Made by a program: the position numbers and the translations under genes
Shown here: piece after piece, positions 1 to 64,000 of the stretch
How the letters are laid out: each line of letters begins with the position of its first letter
How positions within the stretch are numbered: the first letter of the stretch is position 1
Notes under the pieces: model-generated
Databases searched by the model: none
Told to the model about the DNA's origin: nothing
Seen by the model: the letters and a program-made list of their open reading frames with translations, nothing else
Source: an uncultured Chloroflexia bacterium
GTDB lineage: Bacteria > Chloroflexota > Limnocylindria > Limnocylindrales > CSP1-4
Direction: 5' to 3'
Assembly: GCA_963749705.1 (NCBI GenBank)
Contig: CAVVNQ010000003.1
Span: 1 to 64,000 of the forward strand
DNA length: 64,000 nucleotides

Positions 1-786
1 TGCCCATGGCGCCTCGCCCGAGTCCCATAGGGCCTGGAGCGCACGGAGGTCCCGCAGCGCATCCATCGGCTGCCAGAACCCGTGATGGCGGTAGGCGCGC
101 AGCTCGCCTTCTGTCGCCAAACTCTCGAGCGGCGCACCCTCGAATGGCGTCTGATCCCCGGCGATCCGGTCCAGCACCGCGGGCTCGAGCACCATGAACC
201 CCCCATTGACCCAGGCGCCATCGCCTTCCGGCTTCTCCTGGAATGCCCGCACGACCGGGGCGGAGAAGTGCTCGACCGTCTCGTCCTCATCGATCTGCAG
301 CGCGCCGAAGCGGCCCATTGGCTGGACCGCGGTGATCGTCGCCAGCTTGCCGTGCGCACGGTGGAACGCGAGCAGCCCCGGGACGTCCACGTCCGCGACG
401 CCGTCTCCGTAGGTCAGCATGAAGGTGTCATTGCGCACGTGCTCGGCCACCCGCTTGAGCCGGCCGCCGGTCTGCGTGTCGGGCCCCGTGTCGACCAGCG
501 TGACCCGCCACGGCTCCGCGGCTTGCTGGTGGACCTCCATCGAGTTGTCACGCATGTCGAAGGTCACGTCCGACATGTGGAGGAAGTAGTTGGAGAAATA
601 CTCCTTGATCATGTAGCCCTTGTAGCCCAGGCAGACCACGAAGTCGCTGAACCCGTAGTGGCTGTAGCCCTTCATGATGTGCCACAGGATCGGCCGCTCG
701 CCGATCTCGACCATCGGCTTGGGCCGGGTGGCGGTCTCCTCGGACAACCGGGTGCCGAGACCGCCGGCGAGGATGACAACCTTCAA
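1..786 (-). CDS. rfbF: Glucose-1-phosphate cytidylyltransferase (3' end runs off the window)
   Basis: Not in the ORF track. Manual translation from TTG at 786, overlapping the upstream stop: MKVVILAGGLGTRLSEET..KPMVEIGERPILWHIMKGYSHYGF..GFWQPMD, typical RfbF motifs. Confidence 0.93.
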   Translation of the reverse strand, partial: MKVVILAGGLGTRLSEETATRPKPMVEIGERPILWHIMKGYSHYGFSDFVVCLGYKGYMIKEYFSNYFLHMSDVTFDMRDNSMEVHQQAAEPWRVTLVDTGPDTQTGGRLKRVAEHVRNDTFMLTYGDGVADVDVPGLLAFHRAHGKLATITAVQPMGRFGALQIDEDETVEHFSAPVVRAFQEKPEGDGAWVNGGFMVLEPAVLDRIAGDQTPFEGAPLESLATEGELRAYRHHGFWQPMDALRDLRALQALWDSGEAPWA

Positions 787-2567
787 GATCCGCCCCCGTG
801 TGCTGCTGCGCCGTTGCGAACGATGGCGGAAGTGTAGCCACCCGGGGCCACCGCGGAACGGAGTACGCCAGCATCGGGGATCGGCGCGCCCGAGGCTGCC
901 GGCAAGCGCGGACAGTCGTACGCCAGCGAGCCGTACAGGTAGAGCGGCTGTTCCGGGCCGAAGAACAGGTACTGGCGGTACGCGGACCGGTCGACCTGGA
1001 TGAGGCCGAAGTTGGCGGGAGCCAGCGGGCTGTTCGACACGGCTGCACACGGACGAGACGGTGCGATCCAGTCGTCGTACCAGGCGAGACCGTAGCCGAG
1101 ATCCGCGTTGCCGATCGTGGACGCGTGGGACCCCATCCACTCGTAGCCGGCGTCCACCGCCCCAGCGTCGTAGCCCATTGCCACCATCGCATCGCCGGCG
1201 CGCCATCGCGCCGCGTCGTAGGCGAACGAGTTGGCGGCGAGGACCAGCGCCGAGACCGCCAGCCAGGCGAGCGCGACATGCGACAACGCGTCCTGGCGGC
1301 CGAGGCGACTCGGCAGACGGCCGCGCAGCAGGAGGATCGCGGCGACGGGCACGAGCGGAAGGAGGTAGCGGTCCAGCATGCCGGCGACCGAAACGAACAC
1401 CAACAGGCCGCCGGCATGGGCGAGGACGAACACCATCAGAACTGCGGTGGGACCGCGGACAACCTGGACCAGCTCCGACGCAGCCGACATCGATGAGCGC
1501 AAGGTGGCCAGCTGGTGCTGTGCCCATGCGATGCACAGCACCAGCAGCAGGATCGCCGCGAACCAGGCGAGCTGTTCGGAGAGCGCCCACGCGCGGTCAC
1601 CGACGACGGCGGCGCGGGCACCGGCGAGCAGGTCGTCGCCGGCGAGGCCGGTCGCAAGCCAGAGGTTCCCTACGAGCGCCCCGTGGGGGGCCGCGACCAC
1701 GAGGCCGACGCCCACGACCCCAGCGGCGAGGATGACCTGCCCGGCGCTGATGGTGGCCATCCGGCTGCCGACGGCGAGCGCGATGGCGGGCAGGAGGACG
1801 GCGGCGAGGGTGGCGAACGCCGGCCCGATGATGATCAGTCGCCCAAGATCTGCCGAGGCCGGGATTGAGCGGCCCGGGATCGAAGCGGCAGCGCCAAGCA
1901 CGACGACGACCCCGATCACGAACGCACTCGACACGATGGCCAGCCAGGCCCGCTCGTCCGCCCGGTTGCGGGCCCAGGCGGCGACCAGGATCGCAACCGG
2001 CGCCGCGAGGGCGAACTCCCGGATGCTCAGTGCCAGCAGGCCGACCGCCATCGAGGCGACCAGCTCCATCCGTCGGCCTCCGTCCTGGAGCCACCGGACG
2101 CCCAGCAGGAGACACAGCATCGTGAGCGCATACGTGGGCACGTCGGTCATGAACGCCACGGTCTCGCGGGCGAACCCCGGGAATGCCTCCACGAGCAGCA
2201 CCACGAGGACCGCGGCGCCTGTCCCGATGAAACGGCGGGCCAGGAGGTAGGTGGCCACGATGCCGATCAGGGTCAGCACCAGCCCATAGGCGGTGAACGC
2301 CCAGGAGTCGCCGCCCGAAGCCCACAAGAACGGCTGGACGGTCACGACCTGACCGATCGACGCCGCCGTGTGGCCGGGCATGTCCAGGCTGCCCGTGCGG
2401 AACAGGGTGTCCGCGGCGCGCATGTACACCCAGCCGTCGTTGCCCGGGATACCGATCGCACCCGCTGCGGCCGCCAGCCACAGGGGAACACCCACGCTGA
2501 TCAGGCTCAGGATCGCCAGCGCGAGCAGGTCTCGGCGGCCGATGGGGGCGGGCGGGGCAGTGGTCAT
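783..2567 (-). CDS. Multi-TM GT-C-fold (GT39/ArnT-like) glycosyltransferase, paralog 2
   Basis: 594 aa with many TM segments, GNDGWVY loop after TM1 and an FMTDVP motif. N-terminal ~290 aa identical to the neighbouring gene. Confidence 0.75.
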   Translation of the reverse strand: MTTAPPAPIGRRDLLALAILSLISVGVPLWLAAAAGAIGIPGNDGWVYMRAADTLFRTGSLDMPGHTAASIGQVVTVQPFLWASGGDSWAFTAYGLVLTLIGIVATYLLARRFIGTGAAVLVVLLVEAFPGFARETVAFMTDVPTYALTMLCLLLGVRWLQDGGRRMELVASMAVGLLALSIREFALAAPVAILVAAWARNRADERAWLAIVSSAFVIGVVVVLGAAASIPGRSIPASADLGRLIIIGPAFATLAAVLLPAIALAVGSRMATISAGQVILAAGVVGVGLVVAAPHGALVGNLWLATGLAGDDLLAGARAAVVGDRAWALSEQLAWFAAILLLVLCIAWAQHQLATLRSSMSAASELVQVVRGPTAVLMVFVLAHAGGLLVFVSVAGMLDRYLLPLVPVAAILLLRGRLPSRLGRQDALSHVALAWLAVSALVLAANSFAYDAARWRAGDAMVAMGYDAGAVDAGYEWMGSHASTIGNADLGYGLAWYDDWIAPSRPCAAVSNSPLAPANFGLIQVDRSAYRQYLFFGPEQPLYLYGSLAYDCPRLPAASGAPIPDAGVLRSAVAPGGYTSAIVRNGAAAHGGGS

Positions 2568-4304
2568 CTAGCGGCGATCCGCGACGCGGTCGGTGCGCTG
2601 CCGGCCGAAGGCAAGGGCGAGCATTTAGCCGCCTCGGTTCCATAGAGGTACAGCGGCTCGTCGGGTCCAATGAACAGGTACTGCCGGTAGGCTGATTCCT
2701 CGACGCGCACGAGCGTGGAGTCATCGAGCTCGACCGGGCTGCTCGAGACCACGGCGCAAGGACGATCGGACGCGATCCAGTCGTCGTACCACATCACGTT
2801 GTACGTCCGAGGCACCGCATTTCCGACACCGCTCGCGTGGTACCCGACCCACTCGTAGCCGGCGTCCACCGTCCCAGCGTCGTAGCCCATTGCCACCATC
2901 GCATCGCCGGCGCGCCATCGCGCCGCGTCGTAGGCGAACGAGTTGGCGGCGAGGACCAGCGCCGAGACCGCCAGCCAGGCGAGCGCGACATGCGACAACG
3001 CGTCCTGGCGGCCGAGGCGACTCGGCAGACGGCCGCGCAGCAGGAGGATCGCGGCGACGGGCACGAGCGGGAACAGGTATCGATCGTTCATCGGGCTGAT
3101 CGCCACGAACACGATCATTCCGCCGGTGTAGACGGCGAGAAACAGGGCGAGGATCACTGTTTGACCCCGGATGACCTGGCGCAGCCAGTCCACGGCCTCG
3201 GACGCCGATCGAGGTCGGACGACAAGATTCTCGACACGCCAGAAGACCAGAGTGGTCAGGAGGATCGCCGCGAACCAGGCGAGCTGTTCGGAGAATGTCC
3301 ATGCGCGGTCACCGATGACGGCGGCGCGGACGCCTGACAGGAGCGCGTCGCCCCCAATCCCGTTCTGAAGCCAGAGATATCCGAACAACGATGGATACGG
3401 CAATGCCGCGACCACGAGGCCGACGCCCACGACCCCAGCGGCGAGGATGACCTGCCCGGCGCTGATGGTGGCCATCCGGCTGCCGACGGCGAGCGCGATG
3501 GCGGGCAGGAGGACGGCGGCGAGGGTGGCGAACGCCGGCCCGATGATGATCAGTCGCCCAAGATCTGCCGAGGCCGGGATTGAGCGGCCCGGGATCGAAG
3601 CGGCAGCGCCAAGCACGACGACGACCCCGATCACGAACGCACTCGACACGATGGCCAGCCAGGCCCGCTCGTCCGCCCGGTTGCGGGCCCAGGCGGCGAC
3701 CAGGATCGCAACCGGCGCCGCGAGGGCGAACTCCCGGATGCTCAGTGCCAGCAGGCCGACCGCCATCGAGGCGACCAGCTCCATCCGTCGGCCTCCGTCC
3801 TGGAGCCACCGGACGCCCAGCAGGAGACACAGCATCGTGAGCGCATACGTGGGCACGTCGGTCATGAACGCCACGGTCTCGCGGGCGAACCCCGGGAATG
3901 CCTCCACGAGCAGCACCACGAGGACCGCGGCGCCTGTCCCGATGAAACGGCGGGCCAGGAGGTAGGTGGCCACGATGCCGATCAGGGTCAGCACCAGCCC
4001 ATAGGCGGTGAACGCCCAGGAGTCGCCGCCCGAAGCCCACAAGAACGGCTGGACGGTCACGACCTGACCGATCGACGCCGCCGTGTGGCCGGGCATGTCC
4101 AGGCTGCCCGTGCGGAACAGGGTGTCCGCGGCGCGCATGTACACCCAGCCGTCGTTGCCCGGGATACCGATCGCACCCGCTGCGGCCGCCAGCCACAGGG
4201 GAACACCCACGCTGATCAGGCTCAGGATCGCCAGCGCGAGCAGGTCTCGGCGGCCGATGGGGGCGGGCGGGGCAGTGGTCATCTAGCGGCGATCCGCGAC
4301 GCGG
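1137..4304. repeat. Mosaic tandem duplication: 1690-2589 = 3405-4304 (~900 bp) and 1137-1358 ~ 2849-3070 (~222 bp)
   Basis: By-eye comparison gives offsets of 1715 and 1712. One mismatch seen in the short block; intervening segments are diverged. Confidence 0.9.
2564..4282 (-). CDS. Multi-TM GT-C-fold glycosyltransferase, paralog 1
   Basis: 572 aa tandem paralog of 783..2567, with ATGA overlaps on both sides. Confidence 0.75.
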   Translation of the reverse strand: MTTAPPAPIGRRDLLALAILSLISVGVPLWLAAAAGAIGIPGNDGWVYMRAADTLFRTGSLDMPGHTAASIGQVVTVQPFLWASGGDSWAFTAYGLVLTLIGIVATYLLARRFIGTGAAVLVVLLVEAFPGFARETVAFMTDVPTYALTMLCLLLGVRWLQDGGRRMELVASMAVGLLALSIREFALAAPVAILVAAWARNRADERAWLAIVSSAFVIGVVVVLGAAASIPGRSIPASADLGRLIIIGPAFATLAAVLLPAIALAVGSRMATISAGQVILAAGVVGVGLVVAALPYPSLFGYLWLQNGIGGDALLSGVRAAVIGDRAWTFSEQLAWFAAILLTTLVFWRVENLVVRPRSASEAVDWLRQVIRGQTVILALFLAVYTGGMIVFVAISPMNDRYLFPLVPVAAILLLRGRLPSRLGRQDALSHVALAWLAVSALVLAANSFAYDAARWRAGDAMVAMGYDAGTVDAGYEWVGYHASGVGNAVPRTYNVMWYDDWIASDRPCAVVSSSPVELDDSTLVRVEESAYRQYLFIGPDEPLYLYGTEAAKCSPLPSAGSAPTASRIAAR

Positions 4305-5175
4305 ATTGATCCGCCTGGGGCCTAGGACCGCCGAACGCCGCCAGCAGCGATGTCAGCTGATAGACGAGCAGCCGGGGGTATGTGAGGACGACAAGCGACA
4401 CTGCCAGCGGCCAACCCCAAGGCGTGCGCGCGAAGCGAAGGGCGACGGCAACCAGCCCGGCAACCATGACAAGCCATAGCGCGGGGTGAATCGCAAACGG
4501 CGAGACGTTGCGGACGTCGAACGCGGGCCGGAGCCACGTCAACTGCAGATACGCGAGCGTGCCTGCCGGCTCGAAGAGCAGCTGGAGGGCTCCGATCGCC
4601 AATGTCCAGCCCGCGAATCGTGTGAGGGAACGCAGGTCGCGTCGCCCGAGCCAGAACGCGGCCACCAGCCACGGAAGCAGCTTCAGGTGCCCCGCGAGCG
4701 CGACCGCGGCCGGGCTCCCGATCGCAAGCAGCAGGGTGATGATGGGCTCTGCCTGGCCAACGCTAAGGGCCCACAGGATCGGCAGGGCCAGGCATCCGAG
4801 CGCGATCAGCACGGGCTGGCGAAGTCCGATGCGACGAAGCACGAGCACGAACGATCCCATCACGATCAGCTCCCAGATCGCGACCGCGGCCGCGAACGGC
4901 AGGAGCGCGAGCGGCCGGAACAGGACCGCAAGCAAGGGCGGGTTGAGGTACAACCCGATGCTGTCCGTGGCGGATGTGTCGTAGAGCGGCAGGCCCGCGT
5001 TCAGGCGCGTTGCTGCGTCGTAGTACACGTGAGCGTCGGCAAACGGATCGGACGACAGGTGGAGCGCGAGGGTCTGGAGCCCCAGCAGCGCACCCACGAC
5101 CGCGGCAAGGACTGCCACCGCGCGCAGCGAGCGGCGACCCGCGGGGGAGATCCGGAGCGGGGAGGCGAAGGTCAC
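4279..5175 (-). CDS. GT87 (DUF2029) family membrane glycosyltransferase
   Basis: DAHVYYDAA..GLPLY, YLNPPLLA, GQAEP and HLKLLP motifs. Likely GTG start at 5175 rather than 5511. Confidence 0.8.
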   Translation of the reverse strand: MTFASPLRISPAGRRSLRAVAVLAAVVGALLGLQTLALHLSSDPFADAHVYYDAATRLNAGLPLYDTSATDSIGLYLNPPLLAVLFRPLALLPFAAAVAIWELIVMGSFVLVLRRIGLRQPVLIALGCLALPILWALSVGQAEPIITLLLAIGSPAAVALAGHLKLLPWLVAAFWLGRRDLRSLTRFAGWTLAIGALQLLFEPAGTLAYLQLTWLRPAFDVRNVSPFAIHPALWLVMVAGLVAVALRFARTPWGWPLAVSLVVLTYPRLLVYQLTSLLAAFGGPRPQADQSASRIAAR

Positions 5176-5289
5176 GCGCCGCACGATACGCGGTCGTGAG
5201 GCGGTCGTGCGACCCGTCCGCCGCCGAGCCCGCGTAGCCCGTTCGTACCCCTCTGACGACCCCTCCCCCGGTGCTAGGCTGCACCGGCT

Positions 5290-6940
5290 GTGCGAACACC
5301 CATCGCCCTGTATGCGCTCGCCCTCGTGGCTCGCCTGGTGGTCGCGGCGGGGTTCCCGGATCCCGCCTACCCCGACTCGTTCTACTACGTCGATGTCGCA
5401 CGCCAGCTTGCCTCCGGCCACGGGTTCAACGTGGACGTGGTCTGGATCTTCGCCGAGGTGGGCGGCAGGATCCCGGCCAACCCGGTGCTGCCGATCGCGT
5501 CCAACGCGCACTGGATGCCGCTCGCCTCGATCGTCCAGGTGCCGTTCATCTGGCTCCTGGGGCCCACGGCGATGGCGTCGGCGCTGCCGTTCGCGATCGC
5601 CGGCGCGTTCGCGGCGCCGCTCGCCTGGGCGATCGCGCGCGACGCGGGGCTGTCGCCGTTCGTGGCGGCCGCGGCCGGCGTGCTGACCGCATTCCCCGCC
5701 CTGTCGTTCGTGTACATGGCGCAGCCCGACAACTTCTCGCTGTACCAGCCGCTGGTCGCCGGGTCGCTGTGGCTGGCCGCTCGCGGGCTCCGCGGCCGGC
5801 CGCGCGACTTCGCGCTGGCGGGGCTGCTGGCCGGGCTCGCGACGCTGTCACGCAACGACGGCGTGCTGGTGCTGGCCATCCTGGGCGCCGTGTTCCTGTG
5901 GGATCGATGGCGCGCCCGTCGATCGTTCGGCGACCGGCCGGCCCGGCCGGCTCGGATCCCGTTCGTGGCGGCGGTCGGCGCCGTCGCCCTGTTCGCGGTG
6001 TCGGTTGGGCCGTGGTACCTGCGCCAGCTGGCGGTGTTCGGCTCGCTGTCACCGTCGACGGCATCGGGCAAGGTGCTGTTCATCCGCGACATCGGCGAGT
6101 GGAACAGCATCACGACGCCGGCGACGCTGGACCACCTGCTGGGCATGGGCATCGGGTCCGCTGCTGCTGAGCCGGCTGGGCGGCCTCGTGGCCGCGATGT
6201 TCATCTTCAGCATCCTGGTCGGCGTGCTGGTGCTGGTGCCGTTCATGGTCGCGGGCGCCTGGCGCCGGCTCGGGGACGCGAGGTTCGGCCCGTTCCTGGG
6301 CTACGCGGGGCTGCTGTTCGCATTCAGCGCGATCGTCTCGGCCGTCCACGTCCCGGGCGGCACGTTCATCCACTCCGCGGTGGCGCTGGCCCCGCACGGG
6401 TACGTGCTCGCGCTCGACGGGATCGTCGCCGGCATCGCCTGGCTCGCGGCCCGCCGGCGCGGCTGGAACGTGGCGCAGGCGTCGCGCGTGTTCGTGGGCG
6501 GCGCGGTGGCGTTCGGCGTCCTGGCCGCGGTCTTCGGCGCGATGACCGTGCACGCCACGTGGGATGACAAGCGCCAGCGGATGCAGGCGGTTGGCGCAGC
6601 CCTCGACGCCGCGGGCGCCCCGGCATCGGACCGGGTGATGTCGATCGACGCCGCCGGCTACCGGTACTGGACCGGGCATCCGGGTGTCGTCCTGGTCAAC
6701 GACCCGCTGGACACCGTCGAGGCCGTCGCGCGTGCGTACGACATCCGGTGGCTGGTCCTCGAGGCCGCCGACACCGTGCCCGCCGCGCGCGCGATCCTCA
6801 TCGACCACCAGCGGCCCGCCTGGGTTGGTCCGCCGATCACGGACCGCGACGACGTGTCCGTGTACCCGGTCTGCCTCACCGCGGCCGATCAGCGCTGCGC
6901 GGCGACGGCGAGCGTGCTCGGCACCGGGCCCGCCCGATGA
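5290..6940 (+). CDS. GT39-like membrane glycosyltransferase, apparent frameshift near 6155
   Basis: ORF 5290..6567 (YPDSFYYVDVARQL, QPDNF, SRNDG) is protein-like up to ..LLGMGIG, then continues in the frame of ORF 6005..6940 (PLLLSRLGG..GTFIHSA). Confidence 0.75.
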
Positions 6941-8634
6941 GCCGCCTGGAGGCATGGGTCAGCGCCCTGGGCCTGTTCATCGTGGCGCTCGTGGTGCGGC
7001 TCCTCGCCGCCGCACAGATCCCGTTCCCGAGACCCGAGGACACCGCCTACTACGTCGGCGTCGCGCGCAACCTCGTCGAAGGGCGCGGCCTCGTGTCCGA
7101 TGCGCTGTGGAGCTACGGGACGCCGCCGCTGGTGTTCCCGCGCCCCGCGTTCGAGGTCTGGCTGCCGCTGCCATCGCTCCTCGACGCGATCCCGATCGCG
7201 CTGTCGGGCGCCGCCAGACCGATCCCGCTCGAGACGGCCATGCGCGCGGCGCAGGTCACCTCGACGCTGCTGGGGGCGCTGCTGGTCGTGCTCGCCTGGC
7301 GGCTGGCGGCCGACCTCGCGCGCGAGCGCAACCTCCCGGTCGGGCGGGCGCGGACGCTGGCCGTCGGCACCGGGCTGACGGCCGCGGTGTACCTGCCGCT
7401 GGTCCTGCACTCGGCGCTGCCCGACTCCACGATGCTGTTCGGCGTCCTTGCGCTGGCCGCGTGCGTGCTGATGGCCGGGATCCTCCGCTCCCCGACCTGC
7501 GACCGGCGGGTGGACCGCCGGCTGATCGGCCTGGGACTGCTCCTGGGCGCGGCGGCGCTCACGCGCAACGAAGCGGTCTGGCTCGCGCTCGCCTGGGCGT
7601 GGCTGGCGTGGCGGCTCCCCGGACAGCCGCGCGCCCTCCGGCTGCGGCTGATCGGCGTGGTCGCGGTCGTCAGCCTCGCCGTGTTCGCGCCATGGGCGGT
7701 CCGCGACTGGATCGTGTTCGGCAACCCGCTGCCCGGGCAGGCCGTGACCAACGCCCTGTCCGTGTCCGGCTTCGACATCTTTGCCTGGAACGTGCCGCCG
7801 ACGCTGTCGCGCTACCTCGACGTCGGGCCGGGAACGCTGCTCGACATGCGGATCACCGGCATCGGCCACAACCTGGTCAACGTGCTCCTGTTCCTGGGCG
7901 TGCCGCTGTCGATCCTCGGGCTGCTCGCGCTGCCGTGGCAGGCACGTGACCGGGTCCTGCGGCCCCTGGTGATCCTGTCGGTCGCGACGTTCCTGGTCAC
8001 CAGCCTGGTGTTCCCGGTGGCGACGACCTGGGGCACGTTCCTCCACGCCGCCGCGCCGGTCCACGTGCTGCTGATCGTGTCCGCGCTCGGCGCGCTCGAC
8101 GCCGGGATCGCGGCGCTGGGCCGGCGCCGCGGCTGGACGCGCCCGGTCGCGTGGCTGGGGCCGCTGCTGGGCGTGTTCGCGTCGGTCCTGTTCACGGCCG
8201 CCCTGCTGCCCGCGTTCGGGGGCGAGGCGCGCGCGACCCAGGGCACGTACCGCGTGCTCGCGCAGCAGATGGCGGCGATCGGCGCGCCCCTCGACGGGTC
8301 GGCGCCGGTCATCACCGACTTCCCCATCTGGCTGGCCGAGGCGGAGCGGGTGCCGACGCTGGGGCTGCCGGACGAGACGCCGGCCGACGTGCTGGACCTT
8401 GCCACCCATTTCGGCGCCCGCTGGCTGATCTCCGCGGATCCCGGCCACGGCCGGTGGCCCGCGGTGCTGGACGGACCCGCCCCGGACGCCCGCTGCTTCC
8501 AGGAGGTCCTGCTGCCCCTTCCGGACGATCCCGCGCAGGCGGCGGCGCTGGGCGGGATCCGCGTGTTCCGCATCGTGTGTGCGGGCGTCGCGCGCGTTCC
8601 CGCACCGGTTTCGGCCGAGCGGCCCTCGCCATGA
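6937..8634 (+). CDS. GT39-like membrane glycosyltransferase
   Basis: ATG at 6937 overlaps the previous stop. PEDTAYYVGVARNL, LPDST, TRNE and GTFLHAA motifs parallel the upstream gene. Confidence 0.78.
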   Translation: MSRLEAWVSALGLFIVALVVRLLAAAQIPFPRPEDTAYYVGVARNLVEGRGLVSDALWSYGTPPLVFPRPAFEVWLPLPSLLDAIPIALSGAARPIPLETAMRAAQVTSTLLGALLVVLAWRLAADLARERNLPVGRARTLAVGTGLTAAVYLPLVLHSALPDSTMLFGVLALAACVLMAGILRSPTCDRRVDRRLIGLGLLLGAAALTRNEAVWLALAWAWLAWRLPGQPRALRLRLIGVVAVVSLAVFAPWAVRDWIVFGNPLPGQAVTNALSVSGFDIFAWNVPPTLSRYLDVGPGTLLDMRITGIGHNLVNVLLFLGVPLSILGLLALPWQARDRVLRPLVILSVATFLVTSLVFPVATTWGTFLHAAAPVHVLLIVSALGALDAGIAALGRRRGWTRPVAWLGPLLGVFASVLFTAALLPAFGGEARATQGTYRVLAQQMAAIGAPLDGSAPVITDFPIWLAEAERVPTLGLPDETPADVLDLATHFGARWLISADPGHGRWPAVLDGPAPDARCFQEVLLPLPDDPAQAAALGGIRVFRIVCAGVARVPAPVSAERPSP

Positions 8635-9794
8635 CGCTCCACACGGATACACTCCAGCCGATGGATGGCCCTGTGGACGAGCCGGCGGGCGTGCGCTTCG
8701 ACGAGCTCCAGGCCGAGGCGGCGGAAGCTCTCTCGTACAGCGCGAACACGCTGCGCGCCGTCCGCGACCGCTACCGGACCGCGTACCTCGAGGACCTCGC
8801 CCGCTGGCAGACCCTGCGCGACGACCTGACGTCGTTCGAGCGCGAGGCGCCGGACGATCAGGGCTCCGTGGCCGCCGGCTCCACCAACGGATCGGGTGAC
8901 GGCGGTGCGTCGATCTCGCTCGAGGCGCTCGCGGTGACGGCCGCCGAGGCCGGCGCGGCCGATCTCCGCCTGCGGATGGTGCGCGGCGAGGTGGACCGGC
9001 TGCGGAGCGACCTGGGGCGGCGCGAGGCCGAGCTGTCGCGGATCGAGCTGGCGATCAAGAGCCTCGAGAGCACGTGGCTGTTCCTCGAGCGTGGCGATGC
9101 ATCGCTGGTCAGCGACAGCACGCCGGGCACGCCGACCGACGTCCAGATGCGGATCGTCGAGGCGCAGGAATCCGAGCGCGCGCGGCTCGCCCAGGAGGTC
9201 CACGACGGTCCGGCCCAGATGCTGTCCAACGCGATCTTCCAGGTGGAGTTCATCGAGCGGGTGTTCGACTCCGACCACCCCCTCGCCCGCACGGAGCTGC
9301 GCTTCCTGCGCGAGCTGCTGCGGCGCGAGCTGGGCGACGTGCGCGGGTTCATCGGGCAGCTGCGGCCGCCGGTGCTGGCGGAGCTGGGCCTCGATGGATC
9401 GATCGCCGACACGGTCGCCACGCAGTCGGCGCTGTCGGGCCTGCACATCTCGACGGCCCTCGCCGCGACGCCCGACGGGCTGGGCGAGGCCGCCCAGACG
9501 GTGGTCCTGCGCGTGGTGCAGGAGGCACTGCAGAATGTGCGCAAGCATGCCGGCGCGACAGATGTCGTGGTTGCGAGCATGGTGGACGATGGACAATGGG
9601 TGCTGGAGGTCCGCGACGACGGTCGCGGCTTCGATGTCGGGGCGGTCGCGGCTCGCGGTCGCCGCAACTTCGGGCTCCAGTTCATGCGTGAGCGGGCCGA
9701 GCTCATCGGCGCGCAGTTCGAAGTTCGTTCGCGGCCGGCGGCAGGCACGGTGGTCCGGCTGGCGATCCCGTTGACGCGAAAGGAGAGCGGATGA
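8631..9794 (+). CDS. Cytoplasmic DegS-like sensor histidine kinase (coiled coil + HisKA_3 + HATPase)
   Basis: H-box AQEVHDGPAQMLSN, N-box QEALQNVRKHA, G1 DDGRGF, G2 FGLQFMRER. No TM segment. Confidence 0.9.
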   Translation: MTLHTDTLQPMDGPVDEPAGVRFDELQAEAAEALSYSANTLRAVRDRYRTAYLEDLARWQTLRDDLTSFEREAPDDQGSVAAGSTNGSGDGGASISLEALAVTAAEAGAADLRLRMVRGEVDRLRSDLGRREAELSRIELAIKSLESTWLFLERGDASLVSDSTPGTPTDVQMRIVEAQESERARLAQEVHDGPAQMLSNAIFQVEFIERVFDSDHPLARTELRFLRELLRRELGDVRGFIGQLRPPVLAELGLDGSIADTVATQSALSGLHISTALAATPDGLGEAAQTVVLRVVQEALQNVRKHAGATDVVVASMVDDGQWVLEVRDDGRGFDVGAVAARGRRNFGLQFMRERAELIGAQFEVRSRPAAGTVVRLAIPLTRKESG

Positions 9795-10534
9795 CCGAGT
9801 ACCAGGGGCCCGAGCGCCGCCGCAGCGGGCAGGATCGTCGCAACCAGACGTTCGAGCGGCTCAAGATCGAGATCGTGGACGGCCATGCGCTGATGCGGAT
9901 GGGCATCCGGAACATCCTCGAGCGGGAGCCCGACTTCGAGATCGTCGCCGAAGGAGACGACTCGCGCACCGCCATCGACGCCGCCTTCGCCACCAACCCC
10001 GACGTCATCCTCATGGACCTCTCGCTGGGCACCCCCGGTGGCATCGAGACGACGCAGCGGATCAAGCGGGAGCTGCCGGCTGCCGCGATCATCGTGCTGT
10101 CCACCGAGGAGGACGAGGACGCGCTGTTCGAGGCGATCAAGGCCGGCGCCGCCGCGTTCATCCTCAAGGACATCGCCCCCGAGGACCTGGTGATGGTCAT
10201 CCGGCGCGTGGTCGCCGGCGAGTACCTGATCAACGACAAGGTGTTCAGCAAGCCGGCCGTCGCGTCGCGGGTGCTCAAGGAGTTCCGCGAGCTGGCCGTG
10301 TACGGCCAGGAGGCGGCGCCGATCTTCGCGCCGCTGTCGCCGCGCGAGGTGGAGATCCTGGACAACATCGCGCAGGGCATGACCAACAAGCAGGTGGCCT
10401 ACGCGCTGTCGATCTCCGAGCAGACCGTCAAGAACCACATGAGCTCGATCCTCCGGAAGCTGTCCGTCAACGACCGGACCCAGGCCGTCGTGTACGCGAT
10501 GCGCCAGGGCTGGATCCGGATGCCGGAGGACTGA
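9791..10534 (+). CDS. NarL/LuxR (DegU-like) response regulator with Arg-rich N-terminal extension
   Basis: Receiver domain (DVILMDLS, FILKD) plus LuxR HTH (LSPREVEIL..GMTNKQVAYALSISEQTVKNHMSSILRKL). Confidence 0.93.
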   Translation: MTEYQGPERRRSGQDRRNQTFERLKIEIVDGHALMRMGIRNILEREPDFEIVAEGDDSRTAIDAAFATNPDVILMDLSLGTPGGIETTQRIKRELPAAAIIVLSTEEDEDALFEAIKAGAAAFILKDIAPEDLVMVIRRVVAGEYLINDKVFSKPAVASRVLKEFRELAVYGQEAAPIFAPLSPREVEILDNIAQGMTNKQVAYALSISEQTVKNHMSSILRKLSVNDRTQAVVYAMRQGWIRMPED

Positions 10535-10617
10535 TCACGGGCGCGGATCCGGCGGACGCCGAGCCCAGCCCCGGGGCCGCCGAAGGGCTCGCCGCCCGGC
10601 TGCAGGCCGATGTCGCC

Positions 10618-11703
10618 GTGCTCGACCACGAGCTGGGCGAGATCGACATGCTCGTCGGGCAGGCCAGGGTGGAGGCGACCCGCCACGAGCAGAAGCGCGC
10701 GCAGGCGGCCGACAGGATCGGGGCCCCGGACGGGAAAGGCGCCGCGCCCAAGGAGCTGGCCGACGCCTGGGCCCAGCTGGTCAACCTGACCCGTCGGGCC
10801 GTCCTGATGGAGGCGCAGGTCGAGCTGCTCGACGCAAAGCGCAAGGCGCTGGCGCGTCACCGCGACGCGATCGCGGAGGTCGCGGAGGCCGCCGCCGCGG
10901 AGGCTGTTCCGGAGGCCGCGGCCGCGGGCGACGCTGCGGCGATGTCCAGCGCACGCTCGGTGCTCAACTCGCAGGAGGACCTGCGGCGCGAGATCGCCCG
11001 GGCGATGCACGACGGGCCGGCCCAGTCGCTCACCAACATCGTGCTCCAGGCGCAGATCGTGGAGCGCCTGCTGGACCGGAACCCGGCCGACGCCAAGGGC
11101 GAGCTGGGGCTGCTGGTGTCGATGGTCCAGCAGACGATCGAGGCGACCAAGAGCTTCATCTTCGATGTCCGCCCGATGGTGCTCGATGACCTGGGCCTGA
11201 TGCCCACCCTCCGGCGGGCGGCGCGGGATCGCGGCAGGCGGGCGCACATCGCGGTCGAATTCGAGTCGCTGGGCGCCGACCGACGGCTGCCGATGGAGGT
11301 CGAGAGCGCGGTGTTCCGGATCCTGGACGAGACGCTCGCCGCCTACCTCGGGCAGGCTCCCGACCGGATGACGATCCACCTGGACTGGACCGAGGAGCTC
11401 GACGTCCGGATCACCGCGCACCGCGCGGCGACCGCGCCCGAGGGCGAGGAACCGCTGCCCGAGGTCCCGACCGGTGACGTGCCCGATGCCATCAAGCAGA
11501 TGATCCAGGACCGCCACGACGCGCGCCGGGCCGCCGCCGAGGCGGCGGCGGTCGATGCGATCGTGGTCCTGCCCGCGGCCACGCGGCGCGACGTCGCGGA
11601 CCGCGCCGCGTCCATCGGAGCAACCGTCGAGGTCCTCGCGGGCGGCAGCGAGCTGCGCCTGGTGGTGCCTGCGGCCACCGGAGATTCCGGACCCTCGGCG
11701 TGA
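10618..11703 (+). CDS. Second HisKA_3 protein with degenerate ATPase domain (start may lie nearer 10531)
   Basis: H-box EIARAMHDGPAQSLTN is present. N-box and DxGxG are not recognisable. Confidence 0.75.
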   Translation: MLDHELGEIDMLVGQARVEATRHEQKRAQAADRIGAPDGKGAAPKELADAWAQLVNLTRRAVLMEAQVELLDAKRKALARHRDAIAEVAEAAAAEAVPEAAAAGDAAAMSSARSVLNSQEDLRREIARAMHDGPAQSLTNIVLQAQIVERLLDRNPADAKGELGLLVSMVQQTIEATKSFIFDVRPMVLDDLGLMPTLRRAARDRGRRAHIAVEFESLGADRRLPMEVESAVFRILDETLAAYLGQAPDRMTIHLDWTEELDVRITAHRAATAPEGEEPLPEVPTGDVPDAIKQMIQDRHDARRAAAEAAAVDAIVVLPAATRRDVADRAASIGATVEVLAGGSELRLVVPAATGDSGPSA

Positions 11704-11864
11704 TCGAATCTCGTGACGGTCGCGAGACCGGGCCCGGAATGCTGGAAACCTCGCTCGTCCTCGGCCTCGCGGTCGTGCTCGCGGTGGTCATCGTGGTGTT
11801 CTTTGGTGGGGTGCTCGCCGATGCCATCGGCGTCCTGGTGGACGTCGCGCACGGGGGCCGCTGA
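11700..11864 (+). CDS. Atypical Flp-like small pilin (54 aa)
   Basis: Not in the ORF track. GTG overlaps the previous stop: MIESRDGRETG|PGMLETSLVLGLAVVLAVVIVVFFGGVLADAIGVLVDVAHGGR, with Gly at -1, Glu at +5 and a hydrophobic helix. Confidence 0.7.
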   Translation: MIESRDGRETGPGMLETSLVLGLAVVLAVVIVVFFGGVLADAIGVLVDVAHGGR

Positions 11865-11976
11865 CCCGGGACCGGCCCGCGGGACCAGGACGATCGTCTC
11901 ATTGGCTTGGTTCGCGAGACCCCGTACGTTGTGGGCGCCCTGATCTTGGGGCGGGACTCATCTCGGGAGGCAGTGC

Positions 11977-12147
11977 ATGGCACTCATCAACTCGTTCCTC
12001 GCATCGATCCGCCGTGACGACGAAGGCCAGGGCCTCGCCGAGTACGCGCTGATCCTCGCCCTCATCGCCATCGTGGCGATCATCGCGCTGATCTTCCTGG
12101 GCAACCAGGTCTCGTCGATCCTGTCGACGGTCGGTAACTCCGTCTAG
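11977..12147 (+). CDS. flp: Flp family type IVc pilin (56 aa)
   Basis: GGGAGG RBS. MALINSFLASIRRDDEG|QGLAEYALILALIAIVAIIALIFLGNQVSSILSTVGNSV. Confidence 0.95.
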   Translation: MALINSFLASIRRDDEGQGLAEYALILALIAIVAIIALIFLGNQVSSILSTVGNSV

Positions 12148-12170
12148 TCGCGGGACCGCAAACGCAACGC

Positions 12171-12197
12171 AAGGCCGCCGGCTCGTCCGGCGGCCTT
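12171..12197 (+). terminator. Stem-loop after first flp
   Basis: AAGGCCGCCGG-ctcgt-CCGGCGGCCTT, a perfect 11-bp stem with a weak U tail. Confidence 0.6.
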
Positions 12198-12257
12198 CGT
12201 GCGTCCGGGACGGAGGCTCGCCTGTGCGCCGGGGCAACGGAACGGGACCGTGATGGG

Positions 12258-12286
12258 TTGACACCTCGGCACCAGCGACATACCGT
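12258..12286 (+). promoter_or_regulatory. Sigma70-type promoter of second flp
   Basis: TTGACA-N17-TACCGT upstream of the AAGGAGGTG RBS. Confidence 0.65.
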
Positions 12287-12339
12287 GCGCACGCCGCGAG
12301 CGATCGCGGACATCTGCCGGGAAGGAGGTGAACCCAATC

Positions 12340-12504
12340 ATGCTGCACGCACTTATCTCGCTCTTCAATCGTGACGACGAAGGCCAGGGCCTCGCCGAGT
12401 ACGCGCTGATCCTCGCCCTCATCGCCATCGTGGCGATCATCGCGCTGATCTTCCTGGGCAACCAGGTCTCACAGATCCTGTCGACGGTCGGAAACTCCGT
12501 CTAG
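12340..12504 (+). CDS. flp: Flp family type IVc pilin (54 aa)
   Basis: AAGGAGGTG RBS. MLHALISLFNRDDEG|QGLAEYALILALIAIVAIIALIFLGNQVSQILSTVGNSV. Confidence 0.95.
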   Translation: MLHALISLFNRDDEGQGLAEYALILALIAIVAIIALIFLGNQVSQILSTVGNSV

Positions 12505-12529
12505 TCGGGCTCTCGAAGCAACAATCGAC

Positions 12530-12557
12530 CGCCGGCTGCCCGCAGGGGCGGCCGGCG
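12530..12557 (+). terminator. Stem-loop after second flp
   Basis: CGCCGGCTGCCC-gcag-GGGCGGCCGGCG, 12 bp with one G-U pair. Confidence 0.5.
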
Positions 12558-12867
12558 TCGTGTTCCCGGGGGACATGGCGCCGCATCCCGCGGTGCCTGT
12601 TCGTGTCGCTGGCGGACCGGATTCGCGGGCTGCCACGCCTCCGGGTGCTTCGGCGCCTGACTGACGGTCTGCCCCGCGCTTGTGTCGAGCTCGGGCTCGC
12701 GCGCCGGGGTCGCGGAGGTGTCGCGCGGCTGCCTTGCAGCGCACCTTACGATGCGCAGCGGCTCTGCCCAATTCCTCCCAACGGTCCTAGCCCTTTCGAC
12801 TAGTCGTCGCCAAGAATCGTGGTGCTAGAGTGGTGCCACCTGTCACTACGGCTCGGGGAGAACACCT

Positions 12868-13761
12868 TTGAAGCGCTCGAACCGGTTGATCCTCCTTATC
12901 GGGATCTTCCTCGCCATCATCGCGTTCGTCGGCGTGATCGTCATCAGCCAACCACCTCCCAATCCAACGGATACGACCACGCTCACGAAGACCACCATCG
13001 TGGTGGCAGCGCAGAACATCCCGCTCGGCAGCAAGATCACGGCCGAGATGCTCACGACCACCGAGGTTGACGCCCCGGCCCCGGCCGGCACGTTCAGCGA
13101 CAAGTCGCTCGTCATCGGCCAGACGGCCCGCGCCGACGTCGATGCCGGCCAGGCGATCACGACGACCATCACCAACGGCAGCGCCGCGGGGGTCCTCGAC
13201 GTCCGCGTCCCGGCCGGCAGGGTCGCGATCGCAGTCCAGGTCGACCAGGTCACCGGCGTGGGCACGGTCATCAAGGCCGGCGACTACGTCGACATGGTGG
13301 TCGCGATCACGGGCGACAAGTTCCCCGTGGTCACGCTCAACCCCACCGATCAGTCGATCACCGTCGTGTCAGGCCTCAACGCGACCAGCGTCAAGCTGCT
13401 GGTCCAGGGTGGCCAGGTGCTGGGCGCGCTGCTGCCACCGGCGCCTGCGGCCACGGGCGACAACTCCACCGCGCCGACCAATGCCACCACGCTCAACGGG
13501 CAGCAGGAGATCGTGCTCATCGCGGTCACCGCCCAGCAGGCCGAGGTCATCAAGTACGCACAGGTGGACGGCAACATCTCGCTCCTTCTCCGCAGCGGCG
13601 ACGACTTCCGCGATCCGGACACCGGGCTCCCGCTCGATCCGACGCTCATCGTCCCTGCCACGACCACCGGCATCACCCTCAAGAGCCTCGTCGACGACTA
13701 CGGCGTGCTCGTGCCGCAGCTCGTCGAAGGCATCCTGCCGAACCAGTCACCGGCCCCGTAG
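12868..13761 (+). CDS. cpaB: Flp pilus assembly protein CpaB/RcpC
   Basis: N-terminal TM, SAF-like IVVAAQNIPLGSKIT, VPAGRVAIAV..GVGTVIKAGDYVD. Position in the Tad cluster. Confidence 0.88.
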   Translation: MKRSNRLILLIGIFLAIIAFVGVIVISQPPPNPTDTTTLTKTTIVVAAQNIPLGSKITAEMLTTTEVDAPAPAGTFSDKSLVIGQTARADVDAGQAITTTITNGSAAGVLDVRVPAGRVAIAVQVDQVTGVGTVIKAGDYVDMVVAITGDKFPVVTLNPTDQSITVVSGLNATSVKLLVQGGQVLGALLPPAPAATGDNSTAPTNATTLNGQQEIVLIAVTAQQAEVIKYAQVDGNISLLLRSGDDFRDPDTGLPLDPTLIVPATTTGITLKSLVDDYGVLVPQLVEGILPNQSPAP

Positions 13762-13926
13762 GACGTTCTCCCGCGGGCCGCTGAGCCCGCGATCGCGACC
13801 TGATGGGCCGGTGACCAGCCGGCCCATCGCGTTCGCACCACCGTCGCCCCGGCGACGCCAGCCGCCACCGTCGCCACCGGCGACGACCACCGCCAACGTA
13901 CCCATCGAGGTCGGACAGCCCCCGAT

Positions 13927-15186
13927 ATGGCAGACCAGATCCGCGTCCTCATCGTCGACGACATTCCGGAGACCCGAGATCACCTCGCGAAGCTGCTGAG
14001 CTTCGAGTCGGATTTCGAGGTCGTCGGGTCGGCGGCGTCGGGGCGCGAAGCGCTCGAGATCGCCGCGCAGGTGTCGCCGGACGTGGTCCTGATGGACATC
14101 AACATGCCCGACATGGACGGCATCGCGACCACCGAGCGGCTGGCGGCCGAGGTCCCCACGGCATCGGTCGTGATGATGTCGGTCCAGGGCGAGGCGGACT
14201 ACCTCCGTCGATCGATGCTCGCCGGCGCCCGCGAGTTCCTGGTCAAGCCGTTCTCGTCCGACGAGCTCACCTCGTCGATCCGCCAGGTCTACACGCGGGA
14301 ACGCGAGAAGATGTCGCGGATCGCGGTCCAGGTGGATGCCGGCACGAGCGCGGCCCGCGCCGCGGACGCCGGTCGCGCGAGCGGCGAGCCCGGACGGGTC
14401 ATCGCGGTGTTCGGACCCAAGGGCGGCGTGGGGCGCACCACGCTGGCGGTCAACCTGGCCGTCGCCGCCGCGACCGAGCTCGGCCAGCGAACGTGCCTGG
14501 TGGACGCCTCGTTCCAGTTCGGCGACGTGGGCGTGCTGCTCAACCTCAATCCCAAGAACAAGTCGGTCGCCGATCTCGTCCCCGAGCTCGAGAGCGGCGA
14601 TCCGGACGCGGTGGACACGTACCTGATCAACCACTCGTCCGGGATCCGCGTCCTGCTGGCACCACCCTCGCCGGAGACGGCGGAGCTGATCACGCCCGCC
14701 GGCGCGAAGCGGATGATCGAGATCCTGAGCCGGGACCACGACCTGGTCGTCGTGGACTGCCAGTCATCGTTCAACGACACCACCCTCGCCATCCTCGACC
14801 TCGCGGACACCGTCCTCACGATGCTGTCGCTCGAGATCACCTCGATCAAGAACATCCGCCTCTTCCTCGAGGTGGCGGACCAGCTGGGCTACGGCGCGGA
14901 CAAGATCCGGCTCGTGCTCAACCGGGCCAATTCGTCGCTGGGGATCCGCGTCGCCGACGTGGAGCACTCCATCGGGCGGCGCGTCGACCACACGATCGTC
15001 TCCGACGGTCGCAGCGTGGTGTACGCCCTCAACCGGGGCGTACCGTTCTTCCTGTCCAATCGCGAAGCCCAGGTGTCCCAGGACATCCTGCGCCTCGCCA
15101 ATGCGGTCGTCGGGACCAGGCCGGCCGAGGCCGGCGCAGCCGACAAGAAGGCCGCGCAGAAGAAGTCGATGTTCGCGTGGCGATGA
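13927..15186 (+). CDS. cpaE: CpaE/TadZ: receiver domain + MinD-like ATPase
   Basis: VDD..VLMDINMP..VKPF receiver; GPKGGVGRTT deviant Walker A; DASFQFGDV. Confidence 0.88.
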   Translation: MADQIRVLIVDDIPETRDHLAKLLSFESDFEVVGSAASGREALEIAAQVSPDVVLMDINMPDMDGIATTERLAAEVPTASVVMMSVQGEADYLRRSMLAGAREFLVKPFSSDELTSSIRQVYTREREKMSRIAVQVDAGTSAARAADAGRASGEPGRVIAVFGPKGGVGRTTLAVNLAVAAATELGQRTCLVDASFQFGDVGVLLNLNPKNKSVADLVPELESGDPDAVDTYLINHSSGIRVLLAPPSPETAELITPAGAKRMIEILSRDHDLVVVDCQSSFNDTTLAILDLADTVLTMLSLEITSIKNIRLFLEVADQLGYGADKIRLVLNRANSSLGIRVADVEHSIGRRVDHTIVSDGRSVVYALNRGVPFFLSNREAQVSQDILRLANAVVGTRPAEAGAADKKAAQKKSMFAWR

Positions 15187-15233
15187 CGCGACAGCATGTG
15201 CAGCGGCCGCTCGCGGCCGAAGGGGTGTAGGCG

Positions 15234-16643
15234 ATGTCCCTCCTGAGGCGAATTGAAAGCGCCCGTCCCGGCGCCGGCGGGGCACCCGACGGCTCCAATG
15301 TCCCCGCCCCCACGCCCGGAGGCCCGGGGGACACCGGCGGGACGCCGGTGCCGCAGCCGCGGCTCATGTCCTCGGCTCCGGTCAGGGAGTCGTTCCGGGA
15401 CGTCAAGTTCCGGATCCAGAACCGCGTCATCCAGGACCTTGACCCCAAGCTCGACCTGTCCAACCAGGTCGAGGTCCGCCGGCAGATCGAGGAGATCTTC
15501 GGCAAGGTCATCGACGAGGAGGGGCTTGCCCTCACCCGCGCCGAGCGGGTGCGGATGCTGGAGCAGATCACCGACGAGATCATCGGCCTCGGGCCGCTGG
15601 AGCCGCTGCTCCGCGACGAGTCCATCTCCGAGGTGATGGTCAACGGCCCGCGCCAGGTCTACATCGAGCGCTCCGGCCGCCTGGAGCTGACCAACGTCGT
15701 GTTCCAGAACGACGACCACGTGATGCGGATCATCGATCGGATCATCGCCCCGATCGGCCGCCGCGTCGACGAGTCCTCGCCGATGGTCGACGCCCGCCTC
15801 ACCGACGGGTCGCGCGTCAACGCCATCATCCCGCCGCTGTCGCTGGTGGGACCCGTGGTCACGATCCGGAAGTTCTCGGCCTCCCCCTTCACCGTGGACG
15901 ACCTGGTCCGCTTCGGCACCGCGACCCCGGACATGTTCGAGTTCCTGCGCGCCTCGGTCGAGGCCCGGCTCAACGTGTTCGTGTCCGGCGGCACCGGCTC
16001 CGGCAAGACCACCACGCTCAACGTGCTGTCGTCGTTCATCCCCAACGACGAGCGGATCGTGACCATCGAGGACGCCGCCGAGCTCCAGCTCCGCCAGGAG
16101 CACGTGGTGACGCTCGAGTCGCGCCCGCCCAACATCGAGGGCAAGGGCCAGATCCCGATCCGGGAGCTCGTCCGGAACTCGCTGCGGATGCGACCGGACC
16201 GGATCATCGTCGGCGAGTGCCGTTCGGGCGAGGCGCTGGACATGCTCCAGGCCATGAACACCGGCCACGACGGCTCGATGTCGACCGGCCACGCCAACAG
16301 CCCGCGTGACATGCTGTCGCGCCTCGAGACGATGGTCCTGATGGCGGGCGTCGACCTGCCGGTCCGCGCCATCCGCGAGCAGATCGCATCCGCCGTCGAC
16401 GTCATCGTCCACCAGTCCCGCCTCAAGGATGGATCCCGCCGGATCACCAACATCACCGAGGTCCAGGGCATGGAGGGCGACGTCATCGTGATGCAGGACG
16501 TGTTCGTGTTCGAGCAGACCGGCATCGTCGAGGGCAAGATCCAGGGCCGCCTGAAGCCGACCGGCATCCGGCCCAAGTTCGTCGAGAAGTTCGAGGTCCA
16601 GGGCATTCACCTGCCGCAGGGCCTGTTCACCTCCACCTTCTAG
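15234..16643 (+). CDS. cpaF: CpaF/TadA pilus assembly ATPase
   Basis: GGTGSGKTT, TIEDAAEL, LRMRPDRIIVGECR, AMNTGHDG. Confidence 0.95.
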   Translation: MSLLRRIESARPGAGGAPDGSNVPAPTPGGPGDTGGTPVPQPRLMSSAPVRESFRDVKFRIQNRVIQDLDPKLDLSNQVEVRRQIEEIFGKVIDEEGLALTRAERVRMLEQITDEIIGLGPLEPLLRDESISEVMVNGPRQVYIERSGRLELTNVVFQNDDHVMRIIDRIIAPIGRRVDESSPMVDARLTDGSRVNAIIPPLSLVGPVVTIRKFSASPFTVDDLVRFGTATPDMFEFLRASVEARLNVFVSGGTGSGKTTTLNVLSSFIPNDERIVTIEDAAELQLRQEHVVTLESRPPNIEGKGQIPIRELVRNSLRMRPDRIIVGECRSGEALDMLQAMNTGHDGSMSTGHANSPRDMLSRLETMVLMAGVDLPVRAIREQIASAVDVIVHQSRLKDGSRRITNITEVQGMEGDVIVMQDVFVFEQTGIVEGKIQGRLKPTGIRPKFVEKFEVQGIHLPQGLFTSTF

Positions 16644-16669
16644 CCGACCAGGACGGGGAGAATTCGCTC

Positions 16670-17680
16670 GTGGACATGACGATCGCTATCGCCGGCGTCG
16701 CCGCCCTCGCGATCCTGCTGATCGCCGTGGGCGTGGCGATGTCCGGCGGCGGCTCCGGCGTCAACGCTCGACTCGAGCGATACGCCTCGGGTCGCCAGGA
16801 GAAGCCGGAGACCGAGGGGGGCCAGGGCGGCCTCGCCGACGCGATCCAGTCGAGCGTGGCGCTGGCCCAGCTCAACCGTGTCGTCGAGCAGCGCGACTTC
16901 GGGGCGAACCTCGCCCGCGAGATCGCTCGCGCCGACCTGCGCCTCAAGGTCTCCGAGTACCTCGTCCTGTGGGCAGGGACCACGCTGGGGGTCCCGTTCC
17001 TGATGATCCTGCTGTCGGTGGGCGTGCCCACCCTGCGCAACCCGATCGTGCTCCTGGTCGGCGTCCTGATCGGGTTCCTGCTGCCGCGGTTCTGGCTGGG
17101 TCGCCGCAAGTCGAGCCGGCTGAACGCGTTCAACAAGCAGCTGCCCGACACGATCACCCTGATCGCCAACGCGCTGCGCGCCGGGTCCTCGTTCCTCCAG
17201 GCGATCGAGCTCGTCGTGCGCGAGTCCCACCCGCCGATCTCCACGGAGTTCGGGCGCGTCATCCGCGAGGTCAACCTGGGCCTGGCGTTCGATACCGCGC
17301 TCGAGAACATGGTCCGGCGCGTGCGCTCGGACGACCTGGAGCTGATGGCCACCGCGATCTCGATCCAGCACACCGTCGGCGGCAACCTGGCCGAGATCCT
17401 GGACTCGATCGCGTTCACCATCCGCGAGCGCGTCCGGATCAAGGGCGAGATCAACACGCTCACGGCCCAGCAGCGACTGTCGGGCTACGTCGTCGGCTTC
17501 CTGCCGATCGGCCTGGCCGGCTTCCTGTTCATCGCCGCGCCCAACTTCATGGCGCCCATGTTCGACGACCGGGTCTCGGTCATCGGCCTGCCGGCCGGCG
17601 TGATCATCCTCGCGATCGGCGGGTTCGCGATGTTCATCGGCTTCATGATCATCCGCCGCATCGTCGACATCGAGGTCTAG
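16670..17680 (+). CDS. tadB: TadB (T2SSF family)
   Basis: QLPDTITLIANALRAGSSF, VGGNLAEILD, TIRERVRIKGEINTLTAQQRLSG. Confidence 0.92.
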   Translation: MDMTIAIAGVAALAILLIAVGVAMSGGGSGVNARLERYASGRQEKPETEGGQGGLADAIQSSVALAQLNRVVEQRDFGANLAREIARADLRLKVSEYLVLWAGTTLGVPFLMILLSVGVPTLRNPIVLLVGVLIGFLLPRFWLGRRKSSRLNAFNKQLPDTITLIANALRAGSSFLQAIELVVRESHPPISTEFGRVIREVNLGLAFDTALENMVRRVRSDDLELMATAISIQHTVGGNLAEILDSIAFTIRERVRIKGEINTLTAQQRLSGYVVGFLPIGLAGFLFIAAPNFMAPMFDDRVSVIGLPAGVIILAIGGFAMFIGFMIIRRIVDIEV

Positions 17681-17683
17681 CGT

Positions 17684-18619
17684 ATGGACCCCCTCGCCCT
17701 GCTCATCGCGGCGGTCGCCGCCGGCGCCATCCTCCTGATCGTCCTGGGACTGGTCGGCAGCGGCCCGGTCGACCCGGTGCAGGCTCGCCTGACCCAGCTG
17801 GGCACGATGCAGGCGAAGAACCTGGAGGAGCTGGAGCTCCAGCAGCCGCTGATCGACCGCACGCTCAAGCCGCTGGCGGCCCGCCTGTCGGGCCTCGTGT
17901 CCAACGTCACCAGCACCTCGTTCACCGCAGCAGACCGAGAAGCGCCTCGCGCTGGCCGGCAACCCCGGTGGCCTGCGCACGGCCGACTGGCTGGGCATCA
18001 AGGCGATCGGTGCGGTCGTGGGTGCCATCCTGTTCTTCCTGCTGTTCGTGCCCGGTCGGGTTCATGGACGCTGCCGCTGGTGCTGCAGTTCGTGATGATC
18101 CCGATCGGCCTCATGTTCGGGTACACCCTCCCCGAGTTCTGGCTCGGCGGACGGGTGCGCAAGCGCCAGCACGAGATCCTGCTGATGATCCCGGACGCCC
18201 TCGACCTGCTCACGATCTCCGTTCGCGCGGGCCTCGGCTTCGACGGCGCGCTGGGCAAGGTCGTGGAGAAGCTCAAGGGACCCCTGACCGAGGAGTTCCG
18301 GCGGGCCCTGGCCGAGATCCGGGTGGGCAAGGCGCGGCGCGACGCGCTGCGCGACATCGTGGCGCGGACCGAGGTCCCGGCGCTCACCAACTTCATCGGC
18401 GCGATCATCCAGGCCGAGCAGCTGGGCGTGTCGATCAGCAAGGTGCTCCAGGTCCAGTCCGAGCAGCTGCGGATCGAGCGCCGTCAGCGCGCCGAGGCGA
18501 TGGCGGCCAAGGCGCCGATCAAGATGCTGTTCCCCCTGGTGGGCTGCATCTTCCCGTCGCTGTTCATCGTGATCCTGGGGCCGGCGATCATCCTGATCAT
18601 GATCAACCTCAAGGTCTGA
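17684..18619 (+). CDS. tadC: TadC (T2SSF family), compensating frameshifts ~17928-18070
   Basis: PDALDLLTISVRAGLGFD, QAEQLGVSI, KAPIKMLFPL. The internal segment reads sensibly only in another frame (EKRLALAGNPGGLRTADWLGIK). Confidence 0.88.
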   Translation: MDPLALLIAAVAAGAILLIVLGLVGSGPVDPVQARLTQLGTMQAKNLEELELQQPLIDRTLKPLAARLSGLVSNVTSTSFTAADREAPRAGRQPRWPAHGRLAGHQGDRCGRGCHPVLPAVRARSGSWTLPLVLQFVMIPIGLMFGYTLPEFWLGGRVRKRQHEILLMIPDALDLLTISVRAGLGFDGALGKVVEKLKGPLTEEFRRALAEIRVGKARRDALRDIVARTEVPALTNFIGAIIQAEQLGVSISKVLQVQSEQLRIERRQRAEAMAAKAPIKMLFPLVGCIFPSLFIVILGPAIILIMINLKV

Positions 18620-18621
18620 CG

Positions 18622-19070
18622 CTGGACGCTGGGGCCGGATCGGGCGGGGCCGGCGCTACTGGCGGCGCCGGCGCGACTGGCGGGATCGGCGCGGTAGCCA
18701 CCGGCGTCGCGCGCAACCTCGATCGCGACACGCTGCTCGCGGAGCGCCTCGAGACGGCCGGCTCGCTGTGGGGCAAGTTCATGGGCCTCATGGGCCGGTC
18801 CTCCCTGCCCGCGGGCTCCGGGCTGTGGCTGCCGGCCAGCAACGGGATCCACATGATGTTCATGCGCTTCCCGATCGACGCGGTGTTCGTGACCAAGCCT
18901 GACGCGACGGCGTGCGGAAGGTGCGATCGGTCCACCGGCGGCTGCGCGCCTGGATCGGGCTGGTGCCGCTGGTCCTGGGCGCCGACGGGGTGCTGGAGCT
19001 GCCCGCCGGGACGATCGACGCGACCGGGACCACCGTGGGCGATCGGGTGGAGATCCGCGAGGGGTCGTAG
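18622..19070 (+). CDS. DUF192 family protein, apparent frameshift ~18910, start uncertain
   Basis: GKFMGLMGR..GIHMMFMRFPIDAVFV, then in another frame VLELPAGTIDATGTTVGDRV*. Confidence 0.75.
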
Positions 19071-19339
19071 CGCGGGGGTTCGCAGCCTTCGTGCCTGCGA
19101 CCGGCCACCGTCGTCTCCTTCGGTCGGATGCCGCTCGATGTGTGCCTGAGGTCAGCGAAGGTCGTCCATCGGGGCCAGGCAGGTGCCCGTTCCGAGCCAG
19201 TTCGTGACTGGCAGCGACGAGATCGGTCCCTTGGGGGTCGGAACGCGGGGCCACCGGGCTCGGATCGAGCGATTTGGTCGACGTCGGGCACATGCCTGGC
19301 GCCGGCGAGCACCTCGGGGTGGATCGCTGATAAGCGGCG

Positions 19340-20032
19340 ATGGCGATGCTGTCGCCCGTGACACGCCTCGGTTCGCCGGTCGGCCGGCTCCTCGACCTCG
19401 CGCTGCCGGCGCTGTGTCCCGGTTGCGGCGCCGAAGGGCCGCCGGTCTGCGACCGCTGCCGGCCCGCGCTGGATGTCCGGCGGGATCTCGCGCCGGGCAC
19501 GCCCCTGGGGCTGGCGAACGGACCGCCGGATCCGCTGCTCCAGCTCGAGTGGTGCGCACCGTTCAGCGGGACGGTGCGCCGGGCGCTGCACGCGCTCAAG
19601 TACTCGGGCGAGCGACGGCTCGCGCAACCGCTGGGCACGGCGTTGGCCGACCGGTGGCGTCGTGCCGGAGCCGGCGGCGACATCCTCGTCCCGGTGCCTG
19701 TCCATGCGAGCCGGCGGGCCGAGCGCGGCTATGACCAGGCGGAGCTGCTTGCCGCGGCGGCGGCCGCGTCGCTGGGGTGCTCGTGGCGGCCGGCGCTCGA
19801 GCGATCGCGTGCCACGGCGGCCCAGTACCGGCTCGATCGGCGGCACCGGGCGGCCAACGTGGACGAGGCGTTCGTCGTCCGGAGCGCCAGCGTCGACGCG
19901 ATCCGCGGACGGTGGATCGTGCTCGTGGACGACGTCGTCACGACCGGCGCGACGCTGTGCGCGTCGGCCGAGGCGCTGCTCCAGGCGGGTGCGTTCGCGG
20001 TGTCCGCGATCACCGTCGCGCGCGAGCGGTAG
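19340..20032 (+). CDS. comF: ComF family protein (Zn ribbon + PRTase)
   Basis: CPGC..CDRC, LKYSG, VPVPVH..ERGYDQA, LVDDVVTTGATL. Confidence 0.92.
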   Translation: MAMLSPVTRLGSPVGRLLDLALPALCPGCGAEGPPVCDRCRPALDVRRDLAPGTPLGLANGPPDPLLQLEWCAPFSGTVRRALHALKYSGERRLAQPLGTALADRWRRAGAGGDILVPVPVHASRRAERGYDQAELLAAAAAASLGCSWRPALERSRATAAQYRLDRRHRAANVDEAFVVRSASVDAIRGRWIVLVDDVVTTGATLCASAEALLQAGAFAVSAITVARER

Positions 20033-20174
20033 GAGGATCGGTGGCACGGATGGGACGAGCGGCTCTCACGGTCTGCTGGGGTCGCACGGCTATACTCGAG
20101 GCTCCGGACAGGGCACATCCGTCGCCCCGTCCGCCCCCCGCAGCCAGGCGCCGCAACGCGCCGGGAGGTCAACC

Positions 20175-20777
20175 GTGAGGACGATCGTCAGGGGCAAGAA
20201 CCTCGAGGTTCCGGACCGGGTTCGCCAGTACGCGGAGCGCAAGTTCGCGCGGCTGGAGCGGCTCCTCGATGACCGGTCGGACGCCGTCGTCGAGCTGTCG
20301 AACGAGGCACACCGCAGCGCGGCCGACGCGCACATCGCGGACGTCACCCTCGTGATCGACGGGCGCACGCTGCGCAGTCGCGCGACCGGCGGCTCCTACC
20401 AGGCAGCCCTCGATGTCGTCGTCGACAAGGTCGAGCGCCAGGCGATCGACTACAAGGAGAAGCCGCGAGTCCGCGCCCGGCCGGAGGAGGAGAAGGCGAT
20501 CCTCCGCCGCATCGCCGATGGCACGGCGGAGCCCGGGCAGGAGCGGCAGATCGTCAAGACCAAGCGGTTTGCGATCGAGCCGATGTTCGAGGAGGACGCG
20601 GTCGCCGCCATGGATGACCTGGGCCACGACTTCTACGTGTTCGTGAACGCGGAGAACGAGCGTCTGTGCGTCCTCTACCGGCGCAAGGACGGCAACTACG
20701 GCCTGATCGAGCCCGTCGTGGGCGGTGAGTACACGAAGGACCGCCGGGGATCCGGATCGAGGAACGGTCGCAGCTGA
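20175..20777 (+). CDS. hpf: Ribosome hibernation promoting factor (long HPF/RaiA family)
   Basis: GGGAGG RBS and GTG start; IVRGKNLEV..LGHDFYVF..YRRKDGNYGLIEP. TATACT -10 at 20091. Confidence 0.92.
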   Translation: MRTIVRGKNLEVPDRVRQYAERKFARLERLLDDRSDAVVELSNEAHRSAADAHIADVTLVIDGRTLRSRATGGSYQAALDVVVDKVERQAIDYKEKPRVRARPEEEKAILRRIADGTAEPGQERQIVKTKRFAIEPMFEEDAVAAMDDLGHDFYVFVNAENERLCVLYRRKDGNYGLIEPVVGGEYTKDRRGSGSRNGRS

Positions 20778-20788
20778 CGCGCCGGCGG

Positions 20789-20855
20789 GTGGGCGACCGC
20801 CGTCGCTGCCGCAGCGGCCGTCGTCGTTGCCGCAGCGGCCGTCGTCGGTGCCGCG
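20789..20855. repeat. ~21-bp tandem repeat, about 2.5 copies
   Basis: Unit close to CGTCG(C/T)TGCCGCAGCGGCCGT, between hpf and nfo. Confidence 0.6.
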
Positions 20856-20896
20856 AGCCCGGCCGCGGGCACCCGTCGCTCGGCTAGTCTTCGGGC

Positions 20897-21862
20897 ATGC
20901 TCCCCAACGGCCGCCGTCTCGGCGCGCACCTCTCGCTCGGCCACGGCCTGGTCCGGGCGGCGGATCGAGCTGCCGCGATCGGTGCCTCCGCGATCCAGGT
21001 GTTCACCGACAACCCGACGTCGTGGCGTCGCCGCTCGTCACTGCCGGATGACCTGGACGCCTTCCGGGAGCGCCTGGCCGCGCTGGACATCACGCCGCTG
21101 TCGGTCCACGCCCCGTACCTGGTGAACCTGGCCACGAGCGACCCCGAGACCGCCGACCGGTCGGTGGACCTGCTCGTCAACGAGCTCCGCGTTGCCGATG
21201 CCTACGGTGCGAGCTTCGTCAACGTGCATATCGGGTCGCATCGAGGCGCCGGGGTCGACGCCGGCGTCACGCGCCTGGCGGACGGGATCCGACGCGTGCT
21301 CGACCGACTCGCCGGCCAGGCGCCCGGCGTCACGATCGTGCTCGAGAACAGCGCCGGCAACGGGTTTGCGCTGGGCTCGACGGTCGAGGAGCTGGCCGAG
21401 ATCGATGCCGCGCTCGATCGGGCGGGCGTCGAACGTGACCGGGTCGGGTTCTGCCTCGACACCGCGCACCTGTGGGGCGCCGGCTATCCGATCGATGCCG
21501 CTGACGGCGTCGACGAGGTCATCGCGGCGTTCGATGGCGCGCTGGGCGCCGCACGGCTGCGGATGGTCCACCTCAACGACTCGCGCAGCGAGCGCGGGTC
21601 GCGCTCGGACCGGCACGAGCACATCGGCGGCGGCCGGATCGGCACCGCCGGGCTGCGCCGGTTCCTCGAGCACCCGGCGATCGGACACGTCACCTACTAC
21701 CTCGAGACCCCGGGGATGGACGACGGCTACGACGCGATCAACATCCGGCGGATCCTCGACATCGCCGCCGGCCGGCCGCTGCCGGCGCTGCCGCCGGCCG
21801 CCTTCAAGACGCGCAGCGCCAGGGGCCGCAGCGCGCCCGCGGAGGCCGGCCATGCCGGATAG
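20897..21862 (+). CDS. nfo: Endonuclease IV
   Basis: LGAHLS, VHAPYLVNLA, LENSAG, CLDTAHLW, HLNDS..DRHEHIG, LETP. Confidence 0.93.
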   Translation: MLPNGRRLGAHLSLGHGLVRAADRAAAIGASAIQVFTDNPTSWRRRSSLPDDLDAFRERLAALDITPLSVHAPYLVNLATSDPETADRSVDLLVNELRVADAYGASFVNVHIGSHRGAGVDAGVTRLADGIRRVLDRLAGQAPGVTIVLENSAGNGFALGSTVEELAEIDAALDRAGVERDRVGFCLDTAHLWGAGYPIDAADGVDEVIAAFDGALGAARLRMVHLNDSRSERGSRSDRHEHIGGGRIGTAGLRRFLEHPAIGHVTYYLETPGMDDGYDAINIRRILDIAAGRPLPALPPAAFKTRSARGRSAPAEAGHAG

Positions 21863-23493
21863 GCCCGGCCGCCGCGAGCTCCTGGCCCTGCTCGCGATCC
21901 TCGCCCTGGCGGCGGTGCTCCGCCTGCCTGGGACTCGACCAGCGCGGCCGCTGGGACGCCGACCAGGGCCACGACATGCTGGTCCTGCGTGCGCTCGCGA
22001 CCGAGGGCGAGGTGCCGCTGCTGGGTCCGCGAACGTCGATCGGCACCTTCCACCACGGCGCGGTGTACTACTACCTGCTGGCACCCGCGGCGCTGCTGTC
22101 GAATGCCGACCCGATCGCGGTCAGCGGCGAGATCGCGCTGATCGGGATCGCCGCGGTAGCCGCCACGTGGTGGCTGGGGCGGCTGCTCGCGGGATCGCTC
22201 GCCGGCCTGCTGGCGGCGATGCTGGCCGCGATCTCGCCCGCGGGGATCGACGAGTCGACGTTCATCTGGAACCCCAACCTGATCCCGCTCGCCGCGGCGC
22301 TCGCATTCGGCGGCGCGATCCGCGCCTGGCAGGCCCGCGAGCCACGGTGGTGGCTGCTCTCCGGCGCCGGCGCGATGGTCACGATGCAGTGCCACATCCT
22401 GGGCGTCGTCATCCTGCCGCCGCTGCTGCTCCTGTTCCTCGCCGACGTGGGGCGACGGCGGCGAGCTGGGGCGCGGGTCGCGCCGCTGCTCCGGGCGGGC
22501 ATCGGCGCGTCGCTGATCATCGTCGCCGGGTACCTGCCGCTCATGATCCACGAGCTGGGGCACGACTTCTCCGAGACCCGCGCGATCCTCGCCTACCTGG
22601 CCGGTGGCGGCGGCCCGAGCGAGCTCGGCCTCGTCGGGCGGCTGGCGATGGTCGGGCTGCGGAGCGTCGCGTGGCCGCTGGCCGGGCTGATCACCGACCG
22701 ACCCGCGGTGACGCTGGTGTCGGTGACCATCGCCGTCGCCCTGATGGCGCCGCTCGCGATCACACGGCGCGGCGCAGCCGGCGACGGATCCGGACGCCCG
22801 GTCATCGCCCGCTGGCTGCTGGGGACGCTGGCGTGGTCCATCGTCGCGCTGGCGCTGTTTGCGCCGGGTCTGGCCGTGGTCACGCCGGGGTTGCCCAACG
22901 ACCACTACCACGCCTTCCTCGATCCGCTGGTCCTTGCGCTGGTCGGCGCCGGGCTGGCACGGATCGCGCGCACCGGCGGCCGGGCATTGTCAGCGCTGCC
23001 GGATGCGATGGCGGGCCGGGCGTCGCCGGGCGTCGCGGGCGTCGCGGGTGTCGCCTCCCTCGCGTCGCCGGCCGTCGCGGGTGCGATGGGGACGATCCTC
23101 GTGGCCGGCGCGATCCTGGGCTGGCCGCCCGCGGTTGCCGACGATGGTGGCTGGCGGCTGGTGGACCAGGCGGCCGAACGGGTGGTGGACGAGACCGCGG
23201 GCGGCGGCCAGGTCGCGCTGGTGGGCATCCCGCCGTTCAAGTCGGCCGATGCGCTGCGGTTCCCGCTCGAGCGCCGCGGGCTCGTGCCCCTCGCCGACGG
23301 AGCGACCGGCGGACCCGGTTCGCTCACCGTCGTCGTGTGCGATCCGCTGTTCGACGACGTCGTGGGCATGCCCTGCGGCGGGCCGGCGGAGGATTCGTGG
23401 GCCGGGGATCAGGCGCACCCCATGCACCTGACGGGGCGGTTCGGCGCGGGCCCGCGGCGGGTGATCTCGATCTACGCGCCTGCGGGGTCCTGA
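21852..23493 (+). CDS. GT39-like membrane glycosyltransferase, apparent frameshift ~21930
   Basis: MPDRPGRRELLALLAILALAAVLRLPG joins WDADQGHDML..PLLGPRTS..FHHGAVYYY..FIWNPNLIP. Confidence 0.72.
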
Positions 23494-23519
23494 CCCGCCA
23501 CCGCCGACACCCCGGAATG

Positions 23520-23551
23520 GCGAACGCCGGCCCTTGCAGGCCGGCGTTCGC
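23520..23551. terminator. Hairpin between convergent genes
   Basis: GCGAACGCCGGCC-cttgca-GGCCGGCGTTCGC, a perfect 13-bp stem. Confidence 0.7.
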
Positions 23552-23604
23552 TGTCCCCGAGACCCGAACGTGGAGGGACGTTCAGGTCGTGCCCTGGAAG
23601 CGTT

Positions 23605-24168
23605 CTATGGTCGTCCGTTCGGACGGTATGGCGGGCGGGCCGCCGGGCGCTGGGCGCCGTAGCGCGACGGGACCGCGCGGAGCGTCGGTGCACCCACGGC
23701 TGCGCCGGTCTGGCTGGCCGCCGCTCGCCCGTACACCGTGCCGCCGCCGGAGCCGCTGGCACCGTGCGAGCCGTTCGAGCCGCCGTCGGGTACCCCGACC
23801 GGCGAATAGGATCGGCCGAACCGGCGGACGCGGACGGCCAGGTAGTACTCCATGATCTGGCGGACCTGCGGCTCCGACAGCGCCTCATCGGCGCGCAGGG
23901 CGTATTCGACCCGCGCGGTGGGGTTCTGGGGTCCCACGGAGACGACACCCAGCGCCACGGACGTGTCCGCGTCATCGCGGATCTCGCGCAGCCCACGGGC
24001 AAGCTTCGTCGCGGTGCCCAGCGACGGCATCCGATCGCCGCGGATCAGCCGGGAGATCGTCGAATGGTCGACGCCCGACTGCTGCGCCAGCTGGCGCTGC
24101 GACATCTTCTTGGCCTTGAGCTGAGCCCGGAGCCACTCGTTGAATGCGCGGGCGTTCTCGGTCGTCAT
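23605..24168 (-). CDS. XRE-family HTH transcriptional regulator
   Basis: MSQRQLAQQSGVDHSTISRLIRGDRMPS. Likely ATG at 24168. Confidence 0.85.
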   Translation of the reverse strand: MTTENARAFNEWLRAQLKAKKMSQRQLAQQSGVDHSTISRLIRGDRMPSLGTATKLARGLREIRDDADTSVALGVVSVGPQNPTARVEYALRADEALSEPQVRQIMEYYLAVRVRRFGRSYSPVGVPDGGSNGSHGASGSGGGTVYGRAAASQTGAAVGAPTLRAVPSRYGAQRPAARPPYRPNGRP

Positions 24169-24385
24169 GCCTCGCCTTGGGCTTGGCTCCCGCGTGCCTT
24201 GCGCGGGATTGATCGAAGTGTCGTTCGGGACAGCACCCGTCCCCAATCCCCCGTTGGTACCGTCGCGTGGTGCCTCCCCGCCTTCACTCGCATGCGGAGC
24301 GGTGCGGTGGTGCGCGGTCTGTGCATGACCCGATCGGGGTAGGGGGTCCTGCGGCGATCCGCCCCGGGACCGGCCGGCCCGGCCG

Positions 24386-25510
24386 CTACGGGATCGCGGT
24401 CGCCTCCGCGGGCTGCGACAGGCCGGTCCCGCGACGCTTCGACGACAGCGCGTACGCGATGCCGCCGATCACGATGATCGAGAACACGCTGATCAGGCGA
24501 TCGACGATGACGATGACGCCCGCCTCCTGGTTGGCGATCCCGTAGGCGAGCGTGAGCACGCCCACGACCCCCAGCTCGACGGTACCCAGACCCGCCGGGC
24601 TCAGCGGCACGGCCGTCAGCAGGGATCCGATCAGGGCGACGAAGAAGGCACCCGACAGGCCGAGCTGGACATCCTGGAACCCGAGCGCCTGGACCACGAA
24701 CCACAGGCGCATCCCCTCGGTCGCCCAGATCAGCCCGGTCAGCACCACGAGCGGCGGCAGCGACCGCATGCGCACGGCGCCGAACACGCCCTCCTCGAAC
24801 CGGTCGTACAGGTCGAGGATGCGATGCGGCAGCGGCAGGCGGGACAGGATCCGGCGCCCGAAGCTGCGCATCGACAGCAGCAGCGCGGCCAGGATCACGA
24901 TCACCCCGATGCCCAACGCCACCACGAACTGGATCTCGGGCGGGAACCCGTCGCGGAAGCTCCAGAAGCCGGCCAGCAACCCCAGGACGGCGATCGCGAA
25001 CAGGTCCAGGAAGCGCTCGATGAACACGGTGCCGAACGTCCTCGACAGCGACACCGGGCTGTTGATCTTGAGCAGGTAGGCGCGATAGACGTCACCCAGC
25101 TTGGCCGGCACGAGGCAGTTGACGAGCCACGACAGGAACAGGATCTCGGTCGCGTCGCGCGTCCCGATCCTGAACCCTGTGCCCCGCAGCAGCATCGCCC
25201 AGCGCAGCCCGCGGAGCGGGAACCCGACGTAGAAGATCCCGAACCCGGCGAGCAGGAGCAGCTTGTTCGAGCGGGACACGCCGTCGATCAGCTCGTTCAC
25301 GTCGATGTTGAGCGCGACCCGGAACACGAGCACGACAAGGATCAGCGGGACCACGATCGAGAGGATCGTCCGCGGCTGGCGAAGGCGGGCGCCGAGCGAC
25401 ACCTGGTCCGTGGTCGGTTCGCCGCCGCCGGTCGTGGCCGCCGCGGTCAACGGAGGCACGGGCGACGGCGGCGAGCCCGGTTCGTGGTCGGACACGGGCG
25501 GCTCGCTCAC
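24386..25510 (-). CDS. Lysylphosphatidylglycerol synthase TM-domain (UPF0104, flippase-like) protein
   Basis: RGLRW..NCLVPAKLGDVYRAY..ERFLD..PAGLGTVE. GTG overlaps the upstream stop. Confidence 0.85.
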   Translation of the reverse strand: MSEPPVSDHEPGSPPSPVPPLTAAATTGGGEPTTDQVSLGARLRQPRTILSIVVPLILVVLVFRVALNIDVNELIDGVSRSNKLLLLAGFGIFYVGFPLRGLRWAMLLRGTGFRIGTRDATEILFLSWLVNCLVPAKLGDVYRAYLLKINSPVSLSRTFGTVFIERFLDLFAIAVLGLLAGFWSFRDGFPPEIQFVVALGIGVIVILAALLLSMRSFGRRILSRLPLPHRILDLYDRFEEGVFGAVRMRSLPPLVVLTGLIWATEGMRLWFVVQALGFQDVQLGLSGAFFVALIGSLLTAVPLSPAGLGTVELGVVGVLTLAYGIANQEAGVIVIVDRLISVFSIIVIGGIAYALSSKRRGTGLSQPAEATAIP

Positions 25511-26217
25511 CGGGCGGTTCCGGCGGGATCGGCGGGCGTGGTGGGGACGCGCCGGTTGCCGCGCACGCGGTTCACGACCTTGGCCAGCGGGGTGAACGTG
25601 CGCACGAGGTACGACGCGCGACCCGGCACGACCTCGAGCGCGCCGAGGGCGGCGCGCAGGCCGTCCGGCGTGGACGGGTCGCCGTCGACGACCGTGTACG
25701 CGACACCGACCTCGACGACGCTGTGCGCGTCCGAGACCGCGACGCCGGGCAGACCGTGCTCGCGCGCGAACGCCGCCGCCCGCTCGTTGCCGCTGCCGGT
25801 CACCACGCGCGCGTTGTACGCCTCCACCCAGTCGACCTGCGTCGCGAGCGTTTCGAGCCGGGGATCCTTGAGCATCGACCCGCGGTAGCGATCGAACGGG
25901 TGCGGGATCCCGACCAGGCCGCCCTGGGCCCGGACGTCGTCGATCGTCTCGGCCACCGGCCGGCCCGGAGCCACGGCATGCTCGAGGAACAGCGCGATGA
26001 GGTCGCCGTCCGCGGTCCGGACCTCCTCGCCGATGATCACGGTGAGCTCGCCGCCGGCGGCGTCCCGGGCCCGGAGCGCGCCCTCGATCCGGTCGTGGTC
26101 GGTGATCGCGAGGTGCGTCAGCCCGCGCCTGATCGCCGCCCGCACGACGGCCTCGGGTGACGCGAGCGAGTCGAAGCTGGCATTGGTGTGGCAATGGAGA
26201 TCGATGAACGCCTTCAT
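25507..26217 (-). CDS. PHP domain protein
   Basis: DLHCHT, AITDHD, GEEV, PHPF, SDAH. Confidence 0.9.
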   Translation of the reverse strand: MKAFIDLHCHTNASFDSLASPEAVVRAAIRRGLTHLAITDHDRIEGALRARDAAGGELTVIIGEEVRTADGDLIALFLEHAVAPGRPVAETIDDVRAQGGLVGIPHPFDRYRGSMLKDPRLETLATQVDWVEAYNARVVTGSGNERAAAFAREHGLPGVAVSDAHSVVEVGVAYTVVDGDPSTPDGLRAALGALEVVPGRASYLVRTFTPLAKVVNRVRGNRRVPTTPADPAGTAR

Positions 26218-26258
26218 CGGTCCATCCGCCCTTCGTGCGATCGGCCGGCCGGGGCGCC

Positions 26259-26438
26259 CATCCTCGGCGATTCAAGTCCTGCGGGACACAGATCGCCTGC
26301 GGTAGGGCTCCCCGGCCGGCCTGCATTCCCGCGGATGAGAGAAGACCCCCGTCGATCATGGCTCGGGGGATTGGAAGGGCAGGCGGCGTGGGCTACCGGA
26401 GGCGACCTTTGGCCAAAGGCCTCGAGTCGCCGAGGATG
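26259..26438. repeat. Intergenic palindromic element, copy A
   Basis: Imperfect inverted arms 26259-26305 / 26393-26438, each with an internal mini-hairpin. Similar to the arms of the element at 29352-29618. Confidence 0.7.
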
Positions 26439-26471
26439 CCTGCGCCGCGACCCCGCCCTGAACCACTTGGC

Positions 26472-27470
26472 TCAGATCTGCTGGACGAGGGACTTCTTGA
26501 AGAAGTCGAAGTGCTCGAGCGCGAGCCCGGTGCCCAGCGCGACGCAGTTGAGCGAGTTCTCCGCCACGTGGCACGGCACGCCGGTGACCTGGGTCAGCAG
26601 CTTGTCCACGTTGCGCAGCAGCGAGCCGCCGCCGGACATCACCATGCCCTTGTCGATGATGTCCGAGCTCAGCTCGGGCGGCGTCTGCTCGAGGACCGTG
26701 CGCACGGCGGTGACCAGCTGCTGGAGCGGGATCTCGATCGCCTCCATCACCTCGGACGAGGTGATCGGGATCGTGCGCGGCAGGCCGGCGATCAGGTCGC
26801 GCCCGCGGACCTCCATCGTCAGCTCGCGCTCCAGCGGCAGCGCCGTGCCGATCTGGATCTTGACCTCCTCCGCGGTCCGCTCGCCGATCATCAGGTTGTA
26901 CTTCTTGCGGACGTACGAGCCGATCGATTCGTCGAACTTGTTGCCGCCCACGCGCAGGCTGTTGAACACGACGATGCCGCCCAGCGCGATGACCGCGATC
27001 TCGGACGTGCCGCCGCCGATGTCGATGATCATGTTCCCCGAGGGCCCGCTGATCGGCACGTTGGCGCCGATCGCGGCGGCCAGCGGCTCCTCGATCAGGA
27101 ACGCGTCCTTGGCGCCGGCCTTGAGCGCGGCGTCGCGGACGGCCCGCTTCTCGACCGACGTGACGCCGGCCGGGACCGAGATCATGACGTCGGGTCTCGA
27201 GAAGCCGATCTGGCCCTTGCGCGCCTTGCCGATGAAGAAGCGGAGCATCGCCTCCGTGATCACGTAGTCGGCGATGACGCCATCCTTCATCGGGCGGATG
27301 GCCTGGATGTTGCCGGGCGTGCGCCCGATCATCTCGCGGGCCTCCTCGCCCACGGCGACGATCCGGTTGTCCTCGCCGACCGCGACGACGGAGGGCTCCG
27401 TGATCACGATGCCCTTGCCCTTGACATAGACGATGACGTTCGCGGTGCCGAGGTCGATACCAATCTTCAT
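26472..27470 (-). CDS. mreB: Rod shape-determining actin homolog (MreB/Mbl)
   Basis: [28 protein letters not shown]. Lies downstream of murA, as mbl does in Firmicutes. Confidence 0.95.
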
Positions 27471-27554
27471 GACGGCGGGAATGCTACTCCTGGAGGCGCA
27501 GCCGACCGTGGTAACGGTCGTCCGCGGGATGGGTGCCGGACGTGGGGCGGGTCG

Positions 27555-28886
27555 TCAGGCCTGGTCGGCCGAACGGGTGATGCTCGCTCCCAGCTGCTGG
27601 AACTTGCGGTCGATGTTCTCATACCCCCGGTGAACGTGATGCGCGCCGTGGATCAGCGAGGCGCCGTCGGCGGCCAGGGCCGCCAGGATCAGCGAGGCGC
27701 CGGCCCGCAGGTCGCCGATGGTGGCCTCGGCGCCGTGGAGCCGGGTGGGCCCCTCGATCGACGCATGGTGCGCATCCTCGATGTCGATCCGGGCGCCCAG
27801 CTTGCGCAGCTCGGTCAGCCACTCGATGCGGTCCTCGAAGATCGCCTCGTGGACGCGTGACACGCCGGTTGCCTGGGTAAGGAGGACGCATGCGGGCGGC
27901 TGGAGGTCCGTCGCCAGCCCCGGGTAGGGCGCGGTCTCGATGTCGCGCGCCCGCAGGTCGCCCGGCCGGAGCCCGGTGGCGTCGAGCTCGATGCTGTGCC
28001 TGCCGCACGCGACCGGCACCCCCACATTGCCCAGCAGCTCGACCAGGGCACCGACCTCGTCGCACGCCGCGTTCTCGAGCATGAGGCGGCCACCCGTGAT
28101 CGCCCCCGCGATCAGGAACGTGCCGGTCTCGATCCGGTCCGGGATCACCGAGTGGTCGGCGCCGCGGAGTCGCTTCCGCCCGTGGACCTCGATCACGTCG
28201 GGTGCGGTCCGGACGACGTCGGCGCCCATCTTGACCAGGAACGCGATCAGGTCGTCGACCTCGGGCTCCTGGGCCGCGGGCCGGATGACCGTGTCGCCTT
28301 CAGCCAGGGTGGCCGCGAGCATCGCGTTCTCGGTGCCCATGACCGTCACCTGGGGGAAGCGCACCTCACCGCCGCGGAGCCGCCCCGGTGCCTGCGCGAA
28401 GTAGTAGCCGTTGCGGTACTCGATCTCGGCGCCCAGGGCGCGCATCGCGTCCACGTGCAGGTTGACCGGGCGGCGCCCGATCCGGTCGCCGCCGGGGTTG
28501 CTCATGATCACGCGTCCGAAGCGGGACAGCAGCGGGCCCAGCAGGATGAACGAGGCGCGCATCTTGGCCGCGGCCTCGAGCGGGACGAACAGCCAGTCGA
28601 CGTCGCCCGACGCGATCTCGTACACGCCGGGAGCCGGATGGTCGACGACGACCCCCAGATCGGACAGCGTCTCGGCCATCACCCGGACATCCTCGATCTC
28701 GGGGACGTTCGTGAACCGGCAGCGCTCGCCGGTGAGCGTCGACGCGGCGAGCAGCTTGAGGGCGGCGTTCTTGGCGCCGCTCACGTGGACCGTACCCTGG
28801 AGCGGGCGGCCGCCCTCGATCCGGAAGGTCTCCGGGGGAGGCGGCTCGGGTCGGTATTCCCAGTGGAACGGGCGAGCGTCTGCCAC
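27555..28886 (-). CDS. murA: UDP-N-acetylglucosamine 1-carboxyvinyltransferase
   Basis: SGAKNAAL, KMRAS, PGGDRIGRRPVNLH, PYPGLATDLQP, DLRAGASL. Confidence 0.95.
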   Translation of the reverse strand: MADARPFHWEYRPEPPPPETFRIEGGRPLQGTVHVSGAKNAALKLLAASTLTGERCRFTNVPEIEDVRVMAETLSDLGVVVDHPAPGVYEIASGDVDWLFVPLEAAAKMRASFILLGPLLSRFGRVIMSNPGGDRIGRRPVNLHVDAMRALGAEIEYRNGYYFAQAPGRLRGGEVRFPQVTVMGTENAMLAATLAEGDTVIRPAAQEPEVDDLIAFLVKMGADVVRTAPDVIEVHGRKRLRGADHSVIPDRIETGTFLIAGAITGGRLMLENAACDEVGALVELLGNVGVPVACGRHSIELDATGLRPGDLRARDIETAPYPGLATDLQPPACVLLTQATGVSRVHEAIFEDRIEWLTELRKLGARIDIEDAHHASIEGPTRLHGAEATIGDLRAGASLILAALAADGASLIHGAHHVHRGYENIDRKFQQLGASITRSADQA

Positions 28887-28888
28887 CG

Positions 28889-29317
28889 TCAGCCCCGCGA
28901 CCGAGGCCCTTCCCGGTGCCGGCGCTCGGCGACCCGGACCCGCAGCAGCGCCTGCTGGAGCGAGGCCCTCGCAGACGCGAGATCGGCGCCTTCGTGGTAG
29001 CCGCTCTCGAGCGCGCGCTCGGCCTCCCGGCGGGCCTCCTGGGCCTTCTCGAGGTCGATGTCGGAAGCGAGGTCCGCGGTCTCCGCCATGACCACGACCT
29101 TGTCGGGGCGGACCTGGAGGAAGCCGCCGACGATCGCGAAGCTCTCCTCGGACGCGCCCTTGCGGATCTTGAGCTCACCGACGCCCAGCAGCGACACCAG
29201 CGGCGTGTGGTGAGGCAGGATCCCCAGCTCGCCCTCGACGCCCGGGACGAGCACCATGTCGACCTCGTCCGAGTACGCCAGCCGCTCGGGGGTCACGATC
29301 TCCAGGAGAAGCGGCAT
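28889..29317 (-). CDS. atpC: ATP synthase epsilon subunit
   Basis: LEIVTPER..GELGILPHHTP..GGFLQV. Confidence 0.95.
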   Translation of the reverse strand: MPLLLEIVTPERLAYSDEVDMVLVPGVEGELGILPHHTPLVSLLGVGELKIRKGASEESFAIVGGFLQVRPDKVVVMAETADLASDIDLEKAQEARREAERALESGYHEGADLASARASLQQALLRVRVAERRHREGPRSRG

Positions 29318-29351
29318 CAGTGAGTACCTCCCCGTCGGCCACTCCGGCCGG

Positions 29352-29618
29352 CCGCTCTCGGCGTGGCGCGCTCGGTCCGATTCCAGTCCTGCGGACTGAG
29401 ATCGGCCTCTCGCGCCCCGCCTGCGCGGCCGACAACGTGGCTACCGGTGCGCGTCCCTGATCCCCAACCCCCTCGCACCGCGAGACCGAGCGGCCGGTGC
29501 ACGCCGTCCTCGTTCCGGGGGGATAGCGGGGCCATCGCCTCCGCGTAGCCGGCTGGCGCGAAGCCGATCTTAGTCCCGAAGGGACTCGAATCGGCAGAGC
29601 GCCGGACGGCGAGAGCGG
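29352..29618. repeat. Palindromic MITE/REP-like element between atpD and atpC, copy B
   Basis: Imperfect ~65-bp inverted arms 29352-29416 / 29555-29618. Confidence 0.75.
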
Positions 29619-29636
29619 AGGCGAGATTCACGCTCA

Positions 29637-31079
<1,443 letters not shown>

Positions 31080-31940
31080 CTAGCGGGCCTGGGCGCCGCT
31101 CGCGATCTCGATCATCTCGCGAGTGATGTTGGACTGACGGACCTTGTTGTACGAGAGCGTCAGGTCCTCGATGAGCTCCTGGGCGTTCTCGGTGGCGTTC
31201 TTCATCGCGACCATCCTCGATGACTCCTCGCTGGCCTTGGCCTCGAGCACCGCCTGGAACAGGCGGGTCGCGACGTAGCGCGGGAGGAGCGACTGGAGGA
31301 AGTCCGCAGGATTGGGCTCGAAGATGAACTGGTGACCCGGAATGCCGGTGGTGTCCTCGCTGGGCCGGACCGGCAGCAGCTGGTCGATGACCGGGCGCTG
31401 GACGAGGGTCGACACGAACCGGGAGTAGGCCACGTCGATCTGATCGTACGTGCCGGCGACGAAATCGTCGGTCACCAGCCGGGCCAGCGGCAACACGTCG
31501 GTGAACGCCGGGCGATCCCCGAAGCCCTCGAAGTGGGCCGCGATCGGCACCCGCGAGCGGCGCATCGCGTCGCGCCCCTTGCGGCCGACGGTCGCGACCT
31601 TGAGGTCGCCCGGGTGATCGGTGATCTCGCGGGCGACGAACCGGATGATGTTCGTGTTGAGGGCGCCGGCCAGGCCGCGGTCGCTGGTGATGATCACCAT
31701 CAGGCGGTTGTGCGGCGCATCGATCCGCCGCTCCGCGAGCAGCGGGTGGTCGGTGCCGCCGAGCACGGCGGCGAGATCGGCGATCACCTCGTCCAGCTTC
31801 TCGCGGTACGGGCGCGCGGCCAGCGTCGAGTCCTGCGCCCGGCGCAGCTTGGATGCCGCGACGAACTGCATGGCCCGGGTGATCTGCTTGATGTTCCGGG
31901 CGCTGCCGATGCGGCGCCGGATCTCGCGCTGGCTAGGCAT
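31080..31940 (-). CDS. atpG: ATP synthase gamma subunit
   Basis: ITRAMQFVAASKL, SDRGLAG, RQSNITREMIEI. Confidence 0.97.
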   Translation of the reverse strand: MPSQREIRRRIGSARNIKQITRAMQFVAASKLRRAQDSTLAARPYREKLDEVIADLAAVLGGTDHPLLAERRIDAPHNRLMVIITSDRGLAGALNTNIIRFVAREITDHPGDLKVATVGRKGRDAMRRSRVPIAAHFEGFGDRPAFTDVLPLARLVTDDFVAGTYDQIDVAYSRFVSTLVQRPVIDQLLPVRPSEDTTGIPGHQFIFEPNPADFLQSLLPRYVATRLFQAVLEAKASEESSRMVAMKNATENAQELIEDLTLSYNKVRQSNITREMIEIASGAQAR

Positions 31941-32098
31941 GGTGCGATGCCTCGTTCGAGGGCCGCCGCCCTGTCCGCACCGAATGCGGCGTTGCCCGCT
32001 GCGCGCACTCGCTCACGCACGCTGAGGTGCGCTCGCTCACGTGCTCGCGGACGCCTTGCCTCGGCGCGACATGACGGCGGGTCACAGATTCCATCCCG

Positions 32099-33631
<1,533 letters not shown>

Positions 33632-33699
33632 CGCGTCTCCGTTCGGGCGTTCGCTGGCTCCCGTTCTCGCCGGCACAAGGCCGGCGGCGCGGGCGGGGG

Positions 33700-34251
33700 C
33701 TAGCGGAGGCGACCCCCCGCATGTAGCTGGTCACGCAACCGCTCGAGGCGGCCGCGAATGGATGCGTCGAGGAGCTGGTCCCGGACCTGGATCGTGATCC
33801 CGCCGATGAGCGATGGATCGACCTCGGTCCGGAGGTCCACGGCCGAGCCGGCCATCGCCTCGACCCGGTCCCGGATCGCGGCGGTCTCGTCGGCGGTGAG
33901 CGGCACGGCGCTGGTGGCGGTCGCCATGACGACCCCACGGTGGGCGTTGAGCAGCCGGACGAACTCCTCCGAGACCCGGGCGAGGACGCTGACGCGTCCC
34001 CGGGCGATGAGGAGCCCGACCAGCCGCAGCGCCTCGGGCTGGATCCGCGTGCCGAGCAGGCCCGACACGAGGTCCTGGCGCTGCGCCAGCGGGACCGCGG
34101 GGCTGTGGACGATCGGGGCGACCTCGGGCCGGCCGAGGATGTCCGTCGCCAGGGCGAGGTCATCCCGCCAGCGGTCGAGCCGGTCATCCCGGAGAGCCAC
34201 CTCGAAGGCGGCCTCCGCGTAGCGGCGGGCAGCGGTGTGGGACAGGGCCAT
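33700..34251 (-). CDS. atpH: ATP synthase delta subunit
   Basis: [24 protein letters not shown]. Confidence 0.95.
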
Positions 34252-34826
34252 CAGGCGCTGGACCCGCCCGTGTTGGCCAATTCGGCCAGGAACTCGGACA
34301 CCAGCTTGCGCTGGCGCTCCGCCGTCATCGACTCTCCGACCACCCGGCCCGCGGCCGCGAGGGCGAGATCGGCAACCTCCGAGCGCAGCTCGGCGATGGC
34401 GCGTTCCTTCTGGGCCTCGAAGTCCGCGGCAGCTCGCTCGCGCATGCGGCCGAGCTCCTCGCGGGTTGCGGCAAGATCCTGCTCACGGGTCTCGGATGCG
34501 ACCTTCTGGGCTCGAGTGAGGATGTCGTTGGCTTCGCGCCGGGCCTCCTGGAGGGCCGTCAGCCGCTCCTGCTCACCCGACTCGCGATCGCGCCGCGCCT
34601 GCTCCGCATCCGCAAGGCCCTGCTCGATCCGGGTTCTCCGGTCCGCGAGCATGCGCGAGATCGGCCCGAACGCGAACAGCTGGAGGATCACGTACAGCAG
34701 GGCGAAGTTGAGCAGCGCGACGATGAGCCAGAACCCGTTGATCACGAGGCCTGACCCGCCGCCTTCCGCGTTGGGGGCGCCGGCAGCCGCGGACACGATG
34801 CCCGCAGCGACCGCGAAGAGATGCAT
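34251..34826 (-). CDS. atpF: ATP synthase b subunit
   Basis: N-terminal TM followed by a charged coiled coil; operon position. Confidence 0.93.
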   Translation of the reverse strand: MHLFAVAAGIVSAAAGAPNAEGGGSGLVINGFWLIVALLNFALLYVILQLFAFGPISRMLADRRTRIEQGLADAEQARRDRESGEQERLTALQEARREANDILTRAQKVASETREQDLAATREELGRMRERAAADFEAQKERAIAELRSEVADLALAAAGRVVGESMTAERQRKLVSEFLAELANTGGSSA

Positions 34827-34844
34827 GACGTCGGCTCGACGCTG

Positions 34845-35057
34845 CTACTTGAGGAAGATGATCAGGACGCCCACGACGAACGCCAGGACGCCGAGCCCCT
34901 CGGCGAACGCGGCGCCGATGATGAACGTCGCGCGGATCGTGGCCGCGGCGTCCGGGTTGCGGCCCATCGCGCTGGTGGACATGCCGGTCAGGATCCCGAT
35001 ACCGATGCCGGGTCCGATCACGCCCATGGCGGCAAGGCCGGCGCCAATCAGTTCCAT
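34845..35057 (-). CDS. atpE: ATP synthase c subunit (70 aa)
   Basis: GGAGG RBS; GPGIGIG, GRNPD, AFAEGL. Confidence 0.95.
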   Translation of the reverse strand: MELIGAGLAAMGVIGPGIGIGILTGMSTSAMGRNPDAAATIRATFIIGAAFAEGLGVLAFVVGVLIIFLK

Positions 35058-35127
35058 CGAGTCTCTACCTCCACTGGCGACCACTGTGCGCGGTCGCAAC
35101 CTCCGACGAATATGAGCCTGATCCGCC

Positions 35128-36150
35128 TCAATGCGATGCGACGGATGACAGGGGTGGGCCACCGCCGACCTGCGGCTCGGTCGCCATCGCCGGGGCGGCA
35201 TGCGCCTCCTCGTCGTGGCTCTCGACCGCGAGCAGCGTGAACATCAATGTCAGGACGCTGAAGATTAGCGCCTGTACGAAGCCGATGAACCCCTCCAGCG
35301 CCACGAACGGCAACGGCAGCACCCCCAGCAGCAGGGCCGTGAACACGCCCAGCATGACGCCGCCGCCGTACAGGTTGCCGAACAACCGGAAGGCCAGGGT
35401 GACCGGCTTGAAGAACTCGAGCAGGAACTCGGTCAGCCCCACGAACAGGTCGATGAACCCGTCGACGACGCTCCTGCGGAAACCGCGGAAGTTGAAGAAC
35501 TTGCCCAGGTAGCGGCGCAGCCCGAGCCGGCGGACGCCCTCGAAGTGGAACAGCAGGAAGCTGAACAGCGCGAGGCCGATCGTGATGTTGATGTCGCTGG
35601 TGGGCGTGCGCAGGAAGTTGATCTTGTCGCCGAAGATCAGCAGGTCGGTCCAGTTCGCGAGCGCGATGAACATGAACAGCGTGATGAAGATGCCCACGTA
35701 CGGGCGCGCGGGCGGACCGCCCAACGCCATGGCGAAGCCCTCGAGGGACTCGTAGACGTACTCGATCGCGTTCTGGACCCGCCGTGGCAGGTGGTCGAGG
35801 CTCTGGGCGACGCCCACGAACACGACGATCATCAGGACCATCACGATCCAGGACACGACGATGCTGGAGGTGATGCTGGGATGGAAGTCCACGACCAGCG
35901 CCCCCGTGGGCTCGGTCTCGCGCGGCGCCAGGTCCCAGACCACGGTCGGCGGGATCAGCTCGAGATTGCCCTTGATGCTCTCCTTGGGGCCCGGGAAGCC
36001 CGGGGGCGCGAGCGCGATGCCGGCCACGATGTCGAGGACGACGATGGCGACGATCGCGATCAGCAGCTTGCGGCCGCGGGTCAGCCCTCCCGCGCGCGGC
36101 TGCGCGCCGCCACCGGAGGTCTCCGCTGCGGAAACGTTGTCGGCGGTCAC
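35128..36150 (-). CDS. atpB: ATP synthase a subunit
   Basis: RTPTSDIN, LAFRLFGNLYGG, QALIFSVLT. Likely GTG start at 36150. Confidence 0.93.
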   Translation of the reverse strand: MTADNVSAAETSGGGAQPRAGGLTRGRKLLIAIVAIVVLDIVAGIALAPPGFPGPKESIKGNLELIPPTVVWDLAPRETEPTGALVVDFHPSITSSIVVSWIVMVLMIVVFVGVAQSLDHLPRRVQNAIEYVYESLEGFAMALGGPPARPYVGIFITLFMFIALANWTDLLIFGDKINFLRTPTSDINITIGLALFSFLLFHFEGVRRLGLRRYLGKFFNFRGFRRSVVDGFIDLFVGLTEFLLEFFKPVTLAFRLFGNLYGGGVMLGVFTALLLGVLPLPFVALEGFIGFVQALIFSVLTLMFTLLAVESHDEEAHAAPAMATEPQVGGGPPLSSVASH

Positions 36151-36208
36151 AGGTGCCCCATCGGTCCCGTCCCGCCGCCCACGCGTCGCGGGCGGTTGGT
36201 GTTCATCG

Positions 36209-36424
36209 TCAGTCGAACCTCGCAAGAAACCGGCTGATCAACTTGGCCACCGCGAGACCACCGAGCCCGAACCCGGCCAGAGCCCCGCCTACGGCGAATA
36301 CGGGCAACGTGCCCAGCTGCTGGTCGATCCACCAACCCGCCAGGACGCCCGCAAGGGTCCCTACGAAGAAGGTGATGCCGATCTCGGAAAAGAGAGCTGC
36401 GTAGGCTCCGAAATCGCTGTTCAT
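36209..36424 (-). CDS. AtpZ/AtpI family protein
   Basis: 71 aa, GWWIDQQLGTLP, two TM segments, first gene of the atp operon. Confidence 0.85.
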   Translation of the reverse strand: MNSDFGAYAALFSEIGITFFVGTLAGVLAGWWIDQQLGTLPVFAVGGALAGFGLGGLAVAKLISRFLARFD

Positions 36425-36449
36425 GGGCGACCGACCACCGTGGGGGGGA

Positions 36450-37622
36450 CTATACCAGAGGCCCCCGGGGGTCAGAACCGTCCGTTTCGGTTACGGATGT
36501 TGGGACCGGTCCGGAGGGCGTCCCCGGCTCCTCGTATGCCCTGGCCTCGAGGGCGTCGGCGGCCTCGGCCCGCGTGAGCAGGAACAGGGCGAGCCCGAAG
36601 GCCACGCCCAGGCCGAGGAACGCATACACCTGGCCGGTCCCGGACAGCACGAACGAGAGCACCGCGAGCGCGAGGCACAGGACGTAGATCACCACCACCG
36701 TCTGCCCGTGGCTGAGCCCGAGGTCCAGCAGCCGGTGGTGGATGTGGCCGCGGTCCGGTGTGAACGGCGAGTGGCCGGTCGCCAGCCGGCGGACGATGAT
36801 CCAGAAGGTGTCGATGATCGGGACACCCAGCACCAGCAGGGCGACGGCCACCTTCGCCGTGCCGATGATCGACAGCAGCGCCAGCGTGTAGCCCACGAAC
36901 ATCACGCCGCTGGTGCCGATGAAGATCGACGCGGGGTGGAAGTTCCAGCGCAGGAAGCCCAGCAGCGAGCCCGCGAGGGCGAAGCACAGGATCCCGACGA
37001 ACGGCTGGTTCTGGGCCGTCGTGACCGAGATCAGCCCGAGCGTGGCCGTGGCGATCAGCGCGATCCCGGACGACAGGCCGTCGAGCCCGTCGATGAAGTT
37101 GATGCTGTTGATCATCCCGATCACCCACAGCATCGTGAACCCGATCGCGAACGGCCCGTCGAGCAGGATGAAGCCCGGCCCGAACGGGTTGTTGAGAAAC
37201 GTGACCGAGATGCCGAGCGCGACCGCGATCAGGCCGAGCACCACCTGCCCGCCCAGCTGCCAGCGGGCCCGCAGCTGGAGCGCATCGTCGAGCGCCCCCA
37301 GCGCAACCGCCACCGCCCCACCGAGCAGCAGCGCGGTCAGCTCCCCGGCGTCCAGGGACCGGGGCACGGGGACGACGTCCAGGCGGGCGTTGATCGCGAT
37401 GACCCCGACCGCGACCGACAGGAACGCGACCGCGACCGCGATGCCGCCGCCGCGGGGCACGGGCAGCTCGTTCACCCGGCGATGGTTCGGCTCGTCGATG
37501 GTGCCCAGCCGCATCGACGCCCGTCGCACCAGTGGCGTCAGGAGCAGCGACAGGACCGCCGCCACGACGAACGCCGAGACGAGGATCGGCAGGATCTCGT
37601 CGAACGTCGAGATCAGGTGCAT
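36450..37622 (-). CDS. WecA/TagO-type undecaprenyl-phosphate GlcNAc-1-phosphate transferase (MraY family)
   Basis: VPRGGG, GALDD, NSINFIDGLDGL, WNFHPASIFIG, DRGHIHHRL. Confidence 0.9.
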   Translation of the reverse strand: MHLISTFDEILPILVSAFVVAAVLSLLLTPLVRRASMRLGTIDEPNHRRVNELPVPRGGGIAVAVAFLSVAVGVIAINARLDVVPVPRSLDAGELTALLLGGAVAVALGALDDALQLRARWQLGGQVVLGLIAVALGISVTFLNNPFGPGFILLDGPFAIGFTMLWVIGMINSINFIDGLDGLSSGIALIATATLGLISVTTAQNQPFVGILCFALAGSLLGFLRWNFHPASIFIGTSGVMFVGYTLALLSIIGTAKVAVALLVLGVPIIDTFWIIVRRLATGHSPFTPDRGHIHHRLLDLGLSHGQTVVVIYVLCLALAVLSFVLSGTGQVYAFLGLGVAFGLALFLLTRAEAADALEARAYEEPGTPSGPVPTSVTETDGSDPRGPLV

Positions 37623-37632
37623 CGCGCGCCGG

Positions 37633-38970
37633 TCACGCCCGGTCGCGGGGGAGGCCTGGGACCGGGAAGCGCGCGACCAGCGCGCGGACATCCGCGCGGA
37701 TCCGGTCGCCCACGACGGTGTCGTCGCGGCCGCGAATCGCCTCGACCACCCAGCGGCCGATCGCCCGCATCTCATCGGGACCCATGCCCCGGGTCGTGGT
37801 GGCCGGCGTGCCGATGCGGATCCCCGACGCGATGTTGGGCGGGTTCGCGTCGAACGGGATCGCGTTCTTGTTGACCGTGATCCCGACCTCGTCGAGGAGC
37901 GCCTCGGCCTCACGGCCGGTGACCCCCAGCGGCGTCACGTCCACGAGCGCAAGGTGGTTGTCGGTGCCGCCGCTGACCAGCCGGGCGCCGGCCTCGGCGA
38001 CCGTCTCGGCGAGCACCCGGGCGTTCTCGATCGTCCGCGCCTGGTCGCGCCGGAAGTCATCGCTCGCGGCAAGCTTGAGGGCGACCGCCTTGGCGGCGAT
38101 GACGTGCATCAGCGGTCCGCCCTGGACGCCCGGGAACACCGACTTGTCGATCGCCTGGGCGAGGGTGTTCTTCTTGAGCGCCGGGAAGTCCGCCCGGTCG
38201 ATGCCGTCGGGGAGGTCGGCACGGCTGAACACGAGCCCACCGCGCGGCCCACGGAGCGTCTTGTGGGTGGTGGTGGTCACCAGGTCCGCGTGGGGGAACG
38301 GGCTGGGGTGGAGCCCCGCGGCGACCAGGCCGGCGAAGTGCGCCATGTCCACGAACAGCAGGGCGCCGACGCCGTGCGCGATCCGGGCCAGCCGCTCGAA
38401 GTCCCAGGTGCGCGGGTATGCGGACGCGCCGGCGACCAGCACCCGGGGCCGCACCTCGGCGGCCTGCCGCTCGAGGGCGTCGTAGTCGATCCGCTCGTCC
38501 TCGGGGGTCACCCCGTAGGCGTGGACCTCGTACAGGCGGCCCGAGAAGTTCACCGGCGACCCGTGCGTCAGGTGGCCCCCGTGGGCAAGGCTCATGCCCA
38601 GGATGCGATCGCCCGGCCGGAGCACGGCGAAGTAGGCCGCCATGTTCGCCTGGGCGCCGGCGTGTGGCTGGACGTTGACGTGATCGGCTCCCGGGAACAG
38701 CGCCAGGGCCCGCGCGCGTGCCAGCTCCTCCGCGACGTCGACGAACTCGCAACCGCCGTAGTAGCGCCGGCCCGGCAGGCCCTCCGCGTACTTGTTGGTG
38801 AGCCACGAGCCCTGCGCCTCGAGCACCGCGGCGTAGACGTAGTTCTCGCTCGCGATGAGCTCGATCTTGTCGGCCTGGCGGTGGCGCTCGCCCTCCATCG
38901 CCGCCCAGAGCTCGGGATCCACCTCGGCGATGGGGGCCCAGGCGGACGGCGGGACGGCGGCAGCGGACAC
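37633..38970 (-). CDS. glyA: Serine hydroxymethyltransferase
   Basis: [36 protein letters not shown]. Confidence 0.97.
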
Positions 38971-39014
38971 GAGCGGACCTCCAGGCGGTCGAGCGAGGGC
39001 GGGCGGGACGCTGC

Positions 39015-39704
39015 CTATCTTCCCACGTCCCTTGTCGCCGACGAGTCGATCCGATGGTCGATGCCCGCGGCATCGAGCGCCGCGGCGATGATCGAGGGCG
39101 CGATCGCCCCGGCCCGGCGCACGACCGGGGTGGCGCCCGAGCAGTCGACCACGGTCGAGGCCGGGCCGCCGCGGGCGGGTCCGCCATCGAGGACGAGCGC
39201 GATCGCCCCGCCGAGCCCGGCCGCGATCTCGCCGGCGTCACGCGCCTCGGGCTCGCCCGACAGGTTGGCCGACGTGGTGGGCAGCGGCCCCAGCGCCGCG
39301 GCGAGCGCGCGAGGGGCCGCGTGGTCGGGAACGCGGACGCCCACCGTCTCGCTGCCGGCCACCAGGATCGGCGGCAGCGTCGCCCCGGCACGCCGACGCA
39401 GGACGAGGGTGAGCCCGCCGGGCCAGAAGCGCTCCGCCAGCAGGCGCGCCGCCGGGTCCAGGACGCCCAGCACGCCGGCCTGATCGGCATCCGCGAGGAG
39501 CAGCGCCACGGCCTTCTCGGGTGGCCGCCGCTTGGCGGCGAACAGGTGCTCGATCGCGTCCGGGAGGGCGAGGTCCGCGGCGATCCCGTAGACCGTGTCG
39601 GTGGGGATGGCGACGATCTCGCCGGCGCGGAGCAGCGCCACGGCCTCGGCACGGGCCGCGGTCCCGTCGGGCAGGATCCTCGGCCGGCGATCGGCGGCGG
39701 TCAC
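39015..39704 (-). CDS. tsaC: L-threonylcarbamoyladenylate synthase (TsaC/Sua5)
   Basis: [30 protein letters not shown] at 39704. Confidence 0.93.
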
Positions 39705-40732
39705 GCGTGGACCACGGTCGGGTGCGGTCGCCCGTGCGCCGCGCGGGCAGCCTCGGCCAGGCGGGCCGCGTTGCGCCGCGCCTCCGCGGGTGCCGCCAGG
39801 ACCAGGGCCTCGATCAGGGCCGCCGCGCCGTCCTCCTCGACCGAACCCGTGACGTAGCGCGCGGCGCGCCGGACGGCCTCCGGTGCCGAGGCCATGGCCG
39901 CGCCGTGGCCCGCATCCGCGATCATCTCCAGGTCGTTGAGCGCATCGCCGATCGTCATCACCTGGGCGTGGGGAATGCCCGCCCGGTGGGCGAGCCAGGC
40001 GACGGCGCCGCCCTTGGACACGCCGGGCGCGACGAACTCGAGGAACCGCGGGTGGGACACGGTCGCGTCGGCGCGCCCCGCGAAATCCCGGCGCGCCTCC
40101 TCGATCAGCTCCATCGGCCGCGGCGGCGGGCCAACCGAGATGACCTTGGACATCGGATGGGTGATGGCGGCCCCGAGGTCGTCGACGACGCTCGCGCCGG
40201 GGCCGAGGTAGCCCGAGTAGTCGTCGAAGCTGGGGTCGCCGGACCAGGCGACGATCCGCTCGAGGTTGTTCACGTGCGGCTCCAGGCCGTGCGCCCGGCA
40301 CCACGCGATCGCCTCGCGCACGACCGCGGCCGGCATCGGCTCGTGGTGGAGCAGCCGGCCGACCCGTGCGCGCCACGCGTGCTCGTCCACGACGGCCCGC
40401 TGGCGCCGGGTGGGCATCGCCCGGATGACCGCGCCCTGGTGCGCCACGATCGGCTCGACGATCCCCAGCTGGTTCGCGTACACGGCCGCCGAGCTGGCCA
40501 TGCGACCGGTCGCCAGCGACACCCGGACGCCCCGCCGCACCGCTTCGGCGATCGCGATCCGGGTGCGCTCGGAGATCCGGAAGTCCGGGCCGACGAGGGT
40601 GCCGTCGATGTCCAGCGCGATCAGCCGGATCGGGAGCTCGGGCTCCGGGCGGACCGGCGGCCGGAGCCCGTTCATGCCGGTCGCGCCAGCCGGACGGGGC
40701 CGGTTGATGCCGGCGGGACGGGGCCGGTTCAT
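39701..40732 (-). CDS. Cof-type HAD hydrolase
   Basis: ALDIDGTL, ATGR, GVSKG, IGDALNDLEM. Confidence 0.9.
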   Translation of the reverse strand: MNRPRPAGINRPRPAGATGMNGLRPPVRPEPELPIRLIALDIDGTLVGPDFRISERTRIAIAEAVRRGVRVSLATGRMASSAAVYANQLGIVEPIVAHQGAVIRAMPTRRQRAVVDEHAWRARVGRLLHHEPMPAAVVREAIAWCRAHGLEPHVNNLERIVAWSGDPSFDDYSGYLGPGASVVDDLGAAITHPMSKVISVGPPPRPMELIEEARRDFAGRADATVSHPRFLEFVAPGVSKGGAVAWLAHRAGIPHAQVMTIGDALNDLEMIADAGHGAAMASAPEAVRRAARYVTGSVEEDGAAALIEALVLAAPAEARRNAARLAEAARAAHGRPHPTVVHA

Positions 40733-41640
40733 GCCGGTCGCGCCAGCCGGACCAGCCGGGGCCGGCCGGCCAGGTCCGGCGTCACCGTGGCCGGCCAGCC
40801 GCCAAGCCGCGCCGAGGCTTCGACAAGGATCGAATCGCCCTGGTCCGCGCCGATCTCGACCAGCGCGACCCCGTCGGGCGCGAGCACCGTCGGCAGCTGG
40901 TCCAGCAGGCGGCGGATGACGTCGAGACCGTCCGGACCGCCGTCGAGCGCGGCGCGTGGCTCGAACGCGAGCTCCGGCCCGAGCCGGTCGATGTCCGCCG
41001 AGGGGACGTACGGGAGGTTCGCGCACACGAGCGCGTACGGCGGATCGACGTTGGCGGGCAGCAGGTCCGCGGACACGAACACCATCCGGTCCGCGACGGC
41101 GTGCCCCACGGCGTTCTCGCGGGCAAGGTCGAGCGCCCCGTCCGAGGCGTCGATCGCGATGACCAGGACCTGGTCGGCCATCCGGCGCCGCCGGAGCGCG
41201 GCCAGGATGGCGATCGCGATGGCCCCGCTGCCCGTGCCCACGTCGGCCACGCGGAGCGCGGCCGCGCCCGGCGGACGGGGGCTCGCGGTCAGCCGCGCCA
41301 CCACCTCGGCGAGGGCCGCGTCGACGAGCAGCTCCGTCTCAGGACGCGGGATGAGCGCGCGGGCGTCGGTGGCGAGGGCGAGGCCGTGGAACTCGCGCAT
41401 GCCGCGGATGTAGGCGACGGGCTCGCCGGCCTCGCGCCGCCGGATCGTCGACTCGAACGCCGCCGCGGCCGCGTCACCGACCGGCGCCTGCGAGTGCGTG
41501 ATCAGCGACGTGCGGTCGATCCCCAGGGCGTGCCCCAGCAGCAGCTCGGCATCGAGCCTGGGCGACGGCGAGCCCGACGCCGTCAGCCGCGCGGCGGCGA
41601 GGCGGACGAGCTCCGAGACCGTCGGGGCGGGACCGGGCAT
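40729..41640 (-). CDS. prmC: Release factor glutamine methyltransferase
   Basis: GEPVAYI, LIPRPETE, DVGTGSG, NLPYV. Follows prfA. Confidence 0.93.
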   Translation of the reverse strand: MPGPAPTVSELVRLAAARLTASGSPSPRLDAELLLGHALGIDRTSLITHSQAPVGDAAAAAFESTIRRREAGEPVAYIRGMREFHGLALATDARALIPRPETELLVDAALAEVVARLTASPRPPGAAALRVADVGTGSGAIAIAILAALRRRRMADQVLVIAIDASDGALDLARENAVGHAVADRMVFVSADLLPANVDPPYALVCANLPYVPSADIDRLGPELAFEPRAALDGGPDGLDVIRRLLDQLPTVLAPDGVALVEIGADQGDSILVEASARLGGWPATVTPDLAGRPRLVRLARPA

Positions 41641-41710
41641 CGGTCAGGACGGATCGGCCGCGCCGGGGACGCGGCGGCCGGGCACGAGGAGCGAGCGACG
41701 GACCGGCTCG

Positions 41711-42814
41711 CTAGCCACCGTCGGTCTCCGTCAGGTGGCGGAGGCGGTCGGCCTGGTCCGCCATCACCAGCGCATCGATCAGCGGGTCGAGCTGGCCCTC
41801 GAGCACGCCGGGCACGTTGTGGATGGTCAGGCCGATCCGGTGGTCCGTGACCCGGTTGTCGGGGAAGTTGTACGTCCGGATCTTCTCGGACCGGTCACCC
41901 GCGCCGACCATCGTCCGCCGCTCTGCGCTCTCGCGCTCACGCTGCTTCGCAAGCTCCAGGTCGTACAGCCGCGAGCGCAGCACGGCGAGCGCCTTTGCCT
42001 TGTTCTTGTGCTGGCTCTTCTCGTCCTGGATCTCCACGACCAGCCCGGTCGGGAGGTGGGTGATCCGGACCGCGGAGTCGGTGGTGTTGACGGACTGGCC
42101 GCCCGGTCCGCTGGACCGCTTGACGTCGATCCGGAGATCCCGCTCCTCGTCGATGTCGACCTCGACCTCGTCGGCCTCGGGCATCACGATCACGGTCGCG
42201 GTGCTGGTGTGGATCCGGCCGCTCGATTCGGTGGACGGGACCCGCTGGACGCGATGCACGCCGCCCTCGAACTTGAGCCGGCTGTAGGCGCCGTCGCCGG
42301 CAACCTCGAGGAACGCCTCCTTGATGCCGCCGATGCCGGTCTCGTTGAGGCTCATCAGGTCGGCGTGGAAGCGATGCTCCAGGGCGTAGCGCGTGTACAT
42401 GCGCAGCAGCTCGGCCGCGAACAGGGCCGCCTCCTCGCCGCCCGCGCCGGCCCGGATCTCGACGATCACGTTGCGGTCGTCATTGGGATCGCGCGGGAGG
42501 AGCGAGACCTTGAGGTCCTCGACCAGGCCCGTCTCGCGCGCCTCGAGCGACGCGATCTCGTCACGGGCCATCGCCTTGAGGTCGTCGTCGAGCTCCGCGT
42601 CGCGCATCTCGCGCGCGCCGGCCAGCTGCGCCCGGACGTCGATCAGCTCGCGGTAGGCGGCGACCACCGGCTCCAGGCGCGCCAGCTCACGGCCCAGCGT
42701 CCGCAGCTGGGCAGGATCCGAGTGCACCTCCGGCGTGCCCAGCCGCGCGGTGACGTCGTCGTACTGGCGCGCCACGCCGGCGAGCTTGGTGTCGAGGCTG
42801 TCGATGTCGGACAT
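41711..42814 (-). CDS. prfA: Peptide chain release factor 1
   Basis: [11 protein letters not shown] (PxT motif), [18 protein letters not shown]. Confidence 0.96.
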
Positions 42815-42833
42815 GTCCGGCGGGCCGGTCCGC

Positions 42834-43844
42834 TCAGCCGGGCAGCGGCGGGTCGATCGAGACCGGCGCGACCGCCTCGCCCTCGGCCGCGGCCGCGGCC
42901 GCCCGAACCTCCGCGGCCGTCTCGCCGGGCAGCGGCATCGGGTACCGCTCGAGGTCGAGGCCGCCGGGCGGCACCGCCTCACCATCGGCGCGGAGCGCCT
43001 CCTCCATCGACACGACGGCAACCTCGATCATGTCATCGGTCGGCTGCTTGGTCGTGATCATCTGGACCAGGATCCCGGGCCACATGATCACGCGGACGAC
43101 CGGGTTGGCCCGATGGCGCGCCCCGAGGCGGAGCAGCTCGTAGCCGACGGCGGCGATCACCGGGATCAGCAGGATCCGGCTGCCCACCATGACCACGGGA
43201 TCCTGCCGGCCGACCAGGCTGAATGCGAGGATCGACAGCATGATCACGACCACCAGGAACTCGGTGCCGCATCGCGGATGGGCCGTCGGGTGCCGGCGGA
43301 TCGCGGACGGGACCAGCGGGTCGCCGTGCTCCAGGGCGTGGATCGTCATGTGCTCGGCGCCGTGGTACTGGAACACGCGCGCGATGTCGGGCGTGCGCGA
43401 GATCAGGACCAGGTAGCCCAGGAAGATCAGGACCCGCACCAGCCCCTCGACCAGGTGCTGGACGAGGCCGTTGTCGATGCTGCCGGCCGTGAACGTCGCG
43501 ATGACCAGGGGCAGGATGAAGAACAGCCCGATCCCGACGATGGCCGTGAACCCCAGCATCAGGGCGACCGCCCCGCGGCCGATCTCGACCCCCTCCTCCT
43601 CCGCCTGGAGACCGGCAGAGCGGATCAGCCAGCGGGTCCCCACGACGAGTGTCTCGTACAGGACGACGAGCCCGCGAACGAACGGCCAGCGCGAGACGCG
43701 GTTGCCATGGAACCCGGAGTCGAGGCGTTCGGTGGCGAACACGATCCGGCCGTCGGGGTGGCGAAGGGCGACCGCGATGGCGTCGCGGCCGCGCATCATG
43801 ACGCCTTCGATCAGCGCCTGACCGCCGTAGGTGAAGCGGGGCAT
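42834..43844 (-). CDS. DUF1385 family membrane protein
   Basis: [26 protein letters not shown]. Confidence 0.9.
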
Positions 43845-43943
43845 GGGGTGAGTCTACCGGGTGACCCTGCCGCGGCCGCCTGCGAGTCCGGGGTCACCCA
43901 CCGCCGAGCGCACCGGTTGCCGTTCCGACGCATACTCGGGGCG

Positions 43944-44393
43944 ATGCGTCTCGAGCTGACGAAGCGTGGCGACTACGCCGTCCGGGCCATGCTCGCGCTG
44001 GCCAGGGGGTCTCGCAACGGCCTGCTCTCCGCCCGCCGGATTGCGGACGCGATGTCGATCCCGGTCCGGTTCCTGCCCCAGGTCCTCTCGGATCTCCAGC
44101 GCGCGGGCCTGGTCGAGGCAGCGCCCGGACGATCCGGGGGGTATCGCCTCGCCCGCGATGCCGATCGGATCAGCCTCCTCGACGTGATCGAGGCGGTGGA
44201 GGGCGACACGCGCCGCCGGGACTGCGTGCTGCGCGGCGGGCCGTGCGGGGTCGATGGAACGTGCGACGTCCACGCGGTGTTCTTTGCCGGGCAGGAGGCG
44301 CTGCGCGGCACGTTCGCGGCCTCCACGCTTGCCGAGCTCGCGGCGCCCGCGACGGCGACGGCGGCGGCATTGGAGTCGGGCAGCCCGGGCTGA
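43944..44393 (+). CDS. Rrf2-family regulator with Fe-S ligand motif
   Basis: GDYAVRAMLALA, GRSGGYRLAR, C-x6-C-x5-C-x2-H (DCVLRGGPCGVDGTCDVH). CATACT -10 just upstream. Confidence 0.9.
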   Translation: MRLELTKRGDYAVRAMLALARGSRNGLLSARRIADAMSIPVRFLPQVLSDLQRAGLVEAAPGRSGGYRLARDADRISLLDVIEAVEGDTRRRDCVLRGGPCGVDGTCDVHAVFFAGQEALRGTFAASTLAELAAPATATAAALESGSPG

Positions 44394-44566
44394 CCCCGGC
44401 GCACCGGGCGTGGTCGCCTCGGTCCGACCTGGGTGCCTGGCAGATTACGGGCCGTCATGACGCCGCAGGCTTGCGACCACAGACTCTGGTCACGTCTCGG
44501 AGTCCGCAGGGACAGGAAGGTCGAGCCCCGCTCGAGCTCCGGAGCCGGCGACGCCAGGAGACAGTC

Positions 44567-45004
44567 ATGACCATCGACCACGTCGATCGAACGGTCGTGA
44601 CCGACGCACCCGCCTCGGTCACCACCAACGACACAACGCCGCCGCCGGCCCCAGCCCGCCAGACGGTCACCACCGACAGCCGGCACATCACGCGATCGGG
44701 TCCAGGTGGCCCGGAGATGACCCGCCGGATCATCGTGCTCGTGTTCGGGCTCATCCAGATCGTGATCGGGCTGCGGATCGTGCTGCTCCTGCTCGATGCC
44801 CGCACCGGCAACGCGCTCGTCTCGGGGATCCTCGATGTCAGCAAGATCTTCGTCGCGCCGTTCGAAGGGATCCTCAACACCAACGCCATCTCGTCGGGCG
44901 GCTCGATCCTCGACGTCGCCGCCGTGGTGGCCCTCGTGGGCTGGACGATCCTCGAGCTGATCGTGATCTGGGCCATCGGGATCTTCCGGCGCGAGCCGGC
45001 CTGA
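44567..45004 (+). CDS. YggT-family membrane protein
   Basis: AGGAG RBS; GLRIVLLLL..SKIFVAPFEGI. Confidence 0.7.
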   Translation: MTIDHVDRTVVTDAPASVTTNDTTPPPAPARQTVTTDSRHITRSGPGGPEMTRRIIVLVFGLIQIVIGLRIVLLLLDARTGNALVSGILDVSKIFVAPFEGILNTNAISSGGSILDVAAVVALVGWTILELIVIWAIGIFRREPA

Positions 45005-45108
45005 CCCCGGGGATCCCTGACCGCGTCGCGGTCCTTGGCGGACGGGTTTCGTCCGCGACCGGCGCCGGCCCATCGTGGGCGGCGCGACAGCCTGAAGGAA
45101 CACACGCC

Positions 45109-45378
45109 ATGGGCTTCATCGCCTGGATCGTCGTCGGCGCCATCGCCGGCTTTATCGCCAACGCGGTCATGGGCTCCAGCCAGGGGCTCGTGATGATGGT
45201 CGTCCTGGGCATCGTCGGCGGCCTCGTGGGCGGGTTCGTCGCCACGAGCGTGCTCAAGATCGGCTCGGTCGACGGCATCAACGTCGAGAGCATCGTCATC
45301 GCCACCGTGGGGGCCATCGCGGTGGTCTTCGTGGTCGGCGCGCTGCGCGGCGGGTCGCGCGGCCTCACTCGCCGATGA
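45109..45378 (+). CDS. GlsB/YeaQ/YmgE stress-response membrane protein
   Basis: MGFIAWIVVGAIAG..LGIVGGLVGG..ATVGAI. Confidence 0.9.
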   Translation: MGFIAWIVVGAIAGFIANAVMGSSQGLVMMVVLGIVGGLVGGFVATSVLKIGSVDGINVESIVIATVGAIAVVFVVGALRGGSRGLTRR

Positions 45379-45439
45379 CGGCCGCCATCCTCGCCGCTGC
45401 CGGCGGCCGGCTCCCGATGACCAGAAGCAGGAGAACAGC

Positions 45440-46348
45440 ATGAAGATGCTTGGAACGATCGGGCTGGCGGCCGTCCTGGCTGCCACACTGGCCGGCACCG
45501 CGCTGGCCGCGCAGGCCCAGGTCGGCCTCGGCACGGCGGCGAGCTACGCCGTGCTGGCCGGCGAGACCATCACGAACACGGGGGCGACCACGATCACCGG
45601 TGATGTCGGGCTGCATCCCGGATCCTCCGTGACCGGCTTCGCCACGGTGACCCTCGACGGAACCCAGCACATCGCCGATGCCGCGGCGCTCCAGGCGAAG
45701 AACGACCTGGTCACCGCCTATGGCGACGCCGCGGGCAGGACGCCCGTCACCGCGGTACCCACGGAGCTCGGCGGCACGACCCTCACGGCCGGCGTCTACG
45801 GGTCCGACACGCTCGGGCTGACCGGAACGCTTACGCTCGACGCCGAGGGAGACTCCGGTGCGGTGTTCATCTTCCAGGCCGGGTCCACGCTGATCACGGC
45901 GCCCGACAGCACGGTGGCCCTCGCCAACGGCGCCTCGGCCTGCAACGTCTACTGGCAGGTCGGCAGCTCCGCGACGCTCGCCACGGCGACCACCTTCAAG
46001 GGGACGATCCTCGCCCTCACCTCGATCGCGCTGCAGACGGGGGCGACCCTCGAGGGGCGGGCTCTGGCCCGCAACGGCGCGGTCACGCTGGACACCAACG
46101 TGATCGACAGCGCTGCGTGCAATACGTCCGCTCCTGCCGCCACCCCGACCCCCACCACCAGCGCCACCGCTACCCCGGCGCCGGTGGCGACCATCCCGGC
46201 CACGGACACGGCATCCTCGACGCCTGCTGCAGTGACAGATCCGGTCTCGACTCCGCTCCTCGTCCTCCTGGTGGTGGCCGGACTCGCCTTCGTGGCGGCC
46301 ATTCGCCTGGTGGCCTCCCGGTCGCGATCCGGACCCCCGTCCTCCTGA
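45440..46348 (+). CDS. DUF3494 ice-binding family protein, signal peptide and C-terminal anchor
   Basis: LGTAASYAVLAG, AKNDLVTAYGDAAGR, GTLTLDAEGD..VFIFQAGSTL, CNVYWQVGSSATL, GRALARNGAVTLD. Confidence 0.92.
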   Translation: MKMLGTIGLAAVLAATLAGTALAAQAQVGLGTAASYAVLAGETITNTGATTITGDVGLHPGSSVTGFATVTLDGTQHIADAAALQAKNDLVTAYGDAAGRTPVTAVPTELGGTTLTAGVYGSDTLGLTGTLTLDAEGDSGAVFIFQAGSTLITAPDSTVALANGASACNVYWQVGSSATLATATTFKGTILALTSIALQTGATLEGRALARNGAVTLDTNVIDSAACNTSAPAATPTPTTSATATPAPVATIPATDTASSTPAAVTDPVSTPLLVLLVVAGLAFVAAIRLVASRSRSGPPSS

Positions 46349-46350
46349 CG

Positions 46351-47355
46351 ATGTCAGCGGCACCGATGGGCGCCAGGGTGAACGCGCGCATCGGCACGGC
46401 AAAGGTCCTGCGCACGGCGGGCATGGCCTTTACGCTTGCGGTGAGCCTGCTGGCCACCGGGCCACCCGCGCTGGCGACTGACCCGGCGGCTGACGAGCTC
46501 GGAGCCGCGGCGCGGCCCGCCGGCCTGGCAGCGGTGAGCCTCGGCACGGCATCGGGGTTTGCGGTGCTCGCGGGGACGCCGGCCATCGCCAACACCGGCC
46601 CGACGATCGTCATCGGTGACCTCGGCATCGACCCTTCGCCGACGGTGGCCGGGTTCCCGTCCGGGACGGTGAACGGGGCCATCCACCGGGCTGACGCAAT
46701 TGCCGAGCGTGCGCAGGACGACCTGGTCGCCGCCTATACCGACGCCGCCGGGCGCGCGGCGACAGCGACCCACGGGGCGCTCGGCGGGCTGACCCTCGTC
46801 GCGGGCGTCTACACCGACGGCGGGGGCACGCTCAACCTGGCGGGCGTGCTCACGCTCGACGCCCGCAATGACCCCGACGCGGTGTGGGTCCTTCAGGCAC
46901 GCTCCGACCTGGTCACCGCGCCGTCGAGCTCGGTGAAGCTCATCAACGGCGCCGACGCCTGCAACGTCTTCTGGCAGGTCGCGGGCTCGGCGACGCTCGG
47001 CTCCGACTCCACCTTTACCGGGACCATCCTCGCTCTCGGCTCCGTCACGATGAGCACCGGCGTGACCGTGGCGGGTCGAGTGCTCGCCCGAGGGGGTCCG
47101 GTGACGCTGGCTGGCGACAGGATCACGGCGCCCGCGTGCACGACGCCCATGCAGGGCAGCTTGTCCGGTCCAGCCGGGCCGATCCAGCCGATCGGATCGG
47201 CGGCGACGGACGCCGTTCACGGCCCGGCTCAATACCCCGTGGTGCCGGTCATTGCCATCCTGCTCATCGTGCTCGCGGCGATCTTCGGTGCGATCGAGCG
47301 TGAGCCGCGACGGGTCCGTTCCGGTCCGGACGGTCGCTGGCTATCCGGCGAGTGA
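46351..47355 (+). CDS. Second DUF3494 ice-binding family protein
   Basis: LGTASGFAVLAG, AQDDLVAAYTDAAGR, CNVFWQVAGSATLG, C-terminal TM and basic tail. Confidence 0.9.
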   Translation: MSAAPMGARVNARIGTAKVLRTAGMAFTLAVSLLATGPPALATDPAADELGAAARPAGLAAVSLGTASGFAVLAGTPAIANTGPTIVIGDLGIDPSPTVAGFPSGTVNGAIHRADAIAERAQDDLVAAYTDAAGRAATATHGALGGLTLVAGVYTDGGGTLNLAGVLTLDARNDPDAVWVLQARSDLVTAPSSSVKLINGADACNVFWQVAGSATLGSDSTFTGTILALGSVTMSTGVTVAGRVLARGGPVTLAGDRITAPACTTPMQGSLSGPAGPIQPIGSAATDAVHGPAQYPVVPVIAILLIVLAAIFGAIEREPRRVRSGPDGRWLSGE

Positions 47356-47470
47356 CGATCTCCGGCGTTTCCCGAGGCCCCGCGACGGATCCATCCCGAC
47401 GGCGCGGCCCGAGATGCCGGCATACCCTTCATGAGACAATCGGACTCCACGCACGAGGGGGAGGGCACCG

Positions 47471-48271
47471 GTGTCAGACAGCCACGCGACTGCCACGACC
47501 ACCTCGGAGGCACGCCGCGCGCTCGTCCTCCACGACCGTCAGCTCGTCGTCGACCTGATCGAGCTGACCCTCAACCATGGCTTGTTCGTGGTGCGGTCCA
47601 CGGGCGACCTGACCGAGGCCGAGGGGATCCTGGCGGACTGGCAGCCTGACCTGACCGTGATCGACATGGATCACGACGACAGCGCGGCGCTGCTCGGACG
47701 GCTGGGCGCCGCGAACCGCCTGACGAGGCGGGTGACACCGGCCCTCGGGCTCACCCGCCGGGGTGACCTGAAGACAAAGCTCCGGGCATTCGACCTGGGT
47801 GTCGATGACATCCTCACGATGCCGTTCTCGCCCGAGGAGCTGCTTGCCCGGTGCATCGTCATCACGCGTCGGGCGTCGGGAACGGACCGGCCGATCGTGC
47901 CGACGATCCGGCTCGGCGAGATCGAGATCGACATCCTGAGTCGCCAGGTCCGCGCAGGCAGCTCGGTCGTGCATCTGACCGGGATCGAGCAGAGCCTGCT
48001 GTACCTCCTCGCCAGCCGAGCCGGCCGCGCGGTCACGCGAGACGAGATCCTCGACGCTGTCTGGGGAACGGACTTCGTGACCGAGAGCAACATGGTCGAC
48101 CGCCACATTCGAAGCCTGCGCATCAAGCTCCAGAACGACTACCGCCACCCACGCTTCATTGCGACGGTTGCGGGCCAGGGCTACCGGTTCATCCCGACGT
48201 TCACGAACCTCGGTTGGGGGGGTGAGTCGGTGGATGCCGAGCCTCCGAACCACCGGGCATCGCCCGACTGA
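47471..48271 (+). CDS. OmpR/PhoB-family regulator with atypical receiver (orphan)
   Basis: wHTH VTRDEILDAVWG..VDRHIRSLRIKL..TVAGQGYRF. Receiver has HD for DD and TMPF for xKPF. Confidence 0.88.
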   Translation: MSDSHATATTTSEARRALVLHDRQLVVDLIELTLNHGLFVVRSTGDLTEAEGILADWQPDLTVIDMDHDDSAALLGRLGAANRLTRRVTPALGLTRRGDLKTKLRAFDLGVDDILTMPFSPEELLARCIVITRRASGTDRPIVPTIRLGEIEIDILSRQVRAGSSVVHLTGIEQSLLYLLASRAGRAVTRDEILDAVWGTDFVTESNMVDRHIRSLRIKLQNDYRHPRFIATVAGQGYRFIPTFTNLGWGGESVDAEPPNHRASPD

Positions 48272-48487
48272 GCATCACCCCGCGCGGACGACGGGCCTGG
48301 CGCCGAGGCGACATTACGCGTCGTCATGACGGCATGGCCACGACGCGCAAGTGTGGCGTCGGCTCCGGAGCGCACGCTGACTTGCAGCGAACGGTGAGCC
48401 ACCTGCGCCGGGGGAAGCGCTGACCCGTCGCCGATCGGAGCGATCTCCTCACCGCAGAGCGCGGAGGTGCTCCGTCGGCGGCCCGGG

Positions 48488-49780
48488 TCAGGCGCGACTC
48501 CGCAGCGCGCGGACCGCGAGCACGACGCTCGCGAGCACCGAGCCCGCCACCAGCGACACGCCGGCGATGGCCGCCGGCCCGACGTCCATCGGCCAGCCGA
48601 TCGCGAGCAGCGCGGTCCCAATGTTGAGCGCCACCAGGCGCGGGGTTGCAACCCGACCCAGGATCCTCCGCCGGACCGCGTGCCCGGATGGACCACCGGG
48701 TCCGATCGCGGGCAGGAGATGGGTCCAGGACGCGATCAGCACCTGCGTGATCCAGCCCACCGCGAGCGGCGCGCCGACCAGCGATGTCGACCACGCATCG
48801 GGCGCCGACCCCATGACGAACAGCCGGCCGACGGCGAGCGCCATCCCGGCCGTGAACCACCCGATGCCGGCCAGCAGCCCGATCCCCGTCAGGCGGTGCC
48901 AGCCCGGATCGGTCGTCCACCGGCCGCGCGCCATCGTCACCCTGGTGGCCTCGAGCGCGAGGGCGCCCACGCCGACCGCGGTCAGCAGCGCCCCGCCGCG
49001 AACCAGCGGGCCGGCGTCGAGACCCAGCCCCAGGACGACCACGGGCGAGCCCATCGCAACCCCGAGCACCGCCACGATCGCGCTCGCCCGGGCCACGATC
49101 CGTGTCCCCAGCACCGTCGGCAGGAAGTGCAGCAGGGTGCCCACGATGATCAGCGACACGAACCCGACGAGGTTGGTCCAGGCGTGCGCGGGCTTGAGCA
49201 GCGCCCAGCGCTCGAGCACCGGCAGCCAGCCGGCAACGAACAGGGTGCCCAGCGTGGCACCGATCGCCACGTTGGCGAGCGCGAGCTCGTACGCGAGCGT
49301 CACGATCGGCCGGCGGACCATCAGGCCCGCCCGGCCCGCGCCCTGGAGCGCGACGGCCGTGAGGCCGATCCCGGCGAGGTACACCACGCCGCCGAGCGGG
49401 GGCAGCGCCGTCCATCCGGGCACCAGCCCGCGCACGGCGACCAGCAGCGCACCCGACGCGACAAGGATCACGGCCCCCGCGCGCACGCGGGCATTCGCCG
49501 GGTGGCCTGCGGACAGGGCCGCCACGAAGAACGGCATGACCCCCGCGATCGCGGTCGACGCGCCGCCGGCGAGCGCGAGATGCAGCGGCAGCCAGGGCGC
49601 GACGGTGCCGCCGGCCATCGCCTCCAGGACCACCGCCAGACCGGCGGCGGCGAGGTACAGGGCCGCGAGTACGACCGCCGCCACCGCGACCCGGCGATCG
49701 TCCGCGCGCCGCGGACCCGGCGTGGCCTGCCCGGGCAGCAGGCCGGCACGGGCCGGTCGGCCCTCGTCATTCGGGCGCAT
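48488..49780 (-). CDS. His-containing multi-TM protein divergent from nirK (NnrS-like, tentative)
   Basis: WLPLHLALAG, HAWTNLVG, LLHFLPTV, WTHLLP; about 12 TM segments. Confidence 0.55.
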   Translation of the reverse strand: MRPNDEGRPARAGLLPGQATPGPRRADDRRVAVAAVVLAALYLAAAGLAVVLEAMAGGTVAPWLPLHLALAGGASTAIAGVMPFFVAALSAGHPANARVRAGAVILVASGALLVAVRGLVPGWTALPPLGGVVYLAGIGLTAVALQGAGRAGLMVRRPIVTLAYELALANVAIGATLGTLFVAGWLPVLERWALLKPAHAWTNLVGFVSLIIVGTLLHFLPTVLGTRIVARASAIVAVLGVAMGSPVVVLGLGLDAGPLVRGGALLTAVGVGALALEATRVTMARGRWTTDPGWHRLTGIGLLAGIGWFTAGMALAVGRLFVMGSAPDAWSTSLVGAPLAVGWITQVLIASWTHLLPAIGPGGPSGHAVRRRILGRVATPRLVALNIGTALLAIGWPMDVGPAAIAGVSLVAGSVLASVVLAVRALRSRA

Positions 49781-49917
49781 GGTCCCCTTCACAAATACAT
49801 AGTAAGTTGCTGATAGTTAGCACGCACACCGCGAGAGGCCCGGCGCCACGGGACGCACGGCAGCGGTGAGGCCGGCCCGGGACGGGGAACGACCCGAGAC
49901 CATCGAAAGGATCGGAC

Positions 49918-51039
49918 ATGTACCGCACCCGGCGCCTGCTCGCGGCGATCGCGCTCCTGTCACTCACCACGGCGGCCTGCGGCTCCGCCGCGAAGCCCGC
50001 CTGGACGTGGGGGCCCGACACGGGTCCTGCCGCCGTACCGGTCTCGGCCGTATCATCCGCCGCGCCGGCAGCATCCGCCGCGGCCCCCGCGGCATCCGGC
50101 ACGACCGATGGAATGGCCGGCATGTCCCCGGCGCCCGCCGCCGCGGCGCCCTCCCCGGATCCGAACGCCCCCGCGTACGAGGTGTTCGATCCGATCGCGC
50201 CGGAGGTGCTCCCCGGAACGGTCCACGATGTCGACTTCCCGATGATCGAGAAGGACATCACGGTCGCCACCGGCTTTGTCGTCCACACCTGGACCTTCGG
50301 CGGCACCGTTCCCGGACCGACCATCCGCGTCCACCTCGGTGACACCGTGCACGTGCACCTGACCAACAAGACGCCGATGAGCCACTCCATCGACTTCCAC
50401 GCCAGCCAGACGGCGATGAACCACCAGATGGTCGAGATCAAGCCCGGCGAGACGTTCACCTACACGTTCACGGCCGATTACGCCGGCGTCTGGATGTACC
50501 ACTGCGGCACCGCGCCGACCCTGTGGCACATCGCCAACGGGATGTTCGGCATGGTGATCGTGGAGCCCAAGGGCGGCCTGCCCAGGGTGGACAACGAGTT
50601 CACGATCATCCAGAGCGAGTGGTACCTGGGGGCGCAGGGCCAGCCCGCCGACTACGCCAAGGCCAACGAGGTCGCCGCGTCACCCGACTTCGTGGTGTTC
50701 AACGGGGTCGCCAACCAGTACAAGGACAACCCGATCCCGGTCAAGACCAAGGGCCGGGTCCGGCTGTTCGTGCTCAACGTCGGCCCCAACATGGACAGCT
50801 CGTTCCATGTCGTGGGCACGATCTTCGACACGGTCGAGAAGGAAGGCATCGAGCTCAAGCGCGGCAACGCCGCCGGCTGGGGCTCGCAGGCCGTCGACCT
50901 CAGCCCGGCCCAGGCCGCGATCATCGAGTTCAGCCCCCAGGAGGATGGCGTCTACGCCTTCGTCACCCACGCGTTCAACCTGGTCGGTCACGGCGCCGTG
51001 GGCCTGTTCCAGGCCGGCGATGGCGACCCGCTGAACTGA
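49918..51039 (+). CDS. nirK: Copper-containing nitrite reductase, lipoprotein
   Basis: Lipobox-like LTTAAC; HSIDFH, YHC..HIANGM, SSFHVVG, VTHAF supply the type 1 and type 2 Cu ligands and the catalytic Asp/His. Confidence 0.85.
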   Translation: MYRTRRLLAAIALLSLTTAACGSAAKPAWTWGPDTGPAAVPVSAVSSAAPAASAAAPAASGTTDGMAGMSPAPAAAAPSPDPNAPAYEVFDPIAPEVLPGTVHDVDFPMIEKDITVATGFVVHTWTFGGTVPGPTIRVHLGDTVHVHLTNKTPMSHSIDFHASQTAMNHQMVEIKPGETFTYTFTADYAGVWMYHCGTAPTLWHIANGMFGMVIVEPKGGLPRVDNEFTIIQSEWYLGAQGQPADYAKANEVAASPDFVVFNGVANQYKDNPIPVKTKGRVRLFVLNVGPNMDSSFHVVGTIFDTVEKEGIELKRGNAAGWGSQAVDLSPAQAAIIEFSPQEDGVYAFVTHAFNLVGHGAVGLFQAGDGDPLN

Positions 51040-51146
51040 CAACTCCCCCGTCCCGCGCCGGCGGCCGTCTTCCCCGGACGGTCGCCGGCGTCTTCGCGTT
51101 CCGGGGGCTGGCGCCGGGTGGGCGCGACACCCGTAGACTCCCGACC

Positions 51147-52091
51147 ATGAACGTGATCGACTGGCTGCTCGATGCGGATCCCGCGATCCGCTGGCAGGTG
51201 ATGCGCGACCTCACCGATGCCCCCGCGGACGTCGTCGCGGCCGAGCGCGCGCGGGTCGCAACCGATGGCTGGGGAGCACAGCTGCTTGCGCTCCAGGCGC
51301 CGGACGGGCGCTGGGACGGCGGTACCTATCGACCGGGCTGGGTCGACGAGTCGAAGCCGTTCTTCGATGCCTGGACGGCCACCCATTTTTCGCTCCAGGC
51401 GCTGCGCGAGCTGGGGCTGGACCCCGGCAGCCCCGAGGCACGACGGGCGGTGTCGCTGGTCCGCGACAACGTCCGCTGGGAGGCCAACGGCGCCACGTAC
51501 TTCGAGGGCGAGACCGAGCCGTGCATCAACGGCGTCGCGCTTGCCAACGGCGCCTACTTCGGGGAATCGGTCGACGGCATCGTCGAACGCCTGGTCGGCG
51601 ACGAGCTGGGCGATGGCGGCTGGAACTGCTGGGCCGAGTACGGCGCGAGCGTTTCGTCATTCCATTCGACGATCTGCGCGCTCGAGGGCCTGCTCGAATG
51701 GGAACGCGCGGGCGGGTCCTCGGACGCCGCCCGGGCAGCACGGCAGCGAGGCGAGGCGTACCTGCTCGAGCGCGGGCTGTTCCGTCGCCGCTCGACGGGC
51801 CGAGTTGCCGACCCGCGGTTCACGATGTTCTCGTTCCCGACGCGGTGGTACTACGACGTCCTCCGCGGGCTCGACTACTTCCAGGCAAGCGGGGCCGCGC
51901 CGGACGAGCGGTTCGCGGACGCGATCGCCCTGGTCGCGGACAAGCGCGGGGCGGATGGCCGGTGGGTGCTCGAGAACAGCCACCAGGGTCCGATCCACAT
52001 CGAGATGGAGGGTCCGGACGGCGCCCCGAGCCGGTGGAACACGCTCCGCGCGCTGCGGGTGCTCCGCTGGGCCGACGGCGGCGTCAGGTGA
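51147..52091 (+). CDS. Conserved protein with prenyltransferase/squalene-cyclase-like repeats
   Basis: DWLLDADPAIRWQV, QAPDGRW, DGGWNC, SRWNTLRALRVL. TAGACT -10 directly upstream. Confidence 0.7.
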   Translation: MNVIDWLLDADPAIRWQVMRDLTDAPADVVAAERARVATDGWGAQLLALQAPDGRWDGGTYRPGWVDESKPFFDAWTATHFSLQALRELGLDPGSPEARRAVSLVRDNVRWEANGATYFEGETEPCINGVALANGAYFGESVDGIVERLVGDELGDGGWNCWAEYGASVSSFHSTICALEGLLEWERAGGSSDAARAARQRGEAYLLERGLFRRRSTGRVADPRFTMFSFPTRWYYDVLRGLDYFQASGAAPDERFADAIALVADKRGADGRWVLENSHQGPIHIEMEGPDGAPSRWNTLRALRVLRWADGGVR

Positions 52092-53313
52092 CGCCCGCAG
52101 CGGCGAGCGCAGCGATCTCGTCGTCGCCGTAGCCGAGCTCGGCCAGGATCTCGCGCGTGTGCTCACCCGCCAGCGGAGGCGCCGTCCGGATCGAGGCGGG
52201 GGTCGCGGACAGCTGGAACGGAAGCCCGACCTGACGCACCGCACCGAGGACCGGGTGCTCGACATCGACGGTCATCCCGCGTGCCCGGGCCTGCGCCGAC
52301 GCGAACGCCGCGGGCACGTCGTTGATCGGCCCGCACGGCACCTCGGCGGCGTCGAGGATCGGGAGCCAGTCCGCGGTGGGGCGGGCGACGAACCGCGCGG
52401 CGAGGATCGGGCGCAGCCCGGCGCGGTTGATGACGCGATCGCCGTTGGTCGCGAACCTCGGGTCCGCGGCCAGCTCCGGCAGGCCGAGCGCGGCGCACAA
52501 CCGTGGCCACTGGCGCTCGCTGCCGACGGAAACGGCCATCTCGCCGTCGGCGGTCTCGAACGTCTCGTAGGGCACGATCGTCGGGTGCCGGTTGCCCAGC
52601 CGTCCCGGCGCGCTCCCGGTCACGAACGCGTTCTGCGCCTGGTTGACCAGGACCGCCAACGTCGATTCGAGCAGCGACACGTCGATCCGCTGCCCGCGAC
52701 CGTCGATCCGGTCCCGGCCGATGAGGCCGGCCAGCACCGACACGGCGCCGAACAGGCCGGTCACGACGTCGCTGATCGCCACCCCCACCTTGGTCGGTCG
52801 GCCGCCGTCCTCGTCGCGGCTGCCGGTGATCGACATCAGCCCGCCGATCGCCTGGATCACGAAGTCGTAGCCCGGCTTGGCGGCATCGGGGCCGTCGGGC
52901 CCGAACCCGGAGATCGCGAGGTGGACCAGCGCCGGATTGAGCGCCTGCAGGGTTTCCTCGCCGAAGCCGAGGCGCTCGAGACCGCCCACCCGGAAGTTCT
53001 CCACCAGCACGTCCGATGACCGGAGCAGCCGGCGCAGGACGTCGCTGCCCGCGGTCGTTCGAAGGTCGAGGCGGATCGACCGCTTGTTGCGGTTGACGGC
53101 GAGGTAGTACGCGGCGGTCCGCGTGCCGGCGGCGGCGTCACCGACCCACGGCGGTCCCCAGCCGCGCGTTGCGTCGCCCTCGGGCGGCTCGACCTTGACC
53201 ACGTCCGCGCCGAGGTCCGCGAGCAGCATCGTGCAGTACGGCCCGGCCAGGACCGTGGAGCAGTCGGCGACGCGGATGCCGGCAAGGGGACCGGCGGCGG
53301 TGGGTTCGGGCAT
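52084..53313 (-). CDS. CaiB/BaiF family III CoA transferase
   Basis: LAGPYC..LADLGADVVKVE, NRNKRS, ENFR, PGYD. Confidence 0.93.
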   Translation of the reverse strand: MPEPTAAGPLAGIRVADCSTVLAGPYCTMLLADLGADVVKVEPPEGDATRGWGPPWVGDAAAGTRTAAYYLAVNRNKRSIRLDLRTTAGSDVLRRLLRSSDVLVENFRVGGLERLGFGEETLQALNPALVHLAISGFGPDGPDAAKPGYDFVIQAIGGLMSITGSRDEDGGRPTKVGVAISDVVTGLFGAVSVLAGLIGRDRIDGRGQRIDVSLLESTLAVLVNQAQNAFVTGSAPGRLGNRHPTIVPYETFETADGEMAVSVGSERQWPRLCAALGLPELAADPRFATNGDRVINRAGLRPILAARFVARPTADWLPILDAAEVPCGPINDVPAAFASAQARARGMTVDVEHPVLGAVRQVGLPFQLSATPASIRTAPPLAGEHTREILAELGYGDDEIAALAAAGVT

Positions 53314-53382
53314 CGCCCGGATGGTACGGCGGCGGACCGGGCGGCGGTGGCGCGTCCCCGGGCGGCGGACCCTGGCTGCCGG

Positions 53383-53907
53383 TCAGTCCTCGGCGGGCGC
53401 GTCCGGCACCGTGATGTCCACGACATCGGCGCCCGTTGCGGCCACCAGGTCGGCCGGCGACACGTGGACGTTGACGCCGCGAGCACCACCGCCGATGGCG
53501 ACGACCTCGAGGGCCGTGATCGAGGCGTCCGCGATCACCGGCCACGCGCGGCGTGCGCCGAACGGGGTGATCGCGCCGCGCTCGTAGCCCGTGATCGCCT
53601 TCGCCTCCTCGGCATCGGGCAGGGTCACCCGGTTCACGCCCAGGAAGGCGCGCAGCCGCGGCCAGTCGAACCGTCGCCCGCCCGGCACCAGCACGAACAC
53701 GTAGTCATCGGCGGCGCGGCGGACGAGGATCGAACGCAGCAGGGACCCGAGCGGGATCCCCTGGAGCTCGGCGCTCTCCTCGGCGCTGCGCGCGATCTCC
53801 GTGCGCACGAGGCGGTACGGGATGCCGGCGGCCTCGAGGGCAACCGTCGCCGGAGTGGAGAAGGCCGGCTCGGGTTCGGTCGTCGTCGGGGGCGGCAGCT
53901 CGCTCAT
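53383..53907 (-). CDS. YbaK/EbsC aminoacyl-tRNA deacylase family
   Basis: TGYERGAITPFG, IGGGARG. Confidence 0.85.
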   Translation of the reverse strand: MSELPPPTTTEPEPAFSTPATVALEAAGIPYRLVRTEIARSAEESAELQGIPLGSLLRSILVRRAADDYVFVLVPGGRRFDWPRLRAFLGVNRVTLPDAEEAKAITGYERGAITPFGARRAWPVIADASITALEVVAIGGGARGVNVHVSPADLVAATGADVVDITVPDAPAED

Positions 53908-53916
53908 GGCCGGACC

Positions 53917-54591
53917 TTACAGCCCGAACGTGAACAGGATTCCGTCCCAGCTCTCCCGCAGGTCGTACAGCGCCACGGCGATGAGGATCGCGCCGGAGAT
54001 GAGCTCGATCGCGCGATGCCGGTCGAGCACGAAGCGGACGATCGCGCGCTGCTGTGTCCCGGCCAGCAGCGAGAGCAGGACCAGCGGCAGCCCGAAGCCG
54101 AGGCCGAAGACCACGAACGTGCCGAGCCTCGCAACCGCATCGCCGAAGCCGACGGACACCGCCAGCAGCGCGGCCAGGAACGGACCGGCGCAGGGCAGCG
54201 CGATCGGTCCCAGCATCACGCCGTAGATCCATGCCTGGGCGTAGGGGTTCGAGACCAGCGGGACCTGCATCCCGGGCAGCCGGTTGAACGGGTTCCGTCC
54301 CGCGAGGAGGAGCAACCCCAGCACGATCAGGAACCCGTCGATCACGGGGACGAGGTAGCTCGCGACGCGCCCGATGGGGACGGCGACGAGGAACAGCACG
54401 AGCCCGACGGCGACCATCGTGGTCAGCAGGCCGGCCAGCACCAGCAGCCCGAGCAGGCCGCTCGCGCGGCGTCCGGACAGGGTGCCGGCGTTCGCCGACA
54501 GGTAGGCGAGGAACCCGGGGTAGAGCGGCAGCAGGCACGGGCTGGCCGCGCTCGCAAGACCGGCCGCGAACACGGCCGCCAGCTCCCCCAC
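53917..54591 (-). CDS. ccdA: CcdA/DsbD-type TM protein
   Basis: SPCLLPLYP and LPCAGP cysteine motifs. Confidence 0.85.
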   Translation of the reverse strand: MGELAAVFAAGLASAASPCLLPLYPGFLAYLSANAGTLSGRRASGLLGLLVLAGLLTTMVAVGLVLFLVAVPIGRVASYLVPVIDGFLIVLGLLLLAGRNPFNRLPGMQVPLVSNPYAQAWIYGVMLGPIALPCAGPFLAALLAVSVGFGDAVARLGTFVVFGLGFGLPLVLLSLLAGTQQRAIVRFVLDRHRAIELISGAILIAVALYDLRESWDGILFTFGL

Positions 54592-54593
54592 GG

Positions 54594-55241
54594 TCAGGCG
54601 CCGGCCGTCTTGACGATGTCGTCCACGCTCTCGCCGCCGGTATGGAACGAGACGTCACCGGTCGGGCTGATCAGGACCAGCGGCACCGTCGGCGGGTTGA
54701 GCACGTTGGCCCCGAACTCCGCCTCGAGGGCGGCCGAGACCTCGCGGCCGGCGACCGCATACCGGCCGGTGAACCCGCGCTGGGCCTTGTAGCGGGCAAG
54801 GTCATCCGCGGTCTCGCCCGGATCGACGGTCAGCACCACGTAGGCCACGGCGTCCGGGTCGAGGCTCGCGAGCGCTTCCGTGAACCGGCCCTGCTGGGCG
54901 CGGCAGTTGGTGCACCAGATCGCCATCGCCTCGACGAACACGGTCCGGCCGCCCAGGCTCGCGATGGTGAACGTCTCACCGGTGCTGACATCGGTGAGGG
55001 TCGCGGCAGCCCATGGGTGCGCGGCGAGCGCATCGGCGACGGGATTGCCGGACGGCTCGAGGCTGGCAGACGCGCCCCCGCCCGGAGTCTGCGCGCCGCT
55101 TGCGACTGGCGTGGAGGAAGGCCGTGGCGCGGTCGGGTTGGTCGAAGCCGGACCGGCGCCGGTCGGGGCGCCGCAGCCGGCGATCGCCAGCGCGAGCACC
55201 AGCAGCGCGGCGGTCGGGCCGCGACGTGCGCGCATGGTCAT
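54594..55241 (-). CDS. Thioredoxin-like (TlpA/ResA) lipoprotein
   Basis: LAIAGC lipobox, WCTNC motif; next to ccdA. Confidence 0.82.
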   Translation of the reverse strand: MTMRARRGPTAALLVLALAIAGCGAPTGAGPASTNPTAPRPSSTPVASGAQTPGGGASASLEPSGNPVADALAAHPWAAATLTDVSTGETFTIASLGGRTVFVEAMAIWCTNCRAQQGRFTEALASLDPDAVAYVVLTVDPGETADDLARYKAQRGFTGRYAVAGREVSAALEAEFGANVLNPPTVPLVLISPTGDVSFHTGGESVDDIVKTAGA

Positions 55242-55385
55242 GGGTTGTGCCCTCTCGGTGGTTGTGCCCTCTCGGTCGACCCGGTCCGGCCGGATGCCAT
55301 CCCGAATCTGCCCCACCCGGGTGACGGTACGGTGACGACGTGTCGACCGCGGAGCGTGCCGGGGACATGGCGCTAGCATGGGGTC

Positions 55386-56393
55386 ATGAGTGAGCAAGCG
55401 TCCCCCGCCGTCCATGTCCCGACCCTGATGACCGTCCACGCCCACCCGGACGACGAGACGATCGGCACCGGCGGGACGATGGCAAAGACGATCGGCCAGG
55501 GACGCAGGGTCGTCCTCGTGACGTGCACCAGGGGTGAGATGGGCGAGATCGTCGTCCCCGAGCTCGACACGCCCGACAACCACCGCCGGCTGGGCGAGCT
55601 GCGTGCCGTGGAGCTCGAGAACGCGATGGGAGCCCTCGGCGTGACCGAGTGGGACAACCTCGGCTACCGCGATTCGGACATGATGGGCCGGGCCGGCAAC
55701 GTCGATCCGCGATGCTTCTGGCAGGCCGATCTGGACGAGGCCATCGGCCGCATGACCTGGATGGTGCGCCGCTTCCGGCCCGACGTGATGACGACCTACA
55801 ACGACTTCGGTGGGTACGGGCATCCCGACCACATCCGGAGTCACCTGGTCGCCGTCGGCTCGTTCGCCAGGGCCGGAGATCCGGCGTGGTATCCGGAGCA
55901 GATCGCGCCCGAGCACGGCGGCACCGGCGCGGCCATGGGTGAGGGCGGGGTGACCCCGTGGACCCCGGCCAAGCTGTACGAGCAGGCGATCCCGTCGTCG
56001 GTGCGGATGGCGATGAAGGAGCGGCTCGAGGCCCTTGGCGAGACGTCGTTCTGGTCGCCACCCGTCGACGCAACGCCGGCGCAGCTTGCCGAGTTCGAGG
56101 AACAGATGGCGCGGATGCTCGTGCCCGACGAGGCCATCACCGCGTGGGTCGATGTGTCGGACGCGATCGATGCCCGCTGGAACGCGATCAAGGCGCACGT
56201 CACCCAGATCTCGAACGACAACCCGTTCGTGCGCTTCGGCAAGGCCGGCTGGCAGGAGTACTGGACCCGCGAGGCGTTCATCCGACGCGAAACTCGCGTT
56301 CCCGCGCCCGACGCCGAGGACGACCTGTTCGCGGGCCTGCTGGGTCGGTCGCCCGGCCCGTACGGCTGGGACGGGTCCGCGCAGGTCGCCTGA
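55386..56393 (+). CDS. PIG-L family deacetylase (Mca/MshB-like)
   Basis: HAHPDDE, TRGEMGE, YGHPDH, AHVTQ. Confidence 0.9.
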   Translation: MSEQASPAVHVPTLMTVHAHPDDETIGTGGTMAKTIGQGRRVVLVTCTRGEMGEIVVPELDTPDNHRRLGELRAVELENAMGALGVTEWDNLGYRDSDMMGRAGNVDPRCFWQADLDEAIGRMTWMVRRFRPDVMTTYNDFGGYGHPDHIRSHLVAVGSFARAGDPAWYPEQIAPEHGGTGAAMGEGGVTPWTPAKLYEQAIPSSVRMAMKERLEALGETSFWSPPVDATPAQLAEFEEQMARMLVPDEAITAWVDVSDAIDARWNAIKAHVTQISNDNPFVRFGKAGWQEYWTREAFIRRETRVPAPDAEDDLFAGLLGRSPGPYGWDGSAQVA

Positions 56394-56422
56394 AGCCTCG
56401 CTCGCCGCCGGTAGGTCGTCCC

Positions 56423-56548
56423 GGGGACCTCGCCGGGACCTCGCCGGGACCTCGTCGCTCGCTAGCCGCCGCCACTCGCCGGAGTCCCGTCCGGCGGCCG
56501 CGGTCGCTCGCCGGAGTCCCCTCGCCTCCGTCGCTCGCCGGAGTCCCG
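56423..56548. repeat. Short tandem repeats
   Basis: GGGACCTCGCC-like unit x3 and CTCGCCGGAGTCCC x3. Confidence 0.6.
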
Positions 56549-56817
56549 TCAGGCACCGCGTGGGGCGGTGCAATCCGCGGTTCGGGGCCGATCTGCTGTC
56601 AGCCACCGCGAGGGCCGGTGCTAGACCGGCCCGCCACCGATTCCGGGCCGCTGCGAAGCCATCCGCGTGCGTGGCTCGGGTCCTGGATCGGCCCCTGGAG
56701 TGACAGGACCGCGACTACCACCACGTGGCGCGGTAGCTGACAAGATCCGGAGGCAGATCGCGCCGCCCGAGCGACCAGCGCCGGCACCGCAGGCCGCAAC
56801 GGCCTCCGGCGACGCCC

Positions 56818-58551
56818 CTACCAGTCCAGCAGCCCCTTTGATGCGCTGAACACCTGGTTCATGACCACCTTGCCGTCCGTGGCCGGGTCCATGAAGTTGG
56901 GCTGCGCGCGATCCAGGATGAGATGCGGCCGCATCCGGACCTGGACGAGCTGCTTGCCGTTGAACGTCAGCTCGAGCGTGATCCCCTCCATCGTCGGCTC
57001 CGACCACGTCTGGTCGAACACGAAGTTGCCCAGCGCGTACCAGATCGGCTTGCCCTTGTAGACCTCCATCGCCTCGGCCCAGTGGGGGTGGTTGCCGATC
57101 ACGAGGTCGGCGCCGGCATCGATCGCCGCATGGGCGAGCCGCTTCTGCGATGCGGTCGGGGTGGCCCGGTACTCGATCCCCCAGTGCGGGAACACGATCA
57201 CGATGTCCGCGCCGGCCTTGCGCGCGGCGGCGACATCGGCCTTTAGCGCCGCCGATGTCATCTGGGCGCTGCCGGGCTTGCTCGTCCCGGCCGCGTACGT
57301 GGGTGCGATCGTGTCGTAGCCGAGGATCGCGATGGTCTCGCCTCCGGCCTCGAGCAGCGCCGGCTTGTGCGCGTCGGCGGTGTTCTTGCCGGCGCCCGAG
57401 TGGAGGATCCCCTGCTTGTCGAGATTGGCCATGGTCTGGAGGATGGCGGTCCGGCCCGCGTCGCCGATGTGGTTGTTGGCGAGCGAGACCCAGTCGATGC
57501 CGGCCTTCGCCAGGCCGGCGATATAGGCCGGGTTGGCCGAGAACGTGGTGCCGTGGTCGTGGAACCGGAAGGCGTTGGGCGCCGGGTTCTCGAAGTTGGC
57601 GATCGCGATGTCGGCGCCCGATACGAGGTCGCGCACGATGCCCGCGTTGCCGGTCCGCTTCGTCCGGGGCAGCTTCCAGCCGAAGCTGGAGCAGCAGGTG
57701 TGACCCGTGATCGCCGCGGTGCCCCCGTTGAACGGAAAGTCCGACCCCGCCGAGCTTCCCCGGATCGCCAGCGAGACGCCACGGTCGAGCAGGATGTCGC
57801 CACCGGCGAACAGCGTCCAGGCGGTCGCCGGGTCGTAGTCGGACGCCGCACCCGCCGCCGGGCCCAGCTGCGCAACGAGCGGCCAGGCATCGATCGACGC
57901 GACCCTGCCGACCCCGAACATCGCCTTGCCGTCCCAGGCCAGGGCACGGACCGAGGCGGTGACCTCATCGGCGCGAAGGAAGCCCAGCTGCGTCCGGGTC
58001 TTGGCCACGCTGGCCGCCAGGGCATCGGCGTCGGCGACGACCACGAGGTGCTTGCCGAGCGCCGAGCGCTCCACGCCGAGGGCGGTGAGGATCGCATCCG
58101 CATCGCCGTCGACCAGCACGAGCGCCGTATAGGCACCGGAGCCGGCCGCGATCGACCTGACATCGGCGCTCGTGACCCCGGTGGCCGCCGACCGGAAGCT
58201 GGTGACGGGCACGATCGCCGTCCGGGCCGTGGCCGGCGTCGGGACCGGCGTCGGCTCGGGGGTGGGCGTGACGGCCGTCGACGGCGGCGCCGAGTCCTGC
58301 TCGGGCGTTGCGGATGGAGCGGGCGAGGTCGTCGACCCGGCAAGCGCTCCCGAGGCACCGGGTGTCCCACCGGCGCCGAGCAGCCCCCCGACGATCCCGC
58401 CGCCGAACCCGAGCGCAACGATGAGGACGAGGACCACGATGGCAGCCGGCGCGAGCAGCCCGCCCGTCTGCCCACCGGAGATCGCCGAGCGCATGCCGCG
58501 TCGGGCGGGAGTCGGTCGACGGGGGTGGGCGCCTGGGTCGCGAACGGTCAC
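56818..58551 (-). CDS. CapA/PgsA family metallophosphoesterase-like protein, membrane anchored
   Basis: [45 protein letters not shown]. Start approximate. Confidence 0.88.
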
Positions 58552-58620
58552 GCGCGCAGGGTACCCGAGCATCGCGAGCCCTGGTCCGGGACAGCGGGAC
58601 GCCCCGTCCCGGACAGAGGG

Positions 58621-58650
58621 ACGCCCCGTCCGGGCGGGCGGACGGGGCGT
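58621..58650 (-). terminator. Hairpin downstream of tRNA-Asp
   Basis: ACGCCCCGTCC ... GGACGGGGCGT, 11-bp stem. Confidence 0.6.
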
Positions 58651-58668
58651 AGGAAGAATCGCGATCGA

Positions 58669-58745
58669 TGGCGGACCCGACCGGATTCGAACCGGCGATC
58701 TCCAGCGTGACAGGCTGGCATGTTGGGCCGCTACACCACGGGTCC
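58669..58745 (-). tRNA. tRNA-Asp (GTC)
   Basis: GGACCCG/CGGGTCC acceptor stem, CCAGC-CTGTCAC-GCTGG anticodon arm, GGTTCGAATCC T-loop, encoded CCA; 77 nt. Confidence 0.97.
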
Positions 58746-58944
58746 GCGGTCGGTGGCGGATGATATCAGGCAGGTTTCGAAGTCGCCACCCGGCGGTCCG
58801 CCATCCAGCCGGCGCGAACGGAGGGGACCGCGGGGTGGGGGGTGCCGACGGCCAGGGCCGGCAGCGAACGACGTCGCCGGGGCCCGGGCCGCCGCAATCG
58901 GGCCGGCAGCCGGGCCCGCGGACCCGCGCTATGCTCGCCCGGCC

Positions 58945-60069
58945 ATGGTCCGCATCGATCTCCGCTCCGACACGGTCACCAAGCCCACCGACGAGATGCG
59001 CCGCGCGATGGCCGCGGCCGAGGTGGGCGACGACGTGTTCGGCGACGACCCCACCGTCAACGCTCTCGAGGAGCGCGGTGCCGACCTCCTGGGCAAGGAG
59101 GCGGGCCTGTTCGTCGCGAGCGGCTCGATGGGCAACCTGGTGTCGCTGCTCGCCCACCTGCCGCGCGGCCACGAGGCGATCGCCGGGGCAACGACGCACA
59201 CCGTGATGGACGAGGCTGGCGGTCACGCCGTCGTGGCCGGTGCCACCGTTCGAGCGCTCGCGGAGCGGCCGGACGGCACGATGGACCCGACCGCGATTCG
59301 GGAGGCGTTCCGCGACCCCACCGACCTGCACGAGCCGATCACCGGCCTGGTCGCCCTCGAGAACACGCATGCTCACTCGGGCGGGCGCCCGTTGCCGCTG
59401 GACTACGTCCGGGCCGTTGCCGTGATCGCGCACGAAGGCGGCGTCCCGCTCCACATCGACGGCGCACGCCTGTTCAACGCGACCGTCGCCCTGGGCGTCA
59501 CGCCGCGAGCGCTCGTCGCACCCGCGGACAGCGTGACGTTCTGCCTGTCCAAGGGCCTCGCAGCGCCGGTCGGATCGATCGTGGTCGGATCCCGCGAGTT
59601 CATCGGGCGCGCCCGTCGCGCGCGAAAGCTCGTCGGGGGCGGCATGCGCCAGGTCGGCGTGCTGGCGGCGGCGGGACTGGTGGCGTTGCGGGACGGCGAC
59701 GCGGGCATGATCGACCGACTTGCGGACGACCACGCCAACGCGCGCCGCCTGGCCGAGGGCCTGGCAGGCCTGCCGGGGGTCGCCTCCCCGGGCGGGATCG
59801 CCCAACCGGACCCAGGTCCGCTCGACCCGGCTCGGGCCGTGACCAACTTCGTGCTGTTTCGGGTGGAGCGGGACCGGTCGGCGTTCCTCGTAGCGCTCGA
59901 GGCCCGGGGCGTGCTCATGGTCCCCTATGCGAACGGCTCGATCCGCGCCGTGACCCACCACGGGATCGATGCCGCGGACATCGACCATGTGGTCGCCATC
60001 GTGGCCGAGATCCTGCGCGACACGTCGCCCGTCCGGTCGGCCGATCACGCGACGGCCGCGGCGGGGTGA
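58945..60069 (+). CDS. ltaE: Low-specificity L-threonine aldolase
   Basis: [45 protein letters not shown]. Confidence 0.92.
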
Positions 60070-60136
60070 CCGCGGGCAGCGTGCGGCACCGCGAGATCGA
60101 CCCGGCGCGCGTCGTGCGCCGCGGGAGCCGTCGCGC

Positions 60137-60838
60137 GTGGACGTGATCCCGGCCATCGACGTCGCCAACGGACGCTCGCGGGTCGTGTACTGGCCGGGCG
60201 CGGCGGCCGGCATCGGCGCGCCCACCGATCGTCCCGAGCAGATCGCGGAGCAGCTCGTGCACCAGGGCGCGAGGATCCTGCACCTGGTCGACTTCGACGG
60301 AGCGCGGCGCGCGGCGCCGGCGGACCTCGACGTCGTGGGCGCGGTCGCGGCGCGGGTGGCGGTCCCGCTCCAGGTCGCGGGCGGGCTCGAAGCCGCGGAT
60401 CATGTGCGACTGGCGTTTGCCGCAGGCGCGACGCGGGTGGTGCTCTCGATCGCGATCGTGGAGCATCCAGAGGCGCTCCGCGAATGCCTGGCCGTGGCCG
60501 GGGACTGGCTCGCCGTCGGCCTGGATCCCCGACCGGAGCGGCTCGCGGCCTTCCCCTGGGCTCGCGCCGTGCCGCCCACGATCGACTCGCTGGTCGAGGA
60601 GCTCGTCGGGCAGGGCGTCCACCGGCTCGTCCTCAGCCACGGTGGCGCCACGCCGGACGCCACGCTCCTGACCACGCTGGTGAACCGCCACGACGCCGAC
60701 ATCCTCGTCGCCGGGGGTGTTGCCGACCTCGACGGCATCCGTCGGCTGCGCGACGCCGGCATCACCGGCCTCATCCTCGGAGAGGCGATCCTCTCCGGTG
60801 CCATCGAGCTCCCACGCGCCCTGGAGGCCGCCGCATGA
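60137..60838 (+). CDS. HisA/HisF-like TIM-barrel protein, divergent
   Basis: [25 protein letters not shown]. The TDIxRDG loop is absent. Confidence 0.8.
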
Positions 60839-61542
60839 TTTCCCGCATCGTCGCCCGCGGCCTTGCCGCGCTCGTCGTCCCGATGCTAGTCGCCGCCTGC
60901 AGCGGCGGAGGCGCCGCGGTGCCGACGGTGGCGCCCGCTTCGGCCGCGGCCTCGTCACAGGCGGCGCCAACCGGGACCGCGGCGACCGCCTGTCCGACCG
61001 CCCAGCCGGCTGCGTTGAGCGCCGATGACGTGCGCACCGTCACCATCGACACCGAGAAGGGCGCCATCGTCATCGAGGTCCGAGGGTCGCTGTCCCCGAT
61101 CGCGACCGGAAACTTCGTGGCACTCGCGTCCTGCGGCTACTACGACGGCGTCGTGTTCCACCGGGTCGCAACGCTCCAGGACGGCACCCCGTTCGTGATC
61201 CAGGGCGGCGACGGCCAGTACGGTCGGGTCCCGACCGTCGACCCCAGCCGCGTGGGCACCGGCGGTCCCGGGTACGCCATCCAGGACGAACCCGTGACGG
61301 CCACCTATCAGCGAGGGACCGTCGCGATGGCCCGATCTGCGGCCCCCAACTCCGTGGGATCGCAGTTCTTCATCGTCCTCGACGACCGCGCCCGCGACGT
61401 TCTCGCCTCGTACAACACCTACCAGATCATCGGCACCGTGACCTCGGGGATGGACGTGGCGGACGCGATCTACGCGGCCGCCGATGCCGAGATCCCGACC
61501 AATCCGATCCCGATGACCAAGGTCACCGTCAGCACCCCGTAA
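60835..61542 (+). CDS. Cyclophilin-type PPIase, lipoprotein
   Basis: LVAAC lipobox, [26 protein letters not shown]. Confidence 0.9.
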
Positions 61543-61570
61543 CCTGTCACCACCACGAAGGAGAGCGCCC

Positions 61571-62059
61571 ATGACCCGAGCCATCATCGCGACCGAAGCC
61601 GGCACCATCGAGGCTGACCTGTTCACCGACGGCGCCCCGAAGGCCGCCGGCAACTTCGTCAAGCTCGCCAAGCAGGGCTTCTACGACGACGTCATCTTCC
61701 ACCGCGTCATCCCCGGATTCATGATCCAGGGCGGCGACGGGGAGTTCGGCAAGAAGGCGTCGCTCAACACCGGGCGCGTCGGCACCGGCGGACCCGGCTA
61801 CAAGTTCGACGACGAGCCGTTCACCGGGAGCTATGTCCGCGGCACGCTCGCGATGGCGAATGCCGGGCCGAACACGAACGGCTCGCAGTTCTTCATCATG
61901 CACGCGGACTACGCGCTGCCCAAGAGCTACACGATCTTCGGCCTGGTGACCAAGGGGATCGACGTCGTTGACGCCATTGCCAGCGCGCCGCGCAACAGCC
62001 GTGATCTGCCCGATGCGCCGGTTGCGATGACCTCGGTGACGATCGTCGACGAGGAGTAA
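61571..62059 (+). CDS. Cyclophilin-type PPIase, cytoplasmic
   Basis: [30 protein letters not shown]. Confidence 0.93.
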
Positions 62060-62231
62060 CCGCGGCCGCGAGCTGACGTCCTGCGCACGCGGGCGCGCTC
62101 CGGCGATCGCCACGTCCGGCCTGCGCTCCGGTCGTCTCGAAACCGGTCGGCAACCGGAACGTTAAGCAATTTTCACCGAAGCGGCGGACAAAACCCTTTC
62201 CTAATCCGCACCTGCGCAGTAGGATATCGAC

Positions 62232-62407
62232 GCTGCAAGTCAGCCAGCGCTGCCCCAGCATCAAGGTCATGGGTAGGTAGGGTTAGGGTAGTCGGTTCAG
62301 CCGACGCGATAGATGACCTTGGCGCGCGGCAGAAGGTCCGCCCTCGGGTGGACACCTTCACCGGGACAGCAACGAGGCGGCTCCTTCGGGAGCCGCCTCG
62401 TACGTTT
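62232..62407 (+). ncRNA. Candidate structured small RNA, family unknown
   Basis: TAGGAT -10 at 62220, several stems whose G-U pairs favour the + strand, a UUCG terminator, and no credible ORF. Confidence 0.55.
62372..62407 (+). terminator. Intrinsic terminator
   Basis: ACGAGGCGGCTCC-TTCG-GGAGCCGCCTCGT followed by ACGTTT. Confidence 0.8.
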
Positions 62408-62453
62408 ACCGGGCGGCGGAGGGTCGAATCGGCCGCGCTCTGCGCGCGGAAGC

Positions 62454-62687
62454 GCTCCCCGTCAGATGCGCTCGCCCTGTCAGATGCGCTCCCCCTGTCA
62501 GATGTCCGGCACGCGAGCGTTCGCCGTCGTCGCGGAGCATCACCGGAACGCGCATCCCCCCTGAGGTCGCTCCCGGAGCGCCGGTCCGTGCACGAATGGA
62601 ACGCTCGCCGAGCTGCGCTCCGTTGGAAAGCCGGCCGTACCGGCGCCAATCGACGGCGAACGCCCGGCTTGTGGACATCTGGCAGGG
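62454..62687. repeat. Palindromic element with tandemly amplified left end
   Basis: Arms 62493-62529 / 62651-62687; 16-18-bp GTCAGATG-containing unit x3. Confidence 0.65.
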
Positions 62688-62809
62688 ACGGAGGCCCGGG
62701 CGAGGAGGAGCGACTGGGCAACGGCCGCGGACCGAGCAACGCGGATCCGGGACGTGGATCAATTCATCCCGCAGTGCGTCCCGCTCGACCCGGGGGCACA
62801 ATCCGCGAC

Positions 62810-64000
62810 ATGGCAGCCGTTCCTTCCCGAAGCCCCGGTCAGGGCGACACCCCGGAGCTCCTGTGGTCGCCACCCGCCGACGTGCGTGAGCGATCACGCA
62901 TCGGTCGCTACCTTGCCTGGCTGGAGTCCACCAGCGATCTTCGATTCGATGGCTACGACGCGCTGTGGCGCTGGTCGGTGGATGAACCGGGCGCGTTCTG
63001 GCAGTCCGTGTGGGATCACTTCAGGGTGGCCGCCGCGACGCCGCCGGAGACGGCACTCGCGGATGCATCGATGCCCGGCGCACGCTGGTTTCCGGGCGCG
63101 ACGCTCAACTATGCGGCCCACGAGCTGGCGCTCCCCGGTCGCGACGGCTCGGACGTGGTGGTCGTCGCGCAGTCGCAGACGCGGCTACCCATCGAGCTGA
63201 CCGCCGACGAGCTGCGGGACGCCGTCCGAAGGTGTCGCGCGGGCCTGGTCCGCCTGGGCGTGCGGCGAGGTGATCGCGTCGCTGCGCTGCTGCCCAACAT
63301 CCCGGAGACGCTCGTCGCCTTCCTCGCCAGCGCGTCGCTGGGAGCCGTGTGGTCGTCGTGCGCCCCGGAGTTCGGGGTGCGGGCGATCATCGACCGCTTC
63401 GCCCAGATCGAGCCCGTGGTCCTGCTCACGATCGACGGCTATCGCTACGGCGACCGCGACATCGACCGGCGCGACGCGGTGGCCGAGATCCGTGCCGCGC
63501 TGCCGACCGTTCGCGCGACCGTGGCCGTGCGGTACCTCGAGCCGGACGCCGAGGACGCCAGGGGCGACGCCGGCCGAACGACGACCGGCGAGACCATTCC
63601 ATGGTCGGCGCTGCTGGGCGAGCGCGGGCCGCTGGCGTTCGAGCCGGTCCCGTTCGACCATCCGCTGTACATCCTGTTCTCGTCGGGCACGACCGGCCTT
63701 CCGAAGCCGATCGTCCACGGGCACGGTGGCATCCTGCTCGAGCACCTCAAGGCGATTGCCCTCCACATGGACCTCGGTCCGGATTCGCGCTTCTTCTGGT
63801 TCACGACGACCGGCTGGATGATGTGGAACTACCTGGTGTCGGGGCTCGCGGTCGGGGCCACGATCGTCCTGTTCGATGGCAACCCGGCGTGGCCGGACCT
63901 CATGACGCTGTGGCGGCTCGCAGCCGAGACGCGCACGACCTACCTGGGCACGAGCGCGCCATTCCTGATGGCGTGCCGATCCGCCGGCCTCGAGCCGGGG
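62810..64000 (+). CDS. Acetoacetate--CoA ligase (runs off the window)
   Basis: Not in the ORF track. LWRWSV..FWQSVWD, WFPGATLNYA, WSSCAPEFG, FDHPLYILFSSGTTGLPKPIVHGHGG, TTTGWMMWN. Confidence 0.92.
   Translation, partial: MAAVPSRSPGQGDTPELLWSPPADVRERSRIGRYLAWLESTSDLRFDGYDALWRWSVDEPGAFWQSVWDHFRVAAATPPETALADASMPGARWFPGATLNYAAHELALPGRDGSDVVVVAQSQTRLPIELTADELRDAVRRCRAGLVRLGVRRGDRVAALLPNIPETLVAFLASASLGAVWSSCAPEFGVRAIIDRFAQIEPVVLLTIDGYRYGDRDIDRRDAVAEIRAALPTVRATVAVRYLEPDAEDARGDAGRTTTGETIPWSALLGERGPLAFEPVPFDHPLYILFSSGTTGLPKPIVHGHGGILLEHLKAIALHMDLGPDSRFFWFTTTGWMMWNYLVSGLAVGATIVLFDGNPAWPDLMTLWRLAAETRTTYLGTSAPFLMACRSAGLEPG

Follow-up and report, generated by a model that had tools for sequence, protein, structure and literature searches.

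In 6S RNA, two long arms flank a central bubble; in 6C RNA, an actinobacterial Rfam family, hairpin loops rich in C pair with G-rich sites in mRNAs. Spinach and Mango are RNA aptamers based on G-quadruplexes. The class Limnocylindria (Chloroflexota) is widespread in soils and lakes; to our knowledge, it has no cultured member and its RNA biology is a blank, and a literature search on RNA motifs, riboswitches, and small or noncoding RNAs of Limnocylindria found no publication. The raiA motif RNA is reported as an orphan structured noncoding RNA that emerged from comparative genomics (PMC10861870). The class V GTP aptamer is reported to have a G-quadruplex core in an internal loop or bulge between helices, where a guanine of the ligand completes it (PMC12718690). 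RNA G-quadruplexes are described as depleted in bacteria, with few bacterial examples, located in coding regions (PMC8191793).

Here, a stretch of 64,000 nucleotides (the window) from an uncultured Chloroflexia bacterium, whose genome (3.6 Mb, 71.5% G+C) is 88% complete, was analyzed. The segment from 62220 to 62407 on the + strand is, as judged by comparison of sequences, a real and previously undescribed structured small noncoding RNA gene; we take it as real because it is conserved and its helices covary. An earlier note on this DNA had proposed an unannotated, stand-alone structured small RNA on this strand, and this part of its reading is supported, with a length of about 170 to 175 nt.

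The locus shares with the raiA-type orphan RNAs a gene that stands alone, with a promoter and a terminator of its own, a multihelix fold with covarying stems, nucleotides of high conservation in junctions and loops, and neighboring genes that reveal no function. It differs from them in having no sequence or model similarity, in being much smaller and restricted to one class, and in having a single G-rich internal loop as its core. Similar to 6C RNA, it is a small stand-alone RNA of high-G+C bacteria whose function would lie in conserved homopurine or homopyrimidine loops; however, its loop is G rich, internal, and far longer, and it has no Rfam match. As in the G-quadruplex aptamers, the guanines for a small tetrad stack would come from an internal loop or bulge with helices on either side, the linkers are short, and an incomplete layer could in principle be completed by another guanine. 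The aptamers were obtained by in vitro selection, but the element is a natural conserved gene, with a proposed tetrad that the energy model does not predict.

Distribution and novelty of the RNA family

BLAST recovered the element in 33 of 36 same-genus genomes, at 80 to 100% identity over approximately 200 nt, and its core in all 24 genomes of a second family. With the full covariance model, matches were obtained in three of the five families of the class (f1, 42/44 genomes; f2, 6/6; f4, 47/50) and none in f3 (0/49) or f5 (0/1). Both methods gave one copy per genome. The core model produced one marginal match (24 bits) among 41 f3 genomes, in which half of the G tract was missing and several pairs were mismatched, and a model search with filters off beside five f3 cyclophilin genes returned nothing. 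No homologue was found in the other sampled Chloroflexota genomes, nor any stretch with the motif pattern in viral contigs. A scan of a genome collection gave at least 120 matches, and 79 of the 80 fetched, among the matches listed, were true homologues. In a metagenome scan anchored on the 3'-strand pattern GCCGRCGNGATAGATG, which was too unspecific, homologues accounted for 3 of 121 stretches, all three with an intact tract. On this distribution, the element is a new RNA family, whose range is limited to f1, f2, and f4 of Limnocylindria. Since the RNA is retained even in a family with genomes of 1.0 to 1.4 Mb, it probably does something basic there.

Known RNA families were searched with Rfam 15, a check that the earlier note had called for. 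At the gathering score, the whole window matched one tRNA and nothing else; between 62000 and 62900 at E ≤ 10, only subthreshold matches driven by the terminator appeared; and seven loci of f1, f2, and f4 gave tRNAs only. The element is thus not recognizable as tmRNA, SRP RNA, or RNase P RNA, as the earlier note had stated. SRP RNA was also rejected as its identity because RF00169 matches on another contig of the genome (74.2 bits).

The same note had suggested a divergent 6S-like RNA, which would bind RNA polymerase. The two share a small size, probable abundance, and a large unpaired region within a long helix; the size is about right, the promoter context would suit an abundant RNA, and the class's own 6S RNA is unaccounted for, since the Rfam model matched 0/151 class genomes. 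That silence says little, as the model detected 6S RNA in only 4 to 5 of 14 control genomes. Against a 6S-like identity, RF00013 matched neither the region (E ≤ 10) nor any other part of the genome (E ≤ 1), and the invariant loop is unlike 6S bubbles. The shape differs too: f1 and f2 have a three-way junction and f4 has a rod, with only 5 to 6 bp in the helix past the "bubble." In addition, f3 lacks both the element and a detectable 6S RNA, and the two distributions are not complementary. We regard this identity as extremely improbable. The idea that 6S RNA complements the distribution of the element was set aside as uninformative, given that the 6S model matched nothing in any family of the class (0/151 genomes in all).

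Protein coding was rejected, since the G tract contains indels of 0, 1, or 2 nt. The earlier note had listed Met-Gly-Arg-stop as the only ORF, which is not literally true: four mechanical ORFs overlap the region (62313-62564 and 62348-64000 on the + strand; 62173-62739 and 61896-62270 on the - strand). None of them can be conserved because of these indels, which interrupt the Met-Gly-Arg-stop frame as well as the frame that stays open across the tract.

Secondary structure and covariation

The features of the element and its surroundings are collected in Table 1. The minimum free energy of the element was -87 kcal/mol, compared with -71.5 ± 4.3 kcal/mol for 200 shuffles (z = -3.63), none of which folded as well. 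The - strand folded equally well (z = -3.77), so folding energy alone does not choose the strand. The RNA is assigned to the + strand because its G-U pairs become A-C mismatches on the opposite one; they occupied approximately 232 of 2,261 paired cells (summed from the per-pair table of the model-fitted alignment), in agreement with the strand preference that the earlier note had drawn from them. In the model-fitted alignment, double-sided changes were seen in 17 of 24 pairs, 97.8% of the cells were paired versus 27 to 41% with slid partners, and 0 of 500 shuffles equaled this. A plain MAFFT alignment gave double-sided changes in 10 of 17 pairs and 91.3% paired cells, versus 24.5 to 46% when slid.

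Table 1. Features of the element and of its surroundings, with positions in the window
Feature	Positions	Strand	Sequence or description	Basis
Second cyclophilin-type gene	60820-61542	+		PF00160, E = 2.1e-30
Cyclophilin-type peptidyl-prolyl isomerase gene	61571-62059	+	Directly upstream of the element	Pfam PF00160, E = 5.7e-42
AT-rich block	62161-62177	+	GTTAAGCAATTTTCACC; possible UP-like element or regulator site	Conserved in same-genus alignment
-35-like hexamer, weak	62197-62202	+	TTTCCT, 17 nt ahead of the -10	Conserved in genus
-10-like hexamer	62220-62225	+	TAGGAT	Kept as TAGGATAT among the same-genus rows listed
5' hairpin	62233-62245	+	GCUG-CAAGU-CAGC, GCTGCAAGTCAGC	Folding
P1, 5' strand	62249-62256	+	GCUGCCCC; alternative partner GGCAG, 62328-62332	RNAalifold
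P2, 5' strand	62258-62270	+	GCAUCAAGGUCAU	Covariation
G-rich loop strand	62271-62290	+	GGGUAGGU(A)GGGU(U)AGGGUA, unpaired; window sequence GGGTAGGTAGGGTTAGGGTA	
P2c hairpin	62291-62305	+	GUCGG-UUCAG-CCGAC	5/6 pairs change on both sides, 100% of cells paired
3' loop strand	62306-62312	+	GCGAUAG; consensus G-n-G-A-n-A-G, nearly invariant	
P2, 3' strand	62313-62325	+	AUGACCUUGGCGC	Covariation
P3 hairpin	62332-62359	+	GAAGG-UCCGCC-CUCG-GGUGGA-CA-CCUUC	Folding
P1, 3' strand	62363-62370	+	GGGACAGC, within conserved 3' element ACCGGGACAGCA	
Terminator hairpin	62372-62401, then ACGUUU to 62407	+	13-bp stem with UUCG loop	Folding

Three hairpins proposed in the earlier note (GCTG/CAGC, GTCGG/CCGAC, and GAAGG/CCTTC) were confirmed by sequence and folding, as was the unpaired tract that it had described. 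The 5' hairpin varies in sequence in f1 and reads GCUGUUCGCACAGC in f4, and the small P2c hairpin is GUCGC/GCGAC in f2 and UGCGG-GAAA-CCGCG in f4. In the inner stem of P2, folding confirmed that CAAGGTCAT (62262-62270) pairs with ATGACCTTG (62313-62321); double-sided changes affected 8 of the 12 P2 pairs in the MAFFT core alignment and 7 of 11 in the model-fitted alignment. All 67 distinct f1 sequences of the P3 segment, although widely different, fold into one hairpin each, with 6 bp or more. The f2 sequences show a separate covarying stem of 5 bp, with UGACUUGUUC as its loop, and f4 has no P3. Overall, f1 and f2 are predicted to form a three-way junction, closed by P1 (the CTGCC region with GGGACAGC), and f4 a rod with a short terminal helix.

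P1 was paired in 535 of 535 cells of the f1 and f2 rows, with pair types G-C/A-U/G-U and C-G/U-A/U-G. An alternative pairing of CTGCC (62250-62254) with GGCAG (62328-62332) was possible in 373 of 381 cells of the same rows. The earlier note had drawn one long stem between 62250-62270 and 62313-62332; its inner part holds and its outer CTGCC/GGCAG part can form, but the partner that is never broken is GGGACAGC. Ahead of the terminator lies a 3' element that is related across families, reading ACCGGGACAGCA in f1, UCCGGCAGCA in f4, and GCGGACCGGC in f2.

Such a 3' element, conserved between families immediately ahead of the terminator, together with the two mutually exclusive partners of GCUGCC (535/535 and 373/381 cells), would suit an sRNA that pairs with targets in trans. 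Its seed would be the 3' element (the f1 or f4 form given above) or part of the G loop, and the remainder would act as a scaffold, concealing or exposing this seed through the alternative pairings of the 5' GCUGCC. However, Hfq (PF17209) turned up in 0/121 genomes of the class, the window's genome contains no stretch of 12 nt or more complementary to the loop, and the loop is invariant far beyond what is usual for seeds. A base-pairing role therefore appears to have little chance of being correct, and its Hfq-dependent form was rejected on the first two of these grounds.

Promoter, terminator, and gene neighborhood

The earlier note had described a promoter-like zone with TAGGAT and a perfect 13-bp UUCG terminator. 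The motifs and the stem were confirmed, but a strict consensus scan calls neither, with 0 promoter-like and 0 terminator-like sites between 61900 and 62900. Pairs of -35 and -10 hexamers also occur at this place in f4 (TTGACC-17-TATCCT) and f2 (TTGGAA-17-TATCCT), and the f4 counterpart of the AT-rich block, GTAAAGGAATCTTAG, lies at an equal relative position. Transcription would start near 62230-62233. The terminator hairpin is common to f1, f2, and f4, with compensatory changes, and is followed by a proper U tail in f2. The AT-rich block is conspicuous against a genome of 71.5% G+C. The terminator tail in the window has three U only, and the -35 hexamer (TTTCCT) is weak.

In f1, f2, and f4 together, 75 of 80 loci have a cyclophilin gene on the same strand that ends at most 450 nt upstream of the element. 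This arrangement raises the question of whether the element is a cis-acting 3' part of the cyclophilin mRNA, a shared terminator, stabilizer, or regulator with no independent RNA. No obvious terminator was seen between the cyclophilin gene and the element in f2, and two metatranscriptome contigs link the end of the cyclophilin gene to the element, as this reading would predict. On the other hand, promoter-like -35/-10 pairs lie between gene and element in all three families, the type of the adjoining cyclophilin differs (162 aa without an extension in the window; 219 to 230 aa with an N-terminal extension in f4), and f3 has cyclophilin genes without the element. We consider a purely cis role improbable. 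Downstream, the window has a gene resembling those of acyl-CoA synthetases at a distance of 400 nt, and the f2 and f4 loci have a tRNA-Arg(CCG) gene in 15 of 15 cases, apparently with its own -10. This varying downstream neighbor argues against a cis riboswitch, a candidate that was rejected also because the perfect terminator hairpin has no evident competing antiterminator pairing.

Relatives of the element were found in contigs of four metatranscriptomic runs from four studies, for example in records covering 62246-62400 and 62240-62369. As contigs only, with DNA carry-over possible, they lend weak support to expression. These contigs gave no coverage of the intergenic flanks, where relatives at 80 to 95% identity could not align anyway, and contig depths do not allow a ranking of the element relative to the cyclophilin gene.

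The invariant G-rich internal loop

The most conserved part of the RNA is an asymmetric internal loop with the motif GGGUAGGU(n0-2)GGGUnAGGGUAG / CGnGAnAG, carried by all 97 homologue loci fetched via BLAST or the covariance model and comprising 31 invariant columns. The G-rich strand varies only at 62279, where the number of nucleotides ranges from 0 to 2, and at 62284; the 3' loop strand has rare variants in three sequences (L138, L170, and L204). No Watson-Crick relation between the four variable loop positions was seen by eye in the alignment. Because the loop is invariant while every surrounding helix covaries, we infer that the function resides in the loop, and a guanine-rich loop that never varies suggests an unusual folded core.

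All homologues examined carry four G tracts with short linkers, GGG-UA-GG-U(n0-2)-GGG-UnA-GGG, the sequence pattern expected of a G-quadruplex, a fold that the earlier note had raised in a two-tier form. The 11 guanines of the tracts are fixed, the variable positions are confined to two of the three linkers, and the linkers consist of A, U, or C only and never exceed 3 nt. Fixed tract guanines with linkers variable in length and identity are what a G-quadruplex predicts, and the order GGG-GG-GGG-GGG with short A/U linkers fits a G-quadruplex-like core. Since one tract has two guanines, a regular three-layer quadruplex is impossible without a guanine from outside. With G-quadruplex energies in ViennaRNA, a quadruplex was present in 0 of 125 minimum-energy folds of the core, with a model that needs tracts of equal length and scores two-layer stacks weakly.

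In the explanation that we favor, to which we give an even chance, the element is a stand-alone, single-copy noncoding RNA gene of approximately 170 nt whose invariant loop would be a binding module acting in trans, with a G-quadruplex-like core as the leading model. Transcription appears to begin at a promoter of the RNA's own, just past the cyclophilin gene, and to end at a strong hairpin terminator. It would fold into the 5' hairpin and a long P2 interrupted by the asymmetric internal loop and capped by the small hairpin, with P3 and P1 added in f1 and f2. The internal loop may then form a compact non-Watson-Crick core that offers a specific site to a protein or small-ligand partner. As modeled, this core would be a parallel G-quadruplex-like stack of the tracts GGG, GG, GGG, and GGG, connected through A/U linkers of 2, 1 to 3, and 3 nt, with P2 on one side and the small hairpin on the other. 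In this view, binding would be how the RNA acts, and neither coding, nor extended antisense pairing, nor a cis-riboswitch function would be involved.

The linker positions U, A, and UA do not vary either, which goes beyond the need of a simple G-quadruplex, and sequence-specific recognition by a protein fits them equally well. The loop could accordingly serve as a set of single-stranded GGGUA-like repeats, recognized base for base and without any quadruplex by a lineage-specific RNA-binding protein that the RNA titrates or delivers as a decoy or scaffold. The four GGGU/GGU-type repeats, the constancy of the linker U and A alongside the guanines, the strong-looking promoter context with its AT-rich block upstream, and the retention of the RNA in genomes of 1.0 to 1.4 Mb are all compatible with a decoy. 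No candidate protein came to light, however: RRM_1, like Hfq, was found in 0/121 class genomes, and TRAP (PF02081), HutP (PF09021), and CsrA (PF02599) were not found in the window's genome, at 88% completeness, with profiles that do not cover novel RNA-binding proteins. Moreover, each RNA holds one copy of the motif, versus many sites in known sponges. We view the decoy as a tentative alternative that is probably not correct.

The earlier note had proposed a specific version of such titration, by NAG repeats and a TRAP- or HutP-like protein, which was not supported: the spacing is irregular, one of the four UAG lies at a variable position, and neither protein was found in the window's genome (88% complete). 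The RNAs bound by TRAP and HutP and the sponges of CsrA likewise present short purine-rich repeats in unpaired RNA, but the element has only three conserved NAG, irregularly spaced. A CsrB/Rsm-type sponge was rejected as well, since the element has no GGA hairpin loops and CsrA was not found in the window's genome.

A more elaborate form of the G-quadruplex-like core, which we consider unlikely, is a natural incomplete quadruplex between two helices, conserved throughout the lineage, that acts in trans as a sensor, completed by a ligand or by the 3' strand, and that switches the GCUGCC pairing. The missing guanine would come from the 3' loop strand or from a free guanine-derived or planar ligand, and occupancy of the core would decide the partner of GCUGCC. 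Pairing with GGCAG would give the rod form, with the 3' element CCGGGACAGC free, and pairing with GGGACAGC the three-way-junction form, with this element hidden.

A conserved noncoding RNA built around such a tract would be a first natural test case for a functional G-quadruplex-type core in a bacterial noncoding RNA. If the core proves to be otherwise, the element would still offer a compact motif, with its 31 invariant columns and clean covariation, for structural, ligand, and protein screening.

The 3' element CCGGGACAGC is conserved as well, rather than freely varying, and part of the function may accordingly lie outside the G-rich loop. As for the loop itself, no other GGG-GG-GGG-GGG tract joined by linkers of A/T alone occurs in the 3.6-Mb genome.

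Fold and strand of the element

Reading of the sequence confirmed each part of the element, a predicted structured RNA gene at positions 62220 to 62407, at the place where an earlier note had put it.

Features of the element and its upstream genes
Feature	Position	Strand	Basis
First cyclophilin gene of a tandem pair	60820-61542	+	Pfam PF00160
Second cyclophilin gene of the pair	61571-62059	+	Pfam PF00160
TAGGAT, -10-like	62220-62225	+	sequence
5' hairpin	62233-62245	+	sequence
Stem CAAGGTCAT/ATGACCTTG		+	sequence
Unpaired tract GGGTAGGTAGGGTTAGGGTA	62271-62290	+	sequence
Small hairpin GTCGG/CCGAC		+	sequence
Third hairpin (P3)	62332-62359	+	sequence
UUCG hairpin, 13 bp	62372-62401	+	sequence

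Folding of the + strand gave -87 kcal/mol, compared with -71.5 +/- 4.3 for shuffled sequences (z = -3.63). The - strand folded as well (z = -3.77), and therefore fold energy gives no strand choice. The RNA strand was assigned as + from the G-U pairs, which account for approximately 232 of 2,261 paired cells (sum over the per-pair table of the model-fitted alignment), in agreement with the same argument in the earlier note.

Conservation and distribution

A BLAST search with positions 62200 to 62410 as the query recovered the element in 33 of 36 same-genus genomes, at 80 to 100% identity over about 200 nt. The core (62263 to 62326) was recovered at 83 to 88% identity from 24 of 24 genomes in another family of the same taxonomic order, whose genomes measure only 1.0 to 1.4 Mb. 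Each genome carries a single copy; the second BLAST "matches" correspond to the palindromic terminator read on the opposite strand. A full covariance model (R1) made from these sequences was used to search the class Limnocylindria, resulting in matches in 42 of 44 genomes of the window's own family (f1), 6 of 6 of f2 and 47 of 50 of f4 (45 of 48 without G151 and G176, which are flagged unpublished), and in none of the 49 genomes of f3 or the single genome of f5. A core-only model (R2) gave one marginal match in 41 f3 genomes, a match in which half of the G tract is missing. Among 151 genomes drawn from the phylum, only the 13 from f1, f2 and f4 matched, with no match among the approximately 136 genomes of other families, and a motif search of a viral contig collection found none.

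When one genome per prokaryotic species was scanned for the exact pattern, at least 120 stretches were returned. Of the 80 that were fetched, 79 are true homologues, and the other, from a Thiothrix record, matched by chance. By title, the homologue records belong to Chloroflexi/Chloroflexota, Candidatus Limnocylindria or Limnocylindrales, with five exceptions (two Steroidobacteraceae and one each of Polarisedimenticolia, Sulfomarinibacteraceae and Anaerolineaceae) whose RNA sequence is of the f1 or f4 type. These off-label contigs of public MAGs (loci L130, L132, L135, L142 and L156) probably reflect binning or labelling noise, and the element could serve to mark mis-binned contigs.

Covarying helices and alternative pairings

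RNAalifold, applied to the f1 and f2 sequences aligned with MAFFT, returned 26 pairs, of which 7 show compensatory changes. In an alignment of 100 homologues fitted to the covariance model, 97.8% of cells were paired, versus 27 to 41% when the partners were slid by one to three columns, and these values were matched by 0 of 500 shuffles. Both sides changed in 17 of the 24 pairs of that alignment. When 125 distinct core sequences were simply aligned with MAFFT, 91.3% of cells were paired versus 24.5 to 46% after sliding, with both-side changes in 10 of 17 pairs. As an example, the small hairpin reads GUCGG/CCGAC in f1, GUCGC/GCGAC in f2, and UGCGG-GAAA-CCGCG or AGCGG/CCGCU in f4. All 67 distinct f1 sequences fold P3 into a single hairpin of 6 bp or more despite wide sequence divergence. 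Three pairs below the loop, one position is mismatched in 96 of 125 sequences and forms a U-A pair in the window's genus.

The pairing of CTGCC (62250-62254) with GGCAG (62328-62332) described in the earlier note can form, being paired in 373 of 381 cells of the f1 and f2 rows, but the same CTGCC has a rival partner, GGGACAGC (62363-62370), with which it closes a three-way junction (helix P1). In the same rows, all 535 P1 cells are paired, as G-C/A-U/G-U and C-G/U-A/U-G types. Each pairing is possible and the two are mutually exclusive; the RNA might switch between them. Family f4 is devoid of P1 and P3; there, P2, the long helix bearing the G-rich internal loop, reaches the 5' end instead, and a related element, UCCGGCAGCA, is unpaired before the terminator.

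Overall, these results show a structured RNA gene, conserved and present in single copy, with covarying helices on either side of an unvarying loop, and we have little doubt that it represents a real noncoding RNA family.

Comparison with known RNA families

No family of Rfam 15, the search suggested in the earlier note, matched the window's element or representatives of f1, f2 and f4. The element is not the SRP RNA, which that note had not recognised in it either; the genome's SRP RNA lies on a different contig. Its proposal of a divergent 6S-like RNA was not sustained: RF00013 (6S) does not match the element, and the fold is not 6S-like. The same model found no 6S RNA in any of 151 Limnocylindria genomes, which is weak evidence because it detected 6S in only 4 to 5 of 14 control genomes; the class's 6S RNA, if existing, thus lies beyond what RF00013 picked up. 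In the literature searched, no paper on RNA motifs or small RNAs of Limnocylindria was found. We class the element as a new RNA family within a familiar general type, that of stand-alone structured noncoding RNAs.

The invariant internal loop

The motif CAUGGGUAGG-(1-4 nt)-GGGUnAGGGUAG ... GnGAnAGAUG was present in 97 of 97 homologue-bearing loci found by BLAST or the covariance model, none of them retrieved by motif pattern and some genomes being counted twice. The motif was missing from six loci, all of them chance BLAST matches at other places in the genome. The core alignment of 125 sequences has 31 invariant columns; since the motif had guided the choice of some of its rows, the 97-locus count is the less biased figure. 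The linker that follows GGU varies in both length and bases (none, A, U, C, UU, UA or CA). Also variable are the middle base of UnA and both n positions of the 3' strand, and the 3' strand shows a rare change in three sequences (L138, L170 and L204). Because the tract indel shifts all reading frames, the element encodes no peptide.

This pattern suggests that the loop is the functional site, a tertiary core binding something. We lean towards a binding module over an antisense or cis element; no loop complement of 12 nt or longer was found in the window's genome. A G-quadruplex (G4)-like core is a tentative, rather doubtful form of such a module, in which the strand GGG-UA-GG-U(n0-2)-GGG-UnA-GGG would stack. 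Besides the pattern itself, this model draws on the variable positions sitting in two of the three linkers, on every linker keeping to 1 to 3 nt, and on no other such tract in the 3.6-Mb genome having linkers of A/T only, against 253 looser matches. However, the ViennaRNA energy model placed a G4 in 0 of 125 folds, one of the four G tracts has two G's only, and the linker bases are conserved too, which would suit recognition of the loop by a protein as well. Searches of 121 genomes of the class gave no Hfq and no RRM_1. Nor did the window's genome (88% complete) yield TRAP, HutP or CsrA; for TRAP and HutP, this speaks against the titration of such a protein envisaged in the earlier note. A precedent for the G4-like model is the class V GTP aptamer, in which the ligand guanine is reported to complete a tetrad layer made from bulges between helices (PMC12718690). 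According to a review (PMC8191793), RNA G-quadruplexes were reported to be depleted in bacteria, the natural ones being few and located in coding regions.

Transcription unit and gene neighborhood

Promoter-like pairs precede the element in f4 (TTGACC-17-TATCCT), in f2 (TTGGAA-17-TATCCT) and, in a weaker form, in the window (TTTCCT-17-TAGGAT); a simple consensus scan of 61900 to 62900 called no promoter and no terminator. Farther upstream, f1 and f4 have an AT-rich block in common (GTTAAGCAATTTTCACC in the window). The terminator hairpin is present in f1, f2 and f4, with a proper U tail in f2. Relatives at 80 to 99% identity were found in metatranscriptome contigs of four runs from four studies (spanning, for example, 62246-62400, 62240-62369 and 62267-62400), in which DNA carry-over is possible and ends are unreadable.

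The homologues that the earlier note had proposed to seek in relatives were found in f1, f2 and f4. In 75 of 80 loci, a same-strand cyclophilin gene ends no more than 450 nt upstream (f1 genus, 27/30; other f1/f2, 26/28; f2, 16/16; f4, 6/6). The second cyclophilin of the window is a bare domain of 162 aa, and the first is extended at its N terminus by a stretch that ends in ...LVAACSGGG and that we take to resemble a lipoprotein signal. On the downstream side, all 15 of the f2 and f4 loci examined (L039, L047, L225, L228 and 11 more) have a same-strand tRNA-Arg(CCG) gene, immediately preceded by a -10-like TATCCT or TAGACT; hence, the order cyclophilin, RNA, tRNA-Arg seems ancestral from these comparisons. 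A tRNA also lies downstream in the f1 locus L105.

An acyl-CoA synthetase-like gene begins at 62810 in the window, after a 400-nt spacer that is not conserved among genomes of the genus. Directly past the terminator, this spacer holds three tandem 18-nt repeats (62452-62505; GCGCTCCCCGTCAGATGC and two copies at 78 to 83% identity), which are candidates for operator sites or for a portion of a leader. It also holds a 37-nt inverted repeat, 81% complementary (62493-62529/62651-62687, arms 121 nt apart), with a second, 13-nt repeat nested within it; possible readings are a long, structured leader and a small mobile element. Elsewhere in the window, a tRNA gene lies on the - strand at 58672-58745 (Rfam, 63.7 bits), with the anticodon GUC (Asp) read off the alignment.
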